64,000 nucleotides of DNA from Methanonatronarchaeales archaeon (GCA_018263395.1 JAANXF010000013.1:1264-65263), one strand, 5' to 3'. Shown: positions 1 through 64,000, counted from the first letter of the stretch. Made by a program: numbers and translations. The notes: generated by a model from the letters alone, not told the origin.

Positions 1-1
1 A

Positions 2-130
2 GCCGAGTCTCGTGAAGAGGCAGTGTACGGGGCGAGTAGGCCGGGGTACCCCTCGCCATCGATGATCAGCCAGCGAGAGGTCGAGGTGTGGATACGACGC
101 ACGAAAGAGCTCGGTATCCGTCGGGTGTGA
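2..130 (+). pseudogene. Truncated fragment of a dual-specificity/protein-tyrosine phosphatase-like gene
   Basis: Frame from position 2 reads AESREEAVYGASRPGYPSPSMISQREVEVWIRRTKELGIRRV*, resembling the N-terminal (V/F)GAxRPGY...W...GIxRV segment of archaeal DSP-like phosphatases; no CX5R motif follows. Confidence 0.45.
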
Positions 131-205
131 CCGCTTCGAAATACTCTCGGCCAGTCTATTGCCAATTAGATATCTCACTGCTAAGCGATAGGGAGCTTAT
201 AAGTG

Positions 206-2080
206 CTAACCGATAGGGAAAGTATATTCAATTTTTTTCTCTTTTCCATTTCCGTAGAACACGCGATATTTGGCCCTCGCTTCGCCGTCGCTATTTATCG
301 AATTAGCATCGTCGTATCCTATAGTAAACTCTACATGTTCGGTTGAACGTTCACCAGATCCAAGATCGCCAACACTTTTCTCTAAATAGTTGTGGCCGTT
401 GATTTCAATCCGCTCTCCCCCTAATGTAAAGAGCTCAAGCCTGACCTGGACATCCTCCGCCGTCTGCTCCCCTGTATTCGTAATTGAGGATTCCCCCCAT
501 ACTGAAACTGAAAAGACGTTTAAGCTGTAATCTACATTGTTTATGCCTAGGTCGAAGTCTGGAGGTTTCGGGGTTCTGCTCGCTTCTGCCTCTTCTTTCT
601 CTTCCTTTTTTATTTCTGCGGCTGGTACTTTGGCTGAAAGTCCCTCGAATTCTAGTGGTTCGATATCCGGGTTCTGGGGAGGTTTATAGGAGAGACTGAC
701 TTCACGGATATCTATTTGAGCAGGGCTTGAGATGGAGACACTGGATGGGGCACCATTTTTGTTGCTGGTAGCTGATTTGAATTTATCGTAGAGAAAACTT
801 GAGATGCGGAGTAAGGGGTTTGACTGTATCTTCTCCTGAATCCTTTTCGCCTCATCTTGGGCCTCTATTTGTGCCTCTTCCGATAGCTGTATAGACTCGC
901 TGTACTCTCCTGTCTGTAGTTTTTCCTTGGCTAGTTGAAGGGTGTTCGCCGGTTTCGAGATGTCGGCATCTACGAAAAGTGTTGATTCAGATTCCGCTTT
1001 GGCTATTTCGGATTCCGCACTAGTTATGCTATCCAGAGCGTCTAGAGCTGCATCTACTTCCTCTGACGCCTGCTCTAGCTCTTTTTTAGGGCTTCTGTCA
1101 TGGGTGAGGTCTTCGGATGCCTTATCGAGGGTTTCTTCGAGGGATACGAGCGTCAGGTTGTACTTGTTGGATACGGTTTGAGTGAATCCACGGTACTTGG
1201 ATATCTGTTCGGTCTGTTGTGCCTGTAGAAGGGATTGTTCGACGGCTCCGTACTCTCCGATATTTAGGCTTTGATGGGCTTTGTCGATGAAAGGTTTGGA
1301 TGGTGCGGAGGTCAATCGGCTTTCAATCGTTTCAATCTCGTTTCTGGCCTCGGCATTCTTCCCTGCTGTAACGGCCTTCTCCTGGATGTTTCCAGATTTC
1401 TCGATTACTTTTTTGGCTTCATTACTTACCGTGTCGAATTGGCGGTTCTGTAGGGAGTCTAAACCGTTATCAATCCCTTCTTTCGCTACCTGAAGCTGGT
1501 TTTGGAGGGTAGTGGTATCGGCCCCTGCCTGTTTAGCAGAGGAGACGTAGGCCGCAGCGATTTGGTACTCTTCGTTTGATTTTTGGAGTTCCTGCTTCGC
1601 CTCCTCGATGGCCGTTTCGTACGCCTGCTCCAGCTCTTGTTTGGATTTCGTGAGGGACCTGTTTACGGAGTTGGCTTTACTTATGACGTCTTCTGATAGT
1701 GATAGGGCGCTTAGGTAATCTCCTCTGGAGAGTGAGCTGTTGATTTTGGTAACTTTTCCTTCGAGTTGTTTAAGGTTCTCCGATGCTGCACCTAGGGTGC
1801 TGGAGGGAGTTGAGATATCGACTCCTCTACTGTCGGCTATCTCGACCTCTCTCACGAGGTGGTCTGCCCTCTGGTTGAGTGTGTATAGGAGGTCTTTCGC
1901 TTCCTTTGCACTCTCCTTCGCATCGTCTTTGTAGGGGCTAGGTGTGGGGCTGGGGGTAGGAGTGGGAGTGAAGGTCTGGTTCTCGTCGACCCCTCCGTCC
2001 CCAACACATCCCGAAGTCGATAGGAGTCCGGATATTAAAAGAAGGGCTAATGCCCATTCTTTCTTCAGTAGTCTACCCAT
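206..2080 (-). CDS. Predicted lipoprotein with long helical/coiled-coil stalk and C-terminal Ig/CARDB-like domain
   Basis: 624-aa ORF; hydrophobic N-terminus ending in lipobox STSGC, PT linker, A/E/K/Q-rich helical repeats, C-terminal ITNTGEQTAEDVQV...VGDLGSGE beta-sandwich signature; AT-richer than backbone. Confidence 0.75.
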   Translation of the reverse strand: MGRLLKKEWALALLLISGLLSTSGCVGDGGVDENQTFTPTPTPSPTPSPYKDDAKESAKEAKDLLYTLNQRADHLVREVEIADSRGVDISTPSSTLGAASENLKQLEGKVTKINSSLSRGDYLSALSLSEDVISKANSVNRSLTKSKQELEQAYETAIEEAKQELQKSNEEYQIAAAYVSSAKQAGADTTTLQNQLQVAKEGIDNGLDSLQNRQFDTVSNEAKKVIEKSGNIQEKAVTAGKNAEARNEIETIESRLTSAPSKPFIDKAHQSLNIGEYGAVEQSLLQAQQTEQISKYRGFTQTVSNKYNLTLVSLEETLDKASEDLTHDRSPKKELEQASEEVDAALDALDSITSAESEIAKAESESTLFVDADISKPANTLQLAKEKLQTGEYSESIQLSEEAQIEAQDEAKRIQEKIQSNPLLRISSFLYDKFKSATSNKNGAPSSVSISSPAQIDIREVSLSYKPPQNPDIEPLEFEGLSAKVPAAEIKKEEKEEAEASRTPKPPDFDLGINNVDYSLNVFSVSVWGESSITNTGEQTAEDVQVRLELFTLGGERIEINGHNYLEKSVGDLGSGERSTEHVEFTIGYDDANSINSDGEARAKYRVFYGNGKEKKIEYTFPIG

Positions 2081-2108
2081 CCATGGGTTAGATTCGATCC
2101 TTGGGCGT

Positions 2109-2798
2109 TTATTTAAATCTCTCCCTTAAGAGGTAGGCAAGCCCGATTAGTGCGGTGGAGCTGGTTATACCTAGGAATCCGGGGCTTTGTAGTTCCTCCA
2201 GCAGTACTCTTAGGACTACTTTTGTAACTGCCACAATTACTTCTTCCTCCCAGCCCTGGGGACTGATTTCGCCAGGTCTTCCTCCGTTAACAGGTGCTTT
2301 GGCTTTAATCTCTGTGGTGTAGGTGGTTGGAGGTGCGTTCTCCGGTACCCGGAAGGTTATTGGGGCTTCTATCGGGGGAACCATGTCCTCCGTGATGAAG
2401 TAGTCGTAACTGGATGTTCTTGACTGTCCTAGTCCTTCCGCTTTGAGCTCTATTTTGACTGGGCCGGTCCAATCAACTGGTTCCCAGTCCAGCGTAACGT
2501 GGTACGTGACCTGTTCGCCGCCGATGGCCTCTATCTCCTTTGGCTCAACTGTGATGTCGAGTTCTTGAAGTTTCGAAATGGGTTTAGGAACTTCAGGGGT
2601 GTTAGTCGGAACCCTAATTGTGGGAACCTCTGTAGGAACTTCAGGGGTGTTAGTCGGAACCCTGAATGAGGGTGATGTCGTCATGTCGACTTTCTGGCCA
2701 GCTTCCAGGACGGAGGGTACCTGGATCTCTCTGGTGGTCTGTGCTCCGGTGGCTGGTGTTATCCTTATTATGGCGGGGTCGCCGGGGGTTTTCTGCAC
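2109..2798 (-). CDS. PGF-CTERM-anchored surface protein (N-terminus or start uncertain)
   Basis: C-terminal SPGF + hydrophobic helix + basic tail (LRERFK); P/T-rich repeats; no signal peptide visible. Confidence 0.65.
   Translation of the reverse strand: MQKTPGDPAIIRITPATGAQTTREIQVPSVLEAGQKVDMTTSPSFRVPTNTPEVPTEVPTIRVPTNTPEVPKPISKLQELDITVEPKEIEAIGGEQVTYHVTLDWEPVDWTGPVKIELKAEGLGQSRTSSYDYFITEDMVPPIEAPITFRVPENAPPTTYTTEIKAKAPVNGGRPGEISPQGWEEEVIVAVTKVVLRVLLEELQSPGFLGITSSTALIGLAYLLRERFK
2585..2663. repeat. 31-bp perfect direct repeat, 2 copies (2585-2615 and 2633-2663), encoding RVPTNTPEVP
   Basis: TAGGAACTTCAGGGGTGTTAGTCGGAACCCT occurs twice. Confidence 0.9.
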
Positions 2799-3018
2799 CT
2801 ACACCCCTCTTTCGGGGCGGCGAAACACCGGGTGACCCAGGTTTTATCGCTGTGCGGCGCCGCGTTTTTTCGGGAAAAGCTCCCGCGCGTCGTAATATAA
2901 GCTATGTGTCAAATTCTTCAATTTCCCTGTTTTCCTTGATTTTCCTCGATACATAGGGTCACGCGTGAGACTATAAGGTACGTGTCCAGGTCTTCCAAAC
3001 CTTTCAAACCTTCCGTGA

Positions 3019-3465
3019 TCGTCAAAGGATGAGCTGGACGAGCTGGATATACTGAACAGCACCCTGGCGGACTACGAGGACCTCAGGGAGGAGGTCCGCG
3101 GCATGGAGGCGGGGAGGGAGAAGGCGGAGCTGCGTATGGAGCTGACGGAGAAGGAGCTGCAGAGGCAGTACCAGCGCGAGCTCTCCTCGAAGCAACAGAT
3201 GAGCGACTACGCCACGGTCGAGGTCCGGATAAGGCAGCGAAAGTCCGTCGCCGTCACGCCCGACAACGTCTGGAACCGCGTGAAGGAGCGCGTTAAGCGG
3301 ATGCTCGACAACCTCGTCACCATTGCCATAGAGACCTTCGCCGGAGGAATCGAGCTACTCTTCCGAACAGTCCAGGCCATAATCTACCTCGCCATAATCG
3401 CCGTACCGGTCGCCGCGGCCTACAGGCTCGGGCGGGAGGTCTACAGGCGGTACGGGGAGGGGTGA
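3019..3465 (+). pseudogene. 5'-truncated DUF4349-like membrane protein remnant
   Basis: Open frame begins abruptly after a TGA at 3016; coiled coil, SDYATVEVRI motif and C-terminal TM helix; composition shifts at about 3020. Confidence 0.55.
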
Positions 3466-3471
3466 GTCGGG

Positions 3472-4125
3472 TTGGGCGAACTCGTCGTGTACTGTGCGGA
3501 TGTCGGGTCGATAAAAAGCGGTAATTTCGGGTGGGCAAGAGAGGGACCGGATACTTCTGGACAAAGCGAAATCGAGGATAATTCCAGTGACATCGACACC
3601 CTTGTTGAAGGTGTCGTAAGCGACCTGAACGAGGGTCGAAAGGTCGCGCTCGGGTTCGAGTGCCCGCTCTACGTCCCGGTGCGTGATGAGCCTGAGGACC
3701 TTACATCCCAGCGTGAGGAGGAAGAGGGGTCAGGGAGGCCTTGGTCTGCTGGAGCAGGGGCCGCGGTCCTCGGAGTTGGTCTCGTCGAGGCGAGGTATGT
3801 TCTTGATAAGGTTTGGAATGCTGTACCTGATGATGTCGAGCCGCACCTGAAATTAGAGCTGTTCCAAGATTCTGAGGGTCCGAGCATGTTGCTTTGGGAA
3901 GCGATGGTCACTGGAGATGCGAAGTCCGGTTCGGAAGAACATGGGCACGTGGAGGATGCCCGTACCGCTGTCGATGAATTCCTCAACACTTACCCTGACT
4001 TAGACCTATCCGAGGAGGATGCGAGGGAAGGTGTCCACTCTCTCATTGGGAGCGTTCTAATGCGAACAGGGTGGACACAGAATCAGCGCTTTCTGGAGCA
4101 GCCCTGTCCGTTCGTCAAACCTTGA
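3472..4125 (+). CDS. Hypothetical protein, predicted RNase H-fold nuclease (DUF429-like)
   Basis: 217 aa; VYCADVGS first strand, VALGFECP, LLWEA and HVEDA acidic motifs. Confidence 0.6.
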   Translation: MGELVVYCADVGSIKSGNFGWAREGPDTSGQSEIEDNSSDIDTLVEGVVSDLNEGRKVALGFECPLYVPVRDEPEDLTSQREEEEGSGRPWSAGAGAAVLGVGLVEARYVLDKVWNAVPDDVEPHLKLELFQDSEGPSMLLWEAMVTGDAKSGSEEHGHVEDARTAVDEFLNTYPDLDLSEEDAREGVHSLIGSVLMRTGWTQNQRFLEQPCPFVKP

Positions 4126-4134
4126 CCTGGGCGA

Positions 4135-5082
4135 CTAGACGAACTCCGGCGCCACCTCGTCGATGAACCGCTCGATGGTCTCCCCATCGTTCCCCGGGAC
4201 GCGGAAGATGTAGAGGTCCGCGCCGAGGTCCCGGAAATCCTCGACGGTGGCGGCCACGTGCTCCGGTGTACCTACGGCTCCGCGGTACTCGTCCCTCGCC
4301 GGAACCGGAGCGGCTCTGTCGCTCATCATAGCCTCGTAGGCGTCGTGTGCCTCGTCCTCGGTGTCCCGTATCACCGCGACGTTGGCGACGGTCTTCTCGA
4401 TGTCGTCGTAGTTCCGACCCACGTCGTCGCAGTGCTCCTGCAGTACGGAGAGCTTGTGGGCGTACTCCTCCGGGTGCGAGAAGACGTTCCACGCGTCCGC
4501 CTCTTTGGCCGTCGCTTTTAGGGTCAGCTGCTCCCCTCCACCGCCCACGAGGACCGGGGGGTGCGGGTCCTGCACCGGTTTCGGGGAGAGCACCAGGTCC
4601 TCGACGGAGTAGTGCTCCCCGTCGTAGCTCACCGGGTTCTCCGCGGTCCACGTCTCTTTGATGAGGCGGACGGCGTCCTCCATCTGCGATATGCGGGTGG
4701 CGTCGTCGGGGTACTCTATGCCGTAGCCCTCGTACTCGTCCTGGAACCAGCCCGCGCCGATGCCGAGGACGGCCCGGCCACCCGAGATGTGGTCGAGGTC
4801 GGTGACGAGCTTGCCGAGCAGCGCCGGGTTGCGGTAGTGGACGCAGGTGACGAGGGCCCCGAGCCTCATCTCCTGCGTCAGGGCGGCGACGGCGGGAAGC
4901 ATCGAGTAGCAGGTGAAGAAGTGGTCATCAGGCTGCCCGACGTACGGAATCTGCCAGAGGTGGTCCATGAGGCTGAACCAGTCGAAGCCGGCGGCCTCGA
5001 CGCGGTGCGCCGTCTCTCTCACCGACTCCAGCATATCCGTCCCGGTGTCCTCGAAGGAGGTGTAGTGGTAGCCGAAGTTCAT
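4135..5082 (-). CDS. LLM-class F420-dependent oxidoreductase
   Basis: MDHLWQ, LGALVT, DHISGGRAVLGIGAGW and VGGGGE motifs; start taken at MNFGYHY. Confidence 0.92.
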   Translation of the reverse strand: MNFGYHYTSFEDTGTDMLESVRETAHRVEAAGFDWFSLMDHLWQIPYVGQPDDHFFTCYSMLPAVAALTQEMRLGALVTCVHYRNPALLGKLVTDLDHISGGRAVLGIGAGWFQDEYEGYGIEYPDDATRISQMEDAVRLIKETWTAENPVSYDGEHYSVEDLVLSPKPVQDPHPPVLVGGGGEQLTLKATAKEADAWNVFSHPEEYAHKLSVLQEHCDDVGRNYDDIEKTVANVAVIRDTEDEAHDAYEAMMSDRAAPVPARDEYRGAVGTPEHVAATVEDFRDLGADLYIFRVPGNDGETIERFIDEVAPEFV

Positions 5083-5120
5083 CGCGGCAATGAATCTAGC
5101 CGGGCCCAATACAAGGGTTC

Positions 5121-5191
5121 TGGGTCCGACCGGTCGAAGCCTTCAGCTTCTTGTCTGCAGGCCCCTGAGTGGGTCCGACCGGATTACGAAC
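5121..5191 (-). repeat. Two extra copies of the tRNA-Val(TAC) 3' end (att-like scars)
   Basis: TGGGTCCGACCGG at 5121, 5170 and in the tRNA at 5261; the 5167-5191 copy extends GAGTGGGTCCGACCGGATT(A)CGAAC. Confidence 0.85.
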
Positions 5192-5260
5192 TGCCCCGGG
5201 CCGAGCGTAAGCGAGGGCCGAGGGGTGTAGAATCCGGAGGACGCACGGAGCGAAGCGGAG

Positions 5261-5334
5261 TGGGTCCGACCGGATTCGAACCGGTGATCCTCGCCGTGTA
5301 AAGGCGATGTCATGACCGACTAGACCACGGACCC
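5261..5334 (-). tRNA. tRNA-Val (TAC)
   Basis: Reverse complement folds as a cloverleaf: GGGTCCG/CGGACCC acceptor stem, TCGCC-TTTACAC-GGCGA anticodon arm, GGTTCGAATCC T arm. Confidence 0.97.
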
Positions 5335-5376
5335 CGTGTACCATATTCTCCGTCGGTCGGTAAAGTCTGTTCCGGG

Positions 5377-5535
5377 TCAGGGCTCCAGGTAGTTCGCGGT
5401 GTGTCCGCAGACGGTGCAGCGGGACGTCTTCTTGTCCTCGCAGACGTGTACGACGTGCAGCGTCTCGTCTCCGCAGTCCGGGCAGTGCGCGACCACCTCC
5501 TCCTCTCTGCAGGTATCAGTACCGTGCTTATCCAT
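5377..5535 (-). CDS. Small CPxCG-type zinc finger protein (52 aa, absent from the ORF track)
   Basis: MDKHGTDTCREEEVVAHCPDCGDETLHVVHVCEDKKTSRCTVCGHTANYLEP*; ATG 2 nt after the trxB stop. Confidence 0.8.
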   Translation of the reverse strand: MDKHGTDTCREEEVVAHCPDCGDETLHVVHVCEDKKTSRCTVCGHTANYLEP

Positions 5536-5537
5536 CC

Positions 5538-6437
5538 TCACTCCTCCAGGTAGTTCATGGCCGAAATTGCGGCGGATGCTCCGTCCCCGACGGCGGTGGC
5601 GGCCTGCTTCATTCCTCCGGCGACGTCCCCGGCGGCGAAGAACCCGTCGACCGGGGTCTCCATCGAGGGCCTATCGACGCAGACGTAGCCTCTGCCCGTC
5701 AGCTCCGCGCCGACGTCGTCGGCGAGCTTGCCCCTGGGCTCCCTGCCGAACTCCACGAAGACGCCGTCCACCTCGACGCTCCGGTTCTCGCCTCCCGCCT
5801 CGAAGTCGAACGCCTCCAGCGAGTCCTCGCCCCTTAGCGCGGTCGGCTCGACGCCGAGGAACACCTCCACGTTTCCGGCCTCCTCCAGCCGCCTCTCGTA
5901 TACCCTCTCCGAGCGAAGGGACTCCTCGGTCGATAGCAGGTATACCCTGGACGCGACCTCCTTCAGCTGGATGGCGGCCTTGGCGGCCCCGTTTCCGAAG
6001 CCGACCACCGCTACCGGCTCGTCCCTGTGGGTGGGGCCGTCGCAGTAGGCGCATAAGGAGAGCCCCCTGTGCTCGAACCGCTCCTCTCCCTCTATCCCTA
6101 TCGAGCGCGGCTCCGCCCCCGTCGCCAGTATCACCGCCCGGGCGTCACGGCTCCCCGTCTCCGTATCCAGCGTGAATCCGTCTTCCCTCGACAGCCCCTC
6201 GACCCTCGTATCCACGGTCTCAGCACCGTATTGCCGGGCCTGCTCCAGCATCTCCTCGGCGAGGTCCAGACCCAGCACGCCGTCAGGGTACCCCGGAAAG
6301 TTATCGAAGGTCCCTCCCCTCGCCAGCTGGGAGTCGTACGCGTCGCCGAAGACCGCCGTCTCCCGGTTTCCCCTGGCCGCGTATACCGCTGCGGTGAGTC
6401 CGGCGGGGCCGGCGCCGATGATGGCGACGTCCAGCAC
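5538..6437 (-). CDS. trxB: Thioredoxin-disulfide reductase
   Basis: GAGPAG FAD motif, ATG motif, CAYC redox motif, FAAGDV. Confidence 0.9.
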   Translation of the reverse strand: MLDVAIIGAGPAGLTAAVYAARGNRETAVFGDAYDSQLARGGTFDNFPGYPDGVLGLDLAEEMLEQARQYGAETVDTRVEGLSREDGFTLDTETGSRDARAVILATGAEPRSIGIEGEERFEHRGLSLCAYCDGPTHRDEPVAVVGFGNGAAKAAIQLKEVASRVYLLSTEESLRSERVYERRLEEAGNVEVFLGVEPTALRGEDSLEAFDFEAGGENRSVEVDGVFVEFGREPRGKLADDVGAELTGRGYVCVDRPSMETPVDGFFAAGDVAGGMKQAATAVGDGASAAISAMNYLEE

Positions 6438-6509
6438 GCTTCGAGTTATCTTCGTGGAGGGGAAAAGGTTTGCGGCAGCCTTTTAGAACTGTGGAGGTAT
6501 AAGACTCCG

Positions 6510-6583
<74 letters not shown>

Positions 6584-6669
6584 CTCCGCGGTGTAGGGAG
6601 GTAATGCGTGGTGCGTGGGGCCGTACGGCTGGACAAACGCTTTACCCGTGTGGTGTAAGAATCTCTATC

Positions 6670-7175
6670 GTGATAGTAGGGGACGTTCTCTCGGGGCTCT
6701 ACGCCGGTGCCGTCGCTGCGTTTCCCAGACTGTTGGCGGCACTCGCGGTGCTCGCCGTCTCCTACCCCCTGGTCCTCCTCGCCTCGTCGTCGGTTAGGAG
6801 GGGACTGGTCACGGCGGGGCGGCACGAGGACGTCGCGGGTCTCGCCGCACTCCTCGTCAGGCTGTTCCTGTTCCACTCGGCTGCGCTGGCGGTTCTGGCG
6901 GTTCTCGGATCTCGCCGCTTCTCTTGGCACCGCCGTCGGCTTCGTGGGGCTGGGGGTATCATTATGCCCTGAAGGGCGTGATAGGTGACGTTGTGGCGGG
7001 TGTCTACCTGCTCAGAGACCCGGACTTCTCAGTGGGTGACCGCATCGTCACGGGGGAGGGCTTCGGCGAGGTGGTGGACGTGGACCTGAGGAAGACCCGC
7101 ATCCGCACGGAGGACGGGGACCTGCTCGTCGTTTCGAACTCGTCGGTCGACAAGAAGTGGACACGGAAGGAGTAA
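6670..7175 (+). pseudogene. Small-conductance mechanosensitive channel (MscS family), two frameshifts
   Basis: TM N-terminus, then FSDLAASLGTAVGFVGLGVS, then YALKGVIGDVVAGVYLLRDPDFSVGD...DLRKTRI, each in a different frame. Confidence 0.75.
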
Positions 7176-7212
7176 TCGCCCAGTTTTTAAGCGCTGAGGG
7201 TAAGTTACACGT

Positions 7213-7482
7213 ATGCCTCGCATCAGAATCGAGTACGACAGGGAGACCTGCATCGGTGCCTTTGTCTGCGTAGACCAGGACCCTGACCACTTCGAGCCGG
7301 ATAACGGAAAGGCCGTCCTCGTCGGGGGTAAACGGGATGACGGGGTGTACGTGCTGGAGAACGACGTGGACGGTGACGGGATGGAGAGGGCGGTCATGGC
7401 CGCAAAAGGCTGCCCGGTGGACGCGATAAACGTCAGGGACGTGGATTCCGGAGAGGACCTGTACTGGGGCTTCGAGCACTGA
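7213..7482 (+). CDS. Single-cluster ferredoxin, probably [3Fe-4S]
   Basis: CIGAFVC...GCP (second Cys position is Ala). Confidence 0.85.
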   Translation: MPRIRIEYDRETCIGAFVCVDQDPDHFEPDNGKAVLVGGKRDDGVYVLENDVDGDGMERAVMAAKGCPVDAINVRDVDSGEDLYWGFEH

Positions 7483-7599
7483 GAGGGCGACCTGAGTCCC
7501 GGTCCCCCGCCGCAAACCGCCCCCGGCAGACCTCTAAGGATAACTCTCGGTGCCACCCGTTTCGACGGCTTCGCGGCGTCCCCGAGAAGGCCAACTAAG

Positions 7600-8964
7600 C
7601 TAGTTACCCAGCCCTTTAAGCGGCGCAGGTATCCGTCCGCCCCTGCCCACGAACTTTCCGGGAGAGGCGTGGGCGACCTCCATCACCGGCGCTCCACCCA
7701 GAAGCCCCCCTACCTCTACACGGTCGCCGGGTTCCCTCCCGGGAACCGGGATCAGGCGGGCTGCGGTGGTCTTCCCGTTGACCACCCCTATGGCGCATTC
7801 GTCCGCTATGATTCCGCTGAGGGTGTCGGGCGACGTGTCGCCGGGTAGGGGAACCATGTCGAGACCCACGCTGCAGACCGAGGTCATCGCCTCCAGCTTC
7901 TCGACCGAGAGAACACCCCTCTCCACTGCTCGAGCCATGCCGGAGTCCTCGCTAACCGGGATGAAGCTGCCTGACAGCCCTCCCACCGACGAACTGGCCA
8001 TCGCGCCCCCTCTCTTGACGGCGTCCGTCAGAAGGGCGAGTGCGGCCGTGCTTCCGGGGCAGCCCACGCTCTCGAGCCCCATTGCCTCTAGGATCTCCGC
8101 GACCGAGTCCCCCGCCGCGGGAGTCGGTGCGAGGGAGAGGTCGACAATCCCGAACTCCACGCCCAGCCCCTTCGCAACCTCCCTGCCGACGAGCTCGCCC
8201 GCCCTCGTTATCTTGAATGCGGTCCTCTTCACTGACTCCGCCATCCCCTGGAGGGAGGCGTCCTCCCCTATCGCCGACATGATTGTGCCGGGCCCGGAGA
8301 CCCCGACGTTAATCACCGTCGAGGGCTCGGCATGTCCGTGGAAGGCCCCCGCCATAAACGGGTTGTCCTGGGGCGCGTTCGCGAAGACCACGAGCCGGGC
8401 GCACGCGGTCCAGTCCAGCTCCGAGACCTCCTTCACCACGTCGCCTGCCCTGCTAACGGCGTCCACGTTCACACCCGAGGCCGTGGAGGCCACGTTGAGC
8501 GAGGAGCAGAGCCTCTCCGTGGCCTCCAGGGCCCGGGGCACGGCCCTGAACAGCAGTTCGTCTCCGCTGGAAAAACCTTTCTCCACCTGGGCCGTGAAGC
8601 CGCCGATGAAGTCCACGCCCACCTCCGATGCCGCGGAGTCCACCGCCTCCGCGAGCGCCACGGCGTCGTCGACGGAGGGGTCGCTCCAGGCCTCCATCAC
8701 CTCGGAGAGGGGGGTAACGGCTATCCGTCTGTTGACTATCGGGACGCCGTACCGCATCTCCGCGGCGTCGGATTCATTCACCAGCCCGGAGGCGGCTTCA
8801 ATCAGGAGCTCCCGGGCACTCTCGCGGGTCCTCTCCGGGTCCCGTGACGCGCATCCGCCCAGGTCCACCCCGAGAGTCACCGTCCTGACGTCGAGGTTCT
8901 CCACCTCCAGCATCCTCAGTGTCTCAAGGACCTCCTCTTCGGTGTAAATCATGCCTGAAACCAT
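7600..8964 (-). CDS. DUF711/UPF0210 (PFL-like) protein
   Basis: ENLDVRTVTLG, DNPFMAGAFHG, KLEAMTSVCSVGLDM, GGRIPAP motifs. Confidence 0.92.
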   Translation of the reverse strand: MVSGMIYTEEEVLETLRMLEVENLDVRTVTLGVDLGGCASRDPERTRESARELLIEAASGLVNESDAAEMRYGVPIVNRRIAVTPLSEVMEAWSDPSVDDAVALAEAVDSAASEVGVDFIGGFTAQVEKGFSSGDELLFRAVPRALEATERLCSSLNVASTASGVNVDAVSRAGDVVKEVSELDWTACARLVVFANAPQDNPFMAGAFHGHAEPSTVINVGVSGPGTIMSAIGEDASLQGMAESVKRTAFKITRAGELVGREVAKGLGVEFGIVDLSLAPTPAAGDSVAEILEAMGLESVGCPGSTAALALLTDAVKRGGAMASSSVGGLSGSFIPVSEDSGMARAVERGVLSVEKLEAMTSVCSVGLDMVPLPGDTSPDTLSGIIADECAIGVVNGKTTAARLIPVPGREPGDRVEVGGLLGGAPVMEVAHASPGKFVGRGGRIPAPLKGLGN

Positions 8965-9065
8965 TCTCCTTCCGTGGCCTAAGTTTTCCCCTGGAAAGTG
9001 GGAGTTCTGCCACGAGGGAGGGTATTTATAAGCCTTAAGGACCTTTTAAGTACTCGTGATAAGGC

Positions 9066-9623
9066 ATGGCGGGGACTGAAAGCACAATCAAGATTGAGAA
9101 CGTCGTCGCGTCCACGTCGCTCGACATGGACCTCGACCTGGAGAGACTGAACGCTGAGCTGGTCGGAGCGGAGTACAAGCAGGAGAAGTTCCCGGGGGTG
9201 GTGTACAGGTTGACGGAGCCCAAGACCGCCGCGCTAATTTTCGCATCGGGCAAGGTCGTTTTCACGGGCGCAAAGAGCGTCGACGACGTCGAAACCGCCG
9301 TAGGCAAGGTCCTCGACAAGATGAGGGGCGCCGGCGTAGACATCGAGGGGAAACCCGAGATTACGGTCCAGAACATCGTGGCCTCCGCGGACCTCGGGAG
9401 ACCTCTCGACCTGAACGCAATAGCGATCGGACTGGGCCTGGAGAACGTGGAGTACGAGCCGGAGCAGTTCCCCGGACTCGTCTACAGGCTCCAGGACCCG
9501 AAGGTCGTGCTCCTGCTCTTCGGCAGCGGCAAGGTCGTGTGCACGGGCGGAAAGACTCCCGAGGACAGCCGCAGGGGAGTGGAAAAGGTCAGGGGAGAAC
9601 TGGAGGACCTCCGACTCCTGTAA
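9066..9623 (+). CDS. tbp: TATA-box binding protein
   Basis: Two repeats: IENVVAS...FPGVVYR...IFASGK and VQNIVAS...[12 protein letters not shown]...FGSGK. Confidence 0.97.
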
Positions 9624-9635
9624 TTCCCGTAATAG

Positions 9636-10628
9636 TTGGAGCGCGGAAGCAGGGAGCCTCGGGAAAGCGGCGAGTGCGGCGGCACGTACGTATTCGAGCT
9701 CTCCGGCGAGAACGAGGAGCTGGCGGCAGCGGAGGTCAGGGCGGTAGCAGAGGCGGAGGGACTTCCCTTCGAACCGGTCGCGAGGTACCCGGGGCTACTC
9801 CTCGCAGAGACGGGGCCGGCGGAGCCGTTCCGGCGCCTCGGGACGGGCCACAGGGTGCTCCGCCTCGTGGACTCGGTGGAGAGACCGGAGGAGTTCGAGA
9901 CCGGGCTGGAGCTTTCCGAGAGCTTCAGTGTACGGGCGAAAAGGATGAGGGGAGGCCGGAGGGACCTGTCCCCGATAGACGTGGAGCGCGAGATCGGGTC
10001 CGTGCTGGTGGACGCGGGGGGAACGGTGGACCTGGAGTCCCCGGAGAGAAAGTTCCGCGCGGTCCTCAGCAGGGAGGAGCTATTCGTGGGGGAGGAGCTG
10101 CTCGAGTTGGACCGCTCCTTCGCCGGAAAGCGCCCCCACCAGAGACCCTTCTTCCACCCCGGCGCCGTGGAGCCCGTCACCGCGAGGGCCATGGTAAACC
10201 TCGCGAGGGCAGGAGGGGACCTCCTTAACCCCATGTGCGGAAACGGCTCCCTCCTGATAGAGGCCGCCAAGGTGGGCGCCAAGCCGTTCGGCCTGGACGC
10301 GGACCCGGCGATGGTTAACGGCACGCTACTGAACGTGGAGGAGGAGGGATTCGCCGCCGCGGTCGTCACCGGCGACGCCCGGAGCCTGCCGTTCCGTGAC
10401 GACCGCTTCGACTCGGCGGTGGCGGACCCGCCCTACGGCCGCTCAGTAAAGGTCTACGGCGAGGACGTATACGGGCGCTCAATGGAGGGGATGGAAAGGG
10501 TGTTAAGGCCGGGGGGTTATATGGTTGTCGCCGCACCGCGCCCCCTGGACGGCGCGGACGAGCGCTACGAGCAGAGGGTTCACCGAAGCCTGACCAGGTA
10601 CGTAAACGTTTTCAGGTGTCACGAATGA
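9636..10628 (+). CDS. THUMP-domain tRNA (G10-N2) methyltransferase, Trm11/TrmG10 family
   Basis: FELSGE N-terminus, [24 protein letters not shown] motif, DPPYG; start uncertain. Confidence 0.85.
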
Positions 10629-10900
10629 GCGACGTCGTCGTCATAACGGTAACGGGGTCGGACCACCCGGGTATAGTCGCAGGGTTCACTGTTGTCCTGG
10701 CAGAGGTGGACGCCAACATCCTCGACATCGCACAGACCGTGGAGCGCGGCATATTCACCATGCTTCTCTTCGCCGACCTCGGGGAGGCCGACGTGTCCCT
10801 CGAGGAGCTTCAGGACGCGCTTCGCGAGGAGGCGGAGCGCCAGGGGGTCAGGGCGACCGCTCAGCACGAGGACCTTTTCAGGGAGATGCACCGTGTGTGA
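10625..10900 (+). CDS. ACT domain protein (UPF0237)
   Basis: [13 protein letters not shown]...NILDIAQT...[12 protein letters not shown]; ATGA overlap with upstream gene. Confidence 0.9.
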
Positions 10901-11045
10901 CCCCGGCACCGCACACCCCCTGCAGCGCCAGCCCGCAGCCTCCGACGTTGTTCCTCCCTCGCCGGCGTGGACGAATTTTGGCACCGAGGTAACCGTTTTT
11001 CTTCCGGGAAAAGGGCTTCAATACATGGAAACACAATAAGAGGCG

Positions 11046-12239
11046 ATGGCCTTCCTGCGCTGCACTGGATGCGACGGGGTATTCGACGCGGACCGGCCGC
11101 TCCACACCTGTCCGGAGTGCGACTCGCTGCTCGAGGTGCGGTACGGGGAGCTGCCGGCCCTGGACCTTTCCGACCCCTCCCCCGAATCGGTGTGGAGGTA
11201 CCGCGACCACCTTCCGGTGGAGCCACTGGTAACCCTGGATGAGGGCGGCACCCCGCTGTACAGTGCCGAAGGGCTCGCGGAATGGGTAGGACTCGAGAAC
11301 CTGCACGTGAAACACGAGGGGATGAACCCCACGGGCTCGTTCAAGGACCGCGGAATGACCGTCGGGGTCTCCAAGGCCCTTCAGCTCGGGGTCCCGAGGA
11401 TCGCCTGTGCATCCACGGGCAACACGAGCGCTGCGATGGCCGCTTACGGCGCGAGGGCCGGCGTCGACAGCTACGTCCTGCTTCCCGCGGGAAAGGTGGC
11501 CCTCGGAAAGGTCTCCCAGGCGCTTATTCACGGCGCTAGAGTCGTGGCCGTAAGGGGCAACTTCGACGACGCGCTCCGGCTCGTCAGAGAGGTCTGCTCC
11601 TCCGACGAAATGTACCTGCTGAACTCGGTCAACCCGTTCAGGCTCGAGGGGCAGAAAACCGTCGCATTCGAATCCGTCTCCGAACTCGGAAAGGCCCCGG
11701 ACCGCTTCGTGTTCCCGGTGGGCAACGCGGGAAACATCTCGGCAGCCTTCAAGGGGCTCAGGGAGTGGCTCGACCTGGGCATGATAGAGGAACTCCCGAG
11801 AATGACCGGTGTCCAGACCGAGGGGGCCAGACCACTGGTCGACGCCTACGAATCGGGAGCCGACGACGTCACTCCGGAGACCGACCCCGAGACCCTGGCA
11901 ACCGCCATAAGGATAGGTAACCCGGTTAACGGCAGGAGGGCCCTCCAGGCTATCAGGGAGAGCGGGGGCACTGCCCTCGCGGTCACGGACGACGAGACCG
12001 TTGAGGCCCAGAGGAAGCTGGCATCCCTCGAGGGCATCGGCGCCGAGCCGGCTTCCGCCGCAAGCGTCGCGGGGCTGAAGAAGATGGTGGAGCGGGGCGT
12101 GGTGGAAACCGACGAAACCGTCGTCTGCGTCGCGACCGGGAACCTCCTGAAGGACCCCGAAGAGGCCGTCGAGGTATCCCCCGCACCTGTGGAGACGGCG
12201 GCAGAGCTCGGCGCGGTGAAGCACGCAGTAGGTCTGTAG
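11046..12239 (+). CDS. thrC: Threonine synthase
   Basis: NPTGSFKDRG PLP lysine, CASTGNTS, PVGNAGN. Confidence 0.96.
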   Translation: MAFLRCTGCDGVFDADRPLHTCPECDSLLEVRYGELPALDLSDPSPESVWRYRDHLPVEPLVTLDEGGTPLYSAEGLAEWVGLENLHVKHEGMNPTGSFKDRGMTVGVSKALQLGVPRIACASTGNTSAAMAAYGARAGVDSYVLLPAGKVALGKVSQALIHGARVVAVRGNFDDALRLVREVCSSDEMYLLNSVNPFRLEGQKTVAFESVSELGKAPDRFVFPVGNAGNISAAFKGLREWLDLGMIEELPRMTGVQTEGARPLVDAYESGADDVTPETDPETLATAIRIGNPVNGRRALQAIRESGGTALAVTDDETVEAQRKLASLEGIGAEPASAASVAGLKKMVERGVVETDETVVCVATGNLLKDPEEAVEVSPAPVETAAELGAVKHAVGL

Positions 12240-12280
12240 GGCAGGCGGGCGTGGCCGGTGCGGTTCGGCCGCAGGTGCAG

Positions 12281-12898
12281 CTAGGGGTTCACCGTCGCGG
12301 ACTCCCACCCACCGTCGCCCAGCATGGTTGCAGCTCCGCAGACGGGGTGCTCGAAGTCCAGCGGTTCCTCGAAAAGCGCCTCAGCTGCCTCGGCCGCGCT
12401 CTCGACCTCCATTTCGTAAACGTCTCCTGGGAGGTCGTTCCTCCCGTACGTGGCGACCATCGCTGCCTCGCCGTGCGAACCCTCGAACTCCCTCACGATT
12501 ACGGCGTCTCTCCGGGCGATGCCGAGGTAAACAGAGCCACGGCTCACGGCCGCGGCCACCCGTGGCGTGTCGTATTCGTCCTTCTCGTAGTCGAGGCTCA
12601 GCAGCGACAGGGCGAGGGCGTCTCTTGGAGGGTACCCCATCCCGATTTTCTCCGCGGCCGGGTCTGTGTGGGAGCCGTTCGCCAGCACCGCGGTGTCTCC
12701 GGCGATGCGGACGCAGTTATAGGATACGTAGGGGTTCCTGAAGACGTCCTCCCCGTGTCCACTCCTCGGCACGACGCTTATCCCCCTCTCCGTCTCCACG
12801 GCCCTCCTGTCGGGGAACGAGCGGGAGGAGACGCGATACGCCCCGAAGGGCCTTCCCCCGGGGGAGACGCCCGCGACCACGAACCTTCCGACGTACAT
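12281..12898 (-). CDS. purO: Archaeal IMP cyclohydrolase
   Basis: MYVGRF, YRVSSRSFPDR, NPYVSYNC, NGSHTD, DYEKDEYDTPR. Confidence 0.95.
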   Translation of the reverse strand: MYVGRFVVAGVSPGGRPFGAYRVSSRSFPDRRAVETERGISVVPRSGHGEDVFRNPYVSYNCVRIAGDTAVLANGSHTDPAAEKIGMGYPPRDALALSLLSLDYEKDEYDTPRVAAAVSRGSVYLGIARRDAVIVREFEGSHGEAAMVATYGRNDLPGDVYEMEVESAAEAAEALFEEPLDFEHPVCGAATMLGDGGWESATVNP

Positions 12899-12972
12899 AA
12901 TGTCTCTATCTCGTCCCCCGAAAAAGGATTTGCCGATAAACGCTTTTGTGCGAACGACGCAATATTCTAGCT

Positions 12973-13380
12973 ATGCGAAGGGGTTACGTGCTCATATCTG
13001 CGGCGCTGCTGCTCTTCATAGGGTACTCGGCCTTCCAGTACTCTGAGGTCGGCCCAGCCGGCTACGGGGACGTGACGCCCGAGAAGGCGTACGGTATAAT
13101 TCAGGAGCAGGACCCGGTGGTACTGGACGTAAGGACCCGTGCCGAGTACCGGCGGGGCCACGTACCGGGAGCGATCAACGTACCGGTGGAGAGCCCGAAC
13201 GAGCTGAAGGAGAGGTGGAGCGAGGTCCCAGAGGGACGCCCCGTAGTCGTTTACTGCCGCTCCGGGCGCCGCAGCGCCGTCGCCTCGGAGCTGCTCACGG
13301 AGAAGGGGTACGGTCAGGTCTACAACATCCTGGGCGGAATCGACCGCTGGGCCGCGGAGGGGTACCCGATCAGGAGGTGA
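12973..13380 (+). CDS. Membrane-anchored rhodanese domain protein
   Basis: N-terminal TM helix; DVRT...GHVPGA, CRSGRRS active site, GGIDRW. Confidence 0.88.
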   Translation: MRRGYVLISAALLLFIGYSAFQYSEVGPAGYGDVTPEKAYGIIQEQDPVVLDVRTRAEYRRGHVPGAINVPVESPNELKERWSEVPEGRPVVVYCRSGRRSAVASELLTEKGYGQVYNILGGIDRWAAEGYPIRR

Positions 13381-14047
13381 CCAGCCGCGCCTCCTTCACC
13401 ACCAGCTCCGAGGACGAACCGCTCTCGACGACGCGGCTCTCGACGACGTGCAGCCGTCCGTCGAAAATGGGCGACTCGAGCACGAGTGTCTCGTACTCCC
13501 CTCCTTCCCCCGCGACGTGGACCCCGTACTTCTCGTTGAGTTCCACGAGTTCCGCGATCGTTTCCCCGTCTATCTCCCTGCCGAGCCACTCCTCTCCTAG
13601 ACCCATGGCGGCGACCTTCACCACGACGACGTGCATACCGGAGTCCACCATATCCCTCAGGAGGCCGGGTCCCTCTCTGCCCCAGAGAGGGTTGATGGAC
13701 TCCAGCCCCAGCTCTCCGCACAGCTCCTCGACCCTGGACCTCTGGTACTCGCTTTCCACCGCGCCCGTTACGACCCCCTCGACCCCGAGCTCGAGCAGCC
13801 GCTCGAGCAGGAAACGAAGGTCCCCCAGCTCCTCCTCCCTCGCGGCCCCGGTTTCCCTGACCACGAGTGCCCGGTCTGTCGCCCTTGCGAAGAGCCCCAG
13901 CAGTGCCCGGCTGGGCCTGTGAAACATCCAGGAGTCCCGCCTCCGAGGAACCACGGCTCCCAGTGCAATCACGTCGTGCTCCTCCGACGCCAGCTGCATC
14001 GCGTAGGTCGAGTCCTTCCCGGTACTGATCAGGGCCGCCACCCTCAA
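13370..14047 (-). CDS. Diphthine--ammonia ligase (Dph6, PP-loop ATPase)
   Basis: LISTGKDS, SWMFH, GAVESEYQ, GEGGEYET; start taken at TTG 14047. Confidence 0.9.
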   Translation of the reverse strand: MRVAALISTGKDSTYAMQLASEEHDVIALGAVVPRRRDSWMFHRPSRALLGLFARATDRALVVRETGAAREEELGDLRFLLERLLELGVEGVVTGAVESEYQRSRVEELCGELGLESINPLWGREGPGLLRDMVDSGMHVVVVKVAAMGLGEEWLGREIDGETIAELVELNEKYGVHVAGEGGEYETLVLESPIFDGRLHVVESRVVESGSSSELVVKEARLVTS

Positions 14048-14321
14048 ACCGACCCAGCCTCCGTTACACCGGGAGAAACCCCGCCGGGTGCCATCCCCAC
14101 CGTCGACGCCGGTATCCCGGGGACTCGATGGGTCCCGGCCACAACCCCGTACACAAAGCCGCTCACGGTTCCCCACGCCATCGGGGTAACACGTTTAAGC
14201 ACGGGTTCACCGGCAACGTTGCCCTCACCCATGCCGCGTGGATACCGCGCCCGCCCCCTGTCATCGTCGCCGCGTGGCCCCGGCTCCGGTTGAGAGGCGT
14301 TCGCAGGAGACGGAGCGGTCC

Positions 14322-15893
14322 TCAGCGGTCCCCCCTCTTCCTGAAGAGCTTCCCGATCAGGCCGCCGCCCTCCCGGGAGCTGCCGTCTGAGCCCGCGTCG
14401 CCCCTGGAGCCCCTATCGACGCGCTTCCCTTCCCCACCGCCTCCACTTCCCCCCTGGGGCTCGTCGGGCAGATCGAGCCCACCGTCGCCGTGAAGGCTGC
14501 GCCTCACCCTCACGTCGACGAGGACCGGACGCTCCACGTTCGTGGACACCATCAGGGCCGACCCGGACGGCAGCCTGCTCACCTCGTCCTCCATGTCGGC
14601 AGTCAGGCCCTCGACCCCGCTGGCCAGTGCCTTCAGGTCGTTCGGGTTCGTCACCTTCAGTATTATCTGCGTGTTGCACTGCGACAGCACGTTCTTGTCC
14701 ACCTTTGCGGGACGCTGGGAAACCACGCACAGTCCCATTCCGAACTTCCTTCCCTCGGATGCGACCGTCCTGAGTACGTCGCTGCTTGCCACCTTGCCGA
14801 AACCCCTCTCCGGCACGAAGTTGTGTGCCTCCTCGAGAAACATCATCACCGGGGGAACCTCGCCCCTCTTCCGGGCCTCGAAAACGTTTCTCGCGGTCCT
14901 GGCGACGATTATCGGCTGCATCTCGGGCTCCACCCCCCTCATGTCCAGGACCGAGCACCTCCCCTCGCGGACGAGCTCCTCCACCGGCGTGGGAGAAGCA
15001 GAGAGCACGTCGAGGTCGCGGAGGTACTCCAGCGAGTTTATGAGGTTCCACTTGGACTTGGAGCGGTTATCCTCCGCCCGCTCAATCACGTCCTCCACGT
15101 CGTACTCCAGCCCCTCCTCCCGTAGCTCCTTTATCGCCTTGTACAGCACCCCGACCTGCGTATTGGTGAGGCTCGTCGGCACCAGCTCCTTCAGTTCTCT
15201 GGGCCCAAGGTTCAAACCGTTCATGCGGAACGTCTCTCCCTCCAGGCCGGTCGGCGAGAAGACGTGCACCCCGGGATACCCCCTCGGTTCCACGCCGTAC
15301 CGCTCCATCAGGTCCCTCTCTCCCTTTCTGCTATTTGGACTTCGCAGGGAGCCGTACTCGCCGTGGGGGTCGATGACGAGAATCGGCACTCCGCTCTCCA
15401 TCAGCTCCTCCATGAGGACCCCGGCGGCGTAGGACTTCCCGCTCCCGGTTCTGGCCAGTATGGAGCAGTGCTTCTTTACGAGGGAGGCTGCTTCCAGCCT
15501 GACCGGGATATCCGTGTTCTCCAGGAGGCCGAGGTACAGGGAGCCCTCCCCCAGCCCCAGAACCCCCTCCAGAAGCTCTTCGTCAGCCGGGTACACCCTG
15601 TCGCCTGGACTGAGCGGGGACCTCGGGGGCCTCAGTACGCCCCTCTCGTCCCTGCTTCCTATCGTGACCGCTGATGCACTCACCACCTCCTCGGACGTCT
15701 CGATGCTCAGGTCGTCGAGGCTCTGCGAGTCGTTCTTGCGCTCCACGTCCGTGACCCTCGCCAGCACCCAGTAACCCTCCGGGTGCCACGCCTTCACGTA
15801 GTCCGTTCCGTGTACCTTCGACGGCTCCGTAACGACGAAGTCGAATCTAGCCGTGGAGCTAACGCCGAAAACGACGCCGACGGAGCCCTTCAT
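14322..15893 (-). CDS. HerA-like ATPase (HAS barrel + DUF87)
   Basis: HCSILARTGSGKS, DPHGEY, EEAHNF, EGRKFG...SQRP. Confidence 0.92.
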   Translation of the reverse strand: MKGSVGVVFGVSSTARFDFVVTEPSKVHGTDYVKAWHPEGYWVLARVTDVERKNDSQSLDDLSIETSEEVVSASAVTIGSRDERGVLRPPRSPLSPGDRVYPADEELLEGVLGLGEGSLYLGLLENTDIPVRLEAASLVKKHCSILARTGSGKSYAAGVLMEELMESGVPILVIDPHGEYGSLRSPNSRKGERDLMERYGVEPRGYPGVHVFSPTGLEGETFRMNGLNLGPRELKELVPTSLTNTQVGVLYKAIKELREEGLEYDVEDVIERAEDNRSKSKWNLINSLEYLRDLDVLSASPTPVEELVREGRCSVLDMRGVEPEMQPIIVARTARNVFEARKRGEVPPVMMFLEEAHNFVPERGFGKVASSDVLRTVASEGRKFGMGLCVVSQRPAKVDKNVLSQCNTQIILKVTNPNDLKALASGVEGLTADMEDEVSRLPSGSALMVSTNVERPVLVDVRVRRSLHGDGGLDLPDEPQGGSGGGGEGKRVDRGSRGDAGSDGSSREGGGLIGKLFRKRGDR

Positions 15894-17398
15894 TATAACC
15901 TGCCACTCTCCTCGAACCGCTCCAGGACCATCCCCTTCAGCCGGTACGGCGGTTTAGTCTTGAAAAGCCTCCTGGCCTCCTCGAGCTTGACCTCCGACTC
16001 GGAGAAGATGGTTACGACTGACTCGCCGGCGTCCACCTCGTCCCCGACCTTCTTGTGGAGCAGCAGCCCCGCGCCGCTGTCCCTCGGGGCTCCGGCGGCC
16101 CTTGCGACGCCGACTATCTGCCTGTTGTCCAGGGAGGTGACGTAGCCTCCCTTCTCGGCCTCGGCCGCCCACCTGTGCTCCCCGGGCTCCAGTTCCTCCG
16201 AGGAGACCTCCGGGTCTCCCCCCTGGGCACGGATTATGTCCCGGAGTTTGTCCAGGGCCGCTCCACTCCTCAATGCCTCCTCTGCGGAGTTGCTGCCCCT
16301 CCCGTTCACCGCGATTCCGGCCATCTCCAGCAGCACCCCGGCGACTTCGCAGCTCTTCTCGACCAGGCTCCTCGGGTGCTCCCCGCCCTCGAGCACGCGA
16401 AGCGCCTCCCGGGCCTCAAGGACCGGCCCCACCGCCCTTCCGACCGGAGAGGCCCCGTAGCTGGTCACGCACTGAACGTCCATCCCCATGCGTCTGCCGA
16501 GCTGTATGAAGTCCATGGCCAGAGTGGGGGCATCGTCCTCGTTCTCCAGCTTGGTGCCGGAGCCGACCGGGAGGTCGATAACCACCTTGTCGGCACCCAC
16601 TGCCATCTTCTTGGAAAGGACGCTGGCCAGCAGCTGGGGTCTCGGGTCAAGCGACAGGGGGTACTCGATTTCTATAATGTTGTCGTCCGCCGGCGCTATA
16701 CTGGTGGCGCCTCCCCACGCTATCGTTCCCCCGACCTCCGTAGCGATCCTCTTTATGTCGTCCACGCCGAACCCGACCGGCGCCAGGACCTCCATGACGT
16801 CCGCCGTGCCCGCGGCACCCGTGATGGCGCGCGAAGAGGTTTTCGGAATCGTCAGTCCTGCCGAGGCCACTATCGGTACCACGAGCAGAGTTATCTTGTT
16901 GCCGGGAACCCCCCCTATCGAGTGCTTATCGACGATCGGGCCCTCTTCGAACTCGATTCGTTCACCGGACTCGACCATCGCCTCCACCATCCACTGCACC
17001 TCGTCGTAATCCATGTCCCGCATGTAGGACGAGCAGACGAATGCTGTTGTCTCTATTCGGGAGAGCCTGTTGAGGGAAACGTCCTCGATTATGGCCTTCA
17101 CCTCCCCTCGCTCCAGCTTGAAGCCGTCCATCTTTTTCCGAATGTAGTCGACGCTCCTGGGTCTGGATACCGGCTTGACGTCGACCTCCCGGGGCAGTTC
17201 CGCCCCGCCGACCACACCGACCTCTCCCGGACTGACCATTCCCCGGGTAACCTCGGCCACGGCGACTACCGACTCTCCGTCCCCCCTGAGCATCAGACGG
17301 TCCCCCGGCCTGACCAGCAGGTCCCTCGCGTCCTCCTCGTTCAGGATTGCCTCGAGCCCCTGCACCTCCAGGTCGAAAAACCTCGTATTAAGCCTCAA
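15893..17398 (-). CDS. deoA: AMP phosphorylase
   Basis: DKHSIGGVPGNK, KTSSRAITGAAGTAD, N-terminal extension typical of archaeal AMP phosphorylase. Confidence 0.93.
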   Translation of the reverse strand: MRLNTRFFDLEVQGLEAILNEEDARDLLVRPGDRLMLRGDGESVVAVAEVTRGMVSPGEVGVVGGAELPREVDVKPVSRPRSVDYIRKKMDGFKLERGEVKAIIEDVSLNRLSRIETTAFVCSSYMRDMDYDEVQWMVEAMVESGERIEFEEGPIVDKHSIGGVPGNKITLLVVPIVASAGLTIPKTSSRAITGAAGTADVMEVLAPVGFGVDDIKRIATEVGGTIAWGGATSIAPADDNIIEIEYPLSLDPRPQLLASVLSKKMAVGADKVVIDLPVGSGTKLENEDDAPTLAMDFIQLGRRMGMDVQCVTSYGASPVGRAVGPVLEAREALRVLEGGEHPRSLVEKSCEVAGVLLEMAGIAVNGRGSNSAEEALRSGAALDKLRDIIRAQGGDPEVSSEELEPGEHRWAAEAEKGGYVTSLDNRQIVGVARAAGAPRDSGAGLLLHKKVGDEVDAGESVVTIFSESEVKLEEARRLFKTKPPYRLKGMVLERFEESGRL

Positions 17399-17595
17399 AC
17401 CACCCCCGCCTCCTGCCCGCCCCCGAACCTTCCGCCGCAGCCATCCGACATGTAAACGTCCGACCAGTAACTGAGTTGGGCCTCCCCTTCCTTAGTAATA
17501 TCGACAGGGCCCGTGGGAGCTCCTGTGTCCCCTCGCAGGGGCAGACAGTTTACCCAACCGTCCAGGGCCATCAGAATCGTGACCGGCACGTCCGG

Positions 17596-18375
17596 TTAAC
17601 GCTTCCTCCTGAACATGAAGGACAGCAGGATTATCAGCACGCCCGCCGTGGTCATGGCTGCTGTAAAAATCGCGGCCGGCCCGTCCACGTATCTATCTGC
17701 CTCCGGGGTCTGGTACTGATTAAGCGAAGAGAAGACCACGTTGACGTTGCCCTGGGTATCCTCGAAAATCGAGGAGACCTTCCCCGTAAGAATCGTGTAC
17801 TCGGTGCCCTTTACGACCCGGCTGTACACGATTACGTCACCCTCGGCGACCTCGTAACGCCCCAGGGGAATGGAGCTCTTCACCAGCGATACCTTCACCG
17901 CGTCCCCGGACCTCGACGACTTCAGGGAGTAACCATCTTCGAGCTCCCGTGGCTCCCCGCTTCCGACCCTGAACCCTTCCTCCTGCAGCAGCGGGCTCGG
18001 GTACGGCCGGATCGGGTCCCGGTACTGCTCCACCTCTATTCCGGCTACGTAGACGCCGCGATCCGACTCCCGGATGTATCTCAGGGAGATCCTGAGCACG
18101 ACGTCGTCCCCCCTCTCGACTGTGCGCTCCTCCCCCTCCTCCATGATGAGTTCATCCAGTGGCCTGAACGAGTCGTCATGAACCATTACGCCGGCGGCGT
18201 CGAGGTCCTTCTTGATCCAGCCGAGCTCGATGGAGTACCCCTGCTGTAACTCGATGCTGTCCCCGCTCTTCAGGCTGCGGTCCCTGTAATCTATCAGCTC
18301 ATCCGCCTGGACGGGGACAGCGAGCACCAGCACCAGCAGCAGGACCGGCAGCGCCTTACGCATCCGTCTATCCAT
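17596..18375 (-). CDS. Secreted, membrane-anchored protein with S-layer-like beta domains
   Basis: Signal peptide, two GxxxEL/LxxGYS repeats, C-terminal TM + RRKR. Confidence 0.65.
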   Translation of the reverse strand: MDRRMRKALPVLLLVLVLAVPVQADELIDYRDRSLKSGDSIELQQGYSIELGWIKKDLDAAGVMVHDDSFRPLDELIMEEGEERTVERGDDVVLRISLRYIRESDRGVYVAGIEVEQYRDPIRPYPSPLLQEEGFRVGSGEPRELEDGYSLKSSRSGDAVKVSLVKSSIPLGRYEVAEGDVIVYSRVVKGTEYTILTGKVSSIFEDTQGNVNVVFSSLNQYQTPEADRYVDGPAAIFTAAMTTAGVLIILLSFMFRRKR

Positions 18376-18400
18376 CTCTCCCAGAATATTTACGCTTGAC

Positions 18401-19462
18401 TTAAATTAGCATTAGCGGGGCCCCGATGTACAGGGACGCGGCGACGTACCCCGCAATTGCGCCCCCGTTGAGGGACGGAAGGCCGGCCTGGGGCTTACCA
18501 CTCGACACGAAGTAAGAGAGAACGAGGAAGCCCACCGTGCTCCCCACCAGGGAACCCACAGCCTGGGCCGGAAGGCCGAACGTGTAACCGCTCACTGTGA
18601 GTATCCCCGGCATTATTACGTCCCCCAGGCCCATGAAGTAAGCCCCCCGGTCGTCCTCAGCCACGGCCTCCGCCGTCAGGAAGGAGTAACCCCTCTTCGC
18701 CGGAACCACGAACATGACGGGCAGCTTCATCTTCATCGCCGAGTCCGCCAGACTCAACATGTGCCTGGTTCGGTAGACCGCGATTGCGTCGTAAACCGCC
18801 AGCCCCGCGAGCAGCAGAAGCACAGGAAAAACCTCCAGCGAGACACCGAGAATCGCCGTGATCCCTATGGCAACCAGCAGCCCCACCGAGTCGATGACGT
18901 ACCACTCCGGGTAGAGCATGGCTGCCGAGGTGCATAGGGCCGCCAGGACTAGTGCCCCGATACCCGGTGCTGCGAACCCTGCTAGCAGGAGAAGCCCCCA
19001 CCCTGCGTAGTAGATTGCGGATAACAATGCTATCCCAAAAATTTCCTTGAGGAGTATACTATTCAGGTCTTCTGGATGGAGAACTGCCCCTACTGCGAAT
19101 CCTATAAAAATCACGACAGAAATCGAGACCGCTGCGAGAGATGAGAGACTGCCGAAAAATGCCGGAAGTAATGTTGAAAGCGATATGAGTGAGATGGTGG
19201 AGGGAATCAGCGCGATTACAAAAATGAAGATGGCTTTTGTAATTAGGCGTTGGGGGTTTAGTCGGGCGATTACCAGCAGGAACGCGGTGAACAGCAGTAT
19301 CAGTCCGAGGTAAATCGCGGAGTTAACCGGAGACGACGGGTCCTCCACGGCCTGCACTCCGGCGGAGTGCAGCGGCCCCGCGGCCGCCAGCGCACCCAGC
19401 TGGCACGCCACCAGGATCACGCCCATCGCGAGGAAGGAGTAACGGCGTTCCACGGCCTTCAA
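18401..19462 (-). CDS. Presenilin-family intramembrane aspartyl protease (PSH)
   Basis: YPEWYVID, AVYDAIAVY, GLGD, QAGLP motifs. Confidence 0.93.
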   Translation of the reverse strand: MKAVERRYSFLAMGVILVACQLGALAAAGPLHSAGVQAVEDPSSPVNSAIYLGLILLFTAFLLVIARLNPQRLITKAIFIFVIALIPSTISLISLSTLLPAFFGSLSSLAAVSISVVIFIGFAVGAVLHPEDLNSILLKEIFGIALLSAIYYAGWGLLLLAGFAAPGIGALVLAALCTSAAMLYPEWYVIDSVGLLVAIGITAILGVSLEVFPVLLLLAGLAVYDAIAVYRTRHMLSLADSAMKMKLPVMFVVPAKRGYSFLTAEAVAEDDRGAYFMGLGDVIMPGILTVSGYTFGLPAQAVGSLVGSTVGFLVLSYFVSSGKPQAGLPSLNGGAIAGYVAASLYIGAPLMLI

Positions 19463-19534
19463 TGAGCCGCCGCGCTGTTAGCTTTTCCGGGTCTGGGGAA
19501 CCTTTTTAACTCGGCCAGTCAAAATGCAGGCAGT

Positions 19535-19885
19535 ATGGCGGGCCTGATGGAGACGAGGGACCTCATCTTTGCCGCCGTCATGGTTCTCTCGGTCGTGGTG
19601 TTCTCCTACTCCTGGCTCGCGGAGTTCTGGGGAAGCTTCAACACCCTCGTGATGCTGTCCGCCGTCCTCATGATGGGCAGCCTCGCCCTCCTGCTTCTCA
19701 GCCTGACGGTCCAGCTACACCAGTTCAGGAACAGCATAGAGGACAGGGAGCGCTCCCTCCGCGTCTCCGTTCAGAGCGTGGAGAGGACCGTTGACGAGCG
19801 GCTGAACACGATGAACAGGAGCGTCGAGAGGCAGCTGGAGAGACTGTCGGAGCAGGCCTCAAAGCTGGAGAGGAGACGCTTCTAG
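19535..19885 (+). CDS. Hypothetical membrane protein (2 TM + coiled coil)
   Basis: 116-aa ORF with upstream TTTTAA TATA-like box and backbone-like codon usage. Confidence 0.7.
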   Translation: MAGLMETRDLIFAAVMVLSVVVFSYSWLAEFWGSFNTLVMLSAVLMMGSLALLLLSLTVQLHQFRNSIEDRERSLRVSVQSVERTVDERLNTMNRSVERQLERLSEQASKLERRRF

Positions 19886-20154
19886 AGGGAGACTAGGTCC
19901 GTTAGCTCCTCGACCAGCCGCTCCGCCTCGTCCATGTCCCTGACCCCCCTTGCGTCGAAGTCGCCGTCGCCGTAAAGGGTGACCTCAACTTCGCCTATCT
20001 TGAGCCTCGCGACGCCGAGGCCCGGTGAGCAGGTCGCGTTTTCCGGAAGTTCGTCGGCCAGCCGACCGAGGTCGACCTCCGACCCGAGCTCCCCGTGAAC
20101 GGTGTAGCGGTCCGGCTCGTCGACGCAGGGCCTGATCATCTCCACCACCGCCAT
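19882..20154 (-). CDS. Small hypothetical protein, probable single TBP-like domain
   Basis: 90 aa; RPC motif; VTLYGDG..ARGVRDMDEA resembles a TBP half-repeat. Confidence 0.6.
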   Translation of the reverse strand: MAVVEMIRPCVDEPDRYTVHGELGSEVDLGRLADELPENATCSPGLGVARLKIGEVEVTLYGDGDFDARGVRDMDEAERLVEELTDLVSL

Positions 20155-20404
20155 GGCCCGGTATTGCGCTCGACCAAAGTTATCCCTGTCGGGAGGGCGT
20201 GTGACGTCCCCTCAGCCCCGTCGTCGCCCTGCCAGACTCTACCCGGTTACGCCTCTACGGCCCCGCACCAAACCCGCCGCCCCCGTCCCGCTCGGCCACT
20301 CGCTGGCACGGCCGAGGTGGTGTGGCACTGCCAGTACAGATTAAAAAAATTTTGTATAAAATAGTCCAAGCAAAGTGCGGCGGTGGCCGGAACGGTCTGC
20401 GACC

Positions 20405-21571
20405 CTACCTATACAGGTGCTCGTCCAGCTGTTTTTCGAGAAACTCGGCCGGTACGTCCGGCAGCGACAGCAGCGTCGTGGTCCCCCGCTCACCCTCCCC
20501 GGAGAGGTCTGCGTCCACCGCGCCCACCCTGTCCAAATCCTTAACGTAGTGCCAGAACTGCGTGTGCTTCCTCGGCTTCACGCCGTGATTCTCACACTCC
20601 CGGCTGTAAGCCTCCTTTACCTCCCCGGTGGTGAGGTACGCCCTGTCACTCCTCCGGAGGAGTCTCGCGACGGCGAGGAGAACCAGCAGCCTGTTGTCGT
20701 CCAGACCGTCCAGCACCTCCTTGCGAAACTCCGGATGGGTCTCGCCCTTGGCGTACCTCGCGTGTTCCGGGACGACTCGCTCCGCCACCTCGTCGTCCGC
20801 CTTCTTGCCCGACTTCCACAGAAGCTCTATGGCGAACCTGGCGTTTCCCCAGTCCGACGCCACGTCGGAAATGAGCTCTACGGCCTCAGGGGACACCCTG
20901 TCCGGATAGAAGGCGAGCTCGACCCTCTGCCCCAGTATGTCACGCAGCTCGTCCCTCGAGTACGGCCCCAGCTCCACGACGTTGCTGCGCAGGGTGCTCC
21001 TCGTCGACTCGTCCAGCTGGTCCCGGAAGGACAGGTCCCTCGTGACGTAGATGAGGGATATCCGGCTCTCCGACGTGTCGTCGGCCATGCGGGACAGGCT
21101 GTAGATGAGGTCTCCCCCGTTCTTCCCCATCAGGCAATCCACCTCGTCGAGCGCGAGGAAGAGGTAGCGATCCCTGCGCCGAAGTATGCGCGAAAGGGAG
21201 TCGATCATCTCCTCCACCGAGTACCCCCTCTTGGGGTGCCCGGAGTCGAAACTCTGGAGGACCCTGTAAACCGCGAGACTCGCCGTGTTGTGCCTGCGGC
21301 AGTTAACGTGGACGTAATCGAACTCCCTCCTCTCCCGCACCATCACGCCGAACCTGCGTGTCACGGCCGTCTTTCCTGAGCCCACCCGCCCGGTGACCAG
21401 GGCGCTCTGAGAGGCCCCGACCCGGTTCTCCAAGACGGTCCTGAATATCCTCGCGAGTCGGCGGAGGTGCTCCTCCCTGTGAGGAAGCTTCGAGGGAACG
21501 TAGTCGAAATCGAGCTTCGACTCGTCTCTGAAAACAGAGGGCCTCCCAAGCTCCTCGTCCAGGAGACTCAT
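20405..21571 (-). CDS. cdc6: ORC1/Cdc6 replication initiation protein
   Basis: DYVPSKLPHRE, GRVGSGKT, VNC, LDEVD, GNARFAIELL, winged-helix C-terminus. Confidence 0.95.
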   Translation of the reverse strand: MSLLDEELGRPSVFRDESKLDFDYVPSKLPHREEHLRRLARIFRTVLENRVGASQSALVTGRVGSGKTAVTRRFGVMVRERREFDYVHVNCRRHNTASLAVYRVLQSFDSGHPKRGYSVEEMIDSLSRILRRRDRYLFLALDEVDCLMGKNGGDLIYSLSRMADDTSESRISLIYVTRDLSFRDQLDESTRSTLRSNVVELGPYSRDELRDILGQRVELAFYPDRVSPEAVELISDVASDWGNARFAIELLWKSGKKADDEVAERVVPEHARYAKGETHPEFRKEVLDGLDDNRLLVLLAVARLLRRSDRAYLTTGEVKEAYSRECENHGVKPRKHTQFWHYVKDLDRVGAVDADLSGEGERGTTTLLSLPDVPAEFLEKQLDEHLYR

Positions 21572-21577
21572 CGACAG

Positions 21578-21616
21578 TACTTTCGGTCACCGCGGCCTAA
21601 ATACTTTCGGCCACCG
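21578..21616 (-). promoter_or_regulatory. Tandem 15-bp direct repeats overlapping the cdc6 promoter
   Basis: TACTTTCGG(T/C)CACCG at 21578-21592 and 21602-21616; minus strand reads CGAAAGTATTTA (BRE/TATA-like). Confidence 0.6.
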
Positions 21617-21770
21617 ACTTCAGAGGTTAGAGGGGGTTATCTATCTCTGGGTAATCGCCTCACCGTTTTACCCTCCCCTGTACAGGTGGTCCCCGATGCA
21701 CTGTCCGATTTTTGGAAGAGAAAAGGGTGAATCAAACCGTGGCTAAATCTGACGGTCTGACGGGTCGAAG

Positions 21771-21968
21771 CTACCCGAAGGCCGTTATGAACCTGTACAT
21801 CGTGTAACCGCTCAGGGCCACGAGAACCGCCCCCGCTCCGAGGGGCAGAGCGCCCCTCTCGCTCCCTCTCCTGCGGAGGACGAAGCCCGTGACCAGAAGC
21901 ACCACCCCCGCGAGGAGGAGTGCCAGAGACGTCAGCACCGTTCCGAACGTCAGTGAGAGCACCGGCAC
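21771..21968 (-). CDS. Small 2-TM membrane protein
   Basis: 65 aa, two hydrophobic helices separated by RRRGSER. Confidence 0.6.
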   Translation of the reverse strand: MPVLSLTFGTVLTSLALLLAGVVLLVTGFVLRRRGSERGALPLGAGAVLVALSGYTMYRFITAFG

Positions 21969-22050
21969 GGGAGAGGCTTATCCGCGGCACCTATTAACGT
22001 CTGCCCGGTAAACCGTAAAGGCCCTCTTGCCTCGACTATAATGTACGCCG

Positions 22051-22716
22051 GTGCTAAAGGCCGACCTCCACATCCACTCCACGTTCTCCAGGGACTCCGA
22101 CAGCACCCCCCGCGAGATAGTGGATGCGGCGCTAGAGCGCTCGCTGGACGCAATCGCGGTGACGGACCACGACTCGCTGGAGGGGAGCAGGGCGACAGCG
22201 ACCGCGGCGGAGGAGGCCGGGGCTGACCTCCTCGTCGTGCCGGGGCAGGAGGCCTCTACGATGAGGGGGCACGTGCTGGTCCTCGGACCCGACGAGCCCA
22301 CGCCCCGGAAGAGCAGAGTGGACCGGCTTATCGAGTGGACCCACGAGAGGGGAGGAATCTGCGTGGCTCCCCACCCCTTTCAGCGGTACAGGCACGGGAT
22401 AGGGAAAGGCCTCCTCTACGCCGCGGAACCCATGGACGGCGTGGAGGTCTGCAACTCCCGGCACATCCTGCCGCTGGGTGACAGGCGCGCTGAGAAGCTC
22501 GCGAACCGGTACGGCTACCCCCGTCTCGGTGGAAGCGACGCCCACATACCGGAGATGGTGGGCAGGGTGTACACCCTCGTGGACGCCGAGCCCTCGATAG
22601 AGGGAGTGCTGGACGCCGTGCGGGAAGGCAGGACCGAGGTTAGGCGGGGACGCACGCCGACAGTTCTTTTCGCCAAACAGCTGCTGGGGACGCTGAGGAG
22701 CCGATTCACGGCCTGA
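22051..22716 (+). CDS. PHP-domain metal-dependent phosphoesterase
   Basis: DLHIHS, VTDHD, PHP, GGSDAH. Confidence 0.92.
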   Translation: MLKADLHIHSTFSRDSDSTPREIVDAALERSLDAIAVTDHDSLEGSRATATAAEEAGADLLVVPGQEASTMRGHVLVLGPDEPTPRKSRVDRLIEWTHERGGICVAPHPFQRYRHGIGKGLLYAAEPMDGVEVCNSRHILPLGDRRAEKLANRYGYPRLGGSDAHIPEMVGRVYTLVDAEPSIEGVLDAVREGRTEVRRGRTPTVLFAKQLLGTLRSRFTA

Positions 22717-23446
22717 AGTCGGCCGGCTCCTCGATTACCTTCACGCCCTCGAAACCGGCGACGATTTCCGCGTTCTCCCTGTCGACCCCCCGGACGTAGG
22801 TCCTCACCTCCTGCCCACCCACGACTGCTCCGTATCCACAGGGCCGGACCTCCCCTACGTCCTTGACGACGCTCTCACCCGGAGCCACGGGCTCCACGCA
22901 CAGGCCGCACGCCGTGCACCTCTCGAGGACTATCTGCGTCCCGGCGGACCTGTCGAAGGCGTCCACCGGGCACACATCGGCGGGTGGACAGTCCTCGCAC
23001 TCGACGCAGAGCTCCCGCCTGACGCGGTAGGGCGTCTCCGACACCGAGTCCTCCAGGTCCACCGGAACCACGAATGCCGGGACGCGGGACTTCCCGGCCT
23101 GTGCGAAGCAGTTCGTCACCAGCGAGTCGGATACGCCGTGCGCCATCTTCGCCAGCGTGTTGGACGTGCAGGGCGAGACGACCAGGAGGTCGTACTTCCC
23201 CAGGGCTAACCTCCCGGCCTTCGAGTGGCTCCTCCCCGCCTCGCTCTCACGAAGTAGCTCGTTCAGATAACCCCCTCCGAGGACGGAATCCAGCCTCTCC
23301 CCCAATCCGTACATCTTCAGCACCTCCTCCGCGGCACCCGAGAGAAAAACCGTCACGTCGTGGTTCACCGAGAGCTCCTCAATACGTTCCACGGACTCCT
23401 CCAGCAGGTGTCCCGCGCCGGTGATGCCCCAGGCGACGCTGCTCAT
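22706..23446 (-). CDS. Fe-S flavoprotein, dihydromethanopterin reductase (acceptor) DmrX/AfpA family
   Basis: AWGITGAGH, PCTSNTLAK..G.SDSLVTN, inserted 2x[4Fe-4S] ferredoxin motifs. Confidence 0.85.
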   Translation of the reverse strand: MSSVAWGITGAGHLLEESVERIEELSVNHDVTVFLSGAAEEVLKMYGLGERLDSVLGGGYLNELLRESEAGRSHSKAGRLALGKYDLLVVSPCTSNTLAKMAHGVSDSLVTNCFAQAGKSRVPAFVVPVDLEDSVSETPYRVRRELCVECEDCPPADVCPVDAFDRSAGTQIVLERCTACGLCVEPVAPGESVVKDVGEVRPCGYGAVVGGQEVRTYVRGVDRENAEIVAGFEGVKVIEEPADFRP

Positions 23447-24036
23447 CGCAGCGCCTCCCTGATTATTTCGACGGCCTCCCTGGCCCGGTCACCGCCCAGC
23501 CTCTCGACGCGGGACGCCTCCAGCTCCAACCTCCTCCGCAGCTCGGCCGCCTTTTCGTCCAGGCCGCGCTCCTCCGCCACCGCTGCCCGTGACGCGTGAA
23601 CGGCCGCCGAAATCGCGGCGCAGGCCCCACGGGAGAGTGTCACGGGCTCACCGCTCCCCTCGAAGGCTTCCCCTATCTCCACGGTGAAAACGGTCAGCTC
23701 CGACTCCCCGAGCTCGTCGTCCACCGACGAATCCCGCTGATCCAAAACCTCGAAGGGCGCGTACCACTCGGCCGACGCCAGCCTGGTCGGCCGCTCCCGA
23801 AGCTCGACCCCTTCTCCCAGAGACGCCACGGCGATGGTGACGGGGTCCCTCGTCACGTTCAGGACGCCCTCACCGGTTCTCTTCAGGTTCCTCCTCGTCG
23901 AGCCCTCGAAGACCCTGAGCAAGAACGCCCCGTCCCTCTCGATCAGCCCCATGGGGGCAGCGTTTCCGCCGCCCGGACCGTCCGTGGTGACCACGACCTC
24001 CGACACCCCGTTCTGCACGAACCTCACGGTCTCCAC
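23443..24036 (-). CDS. DUF447 family protein
   Basis: EVVVTT...NAAPMG, FEGSTRRNL, AAVHASR. Confidence 0.85.
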   Translation of the reverse strand: METVRFVQNGVSEVVVTTDGPGGGNAAPMGLIERDGAFLLRVFEGSTRRNLKRTGEGVLNVTRDPVTIAVASLGEGVELRERPTRLASAEWYAPFEVLDQRDSSVDDELGESELTVFTVEIGEAFEGSGEPVTLSRGACAAISAAVHASRAAVAEERGLDEKAAELRRRLELEASRVERLGGDRAREAVEIIREALR

Positions 24037-24860
24037 CCCTCGAGCAGGTTAACGAAAATTGCGGCACCGAGTATGTCCGCCGAACTCCCCGGGTTCACGC
24101 CCGCGTAATTCATCTCCCTGTCCAGCTCCCGGACGAACTCCGCGTCGAACCCGGAGTCCGCCACCTCCCCGAACCTCTCCCTGTACCTCCTGTACGCCTC
24201 CTCGCCGTGTCTCTTCCGGATGAAGGAGTCCCCCTTCGCAGCGACCTTCACGAAGGTATTCACCGCCGCCTCGTTAAATCCCCTGTCCTCCAGCTGCTCC
24301 GAGAGGAACCTCGACGCACCCCTGGTCCTGGGAAACCCGTCGACCAGTTCGCGCGCCACGTCGTCCCCTCTCGACGTTTCCATGAGCTCCGAAAAACGTA
24401 GCCCTCTACCCCTTATCTCCTCCTCCACCCCCTCAGAGTAGACGTCCAGCGACGCCCTCTCCCCCAGACCACCGACCCCGGCCTCCCGCAGAGCCCTCAC
24501 GTACAGCACGGAGTCCTCTACACCGGCCTCCTCCACCGCCCGGGACGCGCCCCCGAAACCGGTCCCCGGAAACCCCGTCGCCAGCGGGACGAGGAGCGTG
24601 AGGGCACCAAAGTGCGTGTTGCCTCCGGACTGCGCCCCGGTGAAGCTCCTCACGCCCATCAGGACCGCCTCCCCGAGGGACAGCTTTCCGGAAGCCGCTC
24701 CCTCCACCGCCGGACCCACCGCCACTGCCGACGCCAGGAAGTGCTCGAACCCGGTGTCGGGAAAGTCGTGGCACCTGTCGACGGAGCCGGGCTTCGGAGT
24801 AACGGATACCTCCAGTGCCAGCGCCGTCTGAGCCAGTCCACCGACCCCGTCACGACCCAT
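24024..24860 (-). CDS. CitG-family (triphosphoribosyl-dephospho-CoA synthase-like) protein
   Basis: LEVSVTPKPGSVDR, GGNTHFG, NPGSSAD. Confidence 0.9.
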   Translation of the reverse strand: MGRDGVGGLAQTALALEVSVTPKPGSVDRCHDFPDTGFEHFLASAVAVGPAVEGAASGKLSLGEAVLMGVRSFTGAQSGGNTHFGALTLLVPLATGFPGTGFGGASRAVEEAGVEDSVLYVRALREAGVGGLGERASLDVYSEGVEEEIRGRGLRFSELMETSRGDDVARELVDGFPRTRGASRFLSEQLEDRGFNEAAVNTFVKVAAKGDSFIRKRHGEEAYRRYRERFGEVADSGFDAEFVRELDREMNYAGVNPGSSADILGAAIFVNLLEGWRP

Positions 24861-25578
24861 CGATAACCACCTCCCCCCTGGGCTCCAGCGCCTCGGCCAG
24901 CTTCGCGAAGAGCGACGGCTCCGTGAGTGCGGGTCTCGCGGCCGAAACCACGTCGGCCCCGGCATCCATCATCGCCTCTGCGTCCTCCACTCCCCTTACG
25001 GAGTTGTTACCGAGGATTACGCCGTCGAAGTTCTCCCTCGTGACTCTGATGGCGTCCAGGTCGTAACCCCCAGGGCCCACGGCGTCGACGTGCAGGAAGT
25101 GCGGCTCCACGGACGCGGCGAGCTCGCCGTCGTCCACGACGTTGGCCCTCGTCTTCACCCCCACGACACCTCCAGCCACCTTCACCGAATCGACCCAGGA
25201 GGACAGCCCCTCCGGGTCCAGGAGAAGGGCCTCGCCCGCCCCCACCTCCACCATCTCGGGTTGCCGGCAGTGCGCGTTAATCTCCACCGCGACCCCCCCG
25301 TCGGCCAGACGGAGCAGCGGCTCGACGGAGACGGAGCGAGCGTTCACGACGCACGGAACCCCACTGGACGAGGCCTCATCGGCCAACCCCTCGATAGTGA
25401 CCCCGCCGAACTCGTCGCGGCCGCGCTTCGCTATCTCCCTCGACGCCCTCCGGGTCGGTCCGTCGAGGGAGTACCCCCCGACGCAGGCCATCCCGATGCC
25501 CGGAACGGTCTCCGCGAACCCGGGATCCGTCACACCGGCAACTGAGGCCAGCGCGACCCTCCCCACCCTCATAGCCAT
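24850..25578 (-). CDS. Dihydrouridine-synthase-like TIM-barrel flavoprotein (archaeal MJ0144-like)
   Basis: LASVAGVTD, EINAHCRQPE, GNNSV, VSAAR. Confidence 0.85.
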   Translation of the reverse strand: MAMRVGRVALASVAGVTDPGFAETVPGIGMACVGGYSLDGPTRRASREIAKRGRDEFGGVTIEGLADEASSSGVPCVVNARSVSVEPLLRLADGGVAVEINAHCRQPEMVEVGAGEALLLDPEGLSSWVDSVKVAGGVVGVKTRANVVDDGELAASVEPHFLHVDAVGPGGYDLDAIRVTRENFDGVILGNNSVRGVEDAEAMMDAGADVVSAARPALTEPSLFAKLAEALEPRGEVVIDGS

Positions 25579-26459
25579 CCCTCGCCCTCCAGCAGCTCCA
25601 TCAGCTCCGAGGCGAACCGCTCCTCGTCCTCCCCGACCCGCATCAGGGTATCCAGCCCCACGTCGCCGTACCCGTCCCTCACGTCCGTCACGAAGAGGTT
25701 CAGCAGGCCGCCGTAGAACTCCTCCACCCCGCGGCTCGTCGCCCCGAACCCCTCCACCTCCAGGAGCCTCCCCGCCGGACCGCTCACCGGCCCGTCACCG
25801 ATAATCGGGGACACCGCCGCGACCCGCTTGTCAGAAAGCGCGTCCCGGACACCCTCCAGCCCGAGGACGGGTCCGATGCTCGTGACCGGGTTGCTGGGCC
25901 CGATGACGACGACACTCTCCCGCTCCAGGTTCCTGAGTAAACCCGGGGACGGGTCCGCACACTCCAGGCCCTCGAACTCCACCCCCTCCACCTCCGGCTC
26001 CCCTCCCTCCCTGACCCAGAACTCTTGGAAGTGAAGCGTGCCCGAGGGCGTCCGCACGAGCGTCGCCACCTCGTCGTCCGTCATCGGCACCACGTCAGTC
26101 TCGACGCCGAGCCTTCCGCACACCTCGTCAGTTGCCTCCGAAAGCGTGTGGCCTTCCGACATCAGCTCGGAGCGCAGTACGTGAGTGGCCCGGTCCCTGT
26201 CGCCTATCCGCATGTACTCACCTGAACCCAGCTCCCGCAGCCTATCGTGTGTCTCGAAGGAGTCGCCCCTCACGCCCCACAGGTCGCCGTCCAGCACGCC
26301 CGCCAGGCCGTACACGACGGAGTCCAGGTCGGGACAGACCAGGTTCCCGGATACCTCCAGGTCGTCCGCCGTGTTCACCGCGACGGAGAAGTCGGCACCG
26401 ATTGAAGCGAGCCCCCTCACCAGCTTAACGGTCCCGGTGCCGCCGGAGAGAACCAGCAA
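25569..26459 (-). CDS. cofD: 2-phospho-L-lactate transferase
   Basis: SGGTGTVKL, VNTADD, CPDLD, GDRDRATH, GPSNPVTSI, SGPA. Confidence 0.95.
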   Translation of the reverse strand: MLVLSGGTGTVKLVRGLASIGADFSVAVNTADDLEVSGNLVCPDLDSVVYGLAGVLDGDLWGVRGDSFETHDRLRELGSGEYMRIGDRDRATHVLRSELMSEGHTLSEATDEVCGRLGVETDVVPMTDDEVATLVRTPSGTLHFQEFWVREGGEPEVEGVEFEGLECADPSPGLLRNLERESVVVIGPSNPVTSIGPVLGLEGVRDALSDKRVAAVSPIIGDGPVSGPAGRLLEVEGFGATSRGVEEFYGGLLNLFVTDVRDGYGDVGLDTLMRVGEDEERFASELMELLEGEGWL

Positions 26460-26462
26460 GCG

Positions 26463-27179
26463 TCACCACCTCCCCGGCGAGAAGAGCCTGTCGGCGCGCT
26501 GCCTACCTATCGACGATACCGTACCGTCCCCCCCGAACTCCAGCCCGCTAACCACCGCGGCTGGAACCCCCCTGGCGGACTCCCCGAAGAGCAGGTTTGC
26601 AGCCGAGGCCAGCTCGTCAGCAATGCACTGTACGCTGCCCTCCAGTTCCCTGCCGAAAAGGTCCTCCTCGCCGACGTGTGACGCCAGGGGCTCTAGGCCC
26701 GCGCAGCCGATGGCCACACCCACGGCGCCCTCCCTGAACGGCCGCCCGGCGCTGTCCGAGACCACAACGCCGGAGTCGACGCCGAGCGCCTCCCTCAGGC
26801 GGCGGGCAGACGCGTCCGGGTCCTCCGGAAGCAGCGTCACGGTCCCCTCGGGGATATTGGAGGCATCCACCCCGGCGTTGGCGCAGATTCTGCCGTCAAC
26901 CTCCGTTATGACGGTGTGGGGCGCCGTCGCCAGCACCTCGCCCTCGTCCAGAATCACCTGACAGAGTGCCGGGTCCTTGCCCGTCTCCCCCGCCAGCTCA
27001 ACCGCCTCCCCGGAGACCTCCACCCCGGAGAGCTCGACGACCCTTCCCTCTGCCCTCGAAACCACGGACTGCGCCACCACCAGGACGTCTCCGCCACCCA
27101 CCTCGCCCCGCAGCATCTCGCCCAGGTCGTCACCCTCGTTCACGATGGGAAGCTTGATTCCCAGGACGGAGTACCTCAT
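26463..27179 (-). CDS. cofE: Coenzyme F420-0:L-glutamate ligase
   Basis: GDDL, VSRAEG, ANAGVDASN, DSAGRPFR, ADELAS; true start lies well inside the 459-aa ORF. Confidence 0.92.
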   Translation of the reverse strand: MRYSVLGIKLPIVNEGDDLGEMLRGEVGGGDVLVVAQSVVSRAEGRVVELSGVEVSGEAVELAGETGKDPALCQVILDEGEVLATAPHTVITEVDGRICANAGVDASNIPEGTVTLLPEDPDASARRLREALGVDSGVVVSDSAGRPFREGAVGVAIGCAGLEPLASHVGEEDLFGRELEGSVQCIADELASAANLLFGESARGVPAAVVSGLEFGGDGTVSSIGRQRADRLFSPGRW

Positions 27180-27367
27180 CACGACATCCATCGGTCCGGG
27201 AAAAGAAGGGGTTAACGGCGCGGCCGAAACGACGTAACCCCCCTCCCACCGGAGTGCGGCGGGACCGGTCGGGGAGGGCGAAGAGGGTACCCGGCACCTT
27301 TGCCGACGCAACGACGGGGACGGAGGGCGGCTCAACCGGGTGGAAGAATACCCGCGCCTCGGGGGCC

Positions 27368-28393
27368 TCATACCCCCGGCAGAAGCGCGGTCACGTCCGC
27401 CGCCTCCACCACCAGCCAGAGGACGAAAAGGCCGTACAGCGCGAACAGCGCGTAGGCCTCCGCGTGGCTCAGGCTCAGGTCGGTTCGGAGCAGCGCAAAC
27501 ACCACGACGGTGAACAGCACCAGCGCGGCGAACAGCGGCAGGGAGGAGGAGAAGTTCACCACAGCGCCGCCCGCCACCACGACGCCCGCCGGCACCGCGA
27601 CCAGAAGGTCGAAGGTGTTGGACCCGAAGACGTTTCCGAGGGCCGTTACGCCCTCCTCCCGCCGCGCCGCCCTCACAGAGACGAAGGCGTCCGGCAAAGA
27701 GGTACCGACCGCCACGACCGTGGCCCCCCACAGGAACGCCGCCACGCCGAACAGCTCTCCAAGCGCAATGGCCGATCGGACCAGACCCTCCACCGCCACA
27801 AGGATGACGACCAGGGCCACGGCCAGCCAGAACCACGCCCACAGGACCGACGGCGCCGGCACGCGCTCCACCGTCGCCTCCCGCACGTCCTGGTGCTGCG
27901 TGAAGACGTACACGACGTACAGCCCGAGCGGCACCGCAGCCAGCAGCGGAGACACCTCCCCCAGCAACGCGCCGTCACCCTCCACAGGTCTATAGATGAC
28001 GGCGAGGGCGAACGTGATGATGAGCGCGGAGACCGCCAGCAAGTAGAACTGCGCCTCCTTGTACACGATGTCCCGGTTCGCCTCCACCCCTCGCTGCTCC
28101 CCCGCCAGCGCGGCGAGAGCCGGGATGACGAGTACGTTGAAAATCGCCGACCCCACGATGACGCCGACCCCGAGGTCGAACTCGCCGTGGAGCAGCGTCG
28201 AAAGTACGGCGGCGGAAAACTCCGGGAAGCTGGAGCCGATGGCCAGCACCACCGTCCCCCGCACCGCCAGCGGCAGCCCGTAGTGGTCGGAGAGAACCTC
28301 GGCGCTACGTTCCAGCCGCTCGCTACCCGTCCACGTCACGCCGGTCGCCACGGCGGCCACGGCTAACCAGAAAAACGCATTTGAAAGGCTCAA
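27368..28393 (-). CDS. Sodium/calcium antiporter (CaCA, YrbG-like)
   Basis: Alpha repeats GSSFPE and GTSLPD, GSAIFN/GSNTFD. Confidence 0.92.
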   Translation of the reverse strand: MSLSNAFFWLAVAAVATGVTWTGSERLERSAEVLSDHYGLPLAVRGTVVLAIGSSFPEFSAAVLSTLLHGEFDLGVGVIVGSAIFNVLVIPALAALAGEQRGVEANRDIVYKEAQFYLLAVSALIITFALAVIYRPVEGDGALLGEVSPLLAAVPLGLYVVYVFTQHQDVREATVERVPAPSVLWAWFWLAVALVVILVAVEGLVRSAIALGELFGVAAFLWGATVVAVGTSLPDAFVSVRAARREEGVTALGNVFGSNTFDLLVAVPAGVVVAGGAVVNFSSSLPLFAALVLFTVVVFALLRTDLSLSHAEAYALFALYGLFVLWLVVEAADVTALLPGV

Positions 28394-28537
28394 GTGGACC
28401 GGTTATTTAGGCCACACGCTCAAAAACCTTGAGAACCCGTGAGCCAGGGCGGCAGCCCGTTAACGAGTGAACACCCGTACCGGCACAGGGGCGGAACCAC
28501 CACCCCTTAAGTCTCCTCGACAGCTATTCCCAACAGA

Positions 28538-29680
28538 ATGGGCCTCGTCAAGGACCCCGTGCACGGCTTCATCGAGCTTTCGTCGCTGGCCGAACGCCTC
28601 GTAGACACGCCGGAGGTGCAGCGCCTCCGCAGAATAAAGCAGCTCGGCCTCGCGAACCTGGTCTACCCGGGAGCGAACCACACCCGCTTTGAGCACTCCC
28701 TCGGCACGTACCACCTGGCCGACGTGCTGTGCCGCGGCCTCGGAATCGACAGCGACGAGGTCAGGGCCGCCGCGGTGCTGCACGACGTCGGCCACGGCCC
28801 CCTGTCGCACGTCTCGGACGAGAGCGTGAAGGAGCACGGCGGCCCGTCGCACGAGGAGGCCGCCCGGGAAATCGTCACGAGGGGCCGGCTAGCGGAGGTC
28901 CTGGAGGAAGAGGGCCTCGACCCGGGAGGCGTCGCCGACCTGTTCCACGGCGAGGGCAGGTACGGCGAGGTCGTCTCCAGCGAGCTGGACGTCGACAGGA
29001 TGGACTACCTCGCCCGCGACGCCCACTACACCGGCGCGGCCTACGGCGTCACGGACTACGAGCGGCTGATGCACCAGCTCGCACTGGTCGATGACGAGCT
29101 GGTGGTAACGGAGGGCGGCTTCGAGGCCGCCGAGTCCCTGCTGCTGTCCAGGTTCCTGATGCAGCCCACGGTCTACAGGCACCACGTCTCCCGCATAGCG
29201 AAGGCGATGGTGAAGGAGGCGGTCTCCGACGCCATCGAGAACGGCCCGCTCTCGCCCCTGGAGCTTCGCCGTATGGACGACTGCGGGTTCTTCGCGGCGA
29301 TGACGGAGCTCGGCGGTCTGCAGGGGGACACGGCGCGACGCGTGACGGAGAGACGCCTCTACAAGAGGGCGCTCTGGAAACCCCTCTCGGGCCGCCTGGA
29401 GGAGGCGCTCGGAGACGCCGGAGAGGTGAGGAGAGAGGTCGCGTACGCCGCCGACGTCGAGCCCCGCCGCGTACTCCTGGACCCTCCGCCGTCCCCCGAG
29501 ATGGAGGAGCTGTCGCTCAAGGTTGAGTCGGGCGGCGACGTGGTCCCCATGTCTGAGGCCTCCGGCGTCGTGGCTATGCTTAAGGAGGCTCAGAGGGAGA
29601 GCTGGATGCTGGGCGTCTACTGCCCGGCGGAGGACGTGGAAGTTGTCGGAGAAGCGGCGGAGAGAGTCCTCGGGGACTGA
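28538..29680 (+). CDS. HD-domain phosphohydrolase (dNTPase-like)
   Basis: KDPVHG, QRLRRIKQLG, HTRFEHSLG, LHDVGHGP, DVDRMDYL. Confidence 0.93.
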   Translation: MGLVKDPVHGFIELSSLAERLVDTPEVQRLRRIKQLGLANLVYPGANHTRFEHSLGTYHLADVLCRGLGIDSDEVRAAAVLHDVGHGPLSHVSDESVKEHGGPSHEEAAREIVTRGRLAEVLEEEGLDPGGVADLFHGEGRYGEVVSSELDVDRMDYLARDAHYTGAAYGVTDYERLMHQLALVDDELVVTEGGFEAAESLLLSRFLMQPTVYRHHVSRIAKAMVKEAVSDAIENGPLSPLELRRMDDCGFFAAMTELGGLQGDTARRVTERRLYKRALWKPLSGRLEEALGDAGEVRREVAYAADVEPRRVLLDPPPSPEMEELSLKVESGGDVVPMSEASGVVAMLKEAQRESWMLGVYCPAEDVEVVGEAAERVLGD

Positions 29681-30230
29681 GCGTTTAATCGTCGCCATCA
29701 CGGGGGCCAGCGGCATCGCCTACGGAGCCCGTCTCCTGAAGGTCCTGGAGAACGAGGTCGAGACCCACCTCGTCCTCACCAGGGCCGCGGAGAAGGTCAT
29801 GGGAATCGAGACCGACCTCGAACCGGACGACCTCGCGGACCTGGCCGACCAGACCCACTCCCCCGACGACATAGCGGCCCCGATCGCCTCCGGCTCCTTT
29901 CCCGGCGACGCCATGGTCGTCGCGCCCTGCAGCATGAAGACCCTCTCCGCCATCGCCCACGGCTACGCCGACAATCTCGTCACGCGGGCCGCCGACGTAA
30001 ACCTCAAGGAAAATCGTCCACTCGTACTCGTTCCGCGGGAGGCCCCGCTGAACGACGTGCACCTCGAAAACATGCTCACCGTTTCCCGGGGCGGCGCCAC
30101 GGTGCTCCCCGCCTCCCCCGGCTTCTACCACGGACCCGAGACGGTGGAGGACCTCGTCGACTTCGTCGTCGGACGCGTCCTCGACACCCTCGAAATGCAG
30201 CACGACCTCTACGAGAGGTGGAAAGGGTGA
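29643..30230 (+). CDS. ubiX: Flavin prenyltransferase
   Basis: AITGASG, IASGS, PCSMKT, RAADV.LKE, PGFY; start taken at in-frame TTG 29643. Confidence 0.93.
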   Translation: MSEKRRRESSGTERLIVAITGASGIAYGARLLKVLENEVETHLVLTRAAEKVMGIETDLEPDDLADLADQTHSPDDIAAPIASGSFPGDAMVVAPCSMKTLSAIAHGYADNLVTRAADVNLKENRPLVLVPREAPLNDVHLENMLTVSRGGATVLPASPGFYHGPETVEDLVDFVVGRVLDTLEMQHDLYERWKG

Positions 30231-31516
30231 CCACGCCGATGCGCCGCTTCCTGGACAGCGTCGACCACTACGATGTGGAGCGCGAGGTCTCACCGCGCTT
30301 CGAGATGCCGGCGGTGGCGGCGGAGGCCGAGAAACCCGTCGTGTTTCGAAACGTGGAGGGCTCGGACCACGGAGCCGTCTTCAACCTCGCCGGCACCAGG
30401 CACCTACTCGCCCACAGCATGGGGTGCGCCCCGGAGGACACCACGGAGTGCCTACTCCACGCGATGGAGAAGCCGGGCGAGGTGCACGTCGAGGACCAGA
30501 GAGACGGCTGGCGAGAGGACCTCTCCATCCACGACCTCCCCGTCGCCACGCACTTCGAGAGGGACGGCGGCCCCTACCTAACCGCCGGCGTCGTGGTCGC
30601 GGAGCTCGACGGCGAACGCAACGCCTCCATCCACCGCATGATGGTCCGGGACGACGGAAATCTGGGGATACGGGTCGTGCCCCGGCACCTCCGCCGCATG
30701 TTCGAGGAGTCCGAGCGCCGCGGCGAGGACCTCCGCGTCGGGGTCGCTCTCGGCCTCGAACCCGCCACCCTGCTCGCCGTCTCCACCCGCGTCCCGTACG
30801 GCTTCGACGAGTTCGGACTCGCCGCCGGCCTCCTGGACCGCGAGTTCGACCTGGAAAGGACGCCGGGCGGCGCCCACGTCCCGCGGTGCGAGATCGCGCT
30901 CGACGCCCGGATACTCGCCGACGTCCGGGAGCCCGAGGCCCCGTTCGTAGACATCACCGGCACCTACGACGAGGTCCGGCAGGAACCGGTTATCGAGATC
31001 GACGCCATCCGCGCCCCGGAGGACGCCCTCTACCAGGGCATCGTGCCCGCCGGACGGGAGCACGCCCTGCTCATGGGGACGCCGTACGAGTCCGTCATAT
31101 ACCGCAGCGCCTCCAACTCCGGGGACGTGCTGGACGTCGCCATGACGCCGGGGAGCCGCAACTACCTCGGCTGCGTCGTGAAGATGCGAACCGGCACCGG
31201 CGACCCCACCAACGTCGGCATAGCCGCCCTCTCAGCCCACCCGAGCATGAAGCATGTCACCGTCGTCTCCGAGGACGTCGACGTCTACTCCGCCCAGGAC
31301 GTGGAGTACAGCGTCTCCACCCGGTTCCGCGCCGACCGCGATCTCACCGTCATCGACGACGTGAAGGCCTCCAGCCTCGACCCCCGCAAGGACGAAGACG
31401 GCAAGACCGGCAAGATGATAGTCGACGCCACCGTCAAGGGCGACGACCCCAGCAGGTTCAAGGAGGAGAGCATGCCGGGGCAGGGGGATGTTGAGTTGGG
31501 GGAGTACGTGGAGTAA
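30227..31516 (+). CDS. UbiD-family prFMN decarboxylase, likely anhydromevalonate phosphate decarboxylase
   Basis: DGGPYLTAG, NASIHRM, EAPFVDITGTYD, ASSLDP, KMIVDAT. Confidence 0.9.
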   Translation: MTTPMRRFLDSVDHYDVEREVSPRFEMPAVAAEAEKPVVFRNVEGSDHGAVFNLAGTRHLLAHSMGCAPEDTTECLLHAMEKPGEVHVEDQRDGWREDLSIHDLPVATHFERDGGPYLTAGVVVAELDGERNASIHRMMVRDDGNLGIRVVPRHLRRMFEESERRGEDLRVGVALGLEPATLLAVSTRVPYGFDEFGLAAGLLDREFDLERTPGGAHVPRCEIALDARILADVREPEAPFVDITGTYDEVRQEPVIEIDAIRAPEDALYQGIVPAGREHALLMGTPYESVIYRSASNSGDVLDVAMTPGSRNYLGCVVKMRTGTGDPTNVGIAALSAHPSMKHVTVVSEDVDVYSAQDVEYSVSTRFRADRDLTVIDDVKASSLDPRKDEDGKTGKMIVDATVKGDDPSRFKEESMPGQGDVELGEYVE

Positions 31517-31524
31517 GCTGTTAG

Positions 31525-32472
31525 TTAGAGCCTTTGGATACGGTCGTAGAATACTTCGTGGAATCTCTCACCGTGTTCTAATAACCAGTTGAGGTACTCT
31601 TCCCAATTGTTTTTGTTGGTAATGTCTGCATGCCTAGTGGCCAAAATTTTACTACGTTCTTTTCCGGACCGTGTTTCTTCTGGCTCGTTCCAAGATAGAT
31701 TCTCCTTGAATTCCGCATCTATCTCATCCTTTTCCTCCGCTAACTGCCAATACGCCTCGGCGTCATCAGGAATGATTAGTGAAGTTCGTATTTCTTCATC
31801 TCTAGAGTTGATACTGAATGTGAGCTTAAATCCGGTTTTTCCTATTGGGTTGTTATACCAGTGTTGTGGCTTAGGTTTTCGCGCACTTAATGCTGTACTG
31901 CGTTCTTCTATAATATCTCTAAATTCGGTCCAGAACTCTTCCTGTAACTTTTTTGTTTCAGTAAGTTCGCCCTTAGACCTTTGAGCTTTTTCTTTCCATT
32001 CGCTGGGCTCTGCGACAGGATTTAATCGTACGGCTGGCTTGGACTCGCCTATTCGCCAAACCTCTAAACGGATTGCAAATAAGTCAACACCTTCTCTACT
32101 ACTCTCGTTCAACCATTGTACAGCATCGCGGTGCTCATCGTGAAACCTAGGAGATATCCAAGCAATTATGTCGGCATCAACTCCCGAAGCATACGCTATG
32201 GCCTTTCCAAGGTGGTCGTGGTTTGAGGTGTTTAGCTGGTTTTCGATGACGACTTTACGATTATCATCTACCACTTCAGCCAAGATGTCGACATTGTATC
32301 GCCCAACGCTTTTCTCTTCCTCAATAATTTCGAGGTCTAATCCCAGTGCATCCTCTAGGTCAGATGTGCCCTCTTTACGTATCTCGTCGGCCAGCCAAGG
32401 TGTGAAATCTTGAGCTTCATGCTTCCAGTAATTACGGACCTCTTGGGATTTGAGGGAGGCGAATTCAGGCAC
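31525..32472 (-). CDS. DUF4268-containing protein with N-terminal PD-(D/E)XK nuclease-like domain
   Basis: HEAQDFTPWL, VDILA, IENQL, HDHLGK; markedly AT-rich. Confidence 0.85.
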   Translation of the reverse strand: MPEFASLKSQEVRNYWKHEAQDFTPWLADEIRKEGTSDLEDALGLDLEIIEEEKSVGRYNVDILAEVVDDNRKVVIENQLNTSNHDHLGKAIAYASGVDADIIAWISPRFHDEHRDAVQWLNESSREGVDLFAIRLEVWRIGESKPAVRLNPVAEPSEWKEKAQRSKGELTETKKLQEEFWTEFRDIIEERSTALSARKPKPQHWYNNPIGKTGFKLTFSINSRDEEIRTSLIIPDDAEAYWQLAEEKDEIDAEFKENLSWNEPEETRSGKERSKILATRHADITNKNNWEEYLNWLLEHGERFHEVFYDRIQRL

Positions 32473-32582
32473 TTAAGAAGAATTTAGATATGGTTTTATA
32501 AAGATTAGGAGTGTCGTGATGAACCATATCTGATTGGCTCTCTGGCTTATTAGGAGGTCTCCGTCGACGTAGTCGTGGGTCG

Positions 32583-32837
32583 TCATCGGATCCGTACGAC
32601 TTCGGGCGATGACCCTACCTTTCGAAGGTAGACATTGGTTTCGGGCCTTGTGGAGGCTGTCTCCTTTACGACCTCCCGGTGCTCGCCGACGCAGATGACG
32701 TCCTCCGCTTCGAGGTCGATGGCGACGACTTCGCCCAGATGCTCTGCCTCGAGTTCCTCCCGGAATCTCGCGTAGACCTCCTCCCCTTTTTCCCTGTCGT
32801 GTTTGAGTTCCTCCGAGGCGTAGAAATCCATCGTCAC
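32583..32837 (-). CDS. DUF5678-like small protein
   Basis: EHLGEVVAID...YLRKVG pattern. Confidence 0.65.
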   Translation of the reverse strand: MTMDFYASEELKHDREKGEEVYARFREELEAEHLGEVVAIDLEAEDVICVGEHREVVKETASTRPETNVYLRKVGSSPEVVRIR

Positions 32838-32885
32838 TACATGGATGCACCTGATTAATAATGTGGCCTTTCTGAGCTGGACGGG

Positions 32886-32948
32886 TTAGGGGTTGCTTTC
32901 GTCGATCTCTTTCGCCTCGTCGAGGAATCTCTCAGCTTTTCTGTCCAT
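32886..32948 (-). pseudogene. Possible HEPN-domain remnant (20 codons)
   Basis: MDRKAERFLDEAKEIDESNP* overlaps the MNT stop, where a HEPN partner normally begins. Confidence 0.4.
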
Positions 32949-33612
32949 CGAGGACTCCCTGCGTTACGTCGTCGAGGTCTCCTTTCAGGGCGATGCCTTC
33001 CATGAGGATGTCGCGCATTTTCGGGCCGTAGTTCTGTACGCCTTTCCGGCTCTTGACCATCGTCTGGAACACGTATCTTTCCCCGCCGAACCGCCTGTTT
33101 TCCACGTTCTTCCTCGCGTCCTGGACCTCTTGCCGGGTCGCCGGGTCGACCGTTTCGTAGATCAGCAGGAGGTCGATGTCGCTCCTCCGGTCGGCCGCTC
33201 CCCTGGCGACGCTTCCGAAGAGCACGACGGTCTCGGGCTCGACGTTCCTCTCGGCCAGCTCGTCGAGGAATCCGTACACGGGTGCTCTGTACTCCTCCTG
33301 AGGGATTTTGAGGATTGGTTCTCGTGGGCTCTCGACCCGTTTCTGGTTGATCCGTATCAGCCGCCGCCTGCCCTCCCGCCTTTCCCGGATCAGGTCCAGG
33401 TCATTCAGGAGCCTGAGCGCCACATCCACGGTCTCTCCCCCGTGGCCGGAGATCTCCCGCAGCTCCGTGACCGTGAACTCCTCGTTGAGGTTCTTTACGA
33501 GGAGGGTCAGAACGTCCTGCATCGCCTGGTTTCGGAACACTCGGTCCGTCGGCAACGGGAGCGTGAGTTCGATCGACACACAGTTTTCGTCAATCATGCT
33601 GACAATAGTCAA
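32932..33612 (-). CDS. HTH + minimal nucleotidyltransferase (MNT antitoxin-like)
   Basis: wHTH N-terminus; VLFGSVARG.A...SDIDLL. Confidence 0.85.
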   Translation of the reverse strand: MTIVSMIDENCVSIELTLPLPTDRVFRNQAMQDVLTLLVKNLNEEFTVTELREISGHGGETVDVALRLLNDLDLIRERREGRRRLIRINQKRVESPREPILKIPQEEYRAPVYGFLDELAERNVEPETVVLFGSVARGAADRRSDIDLLLIYETVDPATRQEVQDARKNVENRRFGGERYVFQTMVKSRKGVQNYGPKMRDILMEGIALKGDLDDVTQGVLDGQKS

Positions 33613-33745
33613 TAATGATGACGATACTTAACTCTTCGTCCTGTCGGTTGAGCAGTCGAGTGGCGGATAGATATGTCTCACAAATTCGTGGACGATTTCT
33701 CTCCCCTCTTTACTCCTCCTCGACGTGTTCTCCGCAGATAACGCA

Positions 33746-34138
33746 TTATTCGAAAGCGGCGTCGATACCGACTTTGTCGAAGTCGGAGTCGTTGGTGTAA
33801 CTCTTGTCGCAGTCGAGTCGTTCGGCGGTTACGAGGTGGAGGGCGTCCTCCATGTCGAATCCTGCCTCAGCTACCAGCTCGTCGGCTCGAAGGTAGTCAT
33901 TCATCGTTAGCTCTGCGACGGTGAGGTGTTTGAGGTCGTCCAGGAGCTCCAGCATCGTCTCCCGGTCGTAGTTCTCGGCCTCGTTCTTCAGGACGACGTG
34001 GATTATCCACGGAGTGAGGGCTGAAGTGGCGGCTCGCTCCCCTCCCTCGATACGTCCCACGATTTCTCTGGCCGTATCGCCGAACTCCGGGTGGTCGATG
34101 AGCCAGTAGATCAGGACGTTTACATCGACGTATTTCAA
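33746..34138 (-). CDS. vapC: PIN-domain toxin
   Basis: YVDVNVL, DALH, TNDSDFD. Confidence 0.88.
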   Translation of the reverse strand: MKYVDVNVLIYWLIDHPEFGDTAREIVGRIEGGERAATSALTPWIIHVVLKNEAENYDRETMLELLDDLKHLTVAELTMNDYLRADELVAEAGFDMEDALHLVTAERLDCDKSYTNDSDFDKVGIDAAFE

Positions 34139-34380
34139 GCGTCGGCCTCTTTTTGGGTGTACTCCTCCGTTTTCTCGTCGATCTCCTCCGCCGAGAGCGG
34201 TGGCGCCCTGAAGGCGCCTCTGCCTCTTTCCGCGACGGGCTCTGTTCTCTCGATGACGAGGTGTCCCTCCTCTACGTGGGCCTCTACGAACGCTCCCTCC
34301 TCTACGTGGGCCTCCCGACGTAACTCGACCGGGAGGTAGATTCTCCCCTGCTCGTCAACCTTGACTCTGGCCTTCCCCAT
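34135..34380 (-). CDS. vapB: AbrB/MazE-family antitoxin
   Basis: KVDEQGRIYLPVELR; overlaps the PIN gene start. Confidence 0.85.
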   Translation of the reverse strand: MGKARVKVDEQGRIYLPVELRREAHVEEGAFVEAHVEEGHLVIERTEPVAERGRGAFRAPPLSAEEIDEKTEEYTQKEADA

Positions 34381-34417
34381 GATTCCAAGCATGGATGTTT
34401 TTCCATAAACTTATAAT

Positions 34418-34442
34418 TTACCAAAAGTTCTAACTATGGTAA
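34418..34442. promoter_or_regulatory. Imperfect inverted repeat next to the vapBC TATA box (candidate operator)
   Basis: TTACCAAAAGTT-CT-AACTATGGTAA adjacent to TTATAA. Confidence 0.45.
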
Positions 34443-34492
34443 CGGCCGGGACGCTTGGAAAACTTGTGGCGAACCCGTATTTGTATGTTCCG

Positions 34493-35863
34493 TCACCTCC
34501 CCTCAACGAACACCGGCCCCTCCCCGAGCTCCAGCTCCTCCGCTGTCGTCTCCGTCTCCGTGCCGTCAACCTCCGTCACGGTGACGGGGCCGGAGAGTTC
34601 TGCCGGGGCTTCGGAGCTGCCCCACAGGACGTAGACTTCCCGCCCCTCCACCGTGAATTTGTAGGCGCCCTCCTCCAGCTTCTCCACTGCCGTGAATTCG
34701 TCGAGTTTCTCCACCATCGTGCCGTAGGCGTGGTACGGGACCTGCTTCTCTCCCCGGAGGAGCAGAGAGGTCTCGAGGTCACCGGGGGACTTCGTGAGGC
34801 CGACGTAGACTATTTTCTGGGCACCAGCGGCGTAGGCCCGGACGAAGCTCTTCGTGATGTAGTCCGCCCATTCCTCGGGGGAGAGCCGGTCCCTGCCGAG
34901 GGCCCGGGCGGAGTACTGGGCCTCTGTCACCCAGAACGGCTTTTCCACGTCGTTCTCGTCGAGGAAGGTGGCGTACTTCGAGGCGTAGAGATCGTAGGAC
35001 TCCAGGCCGATGGAGTGGACGTTGGCGATGTCGAAATACTGGGCGCCGCCGAGGTCGTAGACCTCTTCCCAGAAGTCGGCGGTCTCGTGCTCGGCGGAGG
35101 CGGCGCCGCCCTGCACCACGGTGGCGTCCGGGTCGGCTGCCTCCACGGCTCCATGGGTGGCGCGAAGAATCTCGAAATAGTCCGGCGGTGTCCCGGTGAA
35201 GAATGTTAGCTCTTCCTGCATGGATGGCTCGTTGGAGACCTCCCAGTACCTCACCGGGTACTTCAGGCCCGGCATGTCGTCCACGCCATCGCCGTCGTAC
35301 CGCTCCACCGCCCTGCGTACGAACTCGCGGTAGGCCTCCAGGTCGCACGGCGGCCCGCGGTATCTGCCTAGCTCCCGGAACTCCCGGGCCCGGTCCTCCG
35401 GTAGGGGGGTCCGGCACCGGGACTGGTCCCATTCGGCGTAGGGCCAGAGCGTGACGATGAGGTTGAAGCCGTGGCCCTGCGCCTCCTTTACAGCGCGGTC
35501 CGTCCGGCTCCAGTCGTATTGTCCGGGCTCCCGCTCCACCTCGCCCCAAATGAACGCGCCGGGATGGGGCCGGGACCATCGGGCGCCGAGATCAGCGGCC
35601 TCTCCGTACGCATCCTCCGGATGCATGAAGCCGAAATGAGAGTCCTCACCGGGAAGGGTGGTGCTCACCCCCGAGGGCTGTGTGTCCTCCGGCGGTCTCT
35701 CCGTCTCCGGAAGCGGGGAACCGATTGGCGAGCTCTCCGGAGATGTGTCTCGTTCTCCGGGCGTCACGTCGGGGCCGGAGTCGGTGGTGCATCCCGCCAC
35801 TAGGACGAGGAGGGCCACCGCGAGAACGACAGCGACGAGGCGAGAGGTTCGGTGTCTGGCCAC
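34493..35863 (-). CDS. Lipoprotein glycoside hydrolase, clan GH-A (GH39/GH5-like)
   Basis: Lipobox VAGC; WEVSNEP acid/base and WVTE nucleophile motifs; start taken at GTG 35863. Confidence 0.82.
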   Translation of the reverse strand: MARHRTSRLVAVVLAVALLVLVAGCTTDSGPDVTPGERDTSPESSPIGSPLPETERPPEDTQPSGVSTTLPGEDSHFGFMHPEDAYGEAADLGARWSRPHPGAFIWGEVEREPGQYDWSRTDRAVKEAQGHGFNLIVTLWPYAEWDQSRCRTPLPEDRAREFRELGRYRGPPCDLEAYREFVRRAVERYDGDGVDDMPGLKYPVRYWEVSNEPSMQEELTFFTGTPPDYFEILRATHGAVEAADPDATVVQGGAASAEHETADFWEEVYDLGGAQYFDIANVHSIGLESYDLYASKYATFLDENDVEKPFWVTEAQYSARALGRDRLSPEEWADYITKSFVRAYAAGAQKIVYVGLTKSPGDLETSLLLRGEKQVPYHAYGTMVEKLDEFTAVEKLEEGAYKFTVEGREVYVLWGSSEAPAELSGPVTVTEVDGTETETTAEELELGEGPVFVEGR

Positions 35864-35952
35864 GGACACACTTCTAATTAAGCTTACATAAGCGTATCTG
35901 AGGTGGTCATGGTCGTCAACCATTTACTCCTCAGGGAAGAGGTAGACGGAAG

Positions 35953-37104
35953 TTGCACCTCACGCGCGAGGAGGAGTCGGTCCTCGACGGAGAGCAGGGT
36001 CCCGGGGCCGCAAAGTGCATGGAGATTCTGGCGGCGCTGGGAGACGTCTACGGAGCGGACCGTTTGATACCGGTGGAGTCGGTACAGGTCGCCGGCGTCT
36101 CATACCGAACCGTGGGGGAGGCCGGGCTGGAGTTCCTCGAGGACCTCGCGGCCAGCGGCGCCTCGGCCACGGTGCCGTCCAGGCTGAACCCTGCCGGGAT
36201 GGACCTGGAGCGCTGGAGGGAGATGGGGGTCCCGGCGGGTTTCGCGGAGAGGCAGCTCCGCGTCGTCGAGGCCTACCGCTCCATCGGGGTCGAGCCGGCC
36301 TGCACCTGCACCCCCTACTACCTGGAGGAGCCCGGGCTCGGCGACCACCTCGCGTGGAGCGAGTCCTCCGCAGTCAGCCACTCCAACTCCGTCCTCGGCG
36401 CCCGCACGAACAGGGAGGGGGGACCCAGCGCCCTGGCCGCCGCCGTGGTCGGGAGGACGCCGAACTACGGACTGCACCTCGACGAGAACCGGGTTCCGGA
36501 CGTCAGGGTCGAGACGGGTTACGAGCCCGAGGGGACGGCGGGCTACGGGGCGCTCGGCGTGGCGGCCGGCGAGGCCCTGGGAAACCGGGTCCCGGTCCTT
36601 GACCTGGGGTCGCCGAGCCGGGACGAGCTGAAGTCACTCGGAGCCGCCATGGCGTCCACCGGCTCCGTCGCGCTCTACCACGTCGAGGGCGTCACTCCGG
36701 AGGTGGGCTCCATGGAGTACGAGGTCGAGGAGACCATCCGCGTGGAGGAGCCGGAGCTGGAGGTCGGGGACGACGTCGACCTCGTCGCCCTAGGATGCCC
36801 CCACCTCAGTGGCGAAGAACTGCGGCGCGCCGCGGAGGGCCTGGAGGAGGTCTCGACGCCCATTTGGCTCTTCGTCTCCGCCGCGGTGAGGGGGCTTAAC
36901 CCGGAGGCCGCGGAGATGCTGGAGGGGGCCGGGGCCCGGGTGTTCACAGACACCTGCATGGTGGTGTCGCCGCTGGACGAAATGGGTTACCGCAGGGTAC
37001 TCGTGGACAGCGGCAAGGCCTACACATATCTCCCCGGGCTAACCGGCGTCGAGGCCCGGTTCGCGTCGACGGAGAGGTGCCTGGAGGTTGCCGCAGGTGG
37101 CTGA
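35953..37104 (+). CDS. Aconitase X catalytic subunit (phosphomevalonate dehydratase large subunit)
   Basis: GVSY, CTCTPY, WSESSA, NSVLGARTNREG, GCPH, DTCMVV. Confidence 0.93.
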   Translation: MHLTREEESVLDGEQGPGAAKCMEILAALGDVYGADRLIPVESVQVAGVSYRTVGEAGLEFLEDLAASGASATVPSRLNPAGMDLERWREMGVPAGFAERQLRVVEAYRSIGVEPACTCTPYYLEEPGLGDHLAWSESSAVSHSNSVLGARTNREGGPSALAAAVVGRTPNYGLHLDENRVPDVRVETGYEPEGTAGYGALGVAAGEALGNRVPVLDLGSPSRDELKSLGAAMASTGSVALYHVEGVTPEVGSMEYEVEETIRVEEPELEVGDDVDLVALGCPHLSGEELRRAAEGLEEVSTPIWLFVSAAVRGLNPEAAEMLEGAGARVFTDTCMVVSPLDEMGYRRVLVDSGKAYTYLPGLTGVEARFASTERCLEVAAGG

Positions 37105-37495
37105 AATCCTTAGGGGAAGGGGACTCTCCCGGGGCGTCGCGAAGGGCGAGCTCCTGCTTGCGACCGATGCCCTCTCATTCCTCGGCGGCGTCGACCCGGA
37201 GACCGGCGTCATAGTGGAGAGGGGGCACGACGCGGAGGGGCGCAGCGTCGCGGACAGGGTACTGGCGTTTCCCCGGGGCAAGGGCTCCACGGTCGGGTCG
37301 TACGTCCTGTACCAGCTGGAGAGGAACGGAGTCGCTCCCGCCGCCGTTATAAACGAGGAGTCCGAGGCCATCGTGGCCGTCGGCGCCGTGATGGCCGGCA
37401 TCCCGCTCGTGGACGGCGTCGCACTCTCGGACCTGGTGGACGGCTCGAGCGTGAGGGTCGACGGCTCATCCGGCACCGTCGAGGTCCTGGGTTAG
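37097..37495 (+). CDS. Aconitase X swivel subunit, DUF126 (phosphomevalonate dehydratase small subunit)
   Basis: SFLGGVDPETG, GKGSTVGSY. Confidence 0.92.
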   Translation: MAEILRGRGLSRGVAKGELLLATDALSFLGGVDPETGVIVERGHDAEGRSVADRVLAFPRGKGSTVGSYVLYQLERNGVAPAAVINEESEAIVAVGAVMAGIPLVDGVALSDLVDGSSVRVDGSSGTVEVLG

Positions 37496-37534
37496 ATGGG
37501 GAACCTTCTTTTCCGGCCGCACTGATTAACCGGC

Positions 37535-38173
37535 ATGAACCTCCTCCTCCTGACGGACGTCCACGGCGCAGTCGACCGGCTGGAGAGAATCATCGAGACC
37601 GCCGGAGAGGTGGATTACGTTCTGCTGGCCGGCGACCTGACCGACTTCGGGCCTCCCGGGGTGGCGGAGGAGGTCGTAGACGTGCTGCAGGAGGCGGCGC
37701 CGGTCCTCGCGGTTCCGGGGAACTGCGACCCGGACGGGGTGGACGACGTCCTGGAGGAGAGGGGGGTCCAAGTCGACGGCAGAATCGCGCGGATGGACGG
37801 GTACCAGGTGGCGGGTCTTGGGGGCTCCAACCCGACGCCGTTCAACACGGACAGGGAGTTCACGGAGGAGGAGCTCGCGGAGAGGCTGGAGGTAGCGTCG
37901 GACGCCGAGGACCCGTGGATACTGGTGACCCACGCGCCCCCGAAGAACAGCCTCGACCTGACCCAGGGGGCCCACGTCGGCAGCAGCGCCGTCTTCGACG
38001 CCGTGGAGAGGAGGGCCCCCGTCCTGGTGGCCACGGGCCACGTCCACGAGTCGAGGGGCGACATGTTCCTCGGAGGCTCCCTCGTGGTGAACCCCGGTCC
38101 GGCGATGAGCGGCAGGGGAGCCGTGGTGACGCTGAACGGGGATCCCGAGGTCAGGTACCTTAAGGTAAAGTAG
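37535..38173 (+). CDS. Metallophosphoesterase
   Basis: DVHG, GDLT, GNCD, HAPP, GHVHE, NPG. Confidence 0.92.
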   Translation: MNLLLLTDVHGAVDRLERIIETAGEVDYVLLAGDLTDFGPPGVAEEVVDVLQEAAPVLAVPGNCDPDGVDDVLEERGVQVDGRIARMDGYQVAGLGGSNPTPFNTDREFTEEELAERLEVASDAEDPWILVTHAPPKNSLDLTQGAHVGSSAVFDAVERRAPVLVATGHVHESRGDMFLGGSLVVNPGPAMSGRGAVVTLNGDPEVRYLKVK

Positions 38174-38176
38174 GGC

Positions 38177-38683
38177 CTATCCCTCGAACAGGAGCTCCAG
38201 GTAGGACCTCCGCTCGAAACGCTCCGCACCCATATCGACGAGCAGTTCCCTGAGCCGGTCCCGCAGGTACTCCAGCTCCTCCTCCGGGCCCCCCGTCTCG
38301 GCCTCGACGTAGACGGGCAGCCCCTCCACCCGGTCCACCGTTACGGTGAACCCCTCGACCTCGAAGACCGCCCTCCTCTTCACGACGGCGGGAAGGGGCT
38401 CGAAGCCCAGTCGCTCCAGCACTTCGGCGACTTCGACCCCGGCCGGGGTCTCGACCTCCAGTCGGCTCTTGCTCTCCGCGTCAATTTTTGGGCCCTTGTA
38501 GGCGAGGAGAAGGGAGCCGTCCTCCTCCCTGACCCTGAGGGCTTCGTCGGTTTCGCCGAAGTCCCAGCAGGGATGTGCGTAGTACATGTCGACCTGTTTT
38601 TTCTCAAAAATCCTCTCTCCCCTCTCCCTGACGTTCCTCAGCAGCTCGTCGGTCGCCTCGGCCTTCACCTCTATCTCCAGCAT
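38177..38683 (-). CDS. cyaB: Class IV adenylate cyclase / CYTH protein
   Basis: EIEVK, TDEALRVR, YKGPK, SYLEL. Confidence 0.88.
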   Translation of the reverse strand: MLEIEVKAEATDELLRNVRERGERIFEKKQVDMYYAHPCWDFGETDEALRVREEDGSLLLAYKGPKIDAESKSRLEVETPAGVEVAEVLERLGFEPLPAVVKRRAVFEVEGFTVTVDRVEGLPVYVEAETGGPEEELEYLRDRLRELLVDMGAERFERRSYLELLFEG

Positions 38684-38749
38684 CCGGTTTAAGCTGACGC
38701 CCCCTTCGGAAAACTATTTGGAGGACCTGACCGAAAGAGGGCAGCACGC

Positions 38750-39508
38750 ATGGAGAATGGCGACTTCGTGAGGGTTTCGTTTACCGGTAGAGTGAAGGAC
38801 GGACCCGTTTTCGAGACAACCGACGAGGAGGTGGCCGAGGAGGAGGGAATCTTCGACGAGGACAAGGAGTACGGCCCCAGGGTCGTGGTCCTGGGCCAGA
38901 ACACCCTTCTCCCCGGACTGGAGAAGGCCATTCTGGAGGCGGAGGTGGAGGACTCCGGCGAGGCAGAGATTCCTCCCGAGGAGGCGTTCGGTGAGCGCAG
39001 GGAGGCGGCCGTCATCTCCTTATCGAAGCGGGAGTACGACTCCAGGTTCGACCAGCCAGCGAGGCGAGGCACCCGGGTCGAGATGGAGGGAAACACCGGC
39101 ACGATAATATCCACTGTCGGGGGACACGTCAGGATCGACTTCAACCACCCCCTCGCCGGGGAGACCGTGGTTTACGAGTACGAGGTTCTCGAGGAGGTGG
39201 AGGACCCCGTCGAAAAGGTGGAGTCCGCTCTGGAAAACTCCACAGGCAGCCCGGGCAGCGAGTTCGACATCGAGTTCGAGGACGGAGCCCTGGAGATTCG
39301 GCCCCCTATGCCGGAGTTTCCAAAACAGGGATGGCTGCTCGGCAAGGGCCGCATGGCGGACACCATTCTCTCTGCCATCGACGTGGACGAGGTCAGGTTC
39401 GTCGAGTCGTTCCGGAGCCCCGAGGCTTCCGGAGATGCCGAGGAGACGGTGGATGAGCCCGCCGAACCCGAGGCAGAGGCCCCCGACGAGGGCCCCGGAG
39501 AGGAATAG
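38750..39508 (+). CDS. slyD: FKBP-type peptidyl-prolyl isomerase (long archaeal form)
   Basis: VFETT, IPPEEAFGER, DFNHPLAG. Confidence 0.92.
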   Translation: MENGDFVRVSFTGRVKDGPVFETTDEEVAEEEGIFDEDKEYGPRVVVLGQNTLLPGLEKAILEAEVEDSGEAEIPPEEAFGERREAAVISLSKREYDSRFDQPARRGTRVEMEGNTGTIISTVGGHVRIDFNHPLAGETVVYEYEVLEEVEDPVEKVESALENSTGSPGSEFDIEFEDGALEIRPPMPEFPKQGWLLGKGRMADTILSAIDVDEVRFVESFRSPEASGDAEETVDEPAEPEAEAPDEGPGEE

Positions 39509-39512
39509 TCCC

Positions 39513-39950
39513 CTACTCTCCCCGCAGCTTCACGACCTGGAGGTCGATACCCAGCGGGCAGTCCGATTTGGTTGAACCAACGACGTCCTCGATTACCAGC
39601 TTCCGGCCGTCGACGCCGCCAGGGTGACAGATGGTCCACACCTCGCAGTCGTCCGTGCACCCGTTCGGCGGAGAGACGGAAACCCTGGAGCCCCTGACGG
39701 CCTTCTTTGACGGGACCGCCGCCTCGATCGCGGTCTCCTCGACCTCAACTGCGTTCACACCGCCCTCGTGCAGTGGGCACTTCTGAACCCTTCCGTCCCT
39801 CAGGCCGACCACCCTGTACCGCCTGCCCGCCACGAGGGCTCCGCACGTCCTGCGCAGGGAACAAGAATAGCACTGCTCCTGTGTGCCCTCGAAAACGAAC
39901 TCCTCACCCTCTCTCGCGTTCAGCTTTCCTATGAGAGTAACCCTGGACAT
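39513..39950 (-). CDS. UPF0179 family protein
   Basis: VTLIG, CxxCxxxxxC, CPLHEGGV. Confidence 0.85.
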   Translation of the reverse strand: MSRVTLIGKLNAREGEEFVFEGTQEQCYSCSLRRTCGALVAGRRYRVVGLRDGRVQKCPLHEGGVNAVEVEETAIEAAVPSKKAVRGSRVSVSPPNGCTDDCEVWTICHPGGVDGRKLVIEDVVGSTKSDCPLGIDLQVVKLRGE

Positions 39951-40985
39951 CTATATCACACCGGTATCCTCGGCGACCCTCTCGGCCGCCTCCCTCGTTA
40001 TTCCATCGCTCCCCAATATTGTATACCTCCCGGGCCGGACGGAGTGGGCGGTGGTCAGGGCATCCAAGAGGACGTCCCCGTCGACCCCGAGTCCCTCGGC
40101 GTCCAGCGGGGCTCCCAGTGTCTCCAGGGCGTCCCTGATCGTTTCCCAGTCACCGTTGTGGAGGTACATCGTCAGGATCGAGCCCACCCCGCACTGCTCG
40201 CCGTGAAGCGCGGCGCCGGGGGCTATGGAATCCAGCACGTGACTGAACATGTGCTCCGCCCCGCTCGCAGGCCTCGACGACCCGGCTATCGACATGGCGA
40301 CACCGCTGCTTATCAATCCCTTCATCACGACCTTGACTGATTCCTCCAGCCCGGGCCGAATCGAGGACGCGTTCTCGACCATTATGGTGGCCGTCATCTC
40401 GGACAGCGTCGAGGCGTAACCGCTCCTGTAATCACCCCTGAGGCGCTCAGCCAGGCTCCAGTCCAGCACAGCCGTCTTGTTGGACACTATGTCCGCGCAG
40501 CCGGAACACATCAGCCTCTCCGGCGTGTCCGCTATGACGGACGTGTCCGCCACGACCGCGAGAGGCGCGTCTGCCGAGACGCTCTTCGACGAACCGCCTC
40601 CCCGCAGCGAGGCCCTGTTGGACGCCACGCCGTCGTGTGAAGCGGCGGTCGGGACGCTGAGGAACGGTACCCCGGTGCGGCTGGCACCGAGCTTCGCGGT
40701 GTCGATGGAGCGGCCGCCGCCGACGCCCACCAAGAAGTCGGCGTCCAGCCCGGAGACGGCCTCCACCGTCGCCTCGTCCACGCTGTCCGAAACCTCGACC
40801 TCTACCGAGAAGCCCCCCTCCGAAAGCACCTCCGCGACCCGGTCGCCGGCGACGCGACGGGTAGTGGGTCCGGTAACGACGCCCGCCGATCCCTCCAGCC
40901 CTATGTCCAGCGCCACGGAGGCCACCCGGTCGAGCGCGTCCCTGCCTACTACGACGCTTCGGGGAAGCTGCATCTCGCGGGTCAC
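39951..40985 (-). CDS. egsA: sn-glycerol-1-phosphate dehydrogenase
   Basis: GGGRSID, PTAASHDG, SRPASGAEH, HGEQCG. Confidence 0.95.
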   Translation of the reverse strand: MTREMQLPRSVVVGRDALDRVASVALDIGLEGSAGVVTGPTTRRVAGDRVAEVLSEGGFSVEVEVSDSVDEATVEAVSGLDADFLVGVGGGRSIDTAKLGASRTGVPFLSVPTAASHDGVASNRASLRGGGSSKSVSADAPLAVVADTSVIADTPERLMCSGCADIVSNKTAVLDWSLAERLRGDYRSGYASTLSEMTATIMVENASSIRPGLEESVKVVMKGLISSGVAMSIAGSSRPASGAEHMFSHVLDSIAPGAALHGEQCGVGSILTMYLHNGDWETIRDALETLGAPLDAEGLGVDGDVLLDALTTAHSVRPGRYTILGSDGITREAAERVAEDTGVI

Positions 40986-41122
40986 CGTAATCGTTTAAAA
41001 AGCTACCTCTGAATCCTTATAGGTAGCGCATCCCCCCGTATGGAGGTCTCGAACGGCGGCCACCTCCCCGCCGGGGGCCTCCCCGTCAACCTTATAGCCC
41101 TCACGGACCACTCTACGCAGGT

Positions 41123-41381
41123 GGGGTCGTGGCCTAGTCCGGAAGGGCGACGGGCTCCAGCGGTACGCACCGCTTCGAAGAAGCGGGTGCTAAACCGGCC
41201 TGCCCACGCGGCAGCCCGGGATGATGAAGAACGGGTAAACCGAGCCGGGTCAGCGCAACCCGAGCGATGACGACCCGTTGGAGCACTGAACCGGTATCGG
41301 TTCAGTCCGTAGAAACCGTCAGGTTTCGAACTCTGAACCGGAGACACCCGTTAATCGTGGGTTCAAATCCCATCGACCCCA
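41123..41381 (+). tRNA. tRNA-Trp (CCA) with 185-nt intron at position 37/38 (41161-41345)
   Basis: Exon 1 GGGGTCG...ACGGG-CTCCAG; exon 2 A-CCCGT...GGTTCAAATCC...CGACCCC-A; canonical bulge-helix-bulge (CUCC/GGAG helix, AG^C and AC^A bulges). Confidence 0.95.
41216..41294 (+). ncRNA. Intron-encoded box C/D guide RNA for Cm34 and Cm39 of tRNA-Trp
   Basis: C ATGATGA 41221-41227, D' CCGA 41240-41243, C' ATGACGA 41267-41273, D CTGA 41286-41289; the +5 guide bases pair with C39 and C34. Confidence 0.9.
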
Positions 41382-41816
41382 TGCCCAAAAAACGCCTGAA
41401 ACCTCCGTGCTGAGGAACGGATCCACTCCGTAGCTCGGCCTCCCGTAGAACCGTGTCCCCTGGATTCAGCTATACTCCACTTCGCCTACCGTCCCCCAGA
41501 GTGTCTCCACGTCCCTCCACGGGCTCCGTGGCCTTTCCGTCCCTGACCGTAAGTCTGGGCACACCTCGCCCCCTCTCCGGTTCACGAGGCCCGCCGTGCG
41601 GAGGCCCCCGGAGGCGCCCAACCGGCTCCGCCCCCTCCCCGCGCACCGTCAACCAGCGGACAGGAGCGGGGTACCCCGGAATCCGGGGCCTCCTACGGCT
41701 TCGAGGGCCACCCCGATGGGCCGACCCGGCGGGGTCGCCGGCCCCGCGACCGGACGCGTCCTCGTGCAGATGGACCGGGGCCAGATATAATGTGACGGGC
41801 TCCTAATCAGTCGGCA

Positions 41817-42680
41817 GTGATTGTGGCTGATAACCTCGGCAAGGCCTACGACGGCTTCGCCGCGGTAGACGGCGTATCCTTCTCGGTGGAGGAGGGTGAG
41901 ATTTTCGGCATCGTTGGGCCGAACGGAGCCGGAAAGACCACCACGCTGAAGATGCTCGCGGGCCTCCTCGAGCCGTCCTCGGGCGGGGCGGAGGTCGCCG
42001 GCCTGGACATTTCCGACCCCGAGATGAGGCGCCACATAGGCTTTCTGCCCGAGGAGACCCCTCTCTACGAGAACATGACGCCCGCCTCCTACCTCGGCTT
42101 CTTCGCCGACCTGTACGGCGTCCCTCCCTCCGTGGCGGCCGAACGGGCAGAGGACCTGCTGGACTCGCTGGACCTCGAGCACAGGGACCGCCGACTGGGC
42201 GACATGTCGAAGGGGATGAAGCAGAAGGTCGCCATCGCCCGCTCCCTCATAAACGACCCGGAAGTACTGATATACGACGAGCCGACGAGCGGACTGGACC
42301 CGGTGACGACCAAGGAGGTCCACCGGTTCGTGAGGGACCTCGGCGACGGGGGGAGGTCCGTGGTCTTCAGTGCCCACAACCTGTTCCACGTCGAGCACCT
42401 GAGCGACCGGGTCGCCGTGATGCGGGAAGGACGGGTGGCGGCGGAGGACACCGTCGAGGGGTTAAGGGACAGTTTTGGCCAAACCCAGTACCGGGTACAC
42501 GTGACCGTGGAGCTGCCGGGAGCCGAGCCCGGGGACGGCGACTACGTACTGGTGGTCGAGGACATGGAGGGCGTGGAGGCCGTCAGGAGCGAGGCGGAGT
42601 CCCTCGGAGGGAGGGTGGCGGACATACGGACGATGGAACAGTCCCTCGAGGACATCTTCCTCTCGATAATCGAGAGATGA
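41817..42680 (+). CDS. ABC transporter ATP-binding protein
   Basis: GPNGAGKTT, MSKGM signature, DEPTSGLD. Confidence 0.93.
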   Translation: MIVADNLGKAYDGFAAVDGVSFSVEEGEIFGIVGPNGAGKTTTLKMLAGLLEPSSGGAEVAGLDISDPEMRRHIGFLPEETPLYENMTPASYLGFFADLYGVPPSVAAERAEDLLDSLDLEHRDRRLGDMSKGMKQKVAIARSLINDPEVLIYDEPTSGLDPVTTKEVHRFVRDLGDGGRSVVFSAHNLFHVEHLSDRVAVMREGRVAAEDTVEGLRDSFGQTQYRVHVTVELPGAEPGDGDYVLVVEDMEGVEAVRSEAESLGGRVADIRTMEQSLEDIFLSIIER

Positions 42681-44432
42681 ACTGGAGACGGGTCCTCAGG
42701 ATAGCTCGCTGGGAAATCGGCAGCGTCGCGGGCGAGGTGGACAGGAAGACCGTTCTGATACTGCTCGCCGTACTGCTGGCCCTCGCACCCGTTACGTCCA
42801 ACTTGGCACGGGGTCTGGACCATGAGGAAGGGCTCTACCGCGTCGGCGTTTCCCGGGACAGTCCCTACCACCCCGTGGTATCCTCCTCGACCACGTTCAC
42901 AGCCGAGGACCCGAACGAGGCCGCGCTGCGCCGGGGAGATATTGACCTCCTGGTTACGGACGGGGCTACGGCCCCGGACACCGAGAAGGGAAGGGCCGCC
43001 CTCAGGGCTTTCCGGGAGGCCGTCCAGGCTTACAACGACGGCTCGATGGCGGGGGAGCCCAATTCGTACGCGGCCTTCCCTGTCAGGGTCGACCTGATAT
43101 ACGTGGAGAGGAGGGGGGTTCAGGAGGTGGTCAGCCCGGGCGTGGAGCCTCCACCCGGTCCAGAGCAGCGAGAGCGCGTTTCGCCCGGCGACTCCGCCGG
43201 GGGGCCAGCCACAGGGACGCCGGAGGACTCGGGGGGGCGAGGCGGGGTCCTACCCGGCCCTCAGACGGGGGCTCGGCGGGGACCAGGTCGGCCTCAGCTC
43301 CCCGGCCTCGATTCAGCCGCCTTTTCCGTTCAAGTCCCTGGTACTGGCGTTCCTCTTCGTCATTCCAATGAACTTCGTTATGCAGGTATACTCGTCCTCG
43401 ATAGTGGGGGAAAGGATAGACAGGAGGGGCGAGCTCCTGCTGGTTTCCCCGGCGTCCAGGGTCGAGATAGTCGCCGGAAAGACTCTGCCCTACGTCGCCA
43501 CGGTCCTCCTCATCGCGGCTGCAACGGCGGCGCTGGTCGGCGGCGGAGCCCTGACGCTTGCGGCGGTTCTGCCGATCGCCCTGGCATTCGTCTCCACGTC
43601 CTTCGTCGCCGGTCTCCTCGCCCGGTCGTTCAAGGAGCTGACCTTCGTGATGGTGGCGGTAAGCGTCTTCGTAACGACGTACCTGTTCGTCCCGGCCGTC
43701 TTCACCGACATCCACCCTGTGGCCGCGATTTCTCCGGTGACCATGGTGGTTCACGACCTGAGGGGTGAGGCGGTTCCCCTGGGGGACTACCTGTTCTCCA
43801 CCGGGCCGCTGTACCTCGTTTCCGCAGTCCTGTTCGCCCTCGGGACGGAGATCTACAGGGAGGAAGACCTTTTCACACAGAAGCCGCTTCCGGGGAAGGT
43901 TATGGACGCCGTGCAGGGCCAGATACGCGGCCGCATCAGCATGGCCAAGCTCTCGATTCTCTTTATACCGTTCGTATTCGCCACCGAGCTCCTGGGCATC
44001 TCGATCCTCTTCGCCATGCCGCTCCGCCTGGCGCTGCCGGTCCTCCTCGTCGCCCTGGCCATTATCGAGGAGTTCGCGAAGAGCGTACACGTGTACACTG
44101 CGCTTTCACGGAACGTGTTCGACTCCTCGTTAAAGACAGCACTCTCCCTGGGAGGGCTATCCGGTCTCGGCTTCTTCGCCGGGGAGAAGCTCACCCTAGC
44201 CACGACGCTCGTGGGCCTGAACGTCCAGGTGGACCTCGGCAGGGCGGCGTTCCAGTCCCTCGACTCCCCCCTCGCTCTCCTCGTCCTGGCGCCTCTGGTC
44301 CTCCACGTCTCAACGGCCTGTGTATCCGCACTCGGGGCGCGGGCTGGAAGGACGCGTTACGCCGCCGCGCTGCTGGCGGCCTCTGCTATCCACGCGTCCT
44401 ACAACTTCGCGGTGGTGGGGCTCATTGGGTAA
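42677..44432 (+). pseudogene. ABC-2 permease with PrsW-like C-terminal domain, one frameshift at about 43225-43270
   Basis: N-terminal permease frame loses sense after a G-rich linker; second frame continues SPASIQPPFPFKSLVLAFLFVIPMNF...EEFAK...HASYN. Confidence 0.75.
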
Positions 44433-45480
44433 CCGGCTCGTGATTTTCAGGAAGGAGCTGAGGTCGGTGCTCGATGAGAAAACCATCGTGCTGGCCATAA
44501 CGATACAGCTCTTCATCGCCGCGTTCTCCTCGTTCCTCGTCATCGGGCTCGTGGCCATGTACGACCCGGCGTCGGTAAGGGGGGGAGGCCTCAAGGTCGG
44601 CGTGGCGGGGGACGGCTCCCCGGAGACGTCGGAGGTGGCGGCGTCTCTGGGGGTAGAGGTCGACGGATACGGCTCATACGACGAGGCTGTTGAGGCCTTC
44701 CGGGCAGGAGAGGTCGACGCAGTGCTTTACGCCGAGCGTAACGGCGTGGTGAACGTCACCGCCGTCGCCCCGGAATCGAGCCTGCAGACGACCCGCAGGG
44801 TGGTTCAGCTGAGGGAGATTCTACGGGAGCTGGAGCGGAGAGAGCGGTTGCGGCGATCGGACGGCCTGGACAGTCCCCCGCTACCCGTTCCGGAGGCGCC
44901 GAGGTCCAGCCCGTTCTTCGGATTCACGTACACCGTCCTCATACCCATCCTCATGTTTCTACCTGTTTTTATCAGCGGCTCCATCACCTCGGACTCTGTT
45001 ACCGAGGAGGTCGAGAGGGGGACCCTGGAGCTGCTCAGGGTCACGCCCACCTCGGACGTCGAAATCGTCGAGGGGAAGATGCTGGCGTACGGCGTCCTCG
45101 CTCCACTGCAGGCCGGTCTCTGGATGGTGCTTCTGAACGTCAACGGTGTCCCGGTCCGGGAAGCGCCGGCCGTCCTGTCCCTGGTCGCTGCCCTGACCGT
45201 CGTCGCGGTGGTGCTCGGTGCGCTGCTGGCCCTGGTATTCGGAGACAGGCGGCGCTCGCAGATGATGTACTCGCTCGTTGTAATACTCGTCTTCGGGGCC
45301 GCTGCGGTGGCGGCCAACCCGATGAACGCCGTCGCCCGTCTCGCCGTGGGGAGCTCCTCGGCGGAGGTGTACCTCGTGGTGGCTGGTTACTTGGTGGCCG
45401 CGCTGACGGTAGCCGCGGGCCTGAGGTGGTATATGGGCAACGGCGTCGCCGGGTTACGGCGATGGGGGCGGACGGGCTGA
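44425..45480 (+). CDS. ABC-2 transporter permease
   Basis: IFRKELRS, EEVERGTLELLRVTP, GK motif, multiple TMs. Confidence 0.88.
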   Translation: MGNRLVIFRKELRSVLDEKTIVLAITIQLFIAAFSSFLVIGLVAMYDPASVRGGGLKVGVAGDGSPETSEVAASLGVEVDGYGSYDEAVEAFRAGEVDAVLYAERNGVVNVTAVAPESSLQTTRRVVQLREILRELERRERLRRSDGLDSPPLPVPEAPRSSPFFGFTYTVLIPILMFLPVFISGSITSDSVTEEVERGTLELLRVTPTSDVEIVEGKMLAYGVLAPLQAGLWMVLLNVNGVPVREAPAVLSLVAALTVVAVVLGALLALVFGDRRRSQMMYSLVVILVFGAAAVAANPMNAVARLAVGSSSAEVYLVVAGYLVAALTVAAGLRWYMGNGVAGLRRWGRTG

Positions 45481-45567
45481 AGGCCGCCGAACGGGCCGGG
45501 CCGGTGTCGAAGTCCTCGACCGGCGACGGGGCCGGGTAGCGGTGCCCCATCGCCGACGGTGGGGGAC

Positions 45568-47388
45568 CTATCTCTCGGTCGAGCCGTCCTCCGACCCGGC
45601 CCTTCTCAGCTCCACCTCGAAGACGGCTCCCTCAGGTTCGTTGTCCCTGACCCGGACGTCACCGCCGTACCTCTCCGTCGTCGTGTGTGCGAGGTACAGC
45701 CCCACCCCGATTCCAGGGCTCTCCAGGCCTTTCTCGTCCTTTCCGAATATCTGGTCCTTTTCGTCGTCAGGAACCCCTGGACCGTTATCGGCCACCGAAA
45801 CGACGACCGTATCCTCTCTCTCCTCCGCAGAGACCTCCACGATGGGCTCCTCCCTGTCGTTGTGCTGAACCGCGTTGTTCAGCAGGTTCCTGAACACGGA
45901 TGACAGCATACCGTCGGCCTCCACCTCTAAGTCGGGCAGTTCCCGTACCTCGAAGTCGGCTATGGCGAATCTGTCCTCCGCCCTTTCGACCTCATCCTCG
46001 ACGACGCCTCTAACGTTCACGGGGTGAAGCCCCGTCCGGATGCTCATCATCTCCTCCGCCACGTCCCTGGCGTTCTTCGTCACCTCCAGGATGTCGCAGG
46101 TGGTTTCCACTACGTGTTCGAGGGCCTCCTCTCCCTACTCCGACACCTCCCCTTCAGCACCTCTCCCCAACCGGTCAGGGACTGGACGTCGTTCCTTATG
46201 TCGTGACGTACTATGCGGTTCAGCAGCTCCAGCATCTCCCTCTCCTACGCCATTCCCTCCAGTCGCCTATGCTCCATAACGACGCCCAACTGCTCCGCGG
46301 CACCCGAAACGAGTTCAAGCTGGCGCCTCTGCGCCTCCGCGGACCGGGACATGAACAAGACGAGAACGGCTACCACCTCTCCTTCCACAGTTATGGGGAC
46401 CCCTCCTGCGGCCTTTAACCCGGCGACCCGGGCCGCCGTCGCGCGTGGAGATAGTTCCTCTGGCTCGCTGGAGATATCGGGTATCCACTCCGGCTCCCCT
46501 GTGGACCATACCTTCCAGGCAGCCCCTCCCCGGAGCCAAGGGCGTGGCCCCCCATCCTTACAAAGTCCTCCAGTTCGGTTCCCTCGCAACCCGTCGCGCC
46601 GAGCTCGATTACGGATTCACCGGAGGGTAACCAGACTTCCCCGTAGCGCCAGCCATCAAGTCTGCATACCTCCCGGAGAAACCCCTCAAGAGCCGCGTCG
46701 ATGTCCGGAGCGGCCACCATCGCCTTCGTGATTCTAGCAGGGACTGCGTCTCTCTCCGGCCCTCCTTTTGGGACGTGACGTCCCTGAGAACGCCCCTTAC
46801 ACCGACGATCTCACCCTCCCGCAGTATAGGGACGGGTTTAACCTCCACGTAGACAGTCTCCCCGTCGGCCCTCCTCACCTCTCTCTCGACGCTCTCGGGG
46901 AGCGCCTCACCCTTCAACGTCCTCTTGAAACCCACGGCCACGTCCTCGACCTTATCGATGGGAAGGAATTCCAGGAAGCTCCGGCCCACCAGCTCCTCCG
47001 GGGACTCCACGCCGAAGATGTCCGCCAGTGCCCCATTCGCGAAGGTAATTATACCGTTCCTGTCGTTTTCGAAGACGCCGTCGTTAAGTCCACTGACCAG
47101 TTCGCGATACCTCTCCTCGGACCGCCGAAGAGCCTCCCTCGACTCGCGGAGCGCCTTCTCCCGCCCCCTCATCGGACGGAAGAACAGGATATAGAGCGAC
47201 GGGAAAACGAGGACGCCCAGCACGAGGCCGTCGAGGACGCCGACGGAAATCAGGGGTAAAGGCGGAAGCAGGGGGAGGACCACCGTCATCACGATTACCT
47301 CCATGAGGATCGTCGACGCCAGGAGGACCACCAGGAGGCGAACCGGAGGGGAGAGACTTCTTCTCCCCGGGCCCTTCCCTTCAGCCAT
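45568..47388 (-). pseudogene. Fragmented TM-PAS-GAF-HATPase sensor histidine kinase
   Basis: PAS (46609-47388), GAF pieces (46245-46720) and HATPase (NLLNNA, DNGPG, GVGL; 45568-46110) lie in different frames. Confidence 0.8.
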
Positions 47389-47663
47389 AGCTACGCCGCC
47401 CTCCGCGCCTTGAGCCAGAAGACGGCTCCCCAGGGCCCCTCGTACCCCCGTCTTGAGCCTTTCCGCCACTGAGGCCTCCACCGGTGACCACGGAACCTCC
47501 GCGAAGCTTCAGGTAACAACGACCCGGGGAGCTGCGGCGGCCCGCGCTCCACGGCCGATGAGGGGATTCGGTTATCAATCGATCAGTTCACCCACGTGTT
47601 ACCGATTTAAGTATAGATAACTAAATACCTCATTATTCGACGGTTAGGACCGATTAATGAAGT

Positions 47664-47861
47664 TCACCGGGAGAAAATCGTCGGGGGACGCAGCTTCCCC
47701 GACGCCAGCATCCGAGGAGTTGCTGCGAAGAAACCCAGCCGTTGCCTGTCGATTCGGCGGTTAATGGCCAGCGCCAGCGGGGCGTCCGTCGCCAGCACGA
47801 GGTCGTGGTCACTGACCTCGGAGTACAGAGAGTCAATAGATTTGGCTCGGCGGAGAGGCAC
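47664..47861 (-). pseudogene. N-terminal fragment of a haloarchaeal-type PD-(D/E)XK nuclease/AddB-like gene
   Basis: RAKSIDSLY...DLVL..DAPLALAINRR...ATPR.LA, then abrupt end. Confidence 0.5.
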
Positions 47862-47944
47862 GGGTGGAAATCGGTTAAGGGAGTAAAAGGTGTGTCGAAG
47901 CGGAGAGGTTGGAATAGCTCTGATTAATCATCACATAGTCTGTT

Positions 47945-48412
47945 TTAAAGTTCGTTACGGACGAAGCCCACGATTGCGTTATCGATTATTTTTGTCTCAC
48001 TCGTGTTCATCCCTTCGCTGAGATAAGTGTTGAAGAAGCTTTCGCATGCTGATCCGATTTCTACAAAACGTGGGTAAATTTCCATGAATACGGTTTTACC
48101 TCCCTGATTTAAGGCGGTTCCTCTGTTGTTGTAGAAGAACTTTAGGGTGTACTGTCCATCGATTGGAGGCACTAGTTTCGGTAAGAGATGGTGGAGGGCT
48201 TTTGAACCGGCCACTATCTTGGTTTCTCCGACGCCGATCTCTAAGCTCCTGATTATGTCCCAGAGCTGTTCGGCTATGTCGTTTACTTCGTTTTCCTCTA
48301 TTTTGCTGATGTGTTGAGTTTGGACCCTTCGCAGTTTTTCCTCTTGATTCCTGAAACTCTGTTTTATGCTGGAGGTCGTTTCAAAAACCGTGAAGATGGG
48401 GGCGTTCCTCAC
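47945..48412 (-). CDS. Hypothetical AT-rich protein, probably 5'-truncated (HhH-like)
   Basis: SKALHHLLPKLVPPID motif. Confidence 0.55.
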   Translation of the reverse strand: MRNAPIFTVFETTSSIKQSFRNQEEKLRRVQTQHISKIEENEVNDIAEQLWDIIRSLEIGVGETKIVAGSKALHHLLPKLVPPIDGQYTLKFFYNNRGTALNQGGKTVFMEIYPRFVEIGSACESFFNTYLSEGMNTSETKIIDNAIVGFVRNEL

Positions 48413-48540
48413 GCCCGGTCAGATGAGAAAGGTTCACTGGATTGATCCTCTCAGCCCTTTTTGAAATGAGCTCAAAACATGGAGGAAAAGTGGTTTACGG
48501 GAAGACCTGAAAATCTCTACCGAGCCGAAGGGGGGTACCG

Positions 48541-48918
48541 ATGTCCAGGATAAACCTGTTCCTGATAGGTGGACGATGGCTCTTCAAACACTACCTCCGA
48601 GACGAGGTATTCGAAGAGCTCTCCCACTACTACGTCAGATCCAGGTACCGGTTCGAGGTGCCGGAGCAGGAACTCGCAGAGGTCAGGGACCTACTGGAAC
48701 GCGAAGGATACGAACCCGTCCTGATCCGGGACCCGGAACCCTTCTCCGTCACCAAACCGGCGTACACCGAAATGAAGGAAATCGTGAAGAAAAGCGTCCA
48801 CAAAGAGCCAAGGGGAAACCTCGTCCTGTTCGTAATGAAGGACGAAGCCTCGGTGGAGCAGGCCGAGTACCTGGGCGCGAAACGGGTGAGCGAAAAGGAG
48901 GAAACCGGTAACCTCTAG
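48541..48918 (+). CDS. Conserved hypothetical protein
   Basis: 125 aa, backbone-like codon usage; LFKHY, YRFEV, LFVMKD. Confidence 0.7.
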   Translation: MSRINLFLIGGRWLFKHYLRDEVFEELSHYYVRSRYRFEVPEQELAEVRDLLEREGYEPVLIRDPEPFSVTKPAYTEMKEIVKKSVHKEPRGNLVLFVMKDEASVEQAEYLGAKRVSEKEETGNL

Positions 48919-48945
48919 AAGGGCCACCGCTACCTGGGCCGCTCC

Positions 48946-49613
48946 TTATTCCAGTCCTCTCAGCTCTACGCCGACACCATTCTGTCCACAGACCCATTCC
49001 ATAGCCGGATCCGGAACATTGCAGAGGGCAACTGACCGGTCGACTTTGGACCCGTAGTGCCTCTTAAACATGTCTCTCCCGGCGACGACTTGGCCGAAAA
49101 CGGGGCGGTTGACTTTCCTTTTGGCCTCTATCAGCTCCACAAACCCTTCTTCAACCACCTCCTTGACCTCGGCCTCGCTCCTGAACGGCACAATGTCGTC
49201 CTCATCGTACCCGTTATTCTCAGGGCATCGATGTATCTTGGCCTGGAACCCGGCGGCCACGTCTCCGGGTCTCCTGAGCCACCTACAGGTACGTCAAGAA
49301 AAATTATCCCACCGACTTCCCGCCAGTAGTCATGGATGAGGCAGTCTTCAAGGGTGGAGGGCTCCCAATCCGTCTCCCTGTCCCTATCTGGCCGCGAGGT
49401 AGGCCTTAAAGGCAGAGAGCGACCGGGCACCTCCACTGCACCCCAGTCCTCGTCTTTCCTAGAAACGTCCCTCAACCATTTCGTCCTTGAATCGTTTGGA
49501 AGCGGGTTTCCGAGACCGCGCCCAACTTTCTCAATCGCGTCCTCGGCATCTTCGGCCTCAACCTCCCAGGCCACTTTCCAGACCTCCGGCTTCTCAACGA
49601 CGAACATCGGCAT
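48946..49613 (-). pseudogene. Frameshifted PD-(D/E)XK nuclease-like gene
   Basis: LED.LI..YW...RYIDA in one frame; ELIEAK...FGQ in the next. Confidence 0.6.
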
Positions 49614-49823
49614 GGAGAAGCCTCAATACGGGGAAAGGTCAAATTTTTGGCCCCGATGCAGCCCCCGCAGGGTGCCTCCCAGCACCTCAGGATGGTTATC
49701 TATCGATAAAGAGGCCCGTCTCCGGTTAACCTCGGTACCGTTGGCTAGCTGTACGAGGAGGACTGGTGCCGGGCCCGTGGCTTATTCCTCGGAAGCGAGA
49801 AGTTAGATGGCCTGAAGCTCTTT

Positions 49824-50240
49824 TTATATTAATCTCTCTCTGTAACGAACGTCCAGAAGTTCGCCCGCGCAATCGGGGCAGTGCAGAGCTATGTCGGTCG
49901 TCGACACGACGCCGACCGGTCTCTCGCCCTCCGTGACGGCTACGTGCTTAACTCCCTTGCTTCTGACAGTGTTGATAGCTTCACCCACGCTCTGAGAGGA
50001 CTCGATGGTGACGAGCACCTCCGTCACGTAGGAAGAGACGGTTTCCTCCCTCAAATCGCCGTCCCGGTAAACCAGGGCCTCCACTATGTCGTGCCTCGTG
50101 ATTATGCCCACCGGTCTATCTCCGTCAAAAACCAATAGGGACCCGACCCCGCTGTCGAGGAGTTTCTTCGCCCCCTCCACCAGCGAAGAGTCTACGGAGA
50201 TCCTCTCCACCGGGCTACTCATTATGCCTCTCACACTCAT
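49824..50240 (-). CDS. CBS-domain pair protein
   Basis: VRGIMSSPV, VGSLLV, PVGIITRHD, PVGVVSTTD. Confidence 0.88.
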   Translation of the reverse strand: MSVRGIMSSPVERISVDSSLVEGAKKLLDSGVGSLLVFDGDRPVGIITRHDIVEALVYRDGDLREETVSSYVTEVLVTIESSQSVGEAINTVRSKGVKHVAVTEGERPVGVVSTTDIALHCPDCAGELLDVRYRERLI

Positions 50241-50442
50241 CCTAAAACGAGATGTAGAGCGGTGTCCTTAATAAATGTTTGGAAAGGAATGGCCCTAACA
50301 CCGTATCCTAGGGATGTCGAGGCCTCATCCTACATATACGTAGCTGCAGAGGCTCCCGGGTGAAGCCACCCCCGCCAGTACTTTCGCTCCCCCGCCTCTC
50401 CACTTCCCGTTTAAGGTTCCTACCGGTCAAGGATTAACCGTC

Positions 50443-50688
50443 TTGCCCGAACGTGGATGCAGCTTCTGCGGCGAAGAGAAGGACGCGGTGAGGAGGATGT
50501 ACTTCGTGAGGCCCCCGCTTTTCGAGGGCAAAGAGGTGTACTGCTGCAACTGCACGCCGGAAAACGTGAAGAAGTGGTTGAAGAGGGAGGCCCCTCCCCT
50601 ATGCGAGACCTGTGGAGAGGTGGAGGCCGAGGTCTCGATCCGGGACGGAGCCGTCACCACGAGGTTCTGCCGCAGCTACGTCCCTTGA
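50443..50688 (+). CDS. Small zinc-binding protein
   Basis: CSFCG, CCNC, CETCG, FCRS. Confidence 0.55.
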   Translation: MPERGCSFCGEEKDAVRRMYFVRPPLFEGKEVYCCNCTPENVKKWLKREAPPLCETCGEVEAEVSIRDGAVTTRFCRSYVP

Positions 50689-50695
50689 ACCAGTC

Positions 50696-50935
50696 TCACC
50701 CTATACCGGGGGCGTAGTGCCACTCTGTCGCGATGAACAGCAGGGCAGCGAGCGGTGTGGCGAGGATGGGGCATGGACCGATGCCGAAGACCTCCATGAG
50801 GTGCCGCTGGAAAGGGTTGACCTCCGCCTGGAGCCTGTACGTCTTCACGATGTGTACCGTGGTCGCCACGTCTCCGAGCGACACGGCGACGAGGTAGGTC
50901 TCCAGGAGTTCCGGCAGTTGCTTCGGCAGCTTCAC
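50696..50935 (-). pseudogene. DUF5658-like membrane protein remnant
   Basis: GDVATT...EVNP motif; short. Confidence 0.35.
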
Positions 50936-51146
50936 GTCAAGAGAAGAAAAGGGGGTCGGGGTTGTACAGCCCTATCCGTTCTGCGTGTTTGGTGACGGTG
51001 TTGTAAATGCCGTTACCTTGGAGGCGGGTGGAAACGGTGTTGGAGAACGTGTAGAGGAGAAAAGATTTCTGGACAAAGCCTCTCCTTAGAGATTACACCG
51101 CAGGGACACAGGAGGTGGTTACAATGCACCACCCGTTTTATAGGGG

Positions 51147-52871
51147 GTGAGTTATAAGATGGGTTTGGTGCGTTTCACGATGCGAGGGGCCGGCGATGCA
51201 GATGGCCGCAAAGTTGCCCTGGTCGTTTTAGGGTTATTTTTATTGGCGGCTTTTTCGTGGGTAGGATACGTCTACTTCGTCGACGTCCAGAAACCCGCCA
51301 TCGGCGTTATAGAACTACGAGGGGTCATATGGGAGGGAAAGGCCGATCAGGTCGCCAGTACGGTCAACTATACCATGCAGAACGAGGATATCGAAGGGGT
51401 AGTGGTAGTCGTGGACTCCCCTGGAGGTGGGGTCTCTGCCATCGAACGGATACACGGAAGCTTACTCCGCCTCAAAGAGGAGAAACCCTTGGTGGCATCT
51501 GTCGAAGGATTAGCGGCCTCCGGTGGGTACTACAGCGCGGTTTCCTCGGATTACGTCTTTGCCCAGCCCTCCTCGTTTATAGGAAGCATAGGCGTCATAT
51601 CCACCGTTCCTCAGGGTGCGGAACCTGCGGAAGGGATCCTTGATACGGGGCCCTACAAATCGCAGGGCTTCCCTATATCTGAAACTCCTAAGACGACGGA
51701 GAAGGTCCTCGGAAACTTTCTTGACGCCGTCAAGGACGGGCGGGGGGAGCGCCTGAACGTCTCGGAAGAGAAGCTGAAACAGGGCTCTCTCCACCTCGCA
51801 CCCGAGGCCGAAAGGATGGGGTTAGTGGACGAAACCGGTTTCTCAAAAGACGCCGTAAAGAGGGCCGCCGACCTCGCGGGAGTGGATGACTACCGGGTAG
51901 TCTCGGTGAACAAGGCGGTGAAGCAACAGGAGTCAGGGGATGGTACCCCGCTGCGGAACGACTCCTCTGAACTGACGGAGTGGCCCCATATCACCGAGGA
52001 ACAGCTTCGAGAGATGGACCCCTCGTCCTACTTTTACTATCTATACGTTCCACCCGACCAGAATCCGCTGCAGGATACACCACCTGAACTGGTGCCACCA
52101 GGTGAAGACGAGGCAGCGAGCCCGATGCCGGCTCTTGAGGGAGAGGCACCGGAAAACGTGGCGCTGCTGGATATGGCCCACGGAAACAACTTCGAGCCGG
52201 AAGAGCTCCAGCCATTGATCAACAGGCTCGTCTCAAGGGGATTTGTAGTAAGGGCGTATAACGGAGGCGGTCTGGGCCCGAAACTGGATAAAGTGGACAG
52301 CTTCTTCGTAGCCAACACCGCGGAGGGCTTCACTAATGAGGAGGTCAACGCCGTAGACGCGTTCGTGAAGGAAGGGGGAAGACTTCTCATGGTAAACGAC
52401 CCAACGAGGTCTGGACCTACCGAGGTCAACGGCCTCGCGACGAATTTCAATGTCTCCTTCTCGTCGGGGTACCTCTACGACATGGAGGATAACTACGGAG
52501 TCTACAGAAACATCTACGTCACGGAGTTCCAGGGTTCGCTATCCGGGACCGGGCGTCTGATGCTCCCGACCGCCGCTCACGTAGAGGTCAACGCCAGTTC
52601 GGTAGACGCGGCCTTCACCGACACGGAGACCGTTCACTCAGCGACCCGGTCCCGGGGAGAGTACTCACCGGTGGTTCGGACCGGCGACGTGATGGCCATA
52701 GGTGACTGGTCATTCGCGACTTACCCGTGGCTGAACCTGGAGAACAACTCGGACCTCCTCGACGAGACTGCGGATTTCCTCGGCGAGCCACTCGAGCGCA
52801 CCTCCAACCGGACCGGACCCTCTCCTGTACACCCGTCTCTCAACGATTCGGCTCTCGATGGCGATCAATGA
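51147..52871 (+). CDS. S49 (SppA-like) peptidase fused to a C-terminal GATase-like (DUF4350/GldG-like) domain
   Basis: TM helix, DSPGG, AASGGYY, GSIGV, GPYK; then LLDMAHGN, FVKEGGRLL, IGD. Confidence 0.85.
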   Translation: MSYKMGLVRFTMRGAGDADGRKVALVVLGLFLLAAFSWVGYVYFVDVQKPAIGVIELRGVIWEGKADQVASTVNYTMQNEDIEGVVVVVDSPGGGVSAIERIHGSLLRLKEEKPLVASVEGLAASGGYYSAVSSDYVFAQPSSFIGSIGVISTVPQGAEPAEGILDTGPYKSQGFPISETPKTTEKVLGNFLDAVKDGRGERLNVSEEKLKQGSLHLAPEAERMGLVDETGFSKDAVKRAADLAGVDDYRVVSVNKAVKQQESGDGTPLRNDSSELTEWPHITEEQLREMDPSSYFYYLYVPPDQNPLQDTPPELVPPGEDEAASPMPALEGEAPENVALLDMAHGNNFEPEELQPLINRLVSRGFVVRAYNGGGLGPKLDKVDSFFVANTAEGFTNEEVNAVDAFVKEGGRLLMVNDPTRSGPTEVNGLATNFNVSFSSGYLYDMEDNYGVYRNIYVTEFQGSLSGTGRLMLPTAAHVEVNASSVDAAFTDTETVHSATRSRGEYSPVVRTGDVMAIGDWSFATYPWLNLENNSDLLDETADFLGEPLERTSNRTGPSPVHPSLNDSALDGDQ

Positions 52872-53289
52872 GGTTATTTCGAAGAGTTTTATAGCGGTTT
52901 TCCGTACAAAAAAAGCCCCCCCGAGCCACCTATACCCATATTACTCACGACGGGCGTTGTCGTTAGTCAAAGACGACGTCCTCACCTGGGGCATAACCAC
53001 TTCTGGAGTCCTATGTGGAGCCTTGTGACCCATTATTTCTCAAGAGGAGCATTGAACCGTTTATAGGTACGCCCGAGCCGGCATTAACCGATGAGAGGGT
53101 GACCACAGAACCACCCCGAACGGAGAAATGCATCCATATAGATGTGGAACTAGATAGAAATATTCCTAACAAGCTTCTATATGCGGTTCTACCACACATA
53201 ACTGATTAACTCCATTAGTTCCGGCGGGGCCTCTTCCCTCCTCGTTAAGCCGGTCAATCCATGGGGTCAGAACTCTTCTTCGCCCCCTT

Positions 53290-53556
53290 ATGGGTCAAAC
53301 CGCACCGAGCTACCGACAAACGGTCGAGGAGTTGTCGAGGGAGCTGAAGGACTTCCGTAACGGCCTCCGCGACCGAGACAGGGAGGCCTTCGACGAGCTG
53401 GTGGAGACAGCGAGGGAGTTCAGTCGACGCGGGGCACAACGGAGGCCTCCTCGACCCGGCGCAGGCCATACTGCTGTCCATGCTGATCGGAGTCGAGAGA
53501 CACGTGGAGATTTTGGAGGAGGGGTTTCACGATGGATGAACGCAACACTTAACTAA
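53290..53556 (+). pseudogene. Small helical conserved archaeal protein, apparently frameshifted
   Basis: MGQTAPSYR...FRNGLRDRDREAFDEL, then degenerate; PLDPAQAILLSML continues in another frame. Confidence 0.55.
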
Positions 53557-53758
53557 TTCCTCATACGGTATGCCGAGGGATATCACCAAAGTGCCGGACG
53601 ACCCCGGCCTTCGACCGTAAGCCGTGCTCCTCTTTTATACTCGTCGACTTTCTCCCACAGATCCTCCGGAAAGGAAAGGTTGGTCGGATGCATCCCGGAG
53701 AAACCTTCGTCTCAGTACCTTGGACTTGGATAACCTTGTACAGGGCTTGTACAAGATA

Positions 53759-53831
53759 GGCCGGGACCGAGAATCGAACCCGGGTCGCAGCCTCCACAGG
53801 GCTGTAGGATAACCACTACCCCACCCCGGCC
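53759..53831 (-). tRNA. tRNA-His (GTG) with encoded G-1
   Basis: G-GCCGGGG...CAGCC-CTGTGGA-GGCTG...GGTTCGATTC...TCCCGGC-C. Confidence 0.96.
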
Positions 53832-53956
53832 ACTTCGGTAGGGATTCCCCTTTCTCGTCGGCGGTAAAGAAGGTTGTGGAGTGAAACAGGTGCGTCGCCG
53901 GGGCCTCTACCGCGGAAGTGAAAGGATATGACGGCTCGGCGACACACTCTTGCGAC

Positions 53957-54670
53957 ATGGAGCTCGACGGCAGTACGGCGCTGGTTACCGGAGGTTCCCG
54001 GGGCGTGGGGAGGGCGACCTGTGTCGCTCTCGCGGAGCGGGGCTGTGACGTGGCGGTGAACGCGAGGAGGGACGGTGCGGGTGCGGAGGAGACCGCCTCG
54101 CTCTGCGGGGAGGAGGGAGTGGACGCCTCGGTGCACCTCTTCGACGTGTCTGACTTCGACGCGGTGGGGAGGGGCGTCGAGGAGGTGGAGCGGTCAGTGG
54201 GCCCCCTCGACGTACTGGTCAACAATGCGGGCGTGGCCTCCTTTCTGTCCCTGGAGGAGACCTCCGAGGAGGACTGGGACCGCTCAATCGCGGTGAACCT
54301 GAAGGGCTCGTTCAACCTGTGCAGACGCGTGCTTCCCGGCATGAAGGAGCGCAGGTCCGGACGAATCGTCAACGTCGCCTCGACGGCGACCAGGGGCTCG
54401 GTCTCGCCGGGGTACGCGGCGGCCAAGACGGGGTTGCTAGGGCTGACCAGGTTCCTCGCCCGGGAGGGCGTCCCGGAGATTCTCGTCAACGCCGTGTCGC
54501 CCGGCCCGACCCGGACCGAGATGACCGCCGGCCTCCACGAAGAGATGGCGGAGCACGTGCCGGCCGGGAGGATCGCGGAGCCGGGAGAAATCGCGTCAGC
54601 TATAGTCTTCGTGGCCGGACACGACTTCATCAGCGGGGAGAACCTGGTCGTCGGTGGAGGCCTGCGTTGA
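53957..54670 (+). CDS. SDR family oxidoreductase (FabG-like)
   Basis: TGGSRGVG, NNAG, YAAAK, PG. Confidence 0.92.
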   Translation: MELDGSTALVTGGSRGVGRATCVALAERGCDVAVNARRDGAGAEETASLCGEEGVDASVHLFDVSDFDAVGRGVEEVERSVGPLDVLVNNAGVASFLSLEETSEEDWDRSIAVNLKGSFNLCRRVLPGMKERRSGRIVNVASTATRGSVSPGYAAAKTGLLGLTRFLAREGVPEILVNAVSPGPTRTEMTAGLHEEMAEHVPAGRIAEPGEIASAIVFVAGHDFISGENLVVGGGLR

Positions 54671-54770
54671 TTCCTCCCTATCGGCGGTTTGATGCGTCGG
54701 CGGGAGGCGGGACATGCTCCGTGAAGCGTCCCGGGAAGAAATTAAGCCGCTGAAACTCCATCTATGCCCG

Positions 54771-55256
54771 ATGAGCGAGCTCGCAACTGAGGACAAACTC
54801 ATCCTGGACAGGCTCCAGTCCGATTTTCCACTCACGAGCAGGCCGTTCGACACGCTGGGCGAGGAGGTGGGCATCGAGGGCCCGGAGGTGCTGAGGCGCG
54901 TCAGGAACCTGAGTGAGGAGGGCTACATCCGGCGGCTCGCACCGGTCCTATCCTCCCGGAAAATAGGATACGGCGCCGCCGCACTCGTGGCCGTCCGCGT
55001 GGACGGGGACAGGATCGAGGAAACTGCAGACTTTATCTCCCGGTACAGCGGCGTAACGCACAACTACGAGCGAGCGGCACCGGGGTACAACCTCTGGTTC
55101 ACCCTGCACGCCCGAGACGGCGACGAACTGGAGAGGGTAATAGACGAGGTGAGGGAGAACACTCCAGCAGAGGAGGTTCTGCCGCTCCCCGCCACGAGGG
55201 TTTTCGGGATAGGGGTCAGATTCGACATAGAGGGGGGCGTGGATGACGACCGGTAG
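54771..55256 (+). CDS. ahbA: Siroheme decarboxylase alpha subunit
   Basis: LQSDFPLTSRPF, GVTHNYER, YNLWFT. Confidence 0.88.
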   Translation: MSELATEDKLILDRLQSDFPLTSRPFDTLGEEVGIEGPEVLRRVRNLSEEGYIRRLAPVLSSRKIGYGAAALVAVRVDGDRIEETADFISRYSGVTHNYERAAPGYNLWFTLHARDGDELERVIDEVRENTPAEEVLPLPATRVFGIGVRFDIEGGVDDDR

Positions 55257-55740
55257 CATGACCGATGGCGGCCTGTGCAGGGGGGACGAGGAACTTTTAA
55301 TGGAGGTTCAGGACGGCATACCCTTGGTGGAAGAACCCTGGAGGGAGGTCGGGGAACGCCTCGGGATGTCCGAGGGCGACGTTGTCGAGAGGCTGGAGAG
55401 ACTCATGGACGATGGCGTGATTCGGCGGATAGGTGCCTCCATCGTTCACCACTCCGTGGGGTACGAGTTCAACGCCATGGGGGTATGGAAGGTGCCGGAG
55501 GAGGAGGCCGAGGGGGTAGGGAAAAAGATGACGAGCTTCGACTTCGTGACCCACTGCTACGAGCGACCGGTTTTCCCCGGCAGGTGGGAGTACAACCTGT
55601 TCACGATGGTTCACGGCCGGTCGAGGGAGGAGTGCGAGGAGAAAATCGAGAAACTTGCCGAGGCGACCGGCGTGGAGGATTACGAAATGATTTACTCGAC
55701 CCGGGAGTTCAAGAAGACGGGAGTGAAGCTTCCGGAATGA
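55243..55740 (+). CDS. ahbB: Siroheme decarboxylase beta subunit
   Basis: QDGIPLVEEP, NAMGVW, VTHCYER, YNLFTMVH, STREFKK. Confidence 0.9.
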   Translation: MTTGSMTDGGLCRGDEELLMEVQDGIPLVEEPWREVGERLGMSEGDVVERLERLMDDGVIRRIGASIVHHSVGYEFNAMGVWKVPEEEAEGVGKKMTSFDFVTHCYERPVFPGRWEYNLFTMVHGRSREECEEKIEKLAEATGVEDYEMIYSTREFKKTGVKLPE

Positions 55741-56357
55741 TACCCCTGGTGCACGACCTGACCGGTAAAAAGGTCGTTATATTCGGTGGAGGCGACGTCG
55801 GTGAGCGCAAGGCCAGGTTCTTCGAGGGAGAGTGCGAAGTGGTCGTGGTGAGCAGGGACTTCAATGAGGGGCTGATGGACCTGGACGTCGAGCTCCTGAG
55901 GGGGGACGTCGAGGGGAGCTACGCGGAGCTCCTGGACGGCGCGTTCCTGGCGGTGCCGGCCACCTCGAACAGGGTCCTCAACGCCGAGATAGAGGTGGAG
56001 GCAGGGGCGAGGGGCGTCCTCGTCAACAGGGTCGACGGGCCCGGGGAGGTGATCGTCCCGAGCGTGGTCGACTTCGAAGACTTCGCGGTGTCGATAACGA
56101 CCTTCGGGGAGAGCCCCGCGACCTCCAAGTTCATAAGAGAGAGGATAGAGGAAATTCTGGGGGAGGAGTATCGGGGAATGGTAGAGATACAGAGGAGGGC
56201 GAGGGACTTACTGAAGGGGGAGGTCGAGGAGCAGATGGAGAGGGGCCGTGCCCTCGCCGAGGTGATGGAGGACGAGGAGGTCTGGTCACTCCTTAGGGAG
56301 GGGAGAACCGAAGACGCGTGGAGAAGGGGCAAGGAGGTTCTCAGGGTTGCCGTTTGA
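55737..56357 (+). CDS. sirC: Precorrin-2 dehydrogenase
   Basis: MIPL, FGGGDVGERK, VNRVD, TFGESP. Confidence 0.88.
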   Translation: MIPLVHDLTGKKVVIFGGGDVGERKARFFEGECEVVVVSRDFNEGLMDLDVELLRGDVEGSYAELLDGAFLAVPATSNRVLNAEIEVEAGARGVLVNRVDGPGEVIVPSVVDFEDFAVSITTFGESPATSKFIRERIEEILGEEYRGMVEIQRRARDLLKGEVEEQMERGRALAEVMEDEEVWSLLREGRTEDAWRRGKEVLRVAV

Positions 56358-57618
56358 GAGCGTACTCGGGTTGCACGTGACCCACAAGTGGTGCGAAGTG
56401 GACGAGCTGGAGGCAGCGTCAACCGGCGACACCGAGTCGGCGCTGTCCCACCTGATGGAGCACGACTCTGTGAGGGAGTGCGTCGTGATGGAGACGTGTA
56501 ACAGGGTGGAGATATACGTCTACGCGGAAGACAAGGAGGAGGGCAGGAAGGTCCTTCTGGACTTCGCGGAGCACAACATGGACCTGAACGTGGAGCGCTC
56601 GATACAGTTCACGAGCGGCGAGGAGGCTCTTCGACACCTGATGGAGGTCTCCTCCGGTATAGACTCCATGGTGGTAGGCGAGGACCAGATACTGGGCCAG
56701 GTCAGGGAGGCGTACGAGCTCGCGAAAAAGAGAGGCACCGTGCACAAGTTTCTGGACCTGGCGTTCACGAAGGCGATAAACGTCGGCAAGAAGGTGCGCA
56801 CCGAGACGGGTATAAACAGGGGGGCGGTATCCGTGGGAACGGTCAGCGTGGACATGGCCGAGGAGGTCCTGGGGAGCCTCGAGGGCCGGGACATACTCGT
56901 GATAGGGGCGGGCGAGATGGCGACCAGCGTCGTCAAGTGCCTCGCGGAGAAGGCGCCGGGAAGAATCACTGTCGCAAACAGGACCCTGTCGAGGGCCGAG
57001 GAGCTGGCCCGGCAGGCCGCCGGCAGTGGAGTGAAGTTCTCACGCTTCACGGAGTTCCTCCCCGATGCCGACCTCGTCATAAGCGCCACCGGGGCTCCCC
57101 ACCCGATAATAGAGAAGGAGGACCTGGAGGGCGTGGAGCGCACCTTGAAGCTGCTCATACTGGACATCTCCAACCCGAGGGACGTGTCCACGGACGTGGA
57201 GGAGCTGCCCGGCATAACCAGAATCGACCTGGACGGCCTGGAGGCCGTGACCACCGAGAACAGGAGGAGGCGCCGATCAGAGGCCAAGAAGGTGGAGGGA
57301 ATGATCGAGCAGGAGCTCGACCTCCTCCTCCGGGGGTTCGAGGAGAAACAGGTGGATAACCTCGTCGGGCACCTGCACATGAGGGCCGCCAGAATCAGAG
57401 AGAGGGAGCTGAAGAAGGCCCTTCAGCGACTCGGGGAAGAGGACGAGCTGAGCGACCGTCAGGTCCGCATAATCGACGACATGTCGAGATCCGTGCTGGG
57501 CAGCCTGCTGGCGGACCCCACGGGCGAAATCAAGAGAGCAGCGAGGGAGGATGACGAGGAGTTCCTGTCCGCCGTCAGGAGGATGTTCCGTCTGGAGCAG
57601 CCGGTGATCAGCAGATGA
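56347..57618 (+). CDS. hemA: Glutamyl-tRNA reductase
   Basis: TCNRVE, DSMVVGEDQILGQV, GAGEM, NRT, PRD. Confidence 0.96.
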   Translation: MPFESVLGLHVTHKWCEVDELEAASTGDTESALSHLMEHDSVRECVVMETCNRVEIYVYAEDKEEGRKVLLDFAEHNMDLNVERSIQFTSGEEALRHLMEVSSGIDSMVVGEDQILGQVREAYELAKKRGTVHKFLDLAFTKAINVGKKVRTETGINRGAVSVGTVSVDMAEEVLGSLEGRDILVIGAGEMATSVVKCLAEKAPGRITVANRTLSRAEELARQAAGSGVKFSRFTEFLPDADLVISATGAPHPIIEKEDLEGVERTLKLLILDISNPRDVSTDVEELPGITRIDLDGLEAVTTENRRRRRSEAKKVEGMIEQELDLLLRGFEEKQVDNLVGHLHMRAARIRERELKKALQRLGEEDELSDRQVRIIDDMSRSVLGSLLADPTGEIKRAAREDDEEFLSAVRRMFRLEQPVISR

Positions 57619-58373
57619 GGCTCGCTATCTTTCGGCCCGAGCGCCTCCTGCGGCGGTCGATCGATTACTGCGAGTCAAGGGGCTTCGAAGTCCTGGCAGC
57701 TCCCTCTATAGAGCTCTACCCGCGGAGCGATGCGATGAGGGAGTTCCTGTCGGAGGTCAGGGAGGGGGACCCGGATATCGTCGTGTTGACGAGCCAGAAC
57801 TCCATACGAATGCTTCGGGACGAGCTGGGCGACGAGGTGGTCGACGAGCTGAGGGGAAGGACGGTCGCGGCGATAGGTACGAAGACCCTGAGGTCCCTTG
57901 AGGAGAGGGACATCGAGGTGGACATCGTGCCGGAAACCTTCTCCTCGACCGGTCTGGTGGAGGCCCTGCGGCCTCACGAGGGTAGCTGCGTCCTGGTGGC
58001 GAGGAGCGACAGGGGCGACGAGCGTTTGCTCGAGGCCGGGGACTTCCTGGAATTGAGGGAGTTCAAGATTTACGAGGTCGGGCTTCCGAGGGACACCTCC
58101 CCGATACGGGAGGTCCAGGACCGCGCGGTTCGGGGCGAGGTGGACGCCTTCGCGTTCACGAGCACCATGACGGTCAGGAACTTTCTGAGGGTCGCGGATG
58201 AGGGCGGCAGGGTGGACGAGGTCAGGCGGGCACTCTCCGACTCGGTCGTGGCGGCGCTCGGCAGACCGACAGAGGAGACACTGGAGTCCCTCGGGGTGGA
58301 GGTGGACGTCGTTCCCGAGAGGTACACCTTCGAGGGCCTCGTGGACGCCATCGAGGGCCTGCCCGCCGCCTGA
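57615..58373 (+). CDS. hemD: Uroporphyrinogen-III synthase
   Basis: FRP, LTSQNS, AIGTKT, FTSTMTV. Confidence 0.88.
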   Translation: MRLAIFRPERLLRRSIDYCESRGFEVLAAPSIELYPRSDAMREFLSEVREGDPDIVVLTSQNSIRMLRDELGDEVVDELRGRTVAAIGTKTLRSLEERDIEVDIVPETFSSTGLVEALRPHEGSCVLVARSDRGDERLLEAGDFLELREFKIYEVGLPRDTSPIREVQDRAVRGEVDAFAFTSTMTVRNFLRVADEGGRVDEVRRALSDSVVAALGRPTEETLESLGVEVDVVPERYTFEGLVDAIEGLPAA

Positions 58374-58407
58374 AGATTTAACAAGGTTCGAGGGGGAGTC
58401 TCTTGTC

Positions 58408-59307
58408 ATGAATCGGCGAAGGCGGAGCCTGGTGGTTATCGCGTTGATACTGGGAGGGATAGCGATCTCCCTGGTCGCGGGTTACAGCTACAGCCAGAAC
58501 GTGGCCTGGGCCGGCGACGAGGTTCACGTGGTATACCTCCAGGGCCAGATGGCGACGGCGACCGTGCCCGGCGGCCTGGGCGTCGTATCGTCTGAAACCA
58601 TCTCGGGCCACATCAGGGACTCCGCTGATTCCGGAGCGGCCGCGATCGTGCTCAGGGTGAATAGCCCCGGGGGGACTCCGGCGGCGGCCCAGGAGGTCGT
58701 GGACGCCGTCGAGTACGCCAGGTCGAAGGAGGTGCCCGTGGTGGCCTCGATGGGGGACATCGGCGCGTCAGCCGCCTACTACGCCGCGTCTGAAACCGAC
58801 CGCATAGTTGCGAATCCCGACACCATGACCGGGAGCATAGGCGTCATCTGGCTCTTCGAGAACTCCTCGGCCAAGTTTCGGAAGGAGGGCACCAACTACA
58901 CCATCGTGAAGTCGGGTGAATTCAAGGACATGGGTTACCCGCAGGTGGGGCTCACGGAGGAAGAGGAGGAGTACGCCCAGGGCGTGGTCGACGCCGCGCA
59001 CTCCAGGTTCGTCGAGCAGGTCGCGGAGGGGCGAAACCTGCCCAGGGACGAGGTGGAGAGCGTGTCGGACGGAAGGGTGTACACGGGCCGTGATGCCCTC
59101 GAACTCGGCCTCGTAGACGAGATGGGGACCCTCGACGCCGCGATAGAGGCGGCCGAGGAGCTCTCGGGCGTCGAGGACGCCGAGGTGAGGTACGTCAACC
59201 GCCCCTCCCTCGTGAAGCTGCTCCTGGGCGAGGGCGGCGGCGTCGGGTTTGCGGAGGTGCTCGGGTACCTGGAGCCCTACGGAAAGCTCCTTTCCGTGGC
59301 CGGCTGA
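58408..59307 (+). CDS. sppA: Signal peptide peptidase
   Basis: NSPGG, ASAAYY, GSIGV, KSGEFKD, DGRVYTG. Confidence 0.92.
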   Translation: MNRRRRSLVVIALILGGIAISLVAGYSYSQNVAWAGDEVHVVYLQGQMATATVPGGLGVVSSETISGHIRDSADSGAAAIVLRVNSPGGTPAAAQEVVDAVEYARSKEVPVVASMGDIGASAAYYAASETDRIVANPDTMTGSIGVIWLFENSSAKFRKEGTNYTIVKSGEFKDMGYPQVGLTEEEEEYAQGVVDAAHSRFVEQVAEGRNLPRDEVESVSDGRVYTGRDALELGLVDEMGTLDAAIEAAEELSGVEDAEVRYVNRPSLVKLLLGEGGGVGFAEVLGYLEPYGKLLSVAG

Positions 59308-59386
59308 GGCAGCCCGGTAACCATAATTATTAATCGTGATAGATTTCCGAAACCTTTAATACTGTACCGCCTCAACGAAGTCACAG

Positions 59387-59764
59387 GTGACGTGGATGAA
59401 CAGGTACTTCTCGAGGCGGAGAATCACGAAGGAGGACATGCCGTCTACCACCCGCTTCCAGATCAAGGGCGGAGAGGGGGAACTGCACACTCTCATAGCC
59501 AGCGAGCGGGCCCGGGTAAAGAGGAGCGAGGTCACGGAGATACCCATAGAGCCGGTCTCTGTCCCCCTGAACAGGCTGATCGTGCCCTGCGGATACGTGC
59601 GGCACCCCCTGGGCAACACGGTGTCAGTTGGCGAGGAGGAGGTCAAGGACGTGGATCAGAAGAGGTACATCCAGCACGTGGCGTTCCTGCCCTTCAAGTA
59701 CGGGGAGGTGCAGGAGGAAGATATCGTGGGGGTGGTCGACTTCATCCCCATTGAGAGCGCGTAG
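59387..59764 (+). CDS. DUF22 domain protein
   Basis: LIASE, IPIEPV, RHPLG, GEV...DIVGV. Confidence 0.7.
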   Translation: MTWMNRYFSRRRITKEDMPSTTRFQIKGGEGELHTLIASERARVKRSEVTEIPIEPVSVPLNRLIVPCGYVRHPLGNTVSVGEEEVKDVDQKRYIQHVAFLPFKYGEVQEEDIVGVVDFIPIESA

Positions 59765-60097
59765 AGCTCTCTCCCGCCCCTTTATTAACAGGGGGAGAGG
59801 GGGCCCAGTCACCGGCGAGATTTACGTGGAGCACGGCTCACGGTTCCGCTCACGACCGGACCCGCCGGACAGGAAACGCGAACTGGAGAAAAAACACCCC
59901 ATTTCCCCACGTTCTCTCGAGTACGGCCCCGTAGTGAAACGGCTCCAAGTCGAGACCGTACACCCCCGCTGGGAACCGCGACGCGGCCCGTGGCCCGGGA
60001 GGGGTATCCGTCGCCGCAGCAGAAGCCCCTGTCCGGCTGACCCGTGTTTCGAAACCTTTCCCGTGACGCGTGCCCGTCTCGCCGGAGCCCCAACGCG

Positions 60098-60799
60098 TTA
60101 CTCCTCTCCCTGCTCCCTCGCCACCCTTCTGCCCCCGGCGCGGCTCGACGCCGTGGTTACTATCCGTATCCCCTACACCGATGCCCCGCTCTTGAGAAGT
60201 GCCTTCAGGTTTTCCCTGTCGTCCACGCGCGTGACGCCGAACCTGAGGGTGCCGCCGCCCCGGGTACCCCTCGCGGAGATCGCCGCAGGGATAATCCTCT
60301 TCACGTTCGGGTGATGCGCAACCTCGATCAGGAGTTTCGTGCCGTCGCCTCCACCGACCACTGAGATGTGTGACCCGCCGAACTTGCTTCCTGGCGAGGC
60401 CTCGACCTCGTCCAGGGGCGCCGCGCCGGACAGCTCCGCCTTCACGCCCCCGAAGAGGTCACCGCACAGCCGTACGACTTCGAGGGAGGTTATCGACCTC
60501 AGCTCCTTAACCGCGTCCCTCGGTCCCCCGACGTACACCCTGTCGGGTCTCCTGCGGTACAGCAGCTCCTCGACCAGTGAGACGTGGTTGCGGAAGGCCA
60601 CCTGCCGCTCCCTTCTCTCCTCCCTCCGATACGACGCCGGGACCCTCTCTGCGGCGACCCGCTCCCCGTCCAGGTAGAACCTCACGTCCGCGAGGTCCTC
60701 CCCGAAAAGGACGGCCGCCGCCTCCGCGTTCCTCTCCCCGCAGACGAGGCAGAGGTCCCCGGGCCGCTCCAGCGGAAAGCCGCAGAAGGAACAGTTCAC
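60098..60799 (-). CDS. DUF2103-family metal-binding protein interrupted by an in-frame TAG at 60173-60175
   Basis: CSFC...GDLCLVC, KFGGSH, HPNVKRIIP; family-like tail GIRIVTTA...G.RV continues past the TAG to a TAA at 60098. Confidence 0.75.
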
Positions 60800-61084
60800 C
60801 GGCTACACCCCTCGCATACCGTTTCACTGCCGTATCTCATCTATGTTATCCCGTTGTACGGAGTTCGGGCCTCCCAAGAATCCGCCCCGGCGCCGTGAAA
60901 CCCACTTTTTTTTCCGGCTGCTCGATTTTCTCCGCGCCAGACCTCCCAGAGTTCGCGGGGTCCACAACCCGTGGATACGGTCACCTCCCCGAAGCCGGAG
61001 TGCTTCCGCCGAGCCGCCCCGTCCAGTTCACGGCGGGGGTCGTCGGACCCGAGGAGAGCCCGGAAGGGGGGTCCTGACCTTTTG

Positions 61085-61726
61085 CTATCGTCTCTCCGCG
61101 CCGTACCTCTCCTTGGGAAGGAGGGCCGTGGCGACGGCGGAGACCCCGAGCGCCTTTGCGACGTCCACGCCTATAAATGGAAGTACGCCGAGCAGGAAGG
61201 CCCTCTCCAGACCCAGGCCCACGCCATATGCCAGCCAGAGTGCCCCGCAGGCGTAGATCACCGCTACGCCGAGCAGGAAAGTCGGAACGAGGAACCGGGC
61301 CCTCCTGGCCTCGACGCTTGAATCGACTATCCATCCGATGAGGAACGCGGCCAGCACGAAGCCGACTATGTAGCCGCCGGTTGCCCCGAAAATCACCTCG
61401 AGGCCTCCACTCGAGAAAATCGCCTCCCCCTCTCCCGGCGCGAACCACGGGATCCACGCCGCGCCGACGGCGGTGTAGACCACCTGGCTCAGGCCGCCCC
61501 AGGTCCCGCCGAGCACGACGGCACTGAGAAGCACGGCAAAGACCTGTCCCGTCACCGGGACCGGCGTGAATGGCAGGTAGAGCCTGACCTGTGCCGCCAG
61601 GCCCGTCAGGGCGGCGAACCCGACAGCCAGCCCGACCTTGTGCACCAGCTCAGCCTCGTACCTCCAGCTGTAGAAATCGCGACGCGCCCTCCTGTAACTC
61701 TCGACGACTTCTCCCGACATGTACAC
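61085..61726 (-). CDS. bioY: Biotin transporter substrate component
   Basis: PFTPVPVTGQ, GATGGYIVGF, GVLPFIGVD. Confidence 0.93.
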   Translation of the reverse strand: MYMSGEVVESYRRARRDFYSWRYEAELVHKVGLAVGFAALTGLAAQVRLYLPFTPVPVTGQVFAVLLSAVVLGGTWGGLSQVVYTAVGAAWIPWFAPGEGEAIFSSGGLEVIFGATGGYIVGFVLAAFLIGWIVDSSVEARRARFLVPTFLLGVAVIYACGALWLAYGVGLGLERAFLLGVLPFIGVDVAKALGVSAVATALLPKERYGAERR

Positions 61727-61753
61727 ACCCGTAAACCTGGTTGAGATAAAAGT

Positions 61754-61942
61754 TTACGAGAGCGGTATTAAGCCTTTCTCCAGCAGAACCCCACTCGAGA
61801 CGTAGTACACGATCAGGGCGTAACCGAGCAACAGCACGGCGAGGCTTATACGGTACACCCAGGTAAAAAGCGCTATCTGCACCCCCGGTTCACCGAGCCT
61901 CTTCCCTGCAGCGCCGGCCAAATCGTCGAGGGACATCCTCAC
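61754..61942 (-). CDS. Small membrane protein
   Basis: 62-aa ORF with one TM helix; start uncertain. Confidence 0.45.
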   Translation of the reverse strand: MRMSLDDLAGAAGKRLGEPGVQIALFTWVYRISLAVLLLGYALIVYYVSSGVLLEKGLIPLS

Positions 61943-62035
61943 GAAGACGCGTTTCTCCCCGTACTCATAGAGCGTCGAGTTTATTCTCCCGCGTTGCCCG
62001 GCTCCCCGCAGCGCCGCTCCACGGGTTACGGGGCC

Positions 62036-62650
62036 TCACTCCTTTGCCCTCTTGATTCGGAAGATGGTCTCCCTCTCCATCTCCTCCAGACGGAAGTCGA
62101 TGTAGTCCCTGGCCCCCTCGAGCTCGGGGATCACGTTGTACTCCAGGGCGTTCACCCTCCTCTTCGTCTTCTCTATTTCTTCCAGAAGCCGGTTCACCGC
62201 GGCGTTGATCTCTGCGGCCTCTATTATAGAGTTCATCAGGTTCTCGTAGGCCGTCACTGCTTCGTCTATCTTGCTGCTGGTTCCCATGACGCCGTACCCC
62301 CTCTCCATCAGGGGCTTCGACACGTCTTCGGCCTCCATCTCCGGCACCCGTAGACCCATAACGTTCTTCATCTTCATGAAGAACCTGGGCCTCTTCTGTG
62401 CCGCGTAGGCCGTCGACTTCAGCTCTATGTCGCCCTCAACCGCCCTGGCCACGTTCAGCTTCCTCTGGGCATCCACGTACTCTTCCGTCAGCTGGGAACG
62501 CGCTCCCTTCGCCTTATCGAGGATTTTCTGGAACTCCAGGATCAGGCCGTCCCTCTTCATCTCGAGGAGGCCGTGCCCCCTCTTGGATAGCTCTATGCGG
62601 TCCTCGATTTCGAACAGGTTGGACCGGGTCGGCTTGACGTCCTGCGTCAT
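62036..62650 (-). CDS. atpD: A/V-type ATP synthase subunit D
   Basis: [29 protein letters not shown]. Confidence 0.95.
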
Positions 62651-64000
62651 CTGGATTCCGGATGATACCTCTCTATGTGCTCCTCGTCGATTCTGATGAG
62701 TTCGTCGACCGGCAGCATGGAGAGGAGGTCCCACCCCAGCTCCAGGGTTTCCTCTATGGAGCGGTCCTCGTTCCGGTCCTGCTGAACGAACTCCTGCTCG
62801 AACCTGTCGGCGAACTCCAGGTACTTCCTGTCCTTCTCGCTCAGAGCCTCCTCGCCCACGATCGCCACGAGGCCCCGCAGGTCCTTCCCCTCGGCGTATC
62901 CGGCGTACAGCTGGTCAGAGACGCCGCCGTGGTCCTCGCGGGTCAGTTCCTCACCGATTCCGTTGTTCATGAGTCTGGATAGGGACGGAAGCACGTCGAT
63001 CGGTGGGTACAGCCCCTTGCCGTGCATGTCCCTGTCCAGGACTATCTGTCCCTCGGTGATGTAACCGGTGAGGTCGGGCACCGGGTGGGTTATGTCGTCC
63101 CCCGGCATCGACAGGATCGGTATCTGCGTCAGCGAGCCCTCCCTGCCCTCTATCATTCCGGCCCTCTCGTAGATCATGGCGAGGTCGGTGTACATGTAGC
63201 CCGGGTAGCCCCTTCGTCCCGGAACCTCCTCCCTGGCCGCACCGATTTCCCGGAGCGCCTCACAGTACAGCGTCATGTCCGTGAGTATGGTCAGCACGTG
63301 CATCCCCCTATCGAAGGCCAGGTACTCCGCCGCCGTCAGGGCAAGCCTCGGCGTTACCAAGCGCTCAACCGCAGGGTCGCTCGCGAGGTTCAGGAACATG
63401 ACGGCCCGCTCAAGTGCCCCCGTGCGCTCGAAGTCGTCCTTGAAGTACTGCGCTTCCTCGTGGGTGATTCCCATAGCGGCGAAGACCACGGCGAACTGCT
63501 CCTCCCCGCCCGGCACCTTCGCCTGTCGCGCGATCTGTAGGGCCAGCTCGTTGTGCGGCAGACCGCTCCCGGAAAAGATCGGGAGCTTCTGTCCCCGCAC
63601 CAGCGTGTTCATGCCGTCGATTGTGGATACTCCTGTCTGTATAAAGTCCTCCGGCATGTCGCGGCGGTAAGGGTTCATGGCATCCCCGACGATGTCGCGC
63701 TCCTCGTCGGGCAGTATCCTCGGCCCCTCGTCCATCGGTTCGCCGCGCCCGGTCAGGACCCTGCCCAAGAGATCCCCGGAGACCGGCATCTTCATCGTCT
63801 CCCCGAGGAACTTCACGCTGCTGTTCCTGTCTATCCCCTCGGTTCCCTCGAATACCTGAACCACCACGGTGTCCCGCGAGGTGTCCAGTACCTGTCCGTG
63901 CTTGACGCGGCCGTCCGGCAGCTTCACGGTAACGACCTCGTCGTACGATACGGGCTCCGTTCCCTCGACGAATATCAGCGGTCCTGCGATCTCGGTTATC
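62647..64000 (-). CDS. atpB: A/V-type ATP synthase subunit B (5' end outside the window)
   Basis: [43 protein letters not shown]. Confidence 0.97.

Follow-up and report, generated by a model that had tools for sequence, protein, structure and literature searches.

A tRNA-Trp guide intron enlarged by two insertions, with a hairpin predicted to mask box D, in a Methanonatronarchaeales archaeon

The tRNA-Trp(CCA) gene of a Methanonatronarchaeales archaeon contains an intron that is a known euryarchaeal box C/D guide, predicted from its boxes and guides to direct methylation at Cm34 and Nm39. In a comparison whose nearest genomes belong to the same class only, this intron is about 100 nt longer than its same-class counterparts, owing to two inserts. 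The reading tentatively preferred here, at somewhat less than an even chance, is that the known guide intron has been enlarged by two insertions and that a 9-bp hairpin (hairpin A) masks box D as a passive competitor, which is also the most economical mechanism. The analysis itself shows the anatomy of the gene, the membership of the 5' insert in a repeat family, the folding energetics and the masks found in other lineages.

Anatomy of the tRNA-Trp gene and its guide intron

The window, i.e. the whole stretch of DNA that was analysed, comprises 64,000 nucleotides (GCA_018263395.1, JAANXF010000013.1:1264-65263). With long introns permitted, ARAGORN places the tRNA-Trp(CCA) gene at 41123-41381 on the (+) strand, with an intron of 185 nt; at default settings the gene is unseen by this program. 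The two exons, joined by a script, give a tRNA-Trp of 74 nt (Table 1). Intron-less tRNA genes are also located in the window, namely Val(TAC) at 5260-5334 (-), Val(GAC) at 6510-6584 (+) and His(GTG) at 53758-53831 (-).

The Rfam model sR3 (RF01133, box C/D RNA) matches positions 41217-41291 with 47.3 bits, above its gathering score of 41, at an E of 1e-8 and over model positions 1-55 of 55. The intron has the consensus boxes of such guides; (i) box C of the form RUGAUGA, (ii) box D of the form CUGA, and (iii) internal C' and D' boxes, the degenerate D' box being found also in two same-class loci (L011 and L016). The D guide (41275-84) pairs with 41154-63 across the exon-intron junction (I4, 10 nt, 90%), and in this duplex C34 (C41157) faces G41281, which is the fifth nucleotide upstream of box D. 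The D' guide (41230-36) pairs with 41346-52 over 7 bp, as read from the sequence, and G41235 facing C41347 indicates C39 as the target at the fifth position. Both targets agree with the reviews, which describe the euryarchaeal Trp intron as the guide for Cm34 and Nm39 methylation.

The bulge-helix-bulge (BHB) motif, also read from the sequence, has the hBHBh' form, with two 3-nt bulges, a 4-bp helix between them and flanking helices. It was accepted as a folding constraint, the free ensemble not predicting it. The genome encodes fibrillarin and Nop5, in adjacent genes, and an EndA of the two-domain form, both tRNA_int_endo domains lying in one 362-aa frame (contig C6:17603-18349 (-)). For the Haloferax EndA a strict requirement for hBHBh' is reported in the literature. 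The functional labels given to these elements in a first-pass annotation, made from the bare sequence, hold in the light of the sR3 match, the D-guide pairing and the ARAGORN identification of tRNA-Trp(cca).

Table 1. Coordinates of the tRNA-Trp gene, its intron elements and further repeat copies (positions in the window unless a contig, C, is named)
Feature	Position	Strand	Basis
tRNA-Trp 5' exon, positions 1-37, anticodon CCA at 41157-59	41123..41160	+	sequence, ARAGORN
Trp intron, 185 nt, between positions 37/38	41161..41345	+	ARAGORN; splice sites from BHB geometry
tRNA-Trp 3' exon	41346..41381	+	sequence, ARAGORN
Box C, ATGATGA	41221..41227	+	Rfam sR3 alignment
D' guide (41228-39) and degenerate box D', CCGA (41240-43)	41228..41243	+	Rfam sR3 alignment
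Box C', ATGACGA	41267..41273	+	Rfam sR3 alignment
D guide (41274-85) and working box D, CTGA (41286-89)	41274..41289	+	Rfam sR3 alignment, I4
BHB anticodon stem	41150-54 / 41347-51	+	read from sequence
BHB central helix	41155-58 / 41340-43	+	read from sequence
BHB bulges	41159-61 and 41344-46	+	read from sequence
BHB outer helix h', only 3 bp	41162-64 / 41337-39	+	read from sequence
5' insert, copy of the ~64-nt double-hairpin repeat	41159..41212	+	nhmmer profile
Hairpin A, 9 bp, GTAT loop, covering box D and, at 41291-94, the terminal-stem 3' strand	41285..41306	+
Hairpin B, 6 bp, within the 3' insert	41312..41327	+	probability 0.99 at 37 C, 0.28 at 80 C
CTGAACCGG copy 2 (41333-41) and BHB 3' strand	41333..41346	+	D1, D2, I8
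Further repeat copies	C9:19005-19080, C15:33556-33628, C18:56202-56273, C13:8971-9102, C1:29223-29450

Two inserts and the possible separation of a shared helix

The genome has a size of 1.17 Mb in 22 contigs, is 78% complete and has a G+C content of about 63%. In three same-class introns (L005, L011 and L016) the distance between the 5' splice site and box C is 4-12 nt and that between box D and the 3' splice site 9-15 nt, so that one short helix is at once the terminal stem of the K-turn and h'. In the present intron the corresponding distances are 60 nt and 56 nt. One of the same-class genomes has its own intron core in common with Archaeon SCG-AAA382B04.

The 5' insert consists of a hairpin at 41167-90, a linker and a second hairpin at about 41195-41219. 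A profile built from 18 other copies of a dispersed repeat matches it at 41159-41194 (envelope to 41212) with 22.8 bits and a genome-wide E of 6.4e-5, over profile positions 4-39, which comprise the first hairpin and the linker; the second hairpin has diverged from the profile. Five further near-copies of the first hairpin have been found in the genome by BLAST.

The 3' insert is a stretch of 47 nt between box D and the BHB strand. As a candidate copy of the same repeat family it was rejected, the best profile match in a 301-nt search having an E of 0.78 and lying on the opposite strand, and BLAST gave no match to it elsewhere in the genome; it is therefore not simply another copy of the repeat element. 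The same-class genomes are without the 3' insert or any extension at this place. By eye, 41307-41334 resembles the start of the 3' exon and the T-arm (41346-41372), and a palindrome centred on TTCGAA occupies 41319-36, which may hint that the insert derives from tRNA-like sequence. A lineage-specific 26-mer of the 3' exon has no exact match in the genome and metagenome contig collections searched, and no relative that carries the insert came to light in these searches.

The strands of the shared helix are now doubled, since CGG is present at 41161-63 and again within 41216-19, and ACCGG at 41290-94 and again at 41337-41. This doubling allows h' (outer) and the terminal stem (inner, 41216-19 / 41291-94) to be separate helices. 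Small insertions can in this way distribute the two functions of a single helix over two helices.

A dispersed double-hairpin repeat family

The repeat to which the 5' insert belongs is about 64 nt long and gives 22 nhmmer matches at E<0.01 in the 1.17-Mb genome, the copy at 41159-41212 being the only one within the window at this threshold. An alignment of the copies shows a conserved linker and compensatory changes in the stems of both hairpins. Single copies are flanked by short direct repeats (by eye), and three copies in tandem are located at C19:35179-35375. The family has no Rfam match and was not found in the 300 other genomes of the phylum that were searched.

Two copies (C8:49885-50005) lie in frame and stop-free inside a family B DNA polymerase gene (L272:2350-4854 (-)). 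Within the 835-aa frame, residues 7-737 and 794-822 are covered by the alignment with PDB chain 5mdn_A, and the gap in this alignment indicates an insert of about 49 residues near the C-terminal part of the polymerase. Other copies are found in open frames on contig C7 and, in a different reading frame, at the start of a TrpC-like frame on contig C10. The Pfam matches of fibrillarin (C15:32956-33534) and Nop5 (C15:33629-34138), the proteins that work on the guide of the intron, are separated by 94 bases, and the copy at C15:33556-33628 lies in this gap, a neighbourhood that may well be coincidence. At window positions 14193-14202 (-), corresponding to C5:15456-15465, the linker motif is followed by a hairpin-like stretch; this is possibly a partial copy and is not among the profile matches at E<0.01.

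Since the enlargement owes its 5' half to a dispersed repeat, insertion of junk DNA is a live alternative, and it is weighed below.

The repeated segment and hairpin A

The segment CTGAACCGG occurs twice, at 41286-41294 and 41333-41341 (repeat search, family D1), as the first-pass annotation had noticed. At 82% identity the two copies can be followed over 17 nt (D2, 41278-94 against 41325-41, spacing 47), and a third near-copy, CTAAACCGG, lies at 41190-41198. Copy 2 provides the 3' strand of the BHB, contributing both to h' (41337-39) and to the central helix (41340-43), again in agreement with the first-pass annotation. In other genomes it is box D that occupies the position of copy 2, beside the BHB strand.

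Between the copies lies the anti-arm CGGTTCAG (41298-305). The claim that it is complementary to both copies is correct, with the restriction that the pairing covers 8 nt, CTGAACCG, of each. With copy 1 it forms hairpin A (fold A), which does have 9 bp as stated (arms 41285-93 / 41298-306, I5, 9 nt, 100%, 4-nt loop); the ninth pair is A41285-T41306 and does not involve the last G of the repeat. With copy 2 (fold B) it pairs over 8 nt at 100% (I8, 41298-305 / 41333-340). I5 and I8 share 41298-305, and folds A and B are mutually exclusive by sequence, in line with the first reading of this region. The motif ACCG, with which the 5' CGGT of the intron was proposed to pair in fold B, is present at 41194-97.

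Among dinucleotide-preserving shuffles of the intron, 2 of 20000 contain a perfect 8-bp hairpin (loop 3-10) together with a downstream copy of its 5' arm, a motif that was defined after being seen. The region 40900-41600 (701 bases) shows 0 differences and no variants in the separately assembled contigs of four DNA runs, which come from one study that is possibly the source of the assembly itself. The anti-arm also has a near-partner at 41190-98, and copy 2 has a small local partner of its own at 41319-22 (I2, spanning 41319-41336); these additional partners argue against a clean two-state design.

Folding energetics

All folds refer to naked RNA with nested pairs; K-turns, proteins and tRNA tertiary structure lie outside the model. 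In the free ensemble the pair probability of hairpin A is 0.98, 0.87 and 0.74 at 37, 60 and 80 C, that of fold B 0.004, 0.078 and 0.068 at the same temperatures, and that of the BHB helices at most 0.02 at each of them; the cis guide:target duplex reaches 0.98 at 37 C. Two alternating folds, as the first-pass annotation had envisaged, find no support in the unconstrained ensemble, where one fold, hairpin A together with the cis guide:target duplex, dominates. The preference for the guide duplex is found also in the consensus fold of 81 Methanosarcina-type precursors, and it thus reflects what the model omits rather than any special property of the present gene.

With the tRNA arms fixed at 37 C, the energies are -119.0 kcal/mol for the guide duplex with hairpin A, -116.5 kcal/mol for fold B, -115.4 kcal/mol for the cloverleaf and BHB with hairpin A, and -103.5 kcal/mol for the cloverleaf and BHB with 41286-94 kept single. 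From the last two values, hairpin A is worth about 12 kcal/mol. The splice-competent, fold B and guide-duplex folds are within 4 kcal/mol of each other at 37 C and within 1 kcal/mol at 70 C under the same constraint. Hairpin A is present in every low-energy state, and fold A is credible and very probably exists in the Trp precursor RNA. A fold combining the cis guide duplex with the terminal stem (-77.6) was disregarded, being a pseudoknot beyond nested scoring, and folds with both guide duplexes were disregarded likewise.

When boxes C and D are kept single and the terminal stem is formed, fold B has -110.1 against -103.0 kcal/mol for the BHB fold at 37 C, and -42.8 against -39.3 kcal/mol at 70 C. 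An L7Ae-bound K-turn would withhold boxes C and D in this manner. The proposed coupling of splicing to guide assembly via box D thus stands in part: fold B is favoured by about 7 kcal/mol once boxes C and D are withheld, but it has a probability of at most 0.08 in the free ensemble. The logic of the switch is therefore physically possible according to the model, with a coupling that would be conditional on box D being taken away.

Masking hairpins in the Trp introns of other archaea

A gapped pattern composed of box C, both guides and box D found at least 120 metagenome and at least 120 genome loci. Together with further loci these gave, among the matches listed, 181 unique introns, which were grouped by their ends; three rows without recognisable exon ends were left out. 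Among these matches 51 introns are of the Methanothrix type, 81 of the Methanosarcina type, 8 of the Methanocella type, 15 of the Methanoperedens type and 24 compact, with 2 others, the present intron and L079. A 3' extension of at least 20 nt (20-112 nt, box D to 3' splice site) is found in 157 of the 181 introns among the matches listed.

In the Methanothrix type (44 distinct sequences among the matches listed), the partner of box D is a conserved strand that adjoins the h' strand of the BHB on its 5' side. Six core pairs of this mask are formed in 42 of 43 to 44 of 44 sequences; one pair is AU in 36, GC in 7 and GU in 1, and another is UA in 40 and UG in 4 of the 44 listed. Over nine pairs (six core and three outer) the paired fraction is 82.7%, and it falls to 18-37% if the partner is shifted by 1-3 columns. 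This paired fraction is reached in 3 of 500 shuffles and the covariation score in 4 of 500, whereas the two measures that count pairs or pair types do not rise above the shuffles for this mask (494/500).

In the Methanosarcina, Methanocella and Methanoperedens types a hairpin is present in each of the 72 distinct segments among the matches listed; the last 5-6 guide nucleotides and the C of box D pair with a stretch just downstream, and in the Methanocella type the entire box D lies within the stem. The last guide nucleotide is paired as A-U in 53, G-C in 10 and G-U in 7 of these listed segments, is unpaired in 2 and forms A-C in none, as counted from minimum-free-energy folds of the single sequences, the alignment having left the 3' arms out of register. 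The masking arms are conserved islands, with compensatory changes, and the remainder of the extensions aligns poorly. Relatedness among the sequences makes these counts overstate the independent events, which are few.

By simple pairing measures, masking is hardly more frequent than chance. The probability that the last 5 guide nucleotides and box D are paired with the extension is 0.75 in the present intron and 0.55 after shuffling (10 of 40 shuffles reach the observed value); for the other groups the observed and shuffled values are 0.65/0.51, 0.51/0.55, 0.86/0.57 and 0.60/0.51. For box D alone they are 0.49 and 0.48 over the 157 introns with extensions among the matches listed. RNAalifold applied to the 81 Methanosarcina-type precursors gives the cis guide duplex and a D'-C' hairpin, and neither the BHB nor the mask, so that consensus folding by itself gives the mask no support.

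Judged from these sequences, hairpin A appears to be one of a recurrent class of local hairpins masking box D or the end of the guide. In the other lineages the masks lie in different registers and are not homologues of hairpin A, and a second copy of box D has been found in none of these lineages among the matches listed. Close relatives of the Methanoperedens type (L036, L178, L232 and L260) differ from each other by palindromic inserts of about 20-45 nt, which flank the C/D core on both sides; introns of this type thus accept junk, and small hairpin insertions into the Trp intron recur in a second lineage.

Proposed mechanism and alternative explanations

The proposed sequence of events starts from the compact relatives, in which a single short helix would double as terminal stem for the C/D K-turn and as h' for the BHB. 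A copy of the repeat would have been inserted between the 5' strand of this shared helix and box C, and an insertion-duplication of 47 nt would have been placed between box D and the BHB strand, giving two separate helices. Copy 1 of CTGAACCGG would then serve as working box D and terminal-stem strand, and copy 2 as the BHB 3' strand only. With the anti-arm held on copy 1 in a stable 9-bp hairpin, box D would be masked by default and the BHB strand left free. Hairpin A would thus be a passive intramolecular competitor that biases the precursor away from cis C/D assembly, and assembly of the RNP would depend on L7Ae, Nop5 and fibrillarin out-competing a hairpin of about 12 kcal/mol. We infer that hairpin A forms in the cell, affects the order or the efficiency of methylation and splicing, and is under selection. 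Reviews describe both the methylations and the Trp intron as dispensable in Haloferax volcanii, from which it follows that such selection may be weak.

The alternative that survives best, less likely than not but only a little behind the preferred reading, is neutral insertion. According to it the 47 nt are a recent insertion or template-switch duplication with no selected role, tolerated since the intron is removed anyway and the guide acts in trans or is dispensable. The perfection of the repeats (9/9 and 8/8, with a mismatch-free 9-bp stem) is explained equally well by a recent event and by selection, and the absence of the insert from the same-class genomes points the same way. The derivation of the 5' half from a dispersed repeat, the palindromic inserts tolerated by Methanoperedens-type introns, the pairing of random extensions with the box D region about equally often, and the dispensability of the Haloferax intron, reported in reviews, all speak for it as well. 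A 9-bp hairpin over box D should, however, hinder the K-turn, and yet the boxes and both guides are intact and score above the Rfam threshold. The duplication moreover gives each of the two helices its own strand, which looks compensatory, the conserved masks elsewhere show that selection can keep such hairpins, and the 3' insert matches neither the repeat profile nor any other part of the genome.

The full bistable switch, as put forward in the first-pass annotation, is considerably less probable. Folds A and B would alternate, and splicing would await C/D RNP assembly and methylation; in a variant given the same low probability, the output would be a tRNA-Trp yield dependent on L7Ae, Nop5 and fibrillarin. 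The advantage that fold B has over the BHB fold at both 37 C and 70 C, once the terminal stem is formed and boxes C and D are held unpaired, agrees with such a switch, as does the small energy gap between the competing folds under fixed tRNA arms (4 kcal/mol or less at 37 C and 1 or less at 70 C). So does the EndA, a 362-aa frame with two endonuclease domains: given the strict need of the Haloferax enzyme for hBHBh' that is reported in the literature, loss of h' should block cleavage. The switch is opposed by the probability of fold B in the free ensemble (0.004-0.078), by the lack of a second box D copy in other lineages among the matches listed, and by the third near-partner of the anti-arm at 41190-98 and the local partner of copy 2 at 41319-22. 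A broader form of the same idea is equally doubtful: an anti-guide or anti-box-D arm would generally keep the guide closed for the cloverleaf and BHB, L7Ae binding to the K-turn would flip the RNA, and the X/anti-X/X arrangement seen here would be one instance. Were this toggle real, the freed anti-arm would capture the BHB strand and splicing with a strict hBHBh' requirement would be blocked during RNP assembly, which would make it a protein-operated RNA switch ordering tRNA modification and splicing.

An artefact or another origin (an assembly error, a second, nested intron or a guide that is decaying and non-functional) is very improbable: default ARAGORN misses the gene and the D' box is degenerate (CCGA), but four separately assembled contigs are identical over 701 bases, ARAGORN with long introns finds an intact tRNA-Trp, the boxes are preserved together with both guides, and inspection of the predicted folds by eye showed no second BHB around the 47 nt.

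Comparison with known systems

The present intron shares with the Trp-intron guide sR3 of Haloferax volcanii and Pyrococcus the 37/38 site, the boxes C, D', C' and D, and a BHB for EndA, as well as a D guide that reaches across the 5' exon-intron junction to C34 and a D' guide for position 39. It differs in length, with 185 nt against 103 nt in Haloferax and about 60-100 nt in same-class genomes. It also differs in having a duplicated box D masked by a perfect 9-bp hairpin, and a 5' extension that is a copy of a dispersed repeat.

How pre-tRNA-Trp passes between the guide fold and the EndA fold has been an open point since the discovery of the guide. The methylation and splicing folds were reportedly found to exclude each other in work by Clouet-d'Orval and colleagues in 2001. 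Refolding of pre-tRNA-Trp between the guide duplex and the BHB/cloverleaf is the subject of Clouet-d'Orval et al. 2001, Bortolin et al. 2003, and Singh et al. 2004 and 2008. To our knowledge, these four studies contain no anti-box-D or anti-guide arm. The mutually exclusive folds are shared with the published system, and the programs used here also prefer the cis guide:target duplex over the BHB. A full-text literature search, which extended to part of the literature and lay outside the primary Trp-intron papers, found no mention of an anti-guide or anti-box-D arm. The novelty claimed for this arrangement accordingly narrows to the anti-box-D arm, since exclusive methylation and splicing folds have reportedly been published already. 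A built-in competitor strand would offer a simple physical answer to the passage between the two folds, and one testable at the bench. The comparison points for this purpose to the conserved, covarying masking hairpins of genetically tractable methanogens, e.g. Methanosarcina.

Short dispersed hairpin-forming repeats in many copies are known as Rickettsia palindromic elements and similar families. Like these, the copies described here occupy intergenic DNA, an RNA gene and, in frame, the interior of protein genes; they differ in their archaeal host and in sequence, and have no Rfam match here.

Hairpin A and the masks of the four other types have in common a stretch of the extension whose sequence complements box D, the last nucleotides of the guide, or both. 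In the other types this stretch follows directly after box D or, in the Methanothrix type, lies at the far end of the extension, and the registers vary: the guide end is paired with the UGA of box D in the loop, or the whole box D is paired together with the guide, or a long-range helix forms beside h'. With attenuators and riboswitch platforms the intron shares the X/anti-X/X arrangement, in which exclusive helices would decide whether a downstream processing signal forms. In contrast to them, neither a ligand nor a ribosome takes part, and the proposed effector is the binding of the K-turn by L7Ae.
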